IMG/VR virus record: IMGVR_UViG_3300017650_000020
Span: 1 to 35,115 of that record
Direction: 5' to 3' (one strand)
Source: a virus
Taxonomy: Duplodnaviria; Caudoviricetes
DNA: 35,115 nucleotides
The notes below the pieces were generated by a model. That model worked only from the letters and a program-made list of their open reading frames with translations, was not told the DNA's origin and did not search any database. How positions within the stretch are numbered: position 1 is the first letter of the stretch; every line of letters starts with the position of its first letter. Shown here in pieces: positions 1-35,115 of this stretch. Made by a program: the position numbers and the translations under genes.

Positions 1-184
1 CCTCGTTGAACACCACGATGCGGTGCCACTCGGTCTTTTCCTTGCGTTCACCGGTGGCCTTGTCCCGCCATGTCTCCGAGGTCGCGAGGCGGATGTTGGC
101 AATAGGACGGCCATCCTGCGTGCTACGTATCTCCGGATCGGCCCCCACGTTCCCAATCAAGATCACCTTGTTGACGCTGCTCAT
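1..184 (-). CDS. ssb: Single-stranded DNA-binding protein (runs off the window edge)
   Basis: Manual translation [61 protein letters not shown] is a canonical SSB N-terminus; ATGA overlap with the upstream stop. Confidence 0.96.
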
Positions 185-807
185 GCCGCTGCCCTCGTGT
201 CGGTGTCATAATTCCGGATGCGCTCGACCAAGACAGCCAAATCATCGTTGAACCGGTTGATCTCGTCGGACAGCGTTCGGATGAATTCCTCGTCGCGATA
301 CACGCGCACCTGGAGGATCGGCAGCTTCGGCCAGTAGGATACGAAATCCCACCACTCACGCTCCGAAATCCAGAGGTTGCCCTGCACCTGGGCGCGATGT
401 TCCGGCGGCAAACGGCCACGCTCCAGACGATCAATCTGGATATCTGGCAGGGCGGTTTTGATCTCCAGCCCGCCATTCGTGCCAACCAGACTGTCTGGCG
501 ATGCGCCGCGATTGCCGTTTCGGATGAAGCCGACGCGCTGGATTTCGGCGTCGTTGATGAACGCGTAAGTTTCCCGCGCCTCATCTTCCATCGCATTGCC
601 GCGCTCGGTATGGATGTTGGAGAATTGTTCGGCAGGTTCTCCGGTCAAGATTTCTCCGGCCAGTTTGCGCAGGTATTTTCCACGGGTTTTGCCATCTCCT
701 TTTGCGAGGACCGTAGAGAAGTTGCTTGCCGTGGGTATCCCCAATCTGGCGCGCATCCACACTTCAGATCCTTGTTCCAAGTCTGTGAAAACAACCATCT
801 CACTCAT
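181..807 (-). CDS. YqaJ/lambda-exonuclease family recombination nuclease
   Basis: EQGSEVW..AR.G..TAS, ASPDSLV, LEIK and QVQG motifs; GGAGG upstream of ATG 807; next to ERF and ssb. Confidence 0.9.
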
Positions 808-1355
808 TGGACATGCCTCCACGTCTTCATTTGCGCGATGGAAGAAATGTTTGCGGCGGTCACACCAAATTCGGCGGCGAGGTGCTTCCCGAGGCATCCT
901 TGAGATAGACGCCGCCTTATTTCGGAAACCTTCGCATCGGACAGCCGAGACATACCGTTCGCTGCGCCGCGCATGATGGTGCCGTGAAGCTCTTTGTCAG
1001 CTTCATTGGCTTGCGGCGTGTCCCACCGCAGATTCTCAAGCCGGTTGTCGCCAGAAATGCCATTTGAGTGGCACCCAAGATAACCGTCAGGGCAGGATCC
1101 AACGAACGCTTCAAGTACGAGCCGGTGCACCCATTTCCAATGATGCCTGCCTGACTTGCAAAGGCGAATGTTCTTGTGCCCGCTTTTCGATGTTTTCAGG
1201 GAAAGCGACTTCCCGCGCCTTGACCGGCCGTGAGACAAAATTCTGTCCACGCTACGAACGTTGCCTTTGCTCGAAACCTCGTAGTATCCCTCAAAGCCGA
1301 CAACCGGACGCCACGCCTCGCTTCCCTGCTCCAGATCAGTGAAAACCTGCATCAT
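804..1355 (-). CDS. NUMOD4-HNH homing endonuclease
   Basis: NUMOD4 motif (EAWRPVVGFEGYYEVSSKGNVRS), VHRLVLEAF, CHSNG..GDNRLENLRW HNH core and a C-terminal HTH. Confidence 0.92.
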   Translation of the reverse strand: MMQVFTDLEQGSEAWRPVVGFEGYYEVSSKGNVRSVDRILSHGRSRRGKSLSLKTSKSGHKNIRLCKSGRHHWKWVHRLVLEAFVGSCPDGYLGCHSNGISGDNRLENLRWDTPQANEADKELHGTIMRGAANGMSRLSDAKVSEIRRRLSQGCLGKHLAAEFGVTAANISSIAQMKTWRHVQ

Positions 1356-2092
1356 TTCCGACCCCGCTTTGCTTCGAGAGCTGTCGCGGCGCGCTTGAAC
1401 TGACTGGCGGAAATGTCCTCAAGGCGCGACACGCCCATGAACGCGAGGAAACGTTGGATATCTGCACCGGACTCAACGATCAGAGTGCGCAGGGTGCCGA
1501 CCTGATCTCCCGTGAGCTTGGCAACATTTGTGGCGCTGTTCCCGTCGTCATCATCTTCGCCTATGGCGACGTTGAAGATCATCTTGAGAAGATACCGGGA
1601 GCCGTAGGACACAGCAGCGCCCGTGGCATGTGTCTTGGTCATCACGTCGCCGCCCTTGGCACCCTTCCCGTCAGCAGGCATATCGACGTGATATGTCCGA
1701 CTGTGGCCGGCACGGTGCGACACCACGCAAACCACCCTGACATAGCTTTCAGCCGCGCCTTCGGACGTGTTGAAGCTCAGGGCGAACCCGTGTTTCGTGT
1801 AGATTTCCCGGAGGGCCTTATCTAAGGCGAAATAGGATGCGTATCGGCTCCGGGTCTGAGGATTGTTGCTGTCAGCAGCGACAGGGCGCATCTCAGCCTG
1901 CGCAACGGCCATAGCATTGTTGAATTCTTGCTCCGCCCCGCGGGACAGGACGCGCTCCTGCATCGCCAGCAGGCGCTCCATCTTGTCGATGTCAACATTC
2001 GGATCGCGGGCCGCCCGCTCGATCATGGAGACGATGGCGGTGGTTTCGCTAACCGCAACAGCGGCATCCTCTTTCCTGACAACTGGGTTCAC
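1352..2092 (-). CDS. ERF-family single-strand annealing protein
   Basis: DIDKMERLL, SRYAS, GAAVSYGSRYLLKMIFNVA.GEDDDDGN motifs; GGAGG upstream of the GTG start. Confidence 0.9.
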   Translation of the reverse strand: MNPVVRKEDAAVAVSETTAIVSMIERAARDPNVDIDKMERLLAMQERVLSRGAEQEFNNAMAVAQAEMRPVAADSNNPQTRSRYASYFALDKALREIYTKHGFALSFNTSEGAAESYVRVVCVVSHRAGHSRTYHVDMPADGKGAKGGDVMTKTHATGAAVSYGSRYLLKMIFNVAIGEDDDDGNSATNVAKLTGDQVGTLRTLIVESGADIQRFLAFMGVSRLEDISASQFKRAATALEAKRGRK

Positions 2093-2268
2093 GACGCCAT
2101 CCTCCGATTGTATGCCCGGTGCTTACGGGGCTTGCCGCATTCGGCGGCGAGTTGATCTGTGATCAGGTGGACAAGGCGGCGCTGGACTGGCGAGCGGCGC
2201 TCATGGTGAACGGCCTTGTCCATCAATTCGCGCTTGAGGTCCCGGATGCGTTGGAGACGATGCGACAT
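2089..2268 (-). CDS. Small hypothetical phage protein (59 aa, MSHRLQRIRDLKRELMDK...)
   Basis: Manually translated ORF, coupled to both neighbours (TGATG and GTGA overlaps). Confidence 0.6.
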   Translation of the reverse strand: MSHRLQRIRDLKRELMDKAVHHERRSPVQRRLVHLITDQLAAECGKPRKHRAYNRRMAS

Positions 2269-2522
2269 CAGTACCCCCGTGCCTTGCGAATGGCGCTCCG
2301 AGCCTGCATTGACGCGAACATGCCGGATACCGTGTAATTCTCGTCATAGTGCTGGATCATCGCCTCTAGAGCTTCCAGCAACTCTGGTGCAGCGGCGATC
2401 AAGCGTGCATCAGCGTCCTCAATAGAGGTGGCAACCAGCACGCCAGGATCAGCCGTGATCAGGAACTCCTTGTCGCTACCCTGAGCGCCGTTATGAATCC
2501 ATGGACCTGCTGTGCGAGCCAT
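2268..2522 (-). CDS. Conserved phage early hypothetical protein
   Basis: T.GPW ... DARLIAAAPELLEAL pattern, common in lambdoid early-left genes. Confidence 0.75.
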   Translation of the reverse strand: MARTAGPWIHNGAQGSDKEFLITADPGVLVATSIEDADARLIAAAPELLEALEAMIQHYDENYTVSGMFASMQARSAIRKARGY

Positions 2523-2523
2523 C

Positions 2524-2655
2524 TCACCGCTCCATCATCCGATTGAGCCGATCAGAGACAGCGCCCTGCCAGCCGAGGTGGTAGCCGACCAGAAGGCAGA
2601 TGCCGCCGACGATCAGCATGGAAAGCAGGGAAACGCCGGTCATTGCGTCAATCAT
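2524..2655 (-). CDS. Small single-TM membrane protein
   Basis: GGAG RBS; hydrophobic segment VSLLSMLIVGGICLLVGY. Confidence 0.55.
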   Translation of the reverse strand: MIDAMTGVSLLSMLIVGGICLLVGYHLGWQGAVSDRLNRMMER

Positions 2656-2881
2656 CACGCGCTCCACTCGTTGAACGTTGATCAACTTCGCAAGCGTCGG
2701 CCGCAGCATTAATGAGGTCTGCGAGTTCCTGCGCGTCCTCGCGCGAGTACGTCACAGCATCATTCGACCGGAGCTTGATCGTGACGCGCTTCGCGCCAGC
2801 CCCATCCGTGATGGGGCCAACAGAGAATCTTTCGCGTTTGAAAGATTTCTCGATATCTTGAAGGAATGTGTTGTACGACAT
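2648..2881 (-). CDS. Hypothetical protein flanked by 18-bp direct repeats
   Basis: TGATG-coupled start at 2881 with GGAG RBS. Confidence 0.65.
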   Translation of the reverse strand: MSYNTFLQDIEKSFKRERFSVGPITDGAGAKRVTIKLRSNDAVTYSREDAQELADLINAAADACEVDQRSTSGARDD

Positions 2882-2896
2882 CACGCGCTCCACTCG
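2653..2896. repeat. 18-bp direct repeat CATCACGCGCTCCACTCG (2653-2670 and 2879-2896)
   Basis: Exact match read from the sequence. Confidence 0.9.
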
Positions 2897-3321
2897 CTAC
2901 GAGCAGCGCGCGACAGTTCGGCGGCGTAGTCGCGCCGATAGTCGTATCGATCCTGTTCCTCGGCCTCGGCGGCATCGGTGATCGTAAAAGCCGCATCGCC
3001 TTCCAATGCACCAAACACCGGCCGGTCAAAGCAGCGCATGTCCAAATCAGACCAGTGGTCGCGTGCTTCCTCGCCAATCGCGAGGATCAGCGGATCAACG
3101 GCGTCAGCGATGTCGAGGATGGACTTGGACAGAGCCTCGGCGTGGTGGACACGGGCCGGGAGTCCGACCTCCTGCAATTCCAGAACGGCAAGGCGAAGAA
3201 TGGCATCCGCCCTCGCCTGCTCCATGCCGGCAGGGGCTTTGGCTTTCAGGTGCCGTGCGCGGACGGCCAACTGGATGAGTTCGGCGGAGAAGTCGTCTTG
3301 GCTGGTCTGCTGGTGGGCCAT
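2881..3321 (-). CDS. Hypothetical protein, first gene of the pL operon
   Basis: GGAGG RBS before ATG 3321; just downstream of the pL/OL region. Confidence 0.7.
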   Translation of the reverse strand: MAHQQTSQDDFSAELIQLAVRARHLKAKAPAGMEQARADAILRLAVLELQEVGLPARVHHAEALSKSILDIADAVDPLILAIGEEARDHWSDLDMRCFDRPVFGALEGDAAFTITDAAEAEEQDRYDYRRDYAAELSRAARSEWSA

Positions 3322-3355
3322 CCCGTCCTCCATCGCTCTGTGAGCTGATGGAAAG

Positions 3356-3408
3356 ACTTTAGCTGGACTAAAGACAGCGCGCAAGTGAAAAGTTTAGTGA
3401 AGCTAATA
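3356..3408 (-). promoter_or_regulatory. pL promoter with OL operators
   Basis: Minus-strand TTGCGC-17-TAAAGT; palindromes CTTTAG-N5-CTAAAG (3357-3373) and GTTTAG-N5-CTAATA (3392-3408). Confidence 0.75.
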
Positions 3409-3467
3409 TTTTTTGGTGAGACTCGCGCGACGCACCGGAGTACCATTCTTCCATAAAAAGGGAGGAA

Positions 3468-3764
3468 GTGATGAAACTGCTGATTTCGGCGGCCATCCTG
3501 GTCGCGTCCGTCGCCTCTGCCAACGCGCAGTTCAATAATCGTTCCGGAGGATATGGATCGTCTTACGGATCACCGTACCGGAGCTATGGCACCGGATCGA
3601 ACCCCTCCAGCACCTATGTCCAGCCCCGGATCAACTCGAACGGCAATTATGTCGGCGGCCACCATCGGACTACGCCGAACAACACCCAATACGACAACTA
3701 TGGAAGCCGGGGGAATTATAACCCCTATTCAGGTCGGACCGGCTCTCGCAGCCCGCGTTGGTGA
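3468..3764 (+). CDS. Secreted Gly/Ser/Tyr/Asn-rich protein (moron)
   Basis: Sec signal peptide (…ASANA|Q), GGAGG RBS, own terminator; RTTPNNTQYDNY..RGNYNPY pattern. Confidence 0.8.
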   Translation: MMKLLISAAILVASVASANAQFNNRSGGYGSSYGSPYRSYGTGSNPSSTYVQPRINSNGNYVGGHHRTTPNNTQYDNYGSRGNYNPYSGRTGSRSPRW

Positions 3765-3788
3765 GCTTCGAGGCTGATCCCTACCAAT

Positions 3789-3816
3789 AAAGCCCCAAAA
3801 CTGGGGCTTTATTTTT
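3789..3816. terminator. Bidirectional intrinsic terminator
   Basis: AAAGCCCCA-AAAC-TGGGGCTTT hairpin between convergent genes. Confidence 0.75.
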
Positions 3817-4078
3817 AACGGACGCGCTCCAAGAAACTGTCACCCTGCATTTTCCGGCAGGCCCAAGAGAAAGCGCGGCGAGGGCTGTCGCTATTTTTCG
3901 AGTGGTACATACTGAGGGCATGCTGGCGGCAATCTTCGAGAGACTGATCCGGCCCGACATACCAGTCTTGCCTAGAACCGTAGTGATAGCCAACCTCCGC
4001 GCGATAGGTATAGCCCTGCCAGATGGGAATCCAACCGAACCACCAAGCCGCGACTACCAGAGCTATAAGCCAAGGCAT
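3815..4078 (-). CDS. Small membrane-anchored/exported protein (moron)
   Basis: GGAGGGG RBS; N-terminal hydrophobic MPWLIALVVAAWWFGWIPIW; two Cys in the soluble part. Confidence 0.7.
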   Translation of the reverse strand: MPWLIALVVAAWWFGWIPIWQGYTYRAEVGYHYGSRQDWYVGPDQSLEDCRQHALSMYHSKNSDSPRRAFSWACRKMQGDSFLERVR

Positions 4079-4218
4079 CGCCACCCCTCCCCCATTTCCG
4101 CCATCATTGCGCAAACGGAACCGGGCCACAACGGGGAAGCTGCCACATTACTGCCCAATTGGATTTGGATTTTTTAGGTGCGCGGTCTGCCACGGCCGCG
4201 TATCGTTCATGACCCCTT

Positions 4219-4252
4219 CCCCCGCGTCCGCCCGACTGCGGGGGCTTTTTTT
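4219..4252 (+). terminator. Intrinsic terminator
   Basis: CCCCGC…GCGGGG stem followed by a T7 tract. Confidence 0.6.
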
Positions 4253-4294
4253 GTCTAGGGGTGATCTGGAGGCCCGGAGGGCCGGAGACCAAAC

Positions 4295-4319
4295 AAAAAC
4301 CCCGCCGGTTAGGGCGGGG
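4295..4319 (-). terminator. Terminator of the GNAT operon
   Basis: CCCCGCC/GGCGGGG stem with an A-tract on its left. Confidence 0.7.
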
Positions 4320-4341
4320 ATAGATACGAAGGAGCGTGAAC

Positions 4342-4884
4342 TCACGCTGTTATTGGCTTTGGAGGTACTTTGGAAAGATCATAGAAAAGTATGGGTGACT
4401 CGCTTTTTAGGTTTGCTTCGCTGCCAAGCAACACAAAACCACACGTCTCTTTATAGAATTTCACGGCCTGCTGTTTTGAATCCACGACAACGAAGCGGCA
4501 TCCAACCCATTTTGAGACATAAGTTCTCGCCACCCCGAGCGAGAAATCAACAAGATGCCTCCCCAAACCTATTCTTTGAAACCGCTTATCGACGGCAAGT
4601 CTTGCTATTTTTATAGCAGGACAATGACTATGCGTGAAATCGGTAACGCCAAGCTCTTCTGATGATTCTGCTTCGATTTGTCCGCATACCAACGTAATAT
4701 AAGCTACCAATTTTTTAGTATCGGTTTGAAATGCGCCATAGGTCTTAGCGAGATTTTGCTTCTGGTAGCTTTGCGCATGTTTGCTGAGGAAAGTTTTGAG
4801 CGGCACAAAATCGGGATGACCAAGAGAAAGCCCGGAGAATTTGTCTCCGGGCTGGATCTGCCTAATGTGTATGTCCTCAGCCAC
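4342..4884 (-). CDS. GNAT acetyltransferase of the TacT/AtaT toxin-like type
   Basis: LKTFL..HA, PAIKIARLAVDKRFQRIGLGRHL (acetyl-CoA motif A), GCRFVVVDSK..AVKFY…GF. Confidence 0.85.
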   Translation of the reverse strand: MAEDIHIRQIQPGDKFSGLSLGHPDFVPLKTFLSKHAQSYQKQNLAKTYGAFQTDTKKLVAYITLVCGQIEAESSEELGVTDFTHSHCPAIKIARLAVDKRFQRIGLGRHLVDFSLGVARTYVSKWVGCRFVVVDSKQQAVKFYKETCGFVLLGSEANLKSESPILFYDLSKVPPKPITA

Positions 4885-5062
4885 GCCTTAGCGTGAGCTT
4901 GACAGAGCCGTTGTTCTCCTCGAACTCGCGCAGCAACTTCAAGCCGCGCTCCATGCTCTGAACGGCAGCCTTTTTGGGGCGACCAAATTTGACTTGAGAG
5001 CGGAATTTTTCCGCATCAACGCCTGTAAGGACCACTCGCCCGAAAGAGTCCGATTTAATCAT
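4877..5062 (-). CDS. Small protein upstream of the GNAT gene, putative antitoxin
   Basis: AAGGAGG RBS; 8-nt overlap with the GNAT start; classic TA arrangement. Confidence 0.7.
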   Translation of the reverse strand: MIKSDSFGRVVLTGVDAEKFRSQVKFGRPKKAAVQSMERGLKLLREFEENNGSVKLTLRRG

Positions 5063-5112
5063 TTAAGGCACCTCCTTCTAGCTAGAGTCAGATCTCAGTT
5101 ATGTAGAAAACC

Positions 5113-5126
5113 TGACGGGGCCGTCA
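5113..5126. promoter_or_regulatory. Palindrome TGACGG-GG-CCGTCA overlapping the likely -35 (TTGACG) of the GNAT operon
   Basis: Inverted repeat about 50 bp upstream of the 5062 start. Confidence 0.5.
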
Positions 5127-5442
5127 ACTTTCTTGACATTTTGTTCTACAGCTGGTACTGCAGCTTGCATTCGCAGCTGCAGCGGAAATGCCCATAATCT
5201 AGAAGAATTTTTTTTCTGTACCGAGCCTAACGGAAAAATTTATTTTCTCGTCGCGGAGAAGCGGCGCTTTCTAGGTCCCTTTCCCATCCCATATTGAGAA
5301 AATTATTGTAATTTTTGTTTTCGGTGTTTTCCGCTCAAGCTGGGGTTAACGTTCAGCTAATTGAACGGCCGTTATCGGCAGCAAAATTGCGTTTTAGGCC
5401 CCTACCTCCCCAGAACATACCGGGAGGCGCGCTAGGCAAATT

Positions 5443-5457
5443 GTTCTTGCTTTGTTC
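5443..5457 (+). promoter_or_regulatory. Alphaproteobacterial LexA (SOS) box
   Basis: GTTC-TTGCTTT-GTTC is an exact GTTC-N7-GTTC, in AT-rich intergenic DNA upstream of ORF 5508/5523. Confidence 0.75.
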
Positions 5458-5507
5458 CGGACCGCTGACCAGACTGCCCCTATAAAATCAAGAATTGCAG
5501 GGGCGAA

Positions 5508-5747
5508 ATGCAAAACGGGGGGATGACCAGGCGGCGCCTGGTTTCTGGAGTTATTGGGCTTGGGGCCTATTCTGGCTCGACCAGCCGGGCTGGGGCGGAG
5601 CGGATTGCAACGCCGGAGCAGCACGCGGGGGCGCTGGCGGAGGCTATGGCCGCCATCCACGGCGGTCGCTGGCAGGCGATTGTGGATCATCAGGCGGGAT
5701 TCGTGATCGTCCGGCCGGTCAGTCGTCGTCGCCCAGAATCGCCTTGA
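5508..5747 (+). CDS. Small hypothetical protein, probably LexA-regulated (start 5508 or 5523)
   Basis: G-rich RBS; MTRRRLV twin-Arg-like N-terminus; overlaps the cI 3' end. Confidence 0.55.
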   Translation: MQNGGMTRRRLVSGVIGLGAYSGSTSRAGAERIATPEQHAGALAEAMAAIHGGRWQAIVDHQAGFVIVRPVSRRRPESP

Positions 5748-6039
5748 TCATGCGATATGCGCGCTCCCGGTCCTTCCCTTCCAGCTTCTCCAGTTCCTGG
5801 AACAGGGGCCAGAAGCTGTCCTCGGCGGGAGGCCCCATAAGCACCTCGGCAGGCGTGCATCCAAGGGCATCCGCAATTCCCTCCAATGAGTTCTGGGAAT
5901 ACCGCATCACCTCCCCTTCAAGCTGGGAAATTGAGCCCACGGTCAGGCCCGCCCTTTCAGCTAACGCCTCCTGACTAAGGCCAGAGGCAGTTCGCCACGC
6001 GCGCAACTTCGGAAGCCCCTTGATGTAATCCTGCGGCAT
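5719..6039 (-). CDS. CI-like repressor, XRE HTH, no S24 peptidase domain
   Basis: LRAWRTASGLSQEALAERAGLTVGSISQLE HTH; divergent from cro. Confidence 0.88.
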   Translation of the reverse strand: MPQDYIKGLPKLRAWRTASGLSQEALAERAGLTVGSISQLEGEVMRYSQNSLEGIADALGCTPAEVLMGPPAEDSFWPLFQELEKLEGKDRERAYRMIKAILGDDD

Positions 6040-6092
6040 TTTCAGACCCTTAGGTGGGAATGAAGATGCATCACGACGAAGACAATCGAACC

Positions 6093-6145
6093 ATACAGTA
6101 ACACTAAAATTCGGGACTTGACCGAGCCTTTAGCCATGCTAAAGT
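6093..6145 (+). promoter_or_regulatory. pR promoter with OR operators
   Basis: TTGACC-16-TAAAGT; CTTTAG-N5-CTAAAG (6128-6144) and degenerate ATACAG-N5-CTAAAA (6093-6109). Confidence 0.75.
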
Positions 6146-6151
6146 ATGTAT

Positions 6152-6349
6152 ATGGATCATCTGCAAACATATCTGGCTCAGGAGCGAGGTCGGCTCGGGA
6201 AGCTATCAACGCATCTCGGCATCACACAGAGCGCTATCTCACAGTGGAGTCGGGTACCTGGTGGCCGGGTACTTGAAGTTGAGCGCTTCACGGGCATTCC
6301 CCGGCACGAGCTTCGTCCAGACCTCTATCCGGCGGAGTCCAGCACATGA
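6152..6349 (+). CDS. Cro-like (YdaS family) regulator (start 6146 or 6152)
   Basis: LGITQSAISQW.RVP..RVLEVE..TGIPRHELRPDLY pattern. Confidence 0.92.
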   Translation: MDHLQTYLAQERGRLGKLSTHLGITQSAISQWSRVPGGRVLEVERFTGIPRHELRPDLYPAESST

Positions 6350-6748
6350 CTCCTTCCCGCCAGTCCCCCCGTTTCATCATCCTGAAAGTGGCACCGGGCC
6401 AATGCCCTCTCCATGAAGTCGTGGAGACTGACGGTGCCGGCCCTCCGGCTGCTGTCCCGGTCTGCACCAATCCAGCTGACTGTCAGCGCCGTGAATGCGG
6501 AAAGGGAGGCGATCAATGATCAGCCTCCCCTGTCAGCAACAATCAATCATCGACATCATCGTGCTTGCGCCCGGCGGCTGCTCCACTGCCGGTTTACGAC
6601 CCGTCTCCATGGTGCGCGGGGCAAGACAGACCATGGACCATTCCTCCCACTCGCCCGTTCCTCCCTCCCATGCTCCGGGCGAGCACCTTGGGGCCGTGAC
6701 CAACGCTACGGCCACGGCCCCTCTTTCTCACGACAAGGGGGCGTTGCC

Positions 6749-6922
6749 GTGAAGTGGAATCACCAAGCTCTGTGGAACGCCGCATTCACCGCCGCGCACA
6801 CTGCGGCAGCCATCACGATTGCGAGCAGTACGTTTACGGTCGGCATTTTCTCCGCCGCTGCTGGATTCCATGCAGCCATGTGTCTCGTCACCGCCCACGA
6901 GTGGCGGATTAACCGCGCCTAA
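6749..6922 (+). CDS. Small hydrophobic hypothetical protein
   Basis: GTG start after AAGGGGG; two Ala-rich hydrophobic stretches. Confidence 0.4.
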   Translation: MKWNHQALWNAAFTAAHTAAAITIASSTFTVGIFSAAAGFHAAMCLVTAHEWRINRA

Positions 6923-7067
6923 CCGGGCCAACGGCATCGGCGCATTGTTGTTCAACGTCCGCAAGGCGGCCAAGCCAAGCGGGATCCAGTACCAGGGTTC
7001 AATCTCAACAGAGGTGTTTAGTTCAACCGTCGTCATGAACAGGACAATGAACGACGGGTTTTCCAAA

Positions 7068-7448
7068 ATGCCGGAAAAGTTTTCCAGAGGCGTAAAAATG
7101 CGTGAGTTGGTGATGGCAGTAGCGGGGAAACGTATCCCCGGTGACACGAACGAAAGCTGGCTCAGGAAGGCGAGCCGGCTTGCGGGAACGTCATATCGGC
7201 AGGCAAAGGCCCTGTACTACGGCGAGATCACCGACCCGGACCACAAGACAGTCACCAAATTCAAGAGAGCGGCCGGTCGATATGAAGCAGAAAACCTCGC
7301 AAGCCAGTTCGAAGGCATCGCAGACGCGATGGGGCACAGGGATGCGCTTGAGTATAGCGCGGACGTTACTGCGCTTCTCGTCGCGGCTCGCGCGCTTCGC
7401 GGTCTGGCTGGCACCGGAAATAGCGATCCGTCAGTAGACGGCGACTGA
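7068..7448 (+). CDS. CII-position putative DNA-binding protein
   Basis: WLRKASRLAGTSYRQAKALYYGE HTH-like segment; lies after cro; start uncertain. Confidence 0.6.
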   Translation: MPEKFSRGVKMRELVMAVAGKRIPGDTNESWLRKASRLAGTSYRQAKALYYGEITDPDHKTVTKFKRAAGRYEAENLASQFEGIADAMGHRDALEYSADVTALLVAARALRGLAGTGNSDPSVDGD

Positions 7449-7517
7449 TGCGACGTGGGCCATTCGCCGCCCGGTCCACGGCAGAAATCGCAGAACACGG
7501 GCGGCAGCAGGTGACGA

Positions 7518-8426
7518 ATGCTGAATGTATTCAATCGAAGTCAGACGAACAAGATCGAACCAGCGGCGAAGCTGTTTTCACAAACAGATTTGCTTTCTGC
7601 TCGGCGTGCAGAGGCATGGCTTGCCAGTCGTCTCAAGCGCGGCCAGCACGAACGGTTCACCGAGGAAGTCGAATTGACACCCGCCCTCGCTGAACTGCTC
7701 TTGCAGCGCAATCCGGCCAACCGCGTCGTCAAGGACGCTGTGGTCCAGCGCTATGCGGCGGACATCCGCAACGGGTTCTGGCAGGTTAATGGCGAGCCAA
7801 TCATCCTGTCGCGCGACGGACTGCTTAATGACGGCCAGCATCGCTGCTTTGGGGTAATCACTGCCGGCCGTCCGATCATCGTCAATATCGCGTTTGGATA
7901 TGAGCGTGCATCTCGGCTGACCTTGGATCAAGGCGCGACCCGGACGACCGGCGACTTCCTCGGCATGGATGGCGCTGCCAATGCGAACCATCAGGCCGTG
8001 GTGGCTGGACTTCTGTGGCAATACGACACATCGGGCACTATTGGCGACAACACCCGCAATCGGGGCACCAAGGCACAGGTCATTGAGAAATGGCATTCGT
8101 CGCCGGGCATTCTTGACAGCATCCACGTCGTGTCTCGCAAGGGCAGTGGCGTTCTCGGCGGGATCGGCAGCCTCGCCTTCTGTCACTATGTGTTCGCCCG
8201 CATCGATGCCAAGGCGGCTGACGCTTTCATGAAAAAGCTGGTGGAGGGTGACGAGCTGAGCAAGAAAGACCCGATCTATGTTGCCCGCCAGCGGATAATC
8301 GGTGATCGTCGGCTCAAGCTGTCAGAGCGCATCGAACTGATCTTCCGGGCATGGAACCGTTCGCGCCAGCGGCGCGGAGCCACCATCGCCAAGATTCATG
8401 GCCAGTTGCCGGTTCTGGAGCGCTGA
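7518..8426 (+). CDS. ParB/Srx-like domain protein
   Basis: LTPALAELLL.RNPANR, NGEPII…G.LNDGQHR motif. Confidence 0.75.
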   Translation: MLNVFNRSQTNKIEPAAKLFSQTDLLSARRAEAWLASRLKRGQHERFTEEVELTPALAELLLQRNPANRVVKDAVVQRYAADIRNGFWQVNGEPIILSRDGLLNDGQHRCFGVITAGRPIIVNIAFGYERASRLTLDQGATRTTGDFLGMDGAANANHQAVVAGLLWQYDTSGTIGDNTRNRGTKAQVIEKWHSSPGILDSIHVVSRKGSGVLGGIGSLAFCHYVFARIDAKAADAFMKKLVEGDELSKKDPIYVARQRIIGDRRLKLSERIELIFRAWNRSRQRRGATIAKIHGQLPVLER

Positions 8427-8429
8427 CCC

Positions 8430-9203
8430 ATGATCACCGTTCGCCCAGACAAGATTGTCGTCGAGAACATCGATATCGGCCCTCGCCTGAGGACCGTCAC
8501 GCAAGAAGCTATCGACGTGATGAGCACGTCGCTGGCTACCATGGGCCTGCGGACGCCCATCACTGTCCGAGAGGTGTGGGACGACGAGAGCGACGACGGC
8601 CGCTATGTTCTGGTGGCCGGCGCGACGCGACTGGCCGCCGCCAAGCATCTCGGCTGGGACTTCATCGACGCATTTGTCACTGAATGCACCGCTGAGGAAG
8701 CGGAGATGTGGGAAATTGCGGAGAACCTGCATCGCGCGGAGCTGACGGTGCAGGAGCGTAGCGAGCAGATCGCGAGGTGGGTGGAATTGTCAAAGGTGAC
8801 GCAACTTGCGTCACCTTCAAATGTCCAGCCGAACGAAACTGGCAAGCGCTCGGCGGCCAAAACTCTTGGTGTGTCACAGCGGGATGTTCAGCGCGCCGTC
8901 AAGGTAGCCTCTATCACCCCCGAGGCCAAGGCAGCCGCCCGCGAGGCCGGCATCGACGACAACCAGTCCAAGCTTCTGGAAGTCGCGAAAGCCGAACCAG
9001 AGCGGCAGGCCGCTGTCGTCCATGAACTTGCCCAGTGCCGCACCTCGCCGCCGAGCAACCATCCGAAGGACGAGTACGAGCTTGCGACCGCATGGCGTCG
9101 GTCGTTTGAGCGCGTCTGGAACCAAGCGCCCCGGCAGGAAGATCGGGAATGGGCGCGTCAGTGGATCGACGCTCCGATTATGGACGCTAGGTTTGGGGGC
9201 TGA
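8430..9203 (+). CDS. ParB N-terminal domain protein with HTH
   Basis: GLRTPITV, YVLVAGATRLAAA, EIAENLHRAELT, AAKTLGVSQRDVQR. Confidence 0.85.
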   Translation: MITVRPDKIVVENIDIGPRLRTVTQEAIDVMSTSLATMGLRTPITVREVWDDESDDGRYVLVAGATRLAAAKHLGWDFIDAFVTECTAEEAEMWEIAENLHRAELTVQERSEQIARWVELSKVTQLASPSNVQPNETGKRSAAKTLGVSQRDVQRAVKVASITPEAKAAAREAGIDDNQSKLLEVAKAEPERQAAVVHELAQCRTSPPSNHPKDEYELATAWRRSFERVWNQAPRQEDREWARQWIDAPIMDARFGG

Positions 9204-9205
9204 CC

Positions 9206-9484
9206 ATGACAGACATTGACGCCATCCTGAAAGAGCGCGGCGGCCGGTATGGATCGTTCGGCCATGTCGCGGACACCTATCGGTCCTTGATGCACTCGTA
9301 TGAAATCGGGATGCGCAGAGGAAATCAGGGACTTAGCCGCCCGGCCGACGCAGACGTAGCCGTCCATATGATCCTGATGAAGATTGCTCGCATTGCCTGC
9401 GGCAATCCCAATCATCTCGACAACTGGGACGACATCCAAGGATACGCCAAGCTGGTGGCGGATCGGCTGCGGGGTCAGAAGTGA
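9206..9484 (+). CDS. DUF6378-like phage protein
   Basis: ILKERG.RYG.F, MILMKIARI..GNPNH.DNWDDIQGYAKL. Confidence 0.75.
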   Translation: MTDIDAILKERGGRYGSFGHVADTYRSLMHSYEIGMRRGNQGLSRPADADVAVHMILMKIARIACGNPNHLDNWDDIQGYAKLVADRLRGQK

Positions 9485-9837
9485 CCGATCTTGTCATTCA
9501 CCTCCCGACCCCTCCCAGCGTCAACAAGCTGTTCGCGAACAATCCGCGCGGCCGGCATCGCACCCGTCAATACAACGACTGGCGGTTCCAGGCTGGGCTC
9601 ATGCTCAACCGGCAGGCCCCATCGCCTGTCCTCTCGCCCTGCACGATCCAGATCGACCTTGACGATAAGACGCGCGGGGACGCTGCCAACCGCGAAAAGG
9701 CAGTAACCGACCTTCTCGTCGCCCACGGCGTGCTCAAGGACGATTCCAAAAAATATCTGCGCCGCGTCTCCATCGGCTTTGAGCCTGATGTCGAGCGCGA
9801 CCAGTGCCGTGTCACAATCAAGACTGAGGTGGCGTGA
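9481..9837 (+). CDS. rusA: RusA-family Holliday junction resolvase
   Basis: LP.PPSVN, RGDAANREKAVTDLL…GVL.DDS. Confidence 0.85.
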   Translation: MTDLVIHLPTPPSVNKLFANNPRGRHRTRQYNDWRFQAGLMLNRQAPSPVLSPCTIQIDLDDKTRGDAANREKAVTDLLVAHGVLKDDSKKYLRRVSIGFEPDVERDQCRVTIKTEVA

Positions 9838-10163
9838 TGGGCTTCAATTCGGTTGCGGTGATCTATAACGACAATTTTGCTCAAGCCGCCGATGATCCGC
9901 TCGCTGGAAAGCGGATGGTTGACGCTTGGCGGGAGATCGGCTGGGGCCACAGTCCGCCTGGGATTGAAGGCTGGTTCGGTTACGGGCAGTTCATCTGCCA
10001 GTCGCACGCCGACTACGATCAGATCGTGGTGGTCGGACAGAACCGTGGCCGGCGCATTCAGGAAGTGAATGACCTGAGCGCCTTTGGGCAGGTCGTAATT
10101 GCGGAGTGCCTGCAACGTCACGGCTGGTCGGTGAAGCGGCCAAAGAAGGCGAAGGTGGCGTGA
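9837..10163 (+). CDS. Hypothetical protein flanked by 15-bp direct repeats
   Basis: TGATG coupling at both ends. Confidence 0.7.
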   Translation: MGFNSVAVIYNDNFAQAADDPLAGKRMVDAWREIGWGHSPPGIEGWFGYGQFICQSHADYDQIVVVGQNRGRRIQEVNDLSAFGQVVIAECLQRHGWSVKRPKKAKVA

Positions 10164-10720
10164 TGGGTATTCGAGAGGATCTACATCGGGCTCATAAGGA
10201 GCGGCAAAAACGGATGGCTATGGCCGCACTTCGGCACCAGATGAAAGACCGGACATTCAATCCGACCCCCGTGATCCACCAGGCCGGCCCGGAAACTCGG
10301 GTTGACGTGGCAAAGTGCTTGCCGCCGACCATGGCCTACAACCACGTTCCGACGACCGTTTCAGTCAGATTCCCCCATCTCACCGCTGACGGCCGCATCA
10401 AGATTGCGACAATAATTCAGGTCGTCGCGGACTATTTCGGCCTCTCGGTTCTGGACCTCAAGAGCGAGCGCCGTACGCTTAAACTCTCCCGGCCACGTCA
10501 TATCATCATGTACCTGGCGAGGACTCTCACAGAGCGGTCCATGCCGGCCATCGGCCTCCAGATGCACCGCGACCACACCTCGATTCTACACGGCGTGCGG
10601 AAGGTGGAGCGGCTGCTTGCAGAAGGCGACGAGGCGATGCGACGGGATGTTGACGCCATCACCTCGCTGGTCAAGGCCCGCTCGCTTGTGTGCATCAAAT
10701 CTCTGTCGATGGTGGCGTGA
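10163..10720 (+). CDS. Protein with a DnaA C-terminal (domain IV) DNA-binding domain
   Basis: IIQVVADYFGLS..DL.S.RR…RPRHIIMYLAR.LT..S.PAIG….RDHTSILHGVRKV. Confidence 0.88.
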   Translation: MGIREDLHRAHKERQKRMAMAALRHQMKDRTFNPTPVIHQAGPETRVDVAKCLPPTMAYNHVPTTVSVRFPHLTADGRIKIATIIQVVADYFGLSVLDLKSERRTLKLSRPRHIIMYLARTLTERSMPAIGLQMHRDHTSILHGVRKVERLLAEGDEAMRRDVDAITSLVKARSLVCIKSLSMVA

Positions 10721-11269
10721 ATGAGCCGTAAGCCTATCAGCAAAAAGCTACGCTTCGATGTATTCAAGCGCGACGGGTTCCAGTGCGCCTATTGCGGCGC
10801 GCACCCGTCTGAAACAGTGGTCCTAGAGGTGGATCATATCCAGCCCGTCGCCTGCGGAGGTGGAGATGAGATCGACAATCTTGTAACGGCTTGCTTCGCC
10901 TGCAACCGTGGAAAGCGCGACGTACCGCTGTCAGCCATTCCGCATTCCATCGCGGAAAAGACCGAGCTTATTGCGGAGCGCGAGGCGCAGATCCATGCGT
11001 ATCACGAGGTATTGGCCTGGAGGCGACAGCGGCGACAAGAAGAACTTGACGCCGTAATCGATATCTACATCGCAGAGTTCGGACGCGATGAGATGACCGG
11101 GCAGAGGATTTCCAGCATACGCATGTTTTTGGATCGCATCGACGTTTTTGAGGTGCGGGAATCTATGGAGCTGGCGGTAGAGCGTAAACAGTACGCTCAC
11201 CCTGCTTTTAAATACTTCTGCGGAATTTGCTGGAACAAAATCAAGAATGCTGAGGGCGTCCGTGTCTGA
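10721..11269 (+). CDS. HNH endonuclease (Zn-finger type)
   Basis: RFDVFKRDGFQCAYCG, LEVDHIQP…GG…NLVTAC..CN.GK. Confidence 0.9.
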   Translation: MSRKPISKKLRFDVFKRDGFQCAYCGAHPSETVVLEVDHIQPVACGGGDEIDNLVTACFACNRGKRDVPLSAIPHSIAEKTELIAEREAQIHAYHEVLAWRRQRRQEELDAVIDIYIAEFGRDEMTGQRISSIRMFLDRIDVFEVRESMELAVERKQYAHPAFKYFCGICWNKIKNAEGVRV

Positions 11270-12026
11270 GATTGCCGCTCTCATCTCCGATATGGTTCGA
11301 TCCGGCGTAGATCCTGACCTCATTGGGAGGACGGCCGCCGCGCTCGCATCGGTTAAGACCTTGGATGAGCAGGCAGAGCGCCGCCGTCAGAAGGATCGTG
11401 AACGCAAAGCACGTCAGAACAATTCCGCAGATTCCGCAGATTCCGCGGAATTCCACCCCTCCCCCCTTTCCCCTTCTTCTTTCCCCCCCACACCCCCCCA
11501 TATAACTACCCCTATCCCCCCTCCCCCTGCTGCTGCTGCTTGCGCGGACGCGGGTTGCGAGGTTCTGGGCGATCCTCCGGCCGAGAGACCGGTTGCCGGC
11601 CGCCTTCCGGATTGGTTCGAGCCAGCCCAGCGGGTGCTGTTGGCCGCAGGGTTCGACCCGGATGACCCAGCGACGTTCGGCCAGCGCCCGTTTGTGGCCC
11701 GCTGGCTCAAGGATTGGGACCTCGAGCTGGACATCCTGCCGACCGTCACGGCTCTCACGGCTGCCCGGACGGCCAAGGGCCAAGGGCCGCCGCGCGGCAT
11801 CCGCTATTTCGAGGCTGCGATAGCCGATGCCCACGCCACCCGCACGTACCCTCTACCCGAAGGCACCCCAGGAGCCCGGAATGTTCAAACCCGTAAGGAT
11901 CGATCCAAGGCAAGTTGGACAGACGCCCTCGACCAACTCGGGGAGTTCGCCCGGCGTGAGCCAGCAGGAGGCGGCGGAGGCGGCGCGCAGGTTGTTCAGC
12001 TACTTCCCCCCGCGCGAAGTGGGTGA
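11262..12026 (+). CDS. Putative phage replication initiator
   Basis: O-gene position; RRRQKDRERK, internal repeats, Pro-rich linker, C-terminal RYFEAAI. Confidence 0.65.
   Translation: MSEIAALISDMVRSGVDPDLIGRTAAALASVKTLDEQAERRRQKDRERKARQNNSADSADSAEFHPSPLSPSSFPPTPPHITTPIPPPPAAAACADAGCEVLGDPPAERPVAGRLPDWFEPAQRVLLAAGFDPDDPATFGQRPFVARWLKDWDLELDILPTVTALTAARTAKGQGPPRGIRYFEAAIADAHATRTYPLPEGTPGARNVQTRKDRSKASWTDALDQLGEFARREPAGGGGGGAQVVQLLPPARSG
11422..11530. repeat. Tandem 9-bp repeats (ATTCCGCAG x2, ATTCCGCGG) plus a C-rich skewed tract; candidate origin
   Basis: Seen directly inside the initiator gene. Confidence 0.55.
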
Positions 12027-12438
12027 CCCGATGGTGGTTCTGGCCGGCACGGTCGAACTGCTGATGCAGTATCCGCGCTCGGTGCTGGCGTCTATCCTGA
12101 GCCCGATTTCTGGCCTTCCGGCCACGATGAAGTGGGCTCCGTCAGTGGCGGAGATCCGAGAGGCGTGCGAATCCCGGATGGCCCCGATCCGGGACCGACA
12201 GAGAGCGCAGGCGGCTTTGCGGGACCAGTTGCAGGAGCGCCAGCAGATCGAGGACCGCTCATCCCGCAAGTCCTATGACGAGATAGCCGACGATCTGGCG
12301 CGCCATGGGATCAACATCCGGGCCGGCCGTTCCGCCGGATCAGCAGGGCAGTCCAAAGATCAGTTCAAAGAACGGTTCGGGCTGTCTGATGCAGACTTTG
12401 ACGCCATTCCTGATCAACCGATGCAGGAGGTGGGATGA
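11881..12438 (+). CDS. Replication accessory protein (P-gene position), start uncertain
   Basis: GLPATMKWAPSVAEIREAC pattern typical of loader-like genes after initiators. Confidence 0.6.
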   Translation: MFKPVRIDPRQVGQTPSTNSGSSPGVSQQEAAEAARRLFSYFPPREVGDPMVVLAGTVELLMQYPRSVLASILSPISGLPATMKWAPSVAEIREACESRMAPIRDRQRAQAALRDQLQERQQIEDRSSRKSYDEIADDLARHGINIRAGRSAGSAGQSKDQFKERFGLSDADFDAIPDQPMQEVG

Positions 12439-12674
12439 TGGAAAATCCAATAATTGCGCCTAAGAAACGGCGGGCTCCTGGAGGAGGCCGCAAGCCGCAA
12501 GGGGAGTTCCATGGGAAATCAACAACCATGACAACCCGGATAACGCCAATGCTCAGGAAAGCTTTGGATGAAGCCTGTGAGGCGAGTGGGCGGTCACTCT
12601 CTCAAGAGGTCGAATATCGTCTTGCACAGTCAGTCATGACTCAATTCATGCGCAAAGAAGGACTCATCTCATGA
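12435..12674 (+). CDS. Arc/TraY-like ribbon-helix-helix protein
   Basis: MTTRITPMLRKALDEACEASGRSLSQEVEYRL. Confidence 0.8.
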   Translation: MMENPIIAPKKRRAPGGGRKPQGEFHGKSTTMTTRITPMLRKALDEACEASGRSLSQEVEYRLAQSVMTQFMRKEGLIS

Positions 12675-12732
12675 GTTTCACTTGTGCCTATTGTCGATGG
12701 TTCGAGCCACAAAGAGGCTGAAATCCTCTGAT

Positions 12733-12748
12733 TGTTTCACGTGGAACA
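12733..12748. promoter_or_regulatory. parS-like site TGTTTCACGTGGAACA
   Basis: Fits the bacterial parS consensus TGTTNCACGTGAAACA on the minus strand; intergenic. Confidence 0.7.
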
Positions 12749-12762
12749 TAAAGGAAACGGAT

Positions 12763-13008
12763 ATGGGTGAAGTAATCGATGGTTACGGTGGAGACCGAGA
12801 TCTGGAATACTCTGTTTTCTCTGACCAAACCGGCGGCTTCATATCCTTAACAAGGGGAATAGACGGCGAGGACATCTTGGTTGAAGTTGGATCAGACGGA
12901 GATGGGGCGTGCTTCATGATCCGTAGCAAGGAAATGCTTGAGGGCATCATCAGCGCTCTATCGGAGTATGGCAACCGTCTTGCCGGAAAGAGAGGTCACC
13001 AGTGGTGA
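12763..13008 (+). CDS. Hypothetical protein
   Basis: AAGGA RBS before ATG 12763. Confidence 0.6.
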   Translation: MGEVIDGYGGDRDLEYSVFSDQTGGFISLTRGIDGEDILVEVGSDGDGACFMIRSKEMLEGIISALSEYGNRLAGKRGHQW

Positions 13009-13087
13009 TCTCTCCCGAGTGAGATCGGGCCTTGTCCCAAAATAGTCCTGCGTATCCCCCTCCACCTATCTGCCAAGGCAGGACCAC

Positions 13088-13729
13088 ATGGCCAAACGCA
13101 AGCTCAAGCGCTCACAGATCACGCTGGCAGGACCTAACGGGCCGAAAGTCTACGAGCGGCTGGCTAACCACCTGCCGTGGCGGGCGGAAGTTGAGGCGGT
13201 CGAGGTGGACGATCCCATGGAGAAGGGCGGTAAATTGCTGGTCTACAGGAATCTTCGGGACGATCCGCTCGCCCGCCTCCGCCGGCAGAAGCAGATCGAG
13301 GAAGCGCAATTCCTTGCCGGCCGGAAATGGCAACGCGCCTATGAGATATCCGAACTGTCGGGCTCCAAGGCTATCGACACCACCAGGGATGTGGTGGACG
13401 GCGGCCAGATCGCTCGCAGCGACGAGATGACGGATCTACGCACTTTTGCGTTTGAAGATCTGGCGGTCGCCCGCGCCGCAATCGGGTCCGGAGGTGATAA
13501 TCTGATGCGAGATTTTCTTGGTGCGGGCATGGGATTGGCCCAGATGGCCACCAAGTACGGCAGGCCCGGAAAGATCGGTGCCGAGTATTTCGGCTGCGTC
13601 GTCCGGCAGTATCTCCATTGCCTCGCCGTTGCTTATCGTTTCCTTGGGAGTGAAGCACGGGAGATGTCGTCTGATGAAATCAGGAAGCGGGATTCGGATA
13701 ATCAGCAGCGCCAAAGGCTTGGCTTGTGA
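13088..13729 (+). CDS. Late-gene regulator, Q position (DUF6456-like)
   Basis: DPLARLRRQKQI..AQF.AG motif; last early gene before the packaging module. Confidence 0.65.
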   Translation: MAKRKLKRSQITLAGPNGPKVYERLANHLPWRAEVEAVEVDDPMEKGGKLLVYRNLRDDPLARLRRQKQIEEAQFLAGRKWQRAYEISELSGSKAIDTTRDVVDGGQIARSDEMTDLRTFAFEDLAVARAAIGSGGDNLMRDFLGAGMGLAQMATKYGRPGKIGAEYFGCVVRQYLHCLAVAYRFLGSEAREMSSDEIRKRDSDNQQRQRLGL

Positions 13730-13833
13730 ATAGCGGGTATAAACTAATCACGTCCATTGCAGGTACACCCGCACAGTCGTAGGGTAAAAGTCGAGATGTG
13801 GGACTGCGCCCTGATGGGTAGTAATCCCGATAA

Positions 13834-13940
13834 TCAGTGCGGCGGCGTGGATGGACACGCCCTCGGGCGGCCACATGTCCTAGGTCTCCGTAGCTTCGAG
13901 CTAAAAACGTGGAGCCGGTATCAAGCCCGGTCCGCACTGA
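13834..13940 (+). ncRNA. tRNA-like cloverleaf RNA (non-canonical)
   Basis: 9-bp closing stem TCAGTGCGG/CCGCACTGA, D-like arm GCGTG-GATGGA-CACGC, T-like arm GCCGG-TATCAAGC-CCGGT. Confidence 0.6.
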
Positions 13941-14060
13941 AACCCTCGGCAAGTCGTCCTGTCTCTCCGAACTGTCTCCGGATGGAGGCGTGCCCGTCTC
14001 TCGGCGGGATAGGAAGCAGGACGCATCAGACTTATGTGCAGAAAATGCACAGAACTCGGG

Positions 14061-14084
14061 CCGCCCCTCACCGGGCGGTTTTTT
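14061..14084 (+). terminator. Late-leader terminator (tR'-like)
   Basis: CCGCCC-CTCACC-GGGCGG-TTTTTT. Confidence 0.8.
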
Positions 14085-14098
14085 CATTGGGTGAACAC

Positions 14099-14317
14099 AT
14101 GACGCTTGACCCGACCACTTATGAGTACCTGAACCCCACAGACGAGCAAAATATGGCGATGTCCCGAGTTCGGGCTGCGGCCAAGGCATATTCGGACATT
14201 CTGGACAGTGAGCTTCCGGACGGACCCGACAAGACGTTTGTTCTCCGCAATCATCGGTCGAATGCAATGTGGGCAAACGTTGCCATTACCCGCCATCCCA
14301 ACGGTTCGCCGCGGTGA
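14099..14317 (+). CDS. Acb2/Tad1-like helical hairpin protein (putative anti-defence sponge)
   Basis: Y..PT.EQ…..VR.AAK……..LP.G.DK………MWANVAI.R pattern. Confidence 0.6.
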   Translation: MTLDPTTYEYLNPTDEQNMAMSRVRAAAKAYSDILDSELPDGPDKTFVLRNHRSNAMWANVAITRHPNGSPR

Positions 14318-14352
14318 ACTACCTCCCCTCTCACTCTCTTACAGAGGACTGA

Positions 14353-14742
14353 ATGGCTGAACGTATCGGGCGTCCCTCCAAATACACGGAGGATATGGGC
14401 GGGAAGGTCGTCGCCCTGATGTCCGAAGGACTCTCTCTGACGGCGGCGATGGCTGAACTAGGGTTTCATCGCGACACGGCCTACGAATGGCAGGCCCAAC
14501 ACAAAGACTTTTCCGACGCTGTAAAGGTTGGACAGGCCAAACGGCAGCTTTTCCTTGAGCGCCGGCTGATGGCGGCGGAGATCGGACCAGTGGTCACGTC
14601 GTCCATATTCGCCCTCAAGAACACCGGAACCGGCGACTGGCGCGACAAGCAGGACGTGGAGCATTCCGGGCCGGACGGTAAGCCCATCCAGATCCAGCGC
14701 ATCGAGCGCGTCATTGTCGATCCTGCAAATCGAGACAGCTAG
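14353..14742 (+). CDS. Terminase small subunit
   Basis: GRPSKY, HTH, YEW…H.DFSDA, IFALKN…WRDKQ.VEHSG.DG.PI. Confidence 0.88.
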   Translation: MAERIGRPSKYTEDMGGKVVALMSEGLSLTAAMAELGFHRDTAYEWQAQHKDFSDAVKVGQAKRQLFLERRLMAAEIGPVVTSSIFALKNTGTGDWRDKQDVEHSGPDGKPIQIQRIERVIVDPANRDS

Positions 14743-16003
14743 GGCTTTCCAGCCCCTGCTGGCCCCTGCTCGTTACAAGGGAGCGCACGGCGGGCGCGGG
14801 TCTGGAAAGTCGCATTTCTTCGCAGAGATGCTGGTCGAGGACCATTACGCCAACCCCGGCCTCCGCTCAGTCTGCATCCGCGAGGTGCAAAAGAGCCTCA
14901 AGGAGTCGGCCAAACGGTTGATCGAGGACAAGGTGCAGGCCCTCGGGTTTGGGCCGCATTTCGATTGCCAGCGCGAACAGATCAATACACCAGGCGGCGG
15001 CGTCATCCTGTTTCAGGGTATGCAGGACCACACCGCAGAGACGATCAAATCGCTGGAAGGTTTCAATCGGGCGTGGATCGAGGAGGCGCAGACGCTCAGT
15101 GAGCGCAGCTTGACGCTTCTCCGGCCGACGATCCGCGCGGAAGGTTCGGAAATCTGGGCTTCATGGAATCCGCGTCGGCCGAAAGATGCAATCGACGCCT
15201 TCCTGCGAGGCGAAAAGCCGGATAACGCCATCGTCATTGAGGCGAACTGGCGGGACAACCCGTGGTTTCCATCGGTCCTTGAAGATGAGCGGAAGCTAGA
15301 CCAGGCTCGCTATCCGGATCGCTATGAGCACATCTGGGAAGGTGGATACGCCAAGGCATTCGAGGGCGCCTATTTCGCCCGCCACTTGACAGAGGCCAAA
15401 GCCTCCGGCCGCATCGGTCACGTGTCTGCCGATCCGCTCCTGCCGATCAGGGCCGTGTTCGACCTTGGCGGCTCCGGGGCGCAGGCCGACGCCATGGCGA
15501 TATGGATCGTGCAGTGGGCCGGCGACCGCATTCTTGTCCTCGACTACATCGAGGGCGTCGGGCAGGTGCTCGCCTATTACGTCAACGAGCTTCGATCGCG
15601 AGGCTATCAGGCTGCGAGCTGCATCTTGCCGCACGACGGCGTGAACGAAAACAACATCACCGGCAAGCGATACGAGGACCACATTCGCGATGCCGGCTTC
15701 GAGGTTCAGGTTGTCCCGAACCAGGGCAAGGGCGCGGCTTCGATGCGGATCGAAGCAGTTCGGCGCATTTTCCATAAATGCTGGTTCAACGACGCGGCAA
15801 CGGAAGCGGGTCGTGATGCGCTTGGCTACTACCACGAACGCAAGGACGAGGCCCGCAACATCGGCCTTGGCCCGGAGCATGACTGGTCGAGCCATGCGGC
15901 CGATGCGTTCGGCCTGATGGCGGTTGCCTACGAAGAACCGCGCGGGAAACTGGTTCCGAAGATGATTGTCGGGCGCCGGCCCGGCTCATGGATGGGCGGA
16001 TAG
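14714..16003 (+). CDS. Terminase large subunit (PBSX-like)
   Basis: Walker A GGRGSGKS, Walker B WIEEAQ, WNP motif, HDWSSHAADAF. Confidence 0.95.
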   Translation: MSILQIETARAFQPLLAPARYKGAHGGRGSGKSHFFAEMLVEDHYANPGLRSVCIREVQKSLKESAKRLIEDKVQALGFGPHFDCQREQINTPGGGVILFQGMQDHTAETIKSLEGFNRAWIEEAQTLSERSLTLLRPTIRAEGSEIWASWNPRRPKDAIDAFLRGEKPDNAIVIEANWRDNPWFPSVLEDERKLDQARYPDRYEHIWEGGYAKAFEGAYFARHLTEAKASGRIGHVSADPLLPIRAVFDLGGSGAQADAMAIWIVQWAGDRILVLDYIEGVGQVLAYYVNELRSRGYQAASCILPHDGVNENNITGKRYEDHIRDAGFEVQVVPNQGKGAASMRIEAVRRIFHKCWFNDAATEAGRDALGYYHERKDEARNIGLGPEHDWSSHAADAFGLMAVAYEEPRGKLVPKMIVGRRPGSWMGG

Positions 16004-16009
16004 CACCAC

Positions 16010-18094
16010 TTGGCAGACTTTGACACGACGCGCACCGCCTATTCGGGTAGTGATGCGCGGAACATTCTGGCGCGCGCCCGCGACGACTGGGACCGCGCGC
16101 ACGAAATGGACCGGGAGAACATCCGGCGCGCGTATGAGGATCTGGAATTCCTCGCGAACGAGGATAACGCGCAATGGGACGCAGAGCAAAAGAGGAAGCG
16201 TGAGGCGGAAGGCCGCCCCACTCTGACCGTCAATCGCCTGCCGCAGTTCGTCCACAAGGTGACCGGCGACATCAGGCAGATGAAGCCTAGCCTGAAATTC
16301 GTGCCCGTCGATAACGGTGCGGATGAGAAGGTGGCGGACCTATATTCCGGCCTGTCGCGGTATATCGAGAACAGGTCCGATGCGCCCGCCATCTACTTCC
16401 GCGCCGCGGACAGTCAGGTTGCCGCGGGCATCGGCCATTGGCGTGTCACGACCGAGTATGCAGACGACACGACGCTGAACCAGGAAATCCGGATCGCGCC
16501 GGTCGACGATGGCATTTCGGTGCTATGGGATCCGGATTCCAAGCTGCCCAGCCGGGAGGATGCGCGGTATTGCTTTGTCCCGGTTGATATGAGCCGGGCG
16601 CTGTTCCAAAAGAAATATCCTGACATCACGCCTTCCGACTTCGACGACGCCACATGGACGCACAATTCGTCGTGGGTGGATGCCGATTTTGTTAGAGTCG
16701 CGGAATACTGGGTCCGTGAGCCGATCCAGCGCACGATTGTGTTGCTGCCGGACGGCAGTGTTGATGACATCACAGACGCGGAGGACAAGGCTGCGCTATC
16801 GGATATCGCGGTGCGCTCCGGTGCGCGTGTCGAGAAGCGACCCGGACATAAGGTTGTTCGCTACCTGATCACGGCTTCCAATGTCCTGTCCAAGGATGAT
16901 TGGATCGGCCGGCATATCCCGATTGTCCCGGTTCTGGGTGAGGAAATCCGGATCGGCCGCAAGGTCATCCGCAAGGGCATTGTCCGTGACGCCATCGACC
17001 CGCAGCGGATGGTCAACTATTTCCATTCCGCTCACACTGAGACGGTAGCCCTACAGCCCAAAGCCCCGTTCATCGGGACCGAGACGAACTTCGCCAAATA
17101 CCAGGAGATGTGGGAGCAGGCGAACAGCCAGAATCTGCCCTATCTCGTCTATGAGCCGGACTCAAAGAACGGAGGAACCGGCCCGCAGCGCGTCCAGCCG
17201 CCAGTGTCATCGCAGGGCATCCTCCAGGGTCTGGAGATGGCGCAGGAGGACCTGAAAGCAGTCACGGGCATTTATGACGCCAGCCTCGGCGCGCGGTCCA
17301 ATGAGACATCAGGGCGGGCTATCGTGGCTCGCCAGCGCCAGTCCGACCTTGGCTCATATCTGTTCATCGACAACTTCGCCCGCGCGGTACGCCGGACTGG
17401 CCAGATCATCGCGGACCTTATTCCGCACGTCTATGATACCGAGCGCAAAATCCGGATCATGGGCGAGGATGGCAAGCTCGATATCATCGAGATCAACCGG
17501 GCGAATGGTGAGGGCTACCTGAACGACGTGACCATCGGTTCCTATGACGTGGTTGCGACGGTCGGCCCGAATTATGCCACACGGCGAGAGGAAGCCCGCG
17601 AAGGCATGACCAGCTTCATCCAAGCTGCCCCGGCAGTTGGGCCGATTGTCATGGACCTTGTTGCCAAGTCGCAGGACTGGCCGATGGCGGACGATATCGC
17701 CAAACGCATTAGAGCAACCATGCCGCCTCAAATCCTTATGATGGAGGAAATGGAAAAGCAGGGCATGGAGCCGGAGCAGATCCAGCAAGCTCTACAGCAG
17801 GCGCAGCAGCAGCCTCCGGACCCGGCCGCCATCAAGGCGGAGATGGATGCGCAGCAGGCGCAGGCCAAGCTGCAATTCGATCAGGAGAAGGCGGTTATGG
17901 ACGCTCAGCAAGCCGAGCGTGAGCTTTCCGTTAAGATCATGCTTGAGCGCGAGAAGATGCAGATGGACCAGCAGACCCGGCTGGCCGTCGCCCTCATTCA
18001 GGCCGGCGTGAAGGAGGAAGAAATGGCCCTCCGTGCCGCAACAGCCTGGCAGACACAGCAGGCGCGGGAAAGCGCGCCGCAACAGACTTCGTAG
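16010..18094 (+). CDS. P22-like portal protein
   Basis: GRPTLTVNRL, SNETSGRAI.ARQ.Q, GPNYATRREEA and a Gln-rich C-terminal barrel. Confidence 0.92.
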   Translation: MADFDTTRTAYSGSDARNILARARDDWDRAHEMDRENIRRAYEDLEFLANEDNAQWDAEQKRKREAEGRPTLTVNRLPQFVHKVTGDIRQMKPSLKFVPVDNGADEKVADLYSGLSRYIENRSDAPAIYFRAADSQVAAGIGHWRVTTEYADDTTLNQEIRIAPVDDGISVLWDPDSKLPSREDARYCFVPVDMSRALFQKKYPDITPSDFDDATWTHNSSWVDADFVRVAEYWVREPIQRTIVLLPDGSVDDITDAEDKAALSDIAVRSGARVEKRPGHKVVRYLITASNVLSKDDWIGRHIPIVPVLGEEIRIGRKVIRKGIVRDAIDPQRMVNYFHSAHTETVALQPKAPFIGTETNFAKYQEMWEQANSQNLPYLVYEPDSKNGGTGPQRVQPPVSSQGILQGLEMAQEDLKAVTGIYDASLGARSNETSGRAIVARQRQSDLGSYLFIDNFARAVRRTGQIIADLIPHVYDTERKIRIMGEDGKLDIIEINRANGEGYLNDVTIGSYDVVATVGPNYATRREEAREGMTSFIQAAPAVGPIVMDLVAKSQDWPMADDIAKRIRATMPPQILMMEEMEKQGMEPEQIQQALQQAQQQPPDPAAIKAEMDAQQAQAKLQFDQEKAVMDAQQAERELSVKIMLEREKMQMDQQTRLAVALIQAGVKEEEMALRAATAWQTQQARESAPQQTS

Positions 18095-18129
18095 CAGGAC
18101 ATCGGATCAGCCGGTTTCCGCACGATGGC

Positions 18130-18150
18130 AGGCCCCTTCGGGGCCTTTTT
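18130..18150 (+). terminator. Intrinsic terminator after the portal gene
   Basis: AGGCCCC-TTCG-GGGCC-TTTTT hairpin. Confidence 0.7.
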
Positions 18151-18163
18151 CATTGGGCCAACA

Positions 18164-18997
18164 ATGAGCACCGAAACTGACGTGACGGCCGCCCCTGAGG
18201 GTGCGCCGACCGAAGGCGCGACCACAACCGAAGCCGCTGCCCCGCAGAATGTGGATCAGCAGCAGCTCGAACAGAGCCAGCAACAGCAGACCGACCAGCC
18301 GAACACCGACGACGCGCAGAGCGAAGCCGGAGATGCCGAGAAGCCGCGCCGACCGTCCCGCACAGACCGCATGAAGCGGCGCGTGCAGGCGATGAGCACG
18401 GAGATCGACAATCTCAAGGCTCAGCTTGCCGAGAAGGATAAGGCTGATCGTGAACCTGTTGAGGCTGACTTCAATGGCGATTACTTCGCCTTCATGCAGG
18501 CCAAGACCGCATACGATGCGCGACGGGCCATTCGCGAGGAACTGAACGCAGACCGAATCTCACGGCTCGAAGATCAGCACAAAGCGCAACGGCAGGAGTT
18601 GACGGATTCCTTTGATCAGGGCGTCAACGAACTGCGGGGTCGCATTGCTGACTATGACGAGACGGTTGAGCGATATGCCCAGTCCGGCGGCCGGATTTCC
18701 GATGCCGTCCGCGACGAGCTTCTGGACAGCGATCAAGGCCCTCTCCTTCTTTATCACCTCGCCAAGAACCCGGCGACGGCGCAACACCTGAACCGCCTGT
18801 CGCCCCGCGAGGTTGCGCGGGAGATCGGACGCATGGAAGCGTCCCTCAATCTCCCCTCACCCCGAACCCAAACCAAAGCACCCGCCCCGCTCGCCTCCGT
18901 CAATGGTGGCGCGTCGCCTCCGACCAATCTCGCCTCGCTGGCGAAGTCGGATGACGCGTCCGCCTATTGGGAAGCAAGGCGGAAGGGTGCCGGCTGA
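18164..18997 (+). CDS. Scaffolding protein
   Basis: Between portal and coat; acidic N-terminus, coiled coil, GP.LLYHLAKNP…EIGR.E. Confidence 0.85.
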   Translation: MSTETDVTAAPEGAPTEGATTTEAAAPQNVDQQQLEQSQQQQTDQPNTDDAQSEAGDAEKPRRPSRTDRMKRRVQAMSTEIDNLKAQLAEKDKADREPVEADFNGDYFAFMQAKTAYDARRAIREELNADRISRLEDQHKAQRQELTDSFDQGVNELRGRIADYDETVERYAQSGGRISDAVRDELLDSDQGPLLLYHLAKNPATAQHLNRLSPREVAREIGRMEASLNLPSPRTQTKAPAPLASVNGGASPPTNLASLAKSDDASAYWEARRKGAG

Positions 18998-19012
18998 AAA
19001 GGCATCTGAACC

Positions 19013-20263
19013 ATGGCTAACACGACCCTGACTGCGGATATCATTGCGGCGGAAGCCGTTGGTATCCTCGAAAACAATTGCGTGATGGGCGGTCTCGTCT
19101 ATCGCGGCTACGAGGAAGAATTCTCGAAGCGCATCAACGGCTACACGGTCGGCGAAACTATCTCCGTCCGCCGTCCTGCCGATTTCACCGTCCGCAGCGG
19201 CCCGACTGTCGAGATTCAGGACGTTGTGGAAGGCAAGCTGAACGTCACTGTGGACCAGCAGAAGGGCGTGGACTTCAAGTTCTCGTCTTCCGACCTCACC
19301 TTGCAGATCAAGGACCTCTCCGAGCGCATCATCAAGCCGGCTATGATCAAGCTTGCGAACGAAATCGACCGGGACCTGACTTCGCTCTACAAGGATGTAT
19401 GGAACTGGGTCGGCACGCCGGGTCAAACGGTTGATTCCTTCAAGGACTTCGCCCTGGCTCCGGAGCGTCTGGACCTCGGCGCGGTACCGCAGGACAACCG
19501 CAGTTCCGTCCTTTCGCCTTCTGATCAGTGGGGTATGCTCGGCTCGCAGACTGCTCTGTATATGCAGGATGTCGCCAAGGATGCCTACAGGCGTGGACGC
19601 CTCGGCATGATCGGTAATGTGGACACCTACTCGTCGCAGAACGTGCAGGCCCACACTGTCGGCGCGGCCGCTACCACTTCGGCAGTTGCAGACGCTCCGG
19701 CCGGCAATGGCGTCCTTTCCACGACATGGGAAGCCACCAAGGACACCGGTTACATGTACCTGTCCACGGATGGCTGGAGTTCCTCGTCGCTCAACAAGGG
19801 CGACGTCCTGGAATTGAGCGATGTGTACGCGGTCAACCCTGTCACCAAGGCCAAGCTGGCGCACAAGCAACAGTTTGTGGTTCTTGAGGACACGGCTACC
19901 AGCTCCGGAGATACGGCGATCAAGATTTCCCCGCCGATCATCACGTCCGGCGCTCACCAGACGGTGGACAAGGCTCCGACCGATGGCACCACGACCATTG
20001 CCAAAGTTGGCACCGGAGGTACCGCTTACCCGCAGAACCTGGTGTTCCACAAGAACGCCTTCTCGCTGGTCATGGTGCCTATGGTGAGGCCGCCGGGTGC
20101 CGTCGATGTCTCCCGCAAGTCCTACAAGGGCTACTCGGTTCGCGTCATCCCGTTCTACGATGGAACGAATGACGTGAGTTCCTGGCGTCTGGACGTTCTC
20201 TACGGCGTCAAGACCGTTGACCCCCGCCTCGCCACCCGCCTTTCCGGCACGGCCAGCGCTTAA
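19013..20263 (+). CDS. Major capsid protein (P22 coat/gp5 family)
   Basis: MANT.LT, G.TI.VRRP, NLVFHKNAF.L, RLDVLYG..DPRLA. Confidence 0.93.
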   Translation: MANTTLTADIIAAEAVGILENNCVMGGLVYRGYEEEFSKRINGYTVGETISVRRPADFTVRSGPTVEIQDVVEGKLNVTVDQQKGVDFKFSSSDLTLQIKDLSERIIKPAMIKLANEIDRDLTSLYKDVWNWVGTPGQTVDSFKDFALAPERLDLGAVPQDNRSSVLSPSDQWGMLGSQTALYMQDVAKDAYRRGRLGMIGNVDTYSSQNVQAHTVGAAATTSAVADAPAGNGVLSTTWEATKDTGYMYLSTDGWSSSSLNKGDVLELSDVYAVNPVTKAKLAHKQQFVVLEDTATSSGDTAIKISPPIITSGAHQTVDKAPTDGTTTIAKVGTGGTAYPQNLVFHKNAFSLVMVPMVRPPGAVDVSRKSYKGYSVRVIPFYDGTNDVSSWRLDVLYGVKTVDPRLATRLSGTASA

Positions 20264-20278
20264 TCAGGAGTTTTCATC

Positions 20279-20491
20279 ATGGCTTCCAAGCAACTCTCTG
20301 ACGGCGGCGCCGAAGGCACCGTATTGGGTCAGTCCGCGTCGGACCTGATTTCCCTTCACGGCGCGACCCCTGTTGCCCAGTATGGCACGGTAGTCACGCT
20401 GGCGACGGGTGCAACCATCGCAACTGCCGTCACGGTGGTCCAGCAGGTCGTCGAGGCGCTGAAACTCAAGGGCATCCTGCCCAGCGCATGA
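20279..20491 (+). CDS. Small virion protein (possible capsid decoration)
   Basis: AGGAG RBS; directly after coat; G..LGQSASD.I..HG.TP. Confidence 0.6.
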   Translation: MASKQLSDGGAEGTVLGQSASDLISLHGATPVAQYGTVVTLATGATIATAVTVVQQVVEALKLKGILPSA

Positions 20492-21225
20492 AGATGCAGG
20501 TGCAGGCTATCGGCGGCGCGTCGGAGGAAATTCTGGCGCGTCACCGGGTCCATGCCATCAAACTGGGCTTTCCCCGACTGGGGGAGGCCCGCCTTCCTGA
20601 CGTTGCAATCGTTGGCGGTGGCCCGTCTATTCTAGGCCACGTCGAGGAACTGCGGTCCATCGAAGCGGAGGTATGGGCCATCAATGGGGCATGGCGCTGG
20701 TGCCGCGAGAACGGCATTGACGCGGCATTCCTGAGTGTGGACCCGCTTCCCGCGATTGCCCGCATGGCCCGCGGTGCCGAACGGGCGATCCTGTCCACGT
20801 CCTGCCACCCCGACGTGTTTGCTACGCTCCAAAACGCGGATGTTGAGGCTGTCCATGTCGGAGGCGACGACGGGCTGTTGAACGGACCGACGACCGCCAC
20901 CACGGCCCCGATGATTGCATTCGAGCGCGGTCACAGGCGCGTCCTGTTCTACGGCTGCGAAGGCAATTTCGACCGAATGACTCACGCCTATGGCAACTGC
21001 CGCCCGCTGGACGACCTCGTGAGGGTCGAATGCGGCGGAAAGGACTTCCTGACCAGCCCTGACATGTTGTGTCAGGTGGACTTCCTCGCGGCGCTGCTCC
21101 GGTCGTGCCCTGACATCATGATCGACCGATCCGGCGGTCTCTTGAGCGCGGCAATCGCGCACGAGGACGTGGACGTTATCGCCCTCTCCCCCAAGCTTCG
21201 GGATGAGATATGGCCTACTCACTGA
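20488..21225 (+). CDS. MptE-like/Maf (DUF115-type) Rossmann-fold protein
   Basis: VAIVGGGPSI, VWAINGA, SVDP, G.RRV.FYGC pattern. Confidence 0.6.
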   Translation: MKMQVQAIGGASEEILARHRVHAIKLGFPRLGEARLPDVAIVGGGPSILGHVEELRSIEAEVWAINGAWRWCRENGIDAAFLSVDPLPAIARMARGAERAILSTSCHPDVFATLQNADVEAVHVGGDDGLLNGPTTATTAPMIAFERGHRRVLFYGCEGNFDRMTHAYGNCRPLDDLVRVECGGKDFLTSPDMLCQVDFLAALLRSCPDIMIDRSGGLLSAAIAHEDVDVIALSPKLRDEIWPTH

Positions 21226-21572
21226 CCGATCTGGCAACCCGTATGCTCAAGGACTTGGGCCTTGTGGCAGCGGAGGAAATGCCGAGCCCGGATGACCTGG
21301 CTTGGGCAAAGGAGACGGTCGAGGGTGAGGTTACTCTGCTCGCGGCCCTCAACATGCCGATTTGGAATGGGTCGGCCATGGCGATCCCTCCGGCCTACCT
21401 CACGGCCTTGTCGCGCAGGATCGGTCTGGCCATCGCGCCGTCTTTCGGTCTGATGGATCAGGCGACGGCCATGGCTGCCATGCGAGAGGCGGAACGGGCG
21501 CTGTCCAGCCTATCGGCACCGCGAGGCATTCGTCCTTTGACCCTGCGAACCAACGACGTGATGGGCCGATGA
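21210..21572 (+). CDS. Head-to-tail adaptor (P22 gp4 position)
   Basis: Size, position and helical content (L..LG..A..E.PS.DD…LAIAPSFG). Confidence 0.6.
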   Translation: MAYSLTDLATRMLKDLGLVAAEEMPSPDDLAWAKETVEGEVTLLAALNMPIWNGSAMAIPPAYLTALSRRIGLAIAPSFGLMDQATAMAAMREAERALSSLSAPRGIRPLTLRTNDVMGR

Positions 21573-22981
21573 CCGCCGTTCCCATCGCATTCCAGACCAA
21601 CCGGGGCAAATACGCCTTTATGGGCGTGACCTCGCTGGTGAATGCGTATGCCGAGAAGCTGGGCGAGGATGCCAAGGGGATGCTTGGCGTGATGGCCTGT
21701 GATGGCACCCTGCCCTTCGCCTCCGGTCCGGATACGCCGTGCCGTGGCGCGATTTACTGCGACGACCTGCAATGCGCCTATCTGGTGCATTCGTCCAGCG
21801 CGTGGAAACTGACATCTGACGGGGCAATGACGCGGATCGGGACCATACCCGGCGCGTCGAAGGTCACGATCACGCGCAATCAGGCGACGATTCCGCAGAT
21901 CGTAGTGCAGACCGATGTAGGCTGCTACGTCATTGCGTCTGACTCGGTGACGCGGATTGTTGATCCGGATCTTCCGTACGATACCAATTCCGTGGATTAT
22001 CTCGTCGGATACGTCCTCTATTTCGGGAGCACCGGCCGCTGGTACTATTCCGAGCAGTCGGAAGCGACGATCATCGACGGCCTGTCGTTCTATACAGCGG
22101 AGCAACTTCCAGATCGGCTGGTGCGCGGCTTTGTCGATCGGTCCGAGCTGTTCCTGTTCGGGACCAAGGTCACGGAGGTTTGGGCACCGACCGGAGACGC
22201 CGAGGACCCATTCCGCCCGCGTTCTGGGTCCAGCACCATTCCCAAGGGCCTGCTGGCGAAACACTCGGTTGTCTCGACGGACGGCTCAATCCTGTTCGTC
22301 GGCTCTGATGGCATTGTCTATCGGCTGAACGGCTACACCCCGACACGGATCAGCAATCACGAGGTGGAGCGCGCCATCGAGGCCGATCCGAACCCGGAAG
22401 CCATCGAGGCCATGGCGTGGGCCAGTCAGGGCCATAGCTTCTACAACATCACGGGCTCGAACTGGTCCTATTCCTACGATGCCGCAACGGGCGTCTGGCA
22501 CCGGCGCAGGAGCCATCAAAAGACCCGCTGGCGACACTCCAACGCCTTCCAGGCGTGGGGCAAGACCATCGTGACCGACCGCTTCGGCGGGAATGTCTAC
22601 TATTTCGATTCCGACACGACGACCGAGGCCGGCGCGCCGATGATCTGGGACGTGGTGTCGCCCACGATGCACGCCTTTCCGAACGGCGGGATTGTGGATG
22701 CGATGCACTTCGATATGGCGACGGGCTATGGCCGATTGCTACCGACCGATCAGGGATATGATCCGGTGGTCATGCTGTCGTGGTCCAATGATGGCGGATC
22801 GACCTTCCCAATCACCCGCCACGTCTCCCTCGGCAAGCGGGGCCAGTATCGGACCCGCGTGACCAGCCGTCGCCTCGGCCGCTTTGGGCCTCAGGGCCGC
22901 GTCTGGAAGCTGTCCGTCTCCGACCCCGTTGCGCGCGGCCTTGTCGCCGCAGACGCCGCTGTCCGGCCGCTGAAACTGTAA
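21569..22981 (+). CDS. Tail hub / DNA stabilization protein (P22 gp10-like)
   Basis: F.TAE..PD, LFG..TEVW, YDAATG.WH.R, VMLSWSNDGG.TF, RRLG; about 470 aa. Confidence 0.85.
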   Translation: MTAVPIAFQTNRGKYAFMGVTSLVNAYAEKLGEDAKGMLGVMACDGTLPFASGPDTPCRGAIYCDDLQCAYLVHSSSAWKLTSDGAMTRIGTIPGASKVTITRNQATIPQIVVQTDVGCYVIASDSVTRIVDPDLPYDTNSVDYLVGYVLYFGSTGRWYYSEQSEATIIDGLSFYTAEQLPDRLVRGFVDRSELFLFGTKVTEVWAPTGDAEDPFRPRSGSSTIPKGLLAKHSVVSTDGSILFVGSDGIVYRLNGYTPTRISNHEVERAIEADPNPEAIEAMAWASQGHSFYNITGSNWSYSYDAATGVWHRRRSHQKTRWRHSNAFQAWGKTIVTDRFGGNVYYFDSDTTTEAGAPMIWDVVSPTMHAFPNGGIVDAMHFDMATGYGRLLPTDQGYDPVVMLSWSNDGGSTFPITRHVSLGKRGQYRTRVTSRRLGRFGPQGRVWKLSVSDPVARGLVAADAAVRPLKL

Positions 22982-23292
22982 TGGCAACACGCAGGACGAC
23001 GCTGCCGCGCGTCGATATCGATCCGAACCTCTCCGATTATCTGGAGGGGCTGGAACGGCTGATCTACGCGCTGCAAGACGCGCTCAAGGCACAGGGCGGC
23101 GGGACCGAAACCAGCCTGACTGAGATCAATCAGCGCATCGACACGCTGTCCTCTGACCTGACCGCCAAGACCTTCCCGGTGATGCCTGCCCAGCCGGACC
23201 TTGACCCGGACACCGCAGACGAGGCGGAAATCTCCACCGCCCACAACGCCCTTCTGGCCGCCCTTCGCACCTCTGGCCGTATGGATACCTGA
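22981..23292 (+). CDS. Tail needle-position protein
   Basis: Short coiled coil after the gp10-like gene; C-terminal NALLAALR..G. Confidence 0.55.
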   Translation: MATRRTTLPRVDIDPNLSDYLEGLERLIYALQDALKAQGGGTETSLTEINQRIDTLSSDLTAKTFPVMPAQPDLDPDTADEAEISTAHNALLAALRTSGRMDT

Positions 23293-23294
23293 CC

Positions 23295-24038
23295 ATGGGA
23301 TTCTTTGACGTATTCTCCGGTGCCGACGCGGATAAGACCGCGCAGGCCGCGGCTGCGGACAAATACCGCAAGCAGCAGGAAGCCAACGAGCGGATGATCC
23401 TTGCCGGCGAGAAAAGCCGGGATCAGTTCGCCCAGCTCGCTGGTTCTTATGATCCATATGTCCAGGGAGGCCAGCAGGGATACCAGACTTATCTGGCCGC
23501 GCTCGGCCTGGCAGGACCGGAGGCGCAGGCGGCAGCCCTCGATACCTTCCGCGCCTCGCCGGGTTATATGGAAGGTTTGACGCAGGGCAGCAACGCCATC
23601 ACGGGCAATCGAGCGGCGCAGGGCCTGCTGAACAGCGGCGGCACCCTGAAATCGCTCAACCGCTTCGGGCAGGATTACGCCACGCAGAAATTCGGCGGAT
23701 GGCTGGATCGTCTGTCCGGCCTTGGTGGTCAGGGCTTGCAGGCCACGGGCGCGCAGGTTGGAACCACGGGAACGGGCCTCAACAACGAGTTCTCCGCCCG
23801 CCAGTCCGCCTATCAGGGTGAGCTTGGCGCGGCAGGCACGATTGCAGATGGCATGGTGGCCGGTGCCGGTGCGCGGGCTGCTGGCGCTGGAAATATCGCC
23901 GGCCTCGGCATGAACCTTGCCGGTATGGCGCTGGGTGGCGTCGGCGGGCTCGGTGGCCTTGGAAGCACGCTCGGCAATCTCGCCGGGGGGTTCGGTGGCG
24001 GCGGTGCCACCAATGCTCTGATGGGACGCATCTACTGA
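23295..24038 (+). CDS. DNA ejection protein (gp7-like)
   Basis: Gly/Ala-rich; SPGY…G…AA.GLL.SG.TLK.L..FGQ. Confidence 0.75.
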   Translation: MGFFDVFSGADADKTAQAAAADKYRKQQEANERMILAGEKSRDQFAQLAGSYDPYVQGGQQGYQTYLAALGLAGPEAQAAALDTFRASPGYMEGLTQGSNAITGNRAAQGLLNSGGTLKSLNRFGQDYATQKFGGWLDRLSGLGGQGLQATGAQVGTTGTGLNNEFSARQSAYQGELGAAGTIADGMVAGAGARAAGAGNIAGLGMNLAGMALGGVGGLGGLGSTLGNLAGGFGGGGATNALMGRIY

Positions 24039-25633
24039 TGGCAAACCAGTTCAGCATCCCGGTCCCGTCGATCCTCGACGCCCTGTCGGCTTTCGACAAA
24101 GGCTATAGTCGCGGGGATACGTGGCGCAAAGAGGGCCTGGTGCAGGATGCTGGTCGCTCGTTGCAATCCCGTAATTACGGATCGGCAATCGACCAGTTGA
24201 TGGGGGCCGGTCAACTGGACGCTGGCCTCAAGGTCATGGGCTTGCAGGAGGCAGAGCGCACCCGTGGTCTACAGGCGCAGGCGGGGCAGAACTTTCTCAG
24301 CGCGTTGACCGGACAACCTTCCGCAGGAGCTTCCGGACAGTCGGCCAGTGACCCGCAATCTTGGGGCAACGCCATCGCCGGGATCGAGTCCGGCGGCAGA
24401 TATGATGCCTTGGGGCCGCTCGTAACAAAATCGGGTGATCGGGCCTATGGCAAATATCAGGTCATGGGTAACAATATTCCGGAGTGGACGCAGGCTGCCC
24501 TTGGTCGGCGGATGACGCCGCAGGAATTCCTCGCTGATCCGCAGGCGCAGGACGCGGTGTTTCAACATCGCTTCGGCCAGTATGCCGCAAAATACGGTCC
24601 GGAAGGTGCTGCCCGCGCGTGGTTTGCCGGCGAAGGCGGGATGAACAACCCGAACGCCAAGGACCAGCTCGGCACGTCTGTCCAGCAGTATGGACAGCGG
24701 TTCGCTCAGGCTGCTGGCGTCACGGCGAACGACGCCGACCCGGCAGCAATCCCCCCGAATGCGCGTCCGGCGCAGTATGTCGTTCCCGGCACACCTCAGG
24801 CGAATGGCCCGACTTCCGGACAGCCCAGCGGCGGAATGAACCTGTCGCTGCGTGCCCAGCAGCTCATCGGAGCCATGGCAAATCCGAACCTCCCCGCGAA
24901 TATGAAAGACGTGGCTAAAACGCTACTGGCGCAGGAGTTCGAGCAGAACAAGACACCGGAAGCTGTCAGGCAGTATTTGTTCGCGAAGGGTCAGGGTTTC
25001 CCCGGCACTTACATGGATTTCCAGCGAGACCTGCGGAAGGCCGGCGCAACGAATGTAACCGTCGGCGGCGAAAGCTTGTCGCCGGGCCAGAAGAAGATCG
25101 ACGAATCTTTCGCAGACACCTATCTCCGATGGAACACGTCAGGCTTTGCGGACTCGGCCAAGCAGCTTACCCAGCTTAACGAGGCGCTGGGCATTCTCGA
25201 AAAGGGCGGCAATGTCACCGGCGCTGTTGGTGTGCTTCCCGATTTCCTCCAGCCGTTCATCAACGAGCAAGGGACCATTGCCCGGGAAGGGGTGGAGGAA
25301 GTTGTCCAGCGGTCGCTGCGAGAAATTCTCGGTGCGCAGTTCACCGAGAAGGAAGGCGACCGATTGATCGCACGCGCGTTCAATCCTCGCCTCAAGCCGG
25401 AAGAAAATGTAAAGCGCGTCCGCCGTCTTTTCGAAACCATCAAATCCATGGGAGAATCTACGCAGGCCATGGTGCAGTATTTCGAGGAACACGGCACGCT
25501 CCGGGGATACAAAGGCCGGCGCCCGTCCATGGGAGATTTCAACTGGCTGGGAAGCGAGACCGGCACGCCGAAAGATGGGGCCGTGGCGCCTGCTATCCCG
25601 ACGCCGCCCGCTGGCTTTCGGATCATTGAATAA
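24038..25633 (+). CDS. DNA ejection protein with a lytic transglycosylase-like domain
   Basis: AIAGIESGG.Y, AYGKYQVM, AWFAG lysozyme-like motifs. Confidence 0.75.
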   Translation: MANQFSIPVPSILDALSAFDKGYSRGDTWRKEGLVQDAGRSLQSRNYGSAIDQLMGAGQLDAGLKVMGLQEAERTRGLQAQAGQNFLSALTGQPSAGASGQSASDPQSWGNAIAGIESGGRYDALGPLVTKSGDRAYGKYQVMGNNIPEWTQAALGRRMTPQEFLADPQAQDAVFQHRFGQYAAKYGPEGAARAWFAGEGGMNNPNAKDQLGTSVQQYGQRFAQAAGVTANDADPAAIPPNARPAQYVVPGTPQANGPTSGQPSGGMNLSLRAQQLIGAMANPNLPANMKDVAKTLLAQEFEQNKTPEAVRQYLFAKGQGFPGTYMDFQRDLRKAGATNVTVGGESLSPGQKKIDESFADTYLRWNTSGFADSAKQLTQLNEALGILEKGGNVTGAVGVLPDFLQPFINEQGTIAREGVEEVVQRSLREILGAQFTEKEGDRLIARAFNPRLKPEENVKRVRRLFETIKSMGESTQAMVQYFEEHGTLRGYKGRRPSMGDFNWLGSETGTPKDGAVAPAIPTPPAGFRIIE

Positions 25634-27561
25634 TGCCTATCGCAGTCAATGACCAAACCGGGGAAACGATGTTTCTCAGTGATGACGGCAATTGGCAGAA
25701 GGCCAAAACCGCCGTTAATCCCCAGACCAAGGAAATGTTGGCCTTCGATGGCAAGGACTGGCGCCCGGTGCCGCAGCAGTCCAAGGGCGTTCTTGGCTAT
25801 GTAGACGATGCGGTTCGTTCTCTGGCTTCTGGAATGACATTCGGGTGGGCTGATGAACTATCAGCCAAGGCGAATGAGCTTGCCGGCAACGGGACCTACG
25901 AGGAAAACCTCGCCGCTGAAAAGCGCCGCGACCAGCAGATCCCCACAGCTATCAAGGTGCCCGGCGAGATTGGCGGGGCTGTTGCCGGAACGCTGGCGGC
26001 TCTACCTGCAACTGGCGCAGCCGCCGCAGCAACTGGCATCTCCAAGCTACCTACCGTCGCCCGGATGATGCTGGGTGGCGCTGGGGGCGGCGCAACCTAT
26101 GGAGCCGGCGAAGCGAACCCCGGCGGTCGCGCCCAAGGAGCGTTAGAAGGCGGGGCCACTGGATTAGCCGTTGGTGCAATCGTCCCCGGTCTAGCACGAG
26201 GTGTCGGCGCGACGGCAAACGCTGTTCGCGGAGCTATATCCCCGCGCGCAAATGTAGCCGCCGACCTCGGTCGGGCAATTATGCGGGACGCTGACACTCC
26301 GGCGGCTCTTATGGCTCGCACGCAGGGTTTGCAAGCGACCCGCCCCGGTGTTGCGGCGCTGGCCGATGCTGGCGGCGAGAACGTCCGTGGGCTCGTTGAA
26401 CGGGTCGCTCAGACGCCCGGCGCCGGCCGGACTATTGTGGTCCCTGCCCTGACAGGTCGTCAGCAGGGACAGATGGCGCGCTTGAGCACTGACCTACGCC
26501 AACTGACGGGCACCAGCAAGACTGCACATCAGGCCATTCAGGAAACTATGGCAGAAAGGGCGAAAGCTGCCCGTCCCCTCTATGATGAAGCCTTCAACTT
26601 CAATGCTCGAACCGCCCCAGAAATCGAGCAGGTTTGGAACCGGATCACCAGCACTGGCTGGGGCCAGCATGTTCTACGCAGCCCCGATTTCCGAAGAACT
26701 CTACAGACCGAATATGGGATTGCAGACGTTAGAAACGCGCCTCTCATGGTCCAGATCGACGCGTGGAAGAAGCAGGTAGACGGTATAGTTGGAGAAGCCG
26801 TACGCAAGGGGAATGCTAATCAGTCGCGCGTCCTCTCCGCAATGCGTGATGACCTAATCGGCGTCGTCGATCAACATAATCCGGCCTATGCGAAGGCTCG
26901 TGATGCTTGGGCTGGTCCATCCAGATATTTGGACGCGGTGGAGGAAGGTCGCAGAATCTTCGATACCAAGATAGGTGCGGAGGAGCTTCGGGCGGCCTTG
27001 CAACATATGCCTGAGGCTGAACGGGAGGCTTTCCGCATAGGCGCTGTCTCATCCATGCTTGGCAAGATGGGCAATGACCCGGCGAAGCTGGGGGATATGA
27101 CCAAGTATTTCCGCTCGCCCGAGATGAGGTCGAAGGTTGCCGCTATCATGCCGGACGAGGCGGCAGCGGCCAAATGGGCGGACAGACTCAACTTCGAGGT
27201 GACTTCTTCCGAATTGACCAGTCGTGCACTGGGCAACTCTGCTACAGCGCGTCGTCTCGCTGAACGTCAGGACGCAGATGGGATCGCTGGCGACCTCATT
27301 ATGGATGCGTTCTCAGGAGCGCCGCCGGTTAGCCTGCTGCGGCGGGCAATCGGTACGGTTCCGAAGAAAATCCGCGACACTCTTCGGTCCAGGTCGGACG
27401 AGGTTCTCGGAGAACTGCTGACAAATCCGGATTCGATGAAGGAGCTTACCCGCGCAATTGAGGCCGTTGGCCGCCGGCAGGCGTCGGTTGCTGCACGACC
27501 AACTAGAGACGCCGCCGCCATCGCCGGGGCGAACTCCTATCTGCTGAATGATCAGCGATAG
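25633..27561 (+). CDS. Large DNA ejection protein (gp16 position)
   Basis: G.TFG.ADE motif, Gly/Ala hydrophobic N-half, helical C-half. Confidence 0.7.
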   Translation: MPIAVNDQTGETMFLSDDGNWQKAKTAVNPQTKEMLAFDGKDWRPVPQQSKGVLGYVDDAVRSLASGMTFGWADELSAKANELAGNGTYEENLAAEKRRDQQIPTAIKVPGEIGGAVAGTLAALPATGAAAAATGISKLPTVARMMLGGAGGGATYGAGEANPGGRAQGALEGGATGLAVGAIVPGLARGVGATANAVRGAISPRANVAADLGRAIMRDADTPAALMARTQGLQATRPGVAALADAGGENVRGLVERVAQTPGAGRTIVVPALTGRQQGQMARLSTDLRQLTGTSKTAHQAIQETMAERAKAARPLYDEAFNFNARTAPEIEQVWNRITSTGWGQHVLRSPDFRRTLQTEYGIADVRNAPLMVQIDAWKKQVDGIVGEAVRKGNANQSRVLSAMRDDLIGVVDQHNPAYAKARDAWAGPSRYLDAVEEGRRIFDTKIGAEELRAALQHMPEAEREAFRIGAVSSMLGKMGNDPAKLGDMTKYFRSPEMRSKVAAIMPDEAAAAKWADRLNFEVTSSELTSRALGNSATARRLAERQDADGIAGDLIMDAFSGAPPVSLLRRAIGTVPKKIRDTLRSRSDEVLGELLTNPDSMKELTRAIEAVGRRQASVAARPTRDAAAIAGANSYLLNDQR

Positions 27562-27800
27562 TTGGTGCGGTCGGGGTCTATGCGGGGAAGCTGGGAATTG
27601 GCGTCGTCCTCACCGTCCATATTGAAGTCCGGCCACCAGCCGTAGTGCCAACGGAAAAGGCAGAACATATACAAAGCCCCGACACCGAATCCGAGGCTGA
27701 TTTGCCATCCGGCGGCATTGGCCACTTGGGCAAAAAGATAGATGAGAACTATGACGCTGGCATTCGCCAGCCAGAATGCCCAACGAGGAAGGTCAGTCAT
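27552..27800 (-). CDS. Small two-TM membrane protein (moron)
   Basis: Two hydrophobic segments; antisense to the late operon. Confidence 0.6.
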   Translation of the reverse strand: MTDLPRWAFWLANASVIVLIYLFAQVANAAGWQISLGFGVGALYMFCLFRWHYGWWPDFNMDGEDDANSQLPRIDPDRTNYR

Positions 27801-28032
27801 AGGATTCGCGCTTCCAGACTCTCATATAATCGGCAGCGCGAGAGAGTTCATCCTTGACCTCTCGCAACTCGCTTCCGGTGGCGTACATAGGGTTCTTCCC
27901 CCAATCCAGCATCCAGACGCGTATCAAGTGATGGATTTCCAGAAGAAGCCAGACCACAACTAACAACGCGATAAGAATACCCGCCGAAATGCTCAAAAGG
28001 GCAATCTCAAAGGTTGTCAATTCGCTCTCCAA
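27793..28032 (-). CDS. Small single-TM membrane protein (moron)
   Basis: TM segment IALLSISAGILIALLVVVWLLL; overlaps the next gene; TTG start. Confidence 0.55.
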   Translation of the reverse strand: MESELTTFEIALLSISAGILIALLVVVWLLLEIHHLIRVWMLDWGKNPMYATGSELREVKDELSRAADYMRVWKRESYD

Positions 28033-28040
28033 CTATTTCC

Positions 28041-28066
28041 AAGGCCGTCCTTCTGGGCGGCCTTTT
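28041..28066. terminator. Bidirectional terminator hairpin
   Basis: AAGGCCGTCC-TTCT-GGGCGGCCTTTT. Confidence 0.7.
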
Positions 28067-28085
28067 CATAAGGAACACGTCAATG

Positions 28086-28379
28086 TCAGACTTGGTAAAG
28101 GTGCTGGGCAAGCCAGTTGGCCGTTTCCTGGCTGGCGACCCTCCGGAAAGCCCCTTTCCCCGTGATCTCAAGAACGATGATGCCGTCGTTATCATCAATG
28201 ACGCCTTGCGAGCGAAGGACCCCTATGATGTCAGCTGGGGTCCTCGGTGTTTCAATAATCCAGATTGACTGGAGCGGCCAGCAGTAATCGACGGCGGTTT
28301 TTAACGTCTCGTGTAGTCGATACCAGTCCGTTGAAGTGACTTCGCGCCGCAGATCGTAGCTCACCACATATTTCGACAT
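28086..28379 (-). CDS. Cas2/VapD-like ferredoxin-fold small protein (moron)
   Basis: N-terminal YVVSYDL, Y..L…LK, LQS.W.I.T, D.ND.I.V.EIT pattern; GGAGG RBS. Confidence 0.65.
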   Translation of the reverse strand: MSKYVVSYDLRREVTSTDWYRLHETLKTAVDYCWPLQSIWIIETPRTPADIIGVLRSQGVIDDNDGIIVLEITGKGAFRRVASQETANWLAQHLYQV

Positions 28380-28440
28380 CGCGCCCCTCCCACAATTCAG
28401 GGAGGGTACCGCACCTCACAACCTAGAGTCGAGAACTAAC

Positions 28441-28470
28441 AAGGTCGCCAGCCCGGCGGCCTTTTCTTTT
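28441..28470 (+). terminator. Terminator hairpin
   Basis: AAGGTCGCC-AGCCC-GGCGGCCTTTTCTTTT. Confidence 0.7.
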
Positions 28471-28484
28471 GAGGTCCGCCCGTA

Positions 28485-29447
28485 ATGGCAGTGCTCATCC
28501 GTAATTCGCTCTTGCCGGTCGTTGATGAAAACGGCTTGCCGCTCGCTGGGGCGAAACTCTACATCTACGCGGCCCAGACGACAACGCCGCTCGCGCTGTT
28601 CTCAGACGCTGATTTGGCAGTTCCGGCCGCGAACCCCATCGTGATTTCTACTTCCGGCGTCTGTCCCAAGCGATATATCGCGCCAGCCTCCTACAAGATC
28701 GTCGCCAAAAAGGCGGACGGCTCGTCCTTGGCGGATTACAGCGGCGACGACATTGACCCCGGCATTCCCCTCGGTGCGGGCGCCCTCGGCATTCCATTCG
28801 GCGGCACCGGGGCCACGGACGCCGGGACGGCCCGGACCAATCTGGGCGTGCCCTCTCAGGGCGAGGTCAACGGGCTGGCCGGAGAGGTCGCCAACGTCAC
28901 CGGCCTGCTGGTCGGACCGGCCGGCACCCAGATCGGCGCTGGCACCACGGCGCAGCGCCCCGGCAGTCCCGATGATGGCAAGCTCCGATACAACACGGAC
29001 AATGACCGCTTCGAGGGCTACGAGGACGGCGAATGGCAGGACGTGATGACAACCGGCCAGAAGGCCGATCAAGCCATCATGGAGGCCGCGACCGATAACG
29101 ACACGTTCGTTCCCCCGGCGATGATGATCCACCACCCCGCCGTCCCGAAGGCTTGGGCGCTTATCAAGAATACGTCCAACGGCACCTATACCATCGAGCA
29201 GCAATTCGGCTTTTCTGGGTTGGTCAAGAACTCGACCGGCGACCTGACGCTGACGCTGACGAACGCAATGTCCACGGTAGTGTTCCCGGTTGTTCTCGGA
29301 TATCAATCTTCCGCGACCTCCACCCGCACGATCTATGTCAAGGCGCTGACCACCACGACTGTCAGGTTCGAGATTCAGAATCCCGGAACCGGCGTCTCCG
29401 ATAGCGGCACGGACTATATCACCGTGGCCGTGTGGGGTGACCGCTGA
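28485..29447 (+). CDS. Tail fibre/receptor-binding protein with a virion-attachment N-terminal domain
   Basis: D.NG.PLAGAKLY.Y.A.TTTP…SD…..NPI head-binding-like motif; GTTAQRP…G.LRYNTD; beta-rich C-terminus. Confidence 0.75.
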   Translation: MAVLIRNSLLPVVDENGLPLAGAKLYIYAAQTTTPLALFSDADLAVPAANPIVISTSGVCPKRYIAPASYKIVAKKADGSSLADYSGDDIDPGIPLGAGALGIPFGGTGATDAGTARTNLGVPSQGEVNGLAGEVANVTGLLVGPAGTQIGAGTTAQRPGSPDDGKLRYNTDNDRFEGYEDGEWQDVMTTGQKADQAIMEAATDNDTFVPPAMMIHHPAVPKAWALIKNTSNGTYTIEQQFGFSGLVKNSTGDLTLTLTNAMSTVVFPVVLGYQSSATSTRTIYVKALTTTTVRFEIQNPGTGVSDSGTDYITVAVWGDR

Positions 29448-29830
29448 TGCTGGCCCGCTCCGGATATGGCAGCGGCGGCGCGCTGATGGAAGTCAGCGGC
29501 GAGATTGCCGCGAATGCAACGTGGTCCTCCGCCATCTATTTCAGCGCGGCGGGTGTGCCGACAGACCTCACCGGCCTTTCCTTCCGGATGACCTTCCGCG
29601 CCTGCGACGGTGCAACCAGTCCCAGCCTCACCCTCTCCACGGACGATGGAAGCCTGTCCATCGGTGACGATGACGACGGCAATCCCTGCGTCCTGAATAT
29701 CATGGTCCATCCGCCCATCAACCTGCGCGGCGATTACGTCTGCGACCTCGCCTCAGAGGACGCAAACGGCGTCGTGACCGCGTGGGCGCACGGCGTCGTG
29801 ACCTTCCGGCCGAACCCGGTCGCCTTCTAA
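29447..29830 (+). CDS. Tail fibre adaptor-like Ig-fold protein
   Basis: P.DLTG..F.M, L.LST, G.Y..DL pattern; between two RBP genes. Confidence 0.55.
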   Translation: MLARSGYGSGGALMEVSGEIAANATWSSAIYFSAAGVPTDLTGLSFRMTFRACDGATSPSLTLSTDDGSLSIGDDDDGNPCVLNIMVHPPINLRGDYVCDLASEDANGVVTAWAHGVVTFRPNPVAF

Positions 29831-29845
29831 CTCAGAGACATCGCC

Positions 29846-31771
29846 ATGCTTCGATTCAGCCAGCCCTCGGGCGGGGCAGCTATCAGCTTGTCCTATTTCC
29901 TGCGTGGGCCAGTCGGCGCTGATGGCCCGGCCGGCGCTACAGGCGCTGGCGTCGCCACTGGCGGCGCAGCGGGCACCATTCTCCGCAAGCAGACAAGTTC
30001 TGACTACGAAACTGCGTGGGACACGGTTGATAACGTGGTCGGCGCCGCCAACGTCACGCCGAGCGACGAGAGCACTTCCATTGCGCTCAAGGATGTGGCC
30101 GCGCTGGGAAAGTTCGCGGTTAATGATGGGACAGTCCGCCGCTCAAATGAACAGCGATGGTCCGACGAAATTCGCGCCAGCGACTATGACGTTGTTGACG
30201 ACAGTATCACTGATAATCAGCTGCGCATCTCGAATATGTGCGCTAAGGCAGCTCTGCTTGGCAAAAAGTCGCTGGTATTTGATTTGCCGGGGAGTATTCG
30301 GGTTGCGTCCCCCGGAGCATTTCCTGTGTTTCGTCAAGACCACACTCAGATCAGAGGAACGGGTACGACATATTTCTTGATCGACAGCAACGATCAAGGA
30401 GACTTTCTGAATTTCTCACCGGAGGAAAACCAGCACAACGTTGGTGCAATCGACCTCCGCGATTTCAACATCTACGCGACAGCGGACACAAACACAGGGC
30501 GCGCACTCGTTCTCCATGATGTCTTCGCTGCCAAAGTTCATAACGTCGGCCTGTACGCCCATTACGCCTGTATGACGCTTATCGGCGGTGGCGGTCACGA
30601 GTTCACACAGTTCCAGATGGCTTCGGACGCGGCGTTCGCTGAATACCGCGCCAACTCGTACTTACTGAAAATCGAGAAATCTCCATTCCGGGCAGGCGGT
30701 ACTCTCGGAGGGATTATCCCCTCCGAAATCCACTTCGGTCTTTCCGAGTGGCGAGGGCAACAGATCAACGGGCGTTTATCCAAGAATATCTGGATCACAT
30801 GCGCTGACGGCATTTGGTGGGAATCAGGCGGCCATTTCGGCATGTGCCGAGATGAAATCATTCTGATTGATCCTGCTAAAGCGTTCGATGGTGAAGCCCA
30901 GGACCACCAGATCACGGCCATCTATATGGACGGCGTGTATCTAGACAGCTGTCCTCTCGGAACCGGGCTGAAGATCACGCAGCCGGAGGATTACAACGGT
31001 GTCGCTGGCGCATTGTCCTTCGACTTCCGGTTTGTAAACGACTGCAAGATCGGAGCGGATCTAGGCATCGACCAGATCGCCCTATCAAAACTTAATATCG
31101 ACGGGACGAACGGAACGGAACGGCCTGTTATTCTCCGGAGCAATGCTGGCGCCGGCTCGTGGGAAGTGAACCTCCGAGACGCGATAAGCCTCAACGAGAA
31201 CAACGACGGCTCTGGCGGCGTGGATGTCCTTGAGGATTATTCCCATGCACGGATTATGACTTTGCGAGTTCGCAAAGGGCCGGGCGTCGCCCCTGAATTC
31301 GGTCTACGCGTCGCAAGCGGTGCACAGGACATCCAAGTATTCGACCCAGAATTTGAAGGCTGTACGGCCGACATCCTCGACAGTTCCGGAGGACAGCTCA
31401 CCGTTTTCGAGTCCTCTGAGTGGACGAGGACGTGGACTCCAACGTTGAGTGTCGGGAGCGGCACGCCGGGCACCCTGACCGTCGCCGCTGCGCGATATAA
31501 GAAAATCGGCAAATGGGTCACTGTTCATCTCGAGATCGACAGCGCGTCAGTCGGAACAGCCTCCGGTTATCTGATGGCAACGCTTCCGTTCACCCCAAAA
31601 AACGGCACCTTCTCTCGAAACGGCATTGAGGTAAGAGTAACTGGCGCTTCTTTGCGTGCGCTGCTTGTTGGTGGCGATAACAAAGCGTACATCACCCGCG
31701 ATGATACGTCGTATCCGTTTAGTGGTGACGACCAACTTGCGTATATGGACATAACCTATGAAATCGAGTGA
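29846..31771 (+). CDS. Tailspike / putative beta-helix polysaccharide depolymerase
   Basis: Short G-X-Y run and GG..G..L.K….DY…W hinge, D…DN..I…/IRG.G beta-helix cap, C-terminal W.P…Y.KIG..V domain. Confidence 0.75.
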   Translation: MLRFSQPSGGAAISLSYFLRGPVGADGPAGATGAGVATGGAAGTILRKQTSSDYETAWDTVDNVVGAANVTPSDESTSIALKDVAALGKFAVNDGTVRRSNEQRWSDEIRASDYDVVDDSITDNQLRISNMCAKAALLGKKSLVFDLPGSIRVASPGAFPVFRQDHTQIRGTGTTYFLIDSNDQGDFLNFSPEENQHNVGAIDLRDFNIYATADTNTGRALVLHDVFAAKVHNVGLYAHYACMTLIGGGGHEFTQFQMASDAAFAEYRANSYLLKIEKSPFRAGGTLGGIIPSEIHFGLSEWRGQQINGRLSKNIWITCADGIWWESGGHFGMCRDEIILIDPAKAFDGEAQDHQITAIYMDGVYLDSCPLGTGLKITQPEDYNGVAGALSFDFRFVNDCKIGADLGIDQIALSKLNIDGTNGTERPVILRSNAGAGSWEVNLRDAISLNENNDGSGGVDVLEDYSHARIMTLRVRKGPGVAPEFGLRVASGAQDIQVFDPEFEGCTADILDSSGGQLTVFESSEWTRTWTPTLSVGSGTPGTLTVAAARYKKIGKWVTVHLEIDSASVGTASGYLMATLPFTPKNGTFSRNGIEVRVTGASLRALLVGGDNKAYITRDDTSYPFSGDDQLAYMDITYEIE

Positions 31772-32036
31772 TAAAATGGTCTTCGTTCGGGTCCAGAAGC
31801 CGGCGACATTCTCCAAGAAAGATACTGACCCTTTGTCCCCGGATGCCAATACTGAGCTATCAGCATATGATGCGCGCAAACATGGGCAGGACGACCTGAT
31901 AGGAATGAATAAAAAGAGTTAGCAAGACGTGTGTTTAAAGCGGATCGATAGGGAAGCGTAGTTATACAGTATAATTAATAGTTATATGCGACAATTTTCC
32001 ATTGCGATAGTTGATGAGCTTCGTCTAACGTTGCGC

Positions 32037-32046
32037 GGGGGGGGGG
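32037..32046 (+). repeat. G10 homopolymer directly before the ATG of ORF 32047
   Basis: Seen directly. Confidence 0.9.
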
Positions 32047-32820
32047 ATGATGTTGAAGACAGCGTTATTCATCGGCGGGTGCAATGCTCAACATGTGACG
32101 CTCAAGTTACCTGGAGCCACCCAGGCAGGACAAATTTATCGCATTCCTACCGCGATGTTTGACCCCCTTTCCCAGTTTAATGGGTCTGATCTTGCTTCCG
32201 CGCTCGGAGATGCTTATAGCGCCGTCGAAGAACACGACGACGTGTTGAAGCGCATGAGATACGAGGCATCTGGGCGCTTCACGCAAACATTAACTAACAC
32301 TGACTTCGATGCTATAATCATCGACTTCTGGCGAGACAGTTATCCGTCCCTGATTATGTTGGATGGGAAGCTTCTCTCGATTGGCGTGGAACTCCACGAT
32401 AAGCCAGACCTTCGAAGGCTTCTGGAGAAGCGGTTTAAACGGATCCAACCTGGTGACAGGCTATATTCGAGGGCGTTCGGCCGTGGGCTTAAGAGTCTGT
32501 CTGGCATCATCGCCAGCCATCAGCCTCATGCGAAGGTTATCCTTTTGGACTGTCCGCCTACTGCAATTTCGGTACGTGGCGGGACTATGCAGGATGCGAA
32601 GGCGTATTTGGGCGCCGAAGTATACTCGGGCTTCTACAGGGATCATTACCAGAGAGCGCTCAAGCGTTATAAGTCCGAGATTAGCAGTTCGCACATCTGT
32701 GCCTTTGGTGATGTGACGTGGACGAGTCCTGACGCCCCATGGGGTGAGGCGTCATTGCATTACGATATGCCTTTTTACGAGAGAATGGCGTGGAAGATTA
32801 GCCAAGAAATTCTGGCCTGA
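32047..32820 (+). CDS. Low-GC moron, SGNH-like/DUF6270-like protein
   Basis: FIGGC, IIIDF..D, PWG…LHY…FY motifs; AT-rich upstream region and own terminator. Confidence 0.55.
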   Translation: MMLKTALFIGGCNAQHVTLKLPGATQAGQIYRIPTAMFDPLSQFNGSDLASALGDAYSAVEEHDDVLKRMRYEASGRFTQTLTNTDFDAIIIDFWRDSYPSLIMLDGKLLSIGVELHDKPDLRRLLEKRFKRIQPGDRLYSRAFGRGLKSLSGIIASHQPHAKVILLDCPPTAISVRGGTMQDAKAYLGAEVYSGFYRDHYQRALKRYKSEISSSHICAFGDVTWTSPDAPWGEASLHYDMPFYERMAWKISQEILA

Positions 32821-32845
32821 TTTGTCTCCCGATATCTAAGCTAAC

Positions 32846-32870
32846 AGCCGCCCCTCCGGGCGGCTTTTTC
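32846..32870 (+). terminator. Intrinsic terminator
   Basis: AGCCGCCC-CTCC-GGGCGGCT-TTTT. Confidence 0.75.
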
Positions 32871-32888
32871 TTTGCCCGAAAGGAAGCC

Positions 32889-33770
32889 ATGAAGCAGAAC
32901 TATTCTGCCGCGCTCTCGCGCGTGCTCCGGCATGAAGGCGGCTTCGTTCACCATCCGAAAGACCCCGGCGGGGCGACCAATCAAGGCATCATTCAGACCA
33001 CCTATGACGCCTATCGCCGGCAGCGTGGTCTGCCCACACAGTCCGTCCGGAACCTCACCTCTCAGGAGCGGGACGCGATCTACAAGACTCAATATTGGGA
33101 CAAGATCGCCGGGGACCGGCTGCCGCTCGGCGTCGATTATGTCGTGTTCGACGGGGCGGTGAACTCGGGCGTGGCGCAGTCCGTCCGCTGGCTGCAACGG
33201 GCGCTCCGGGCAGATGGCCTATATTCCGGGCTGATTGACGGGCTGGTTGGGGCGAAGACTCTCGATGGCGTAGACCAGCACCCGGACCATGACGCGCTGA
33301 TCGGGAGTATTTGCGACCAGCGGATGGCCTTCCTCCGTGACCTCAAGACGTGGGGCACGTTTGGCAAGGGCTGGACCAATCGGGTCCGGGAGGTCCGGAC
33401 TGGCGGACAGGCGTGGGCCATGGGGTCCGTCCCCGGCAAGGCCACGGCCGGCGCGGGCGCTGCCAAGGCGACGGAAGCCGATACCAAGATCAGCAAGACC
33501 CCCGAAGGCAAGGTTGCCGTCGAGGAAGCCAAGTCCGGCACGAGCCTGTCCGGTCTCGGCAGTCTGGCGTGGGCCAATTTCGACACCGTGACCGCCCGCC
33601 TGTCCGACCTTGCCGCCCTTCCCGATTGGGCTGTCCGGATCGCCCTCGGCGCGGCCATTGTGGCTGGCCTCGGCTATGGCGGCTACCTGCTGGTCAAGGC
33701 CGGCCGTCGCTGGTGGCAAGCCCGGCAGGACCGACAGCCGGCGCCTGTCGCCATTCCCGATATGGCTTGA
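32889..33770 (+). CDS. Endolysin, glycoside hydrolase family 108, with PG-binding region and C-terminal TM
   Basis: HEGGFVHHPKDPGGATN.GI, YWD, FD.AVNSG, DG.VG.KT, FGKGW.NRV. Confidence 0.93.
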   Translation: MKQNYSAALSRVLRHEGGFVHHPKDPGGATNQGIIQTTYDAYRRQRGLPTQSVRNLTSQERDAIYKTQYWDKIAGDRLPLGVDYVVFDGAVNSGVAQSVRWLQRALRADGLYSGLIDGLVGAKTLDGVDQHPDHDALIGSICDQRMAFLRDLKTWGTFGKGWTNRVREVRTGGQAWAMGSVPGKATAGAGAAKATEADTKISKTPEGKVAVEEAKSGTSLSGLGSLAWANFDTVTARLSDLAALPDWAVRIALGAAIVAGLGYGGYLLVKAGRRWWQARQDRQPAPVAIPDMA

Positions 33771-33773
33771 GCC

Positions 33774-34067
33774 ATGTGGGATTCCATCTGGACCTGGTAC
33801 GGCCTTGGCGGGGCCGTGATGGCGTCTGCTGGCGCGCTGGCGTGGTTCTTCCCGCCCCTCCGCAAATACGCCCTAGCCGCCGCCCTGACGGCCGCTGCGG
33901 CCCTCTCCGTCTATCACAAGGGCAACCGGGACGGCTCCCGCCGGACGCAAAGGAAATGGGACGATGCTGAGACCAAGTCCGCTGACAAGGGCCGGAAGGC
34001 CCGCGATGATGCTCGTCGGGATGTTGCTGCTGGCAGGGTGTCAGACGACAAGTGGTTCAGGGACTAG
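33774..34067 (+). CDS. Rz-like inner-membrane spanin
   Basis: N-terminal TMs and charged tail; overlapped by a lipoprotein ORF. Confidence 0.65.
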   Translation: MWDSIWTWYGLGGAVMASAGALAWFFPPLRKYALAAALTAAAALSVYHKGNRDGSRRTQRKWDDAETKSADKGRKARDDARRDVAAGRVSDDKWFRD

Positions 34068-34179
34068 CGCGGTGTGCGCGGGTCAGGAACCAATCCGCCC
34101 GTCCCGTTCCGACACGCCAGAAACCATTCGCCAGATCATGGAGCACAACCGATTTCTTGAGCGCCGGGGATGCCTGTGA
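34006..34179 (+). CDS. Rz1-like outer-membrane lipoprotein spanin
   Basis: Lipobox LLAGC; C…I..S..DT.ET..QI..HN…..C. Confidence 0.75.
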   Translation: MMLVGMLLLAGCQTTSGSGTSAVCAGQEPIRPSRSDTPETIRQIMEHNRFLERRGCL

Positions 34180-34565
34180 ACGGCACCAATGACGGCGACC
34201 GGCCGCCGAATGTCGAACCCACGGGTCTGTTGCTGGATCTCGCCCAGGCGCTCGGCCGGATCGAGGGGCAAAACCAGCTCATCCTCAAGGAGCAGGGGCG
34301 CGCCTCCGAAAACCGGAAAGAGCAGTACGAGGCCCTTGAGGAAGTCCGCTCGAACTTGGCGGAAATGAAGCGGGACGTCACCAGTGTCACCGCCAGCGTC
34401 GCGATCATGAAGCCCGATGTCGATGAAATGAAGGGCTTCCGAGCACAGGTCGCACTCGGAATGGTCTTCGTCACCGCCGTCGTTACTGGAGCCATCAACC
34501 TCATATGGCTCGGCGTCACCAACCTGGGCCATATCAAGATTTGGCTGCGCGAATTCCTGCGCTAG
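34170..34565 (+). CDS. Coiled-coil protein with C-terminal TM (holin-like lysis-region protein)
   Basis: LGRIEG, coiled coil and one TM at the end of the lysis cassette. Confidence 0.55.
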   Translation: MPVNGTNDGDRPPNVEPTGLLLDLAQALGRIEGQNQLILKEQGRASENRKEQYEALEEVRSNLAEMKRDVTSVTASVAIMKPDVDEMKGFRAQVALGMVFVTAVVTGAINLIWLGVTNLGHIKIWLREFLR

Positions 34566-34831
34566 GGCTCGCCTGCCGGCAATCGTGCGATAGGCAACCG
34601 CTGATCGGGGACGCTGGACTTGATCCGTCGGTCTGGCGGGGCCAGCGTCACCAGTGCGTCCACGAGCGTTCTCGCCTGCTTCTTTGTCATCCGATTCCGA
34701 ACGCTTGCCCGGACGGCATCGTCGTCAAAGTAGACGTAGAAAAGCGAGCGGCCGGAGCCGTCACAAACGTCGAAGCTTTCCTCGTGTTCGGTCACGGACC
34801 ACGGGCTGGGGAATTGGGTGCGAGACAGCAT
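34562..34831 (-). CDS. Conserved rhizobial-type hypothetical protein, LexA-boxed
   Basis: FP.PWSV.E….F.V.D..G..L.YVYF.D pattern; GGAGG RBS. Confidence 0.75.
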   Translation of the reverse strand: MLSRTQFPSPWSVTEHEESFDVCDGSGRSLFYVYFDDDAVRASVRNRMTKKQARTLVDALVTLAPPDRRIKSSVPDQRLPIARLPAGEP

Positions 34832-34864
34832 GAGACCTCCATATTGCAGGCTCTCTTTACCCAA

Positions 34865-34879
34865 GAACATTCCAAGAAC
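34865..34879 (-). promoter_or_regulatory. Alphaproteobacterial LexA (SOS) box
   Basis: GAAC-ATTCCAA-GAAC is an exact GAAC-N7-GAAC, 34 bp upstream of ATG 34831. Confidence 0.8.
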
Positions 34880-34994
34880 ATACTGTGCCCCTTTTTGTGT
34901 CGGCGCTTGACCGCAATGTTCGCGGTATGTGCGCGTCCGGCGGACCGTTATTTCCCTTGCAACACGCTGAAATACCAATAAAAACGGCCCTATT

Positions 34995-35069
34995 GCCGGA
35001 TTAGCTCAGCGGTAGAGCAGCGGTTTTGTAAACCGAAGGTCGGGGGTTCAATCCCCTCATCCGGCACCA
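34995..35069 (+). tRNA. tRNA-Thr(UGU)
   Basis: GCCGGAT/ATCCGGC acceptor stem, D arm AGCTCAGCGGTAGAGC, anticodon loop TTTGTAA, GGTTCAATCC T arm, encoded CCA. Confidence 0.97.
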
Positions 35070-35115
35070 CCCGTTTGGAAAAGCCGGCGTGGCTCCTTAG
35101 CGCTTGGTCTGGGCG

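Follow-up and report, generated by a model that had tools for sequence, protein, structure and literature searches.

A predicted 5′-replacement homing cassette at the exonuclease gene of a P22-like phage

Described homing systems and the phage locus

Homing elements that restore their host gene by replacement and not by splicing form a third category, much rarer and described from yeast in the accessible part of the account (bioRxiv 10.64898/2026.08.13.744650). These WHO elements, found at yeast FBA1, consist of an endonuclease gene and a variant allele covering part of the host gene; they are eukaryotic, with a LAGLIDADG enzyme and a replaced 3′ half, they occur in tandem clusters at sites that are open to re-invasion once occupied, and their cleavage has been demonstrated, according to the same portion of the preprint (bioRxiv 10.64898/2026.08.13.744650). 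In mobile ORFs of fungal mitochondria (Allomyces atp6; Glomus atp6, atp9, cox2 and nad3), a terminal duplication comprises a native piece that matches relatives and a divergent, foreign copy carried by the endonuclease ORF, in some cases in phase with the host gene, as far as the available part of the report goes (PMC3630166). Intronless homing is associated with co-conversion of flanking DNA and with domain swaps between nuclease genes in the accessible sections of three further reports (PMC2988022, PMC10448857, PMC12724721).

The window, i.e., the whole stretch of 35,115 nucleotides analysed here, belongs to a P22-like phage (portal, coat and terminase were found by Pfam). Four genes lie in a row on its minus strand: an ERF single-strand annealing protein (1352..2092; PF04404, E = 1e-15), a NUMOD4-HNH endonuclease of 183 aa with an intact frame (804..1355; PF07463 and PF13392), an intact YqaJ exonuclease of the lambda-exonuclease family (181..807; 208 aa; PF09588) and an SSB truncated by the window end (1..184; PF00436). 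The ERF stop overlaps the HNH start in an ATGA at 1355-1352, and the HNH stop overlaps the YqaJ start in the same way at 807-804. The YqaJ product gives a full-length family match with the motifs QG..W..R..TAS, PD, E-x-K and Q, and matches the LHK and lambda exonuclease structures (E = 6e-24 and 8e-14, respectively). Its nearest relatives among named genomes are for the most part Rhizobiales, and the host is therefore likely an alphaproteobacterium, to judge from these sequence affinities.

Elsewhere in the window we noted a GNAT acetyltransferase gene with a small overlapping upstream ORF adjoining the repressor region (4342-5062, minus strand), which resembles a bacterial GNAT toxin-antitoxin pair, and an ORF oriented opposite to the early operon (3468-3764, plus strand), whose product starts like a signal peptide and has a body rich in Gly, Tyr, Ser and Asn. 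A second HNH gene of another type (PF01844) follows a gene with a DnaA C-terminal HTH domain (10721-11269, plus strand). Upstream of the terminase, the product of 13757-14317 (plus strand) has a C-terminal Acb2/Tad1 hairpin domain barely over the Pfam cut-off (E = 4e-6) and is possibly an anti-defence protein.

The endonuclease, called NUMOD4-HNH in the sequence-only reading of this DNA, is I-HmuI-like: 1u3e was the top match both by profile (E = 4e-21) and by fold (E = 8e-8). Both Pfam domains exceeded their cut-offs, with NUMOD4 N-terminal (residues 13-65; 1161..1319) and the HNH nuclease domain behind it (residues 74-118; 1002..1136), and the structure model places a predicted three-helix, HTH-like DNA-binding domain at the C-terminus (helices 140-151, 156-163 and 167-174; 834..938). 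An alignment of 17 relatives shows no variation at H96, N108 or N117; immediately before the catalytic His, the window protein has C and I-HmuI has D. The intron-encoded I-HmuI has the NUMOD4 and HNH architecture in common with the window protein, to which it is 25% identical, but has a different C-terminal domain and no leader.

We propose that the locus is probably a 5′-replacement homing cassette, predicted to comprise a captured YqaJ start, the HNH gene and a YqaJ gene with a donor 5′ end, and to spread without an intron or intein. Like the WHO elements, in the available part of their description, it would combine an endonuclease with a different allele of a host-gene segment and leave YqaJ intact. 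Unlike them, it uses an HNH enzyme, replaces the 5′ end and would target YqaJ, its stranded piece is the nuclease N-terminus, its cleavage is predicted, and its nuclease bodies were apparently swapped, not stacked as in the WHO tandem clusters. The mitochondrial mobile ORFs are C-terminal and of the LAGLIDADG or GIY-YIG type in the accessible part of their description (PMC3630166), and the phage arrangement would be their mirror image. On this comparison the cassette would work like a WHO element, yet it appears to be a member of neither group and may be called a counterpart mirrored to the 5′ end. As with T4 Seg and Mob (PMC2988022), the nucleases of an ICP1 survey (PMC10448857) and the I-HmuI-like HNHs of Skunavirus (PMC12724721), the nuclease sits beside its likely target gene and is translationally coupled; in the available parts of these reports the free-standing nucleases are located between genes, whereas the phage cassette captures the start of its target in frame. 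By its layout it can be regarded as a special case of intronless homing.

A likeness to a natural cut-and-rescue gene drive, drawn by the earlier reading, turned out to be loose because such drives kill non-carriers; replacement-allele homing of the WHO kind is closer. SXT/R391 elements supply a new 5′ end to prfC. They integrate in the 5′ end of that gene (PMC5812530) and resemble the cassette in occupying a gene's 5′ extremity, but in the available part of the description they are integrase-mediated, reversible and without a homing nuclease. A literature search, mostly outside subscription journals and without supplements, found no description of this layout in phage in the portions available.

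The duplicated start of the exonuclease gene

The HNH gene opens with a 15-codon leader (1311..1355) that is in frame with the nuclease and represents the start of the resident YqaJ allele, and the replacement 5′ end of the downstream YqaJ gene (757..807, hereafter the copy) duplicates it. Comparison of 1346-1311 with 792-757 reproduced the reported match exactly, with 11 of 12 residues identical and 7 of those 11 codons synonymously different; 10 of the 36 nucleotides differ, amounting to seven synonymous changes and one replacement. The window pair agrees at 10/10 residues and 0/668 mismatched pairs of leader and next gene reach 8/10, so the likeness is not chance. The identity of 11/12 is also higher than to any YqaJ allele retrieved. 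A repeat finder detected no direct repeat spanning the duplication. The atypical MSEMVVF start of the copy arises because its first codons overlap the HNH stop in the ATGA.

The Pfam NUMOD4 match begins at residue 13, which confirms that its start coincides with the junction. The E-A-W at 1319-1311 can therefore be read either as the end of the YqaJ motif, which aligns with lambda exonuclease, or as the usual NUMOD4 start (in 80 of 85 parsed HNH sequences, counting that of the window, E lies two places before W); the crossover probably fell there. A new RBS had also been claimed for the rebuilt exonuclease. A Shine-Dalgarno-like GGAGG is indeed present at 816..820, 8 nt 5′ of the YqaJ ATG, but it is spelled by the HNH gene's own terminal W-R codons (TGG AGG), and GGAG or GAGG occurs at that spot in 8 of the 27 HNHs ending W[RK]H[VIL], as well as at a ybcO locus (L242, below).

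The A/T-rich 5′ end noted for the exonuclease gene was seen in direction (GC3 in 28/50 of the first 50 codons vs 113/158 after), but its strength was weak (Fisher p = 0.055; p = 0.006 only with a 60-codon cut chosen afterwards), and 3 of 18 other window genes have an equally large 5′ dip. In codons 17-38 (694..759), codon agreement with 41 relatives was 0.30 of conserved residues vs a mean of 0.43, a value as low in only one of the 41 relatives; the other seven bins were ordinary (one bin of eight, uncorrected). This stretch of odd codon choice is a candidate for a resistant version of the target site.

Since leader and copy are in register, excision of the part between them would leave one whole gene, as expected if the HNH lay in a cryptic intron or a ribosomal bypass joined the leader to the rest of YqaJ. 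We regard this as scarcely credible: the downstream YqaJ is complete, with its own start and RBS, and Rfam gave no match in 1-2600 at E up to 1. The latter result, together with separate ORFs that each have their own stop, agrees with the intron-less and intein-less placement described before.

By its start word, the leader is the native exonuclease start. Among 47 distinct HNH-free YqaJ alleles, 25 begin like the HNH with MM[QE][VI][FY] and none with the VVF of the copy, as the sequence-only reading would have it. The YqaJ start at locus L157 has the same 12 residues as the leader of one HNH homologue (P0020), and that at L002 is nearly the leader of another (P0009). The further prediction that the 5′ DNA of HNH-free alleles matches 1355-1311 was borne out for the start word but not at synonymous sites. 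Over the last eight codons, the copy was closer to 30 and the leader to 13 of the 47 alleles, with four ties, and discriminating codons numbered 50 for the copy and 41 for the leader, these alleles being too distant for a DNA comparison to inform; the nearest HNH-free relative found has 80% amino acid identity, and YqaJ relatives differ synonymously at 40-58% of conserved codons. Over the first 36 nt the leader was closer in 15/15 alleles, which is partly circular, as these had been picked for a leader-like start.

An HNH gene beside YqaJ is optional. None of the 43 YqaJ-selected viral loci with an ERF hit has an HNH between ERF and YqaJ, whereas a leaderless HNH directly precedes YqaJ at 9 of the 80 HNH-selected loci, the five best viral loci among them. 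ERF upstream of YqaJ is 22-59% identical among the 43 loci, and in 11 of them a 3′-5′ exonuclease gene lies between the two. The ERF-YqaJ junction is an insertion hot spot. The optional 3′-5′ exonuclease gene is of at least two types and overlaps ERF and YqaJ (L002-L004, L006-L008, L028-L031, L037, L125 and L157).

The closest relatives of the window HNH are leaderless proteins encoded between ERF and YqaJ, and HNHs of other types at this junction also overlap or abut the ERF stop (L051, L064, L092, L105 and L106). This contradicts the proposal that the nuclease took over the coupling to ERF by taking the native start. With leaderless, ERF-overlapping relatives at the same junction, the free-standing leaderless HNH is likely the ancestral form, and the coupling likely predates leader capture.

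Recurrence at other phage genes and apparent exchange of nuclease bodies

About 3700 NUMOD4 stretches occur in the viral collection. To survey other genes, 516 loci were reduced to 225 NUMOD4 ORFs, 188 of them distinct, and then to 135 (window included) after 53 without nine in-frame upstream codons or without a downstream ORF were dropped; at least 8 of 10 residues had to be shared between the leader and the start of the next gene. The layout recurs: 4 of the 134 other NUMOD4-HNH genes duplicate the start of the next gene, against none of 668 mismatched pairs (maximum 7).

Captured starts belong to ybcO (L242:1444-2303, G484; between ninB/ybcN and rusA in an enterobacterial-type prophage), to a RuvC-like gene (L239:1366-2468, G351; a long leader of ~34 codons, with a foreign 5′ end of ~300 nt in the next gene) and to a Sak4-like AAA_24 gene (L236:2504-3670), and an HNH at L398:1256-2214 shares 8/10 start residues with a RusA-like resolvase. 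Leader and copy agree at 11/12 residues with nine synonymous codons in L242, at 11/12 with six in L236 and at 11/13 with six in L239. The same W-R-H-V-derived RBS and ATGA overlap as in the window were seen at L242. Five-residue matches from the start codon occur at L294:1274-2213 and L400:3-1380, where the next genes are of unknown function.

The DNA asymmetry predicted for the window, i.e., that HNH-free alleles match the leader and not the copy, was observed at two of these sister loci. In L239, all seven HNH-free alleles are nearer the leader (mean 34 vs 26 of 39 nt), discriminating synonymous codons favour it 35 to 2, and the copy is 45-73% identical to the HNH-free alleles over its first ~300 nt and 78-93% thereafter. 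In L242, the two closest HNH-free alleles match the leader at 40 and 35 of 45 nt vs 31 for the copy (all 16 YbcO alleles: weak asymmetry, 10 vs 6), and L491 aligns unbroken through the upstream gene into the L242 leader. The 5′ end of the copy is thus of foreign origin at both loci. In L236, both copies look A/T-rich by eye, and so does the end of the preceding DUF6378 gene, whose 3′ half the A/T-rich stretch also seems to include; the leader at this locus may therefore have a source other than the present host.

These loci bear on the claim that the window copy was recoded in place, i.e., that insertion duplicated the 5′ end and the copy was then respelled under selection against cleavage and deletion. 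The 11/12 identity is higher than to any retrieved allele, and the atypical codons are restricted to codons 17-38, as this would lead one to expect. However, natural alleles show the same synonymous divergence: in ten natural YbcO alleles, 55% of conserved codons differ synonymously (3-10 per pair), so the 9 of 11 in L242 need no special recoding, and the YqaJ range given above is comparable. The replaced region of L239 is long and dissimilar to relatives, and seven synonymous changes against one replacement are what would be expected of two alleles both selected as YqaJ. We consider recoding in place distinctly improbable. Because natural alleles differ as much and the L239 region extends so far, a foreign allele from another phage, brought in with the nuclease, is the most likely source of the 5′ end of the copy. 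A YbcO DNA match was found in 3820 of 5426 E. coli genomes.

The leader is not general to NUMOD4-HNH proteins, as a YqaJ-type leader was found in only 3 of 119 homologues: EQGS in P0009 and P0020, and a shorter start recognised by eye in P0017, all three known here from protein sequences alone. The window protein (P0001), P0009 and P0020 have 15-16 of 16 junction residues in common; among 102 others, none reach 16 and two reach 15. A single clade of these three bodies was rejected (p-AU = 2e-5; 17-row tree), each grouping with leaderless proteins. HNH bodies thus appear to have been exchanged behind the same leader; the junction is near the family consensus, as the two others reaching 15 indicate, so independent captures are possible. 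The P0020 cluster has five members that vary at three positions, every one of them in the leader (p = 3e-4), and the body is invariant; the leader changes (D to G, S to N) are as compatible with decay as with renewal from recipients.

Retention of its amino acids on three HNH bodies could mean that the leader peptide is selected at the protein or translation level, e.g., because it adjusts how much HNH is made or contacts YqaJ or ERF as a partner. This is very unlikely, given that it is absent from 116 of the 119 homologues and varies in front of the invariant P0020 body, that residues 1-10 of the window HNH are modelled at low confidence (mean pLDDT 53) without secondary structure, and that the leaders at other genes are unrelated. 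A lack of structure, and variation confined to the leader in the P0020 cluster, would also suit a neutral relic, in which two phages recombined a single time, joining a YqaJ start to a neighbouring free-standing HNH and leaving a decaying leader idle in spread. The phage itself supplies an annealing protein and an exonuclease, and leaderless HNHs are commoner at the same site. Against this stand the near-identical junction on three unrelated HNH bodies, leaders that match different living YqaJ alleles, and four loci that keep 11 of 12 or 13 residues despite six to nine synonymous changes, and we judge a neutral relic unlikely.

In three other sequencing runs (X7, X9 and X11), contigs span the junction between HNH and YqaJ and differ from the window at 6-27 positions over 232-529 nt (4 of the 19 runs with a match examined). 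One X9 contig joins the leader and NUMOD4 start to a YqaJ ~77% identical, the distance between the pieces not being given. One contig in X11 matches 1320-1358 as well as YqaJ downward of 677 and is possibly an HNH-free allele that resembles the leader; the spacing of its pieces is likewise not given, and it is not counted here. ERF 1378-1519 had no read cover in the four runs examined, which proves nothing, and no RNA run was among those listed with a match.

Searches for further leaders gave little. A locus search with P0001 alone returned one distant locus and one with P0020 alone nine loci, none with a leader-bearing HNH, and a region search found no further leader. The 150 hits of a phmmer search of representatives with 45 residues came mostly from proteins in which NUMOD4 stretches are repeated. 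Scans for the DNA pattern of the leader-NUMOD4 junction gave no match in viral contigs and, in metagenomes, the record of the window itself plus two fortuitous hits within a peptidase gene. NUMOD4 genes were present in 2/401 and 3/401 of the genome samples.

A proposed route of spread and its implications

As the ancestor of the favoured homing cassette, one can envisage a free-standing HNH gene located immediately before the YqaJ of a donor. Conservation of the gene upstream of YqaJ is poor, so repair would find little homology on that side and cross over at the E-x-W codons common to YqaJ motif I and the NUMOD4 start. Such a crossover would fuse the recipient's start to the HNH and import the donor 5′ end, which, respelled by ordinary divergence, would escape cleavage and be a poor partner for recombination with the leader. 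In later rounds, the HNH would nick HNH-free YqaJ alleles near the 5′ motif, and repair would use the cassette as template, pairing through the leader on one side and the downstream YqaJ on the other. The leader would provide a homology arm that lies within YqaJ and does not depend on the gene before it, and other HNH bodies may later have been swapped in behind it.

More tentatively, and with less confidence than we place in the cassette itself, these loci may represent a widespread phage class of 5′-replacement homing elements, making up ~3% of the sampled NUMOD4-HNH genes, a rough frequency as the sample was collected by similarity and patterns. The stranded start would then be both the nuclease start and an arm renewed in each recipient, and the leader with the first NUMOD4 strand would be a landing pad on which rival bodies displace one another, in a WHO-type arms race within recombination genes.

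If the cassette reading is correct, phages have repeatedly reached a WHO-type solution at gene 5′ ends, mostly of recombination genes (YqaJ, Sak4-like, RuvC-like, RusA-like and YbcO), and the arrangement would account for the retention of both homology arms by a free-standing nuclease whose upstream neighbour is not conserved. Duplication between a leader and the next gene would be a simple signature of the likely target gene of a nuclease. Gene starts adjoining HNH genes may be foreign, which calls for caution in phage phylogenies and annotations.
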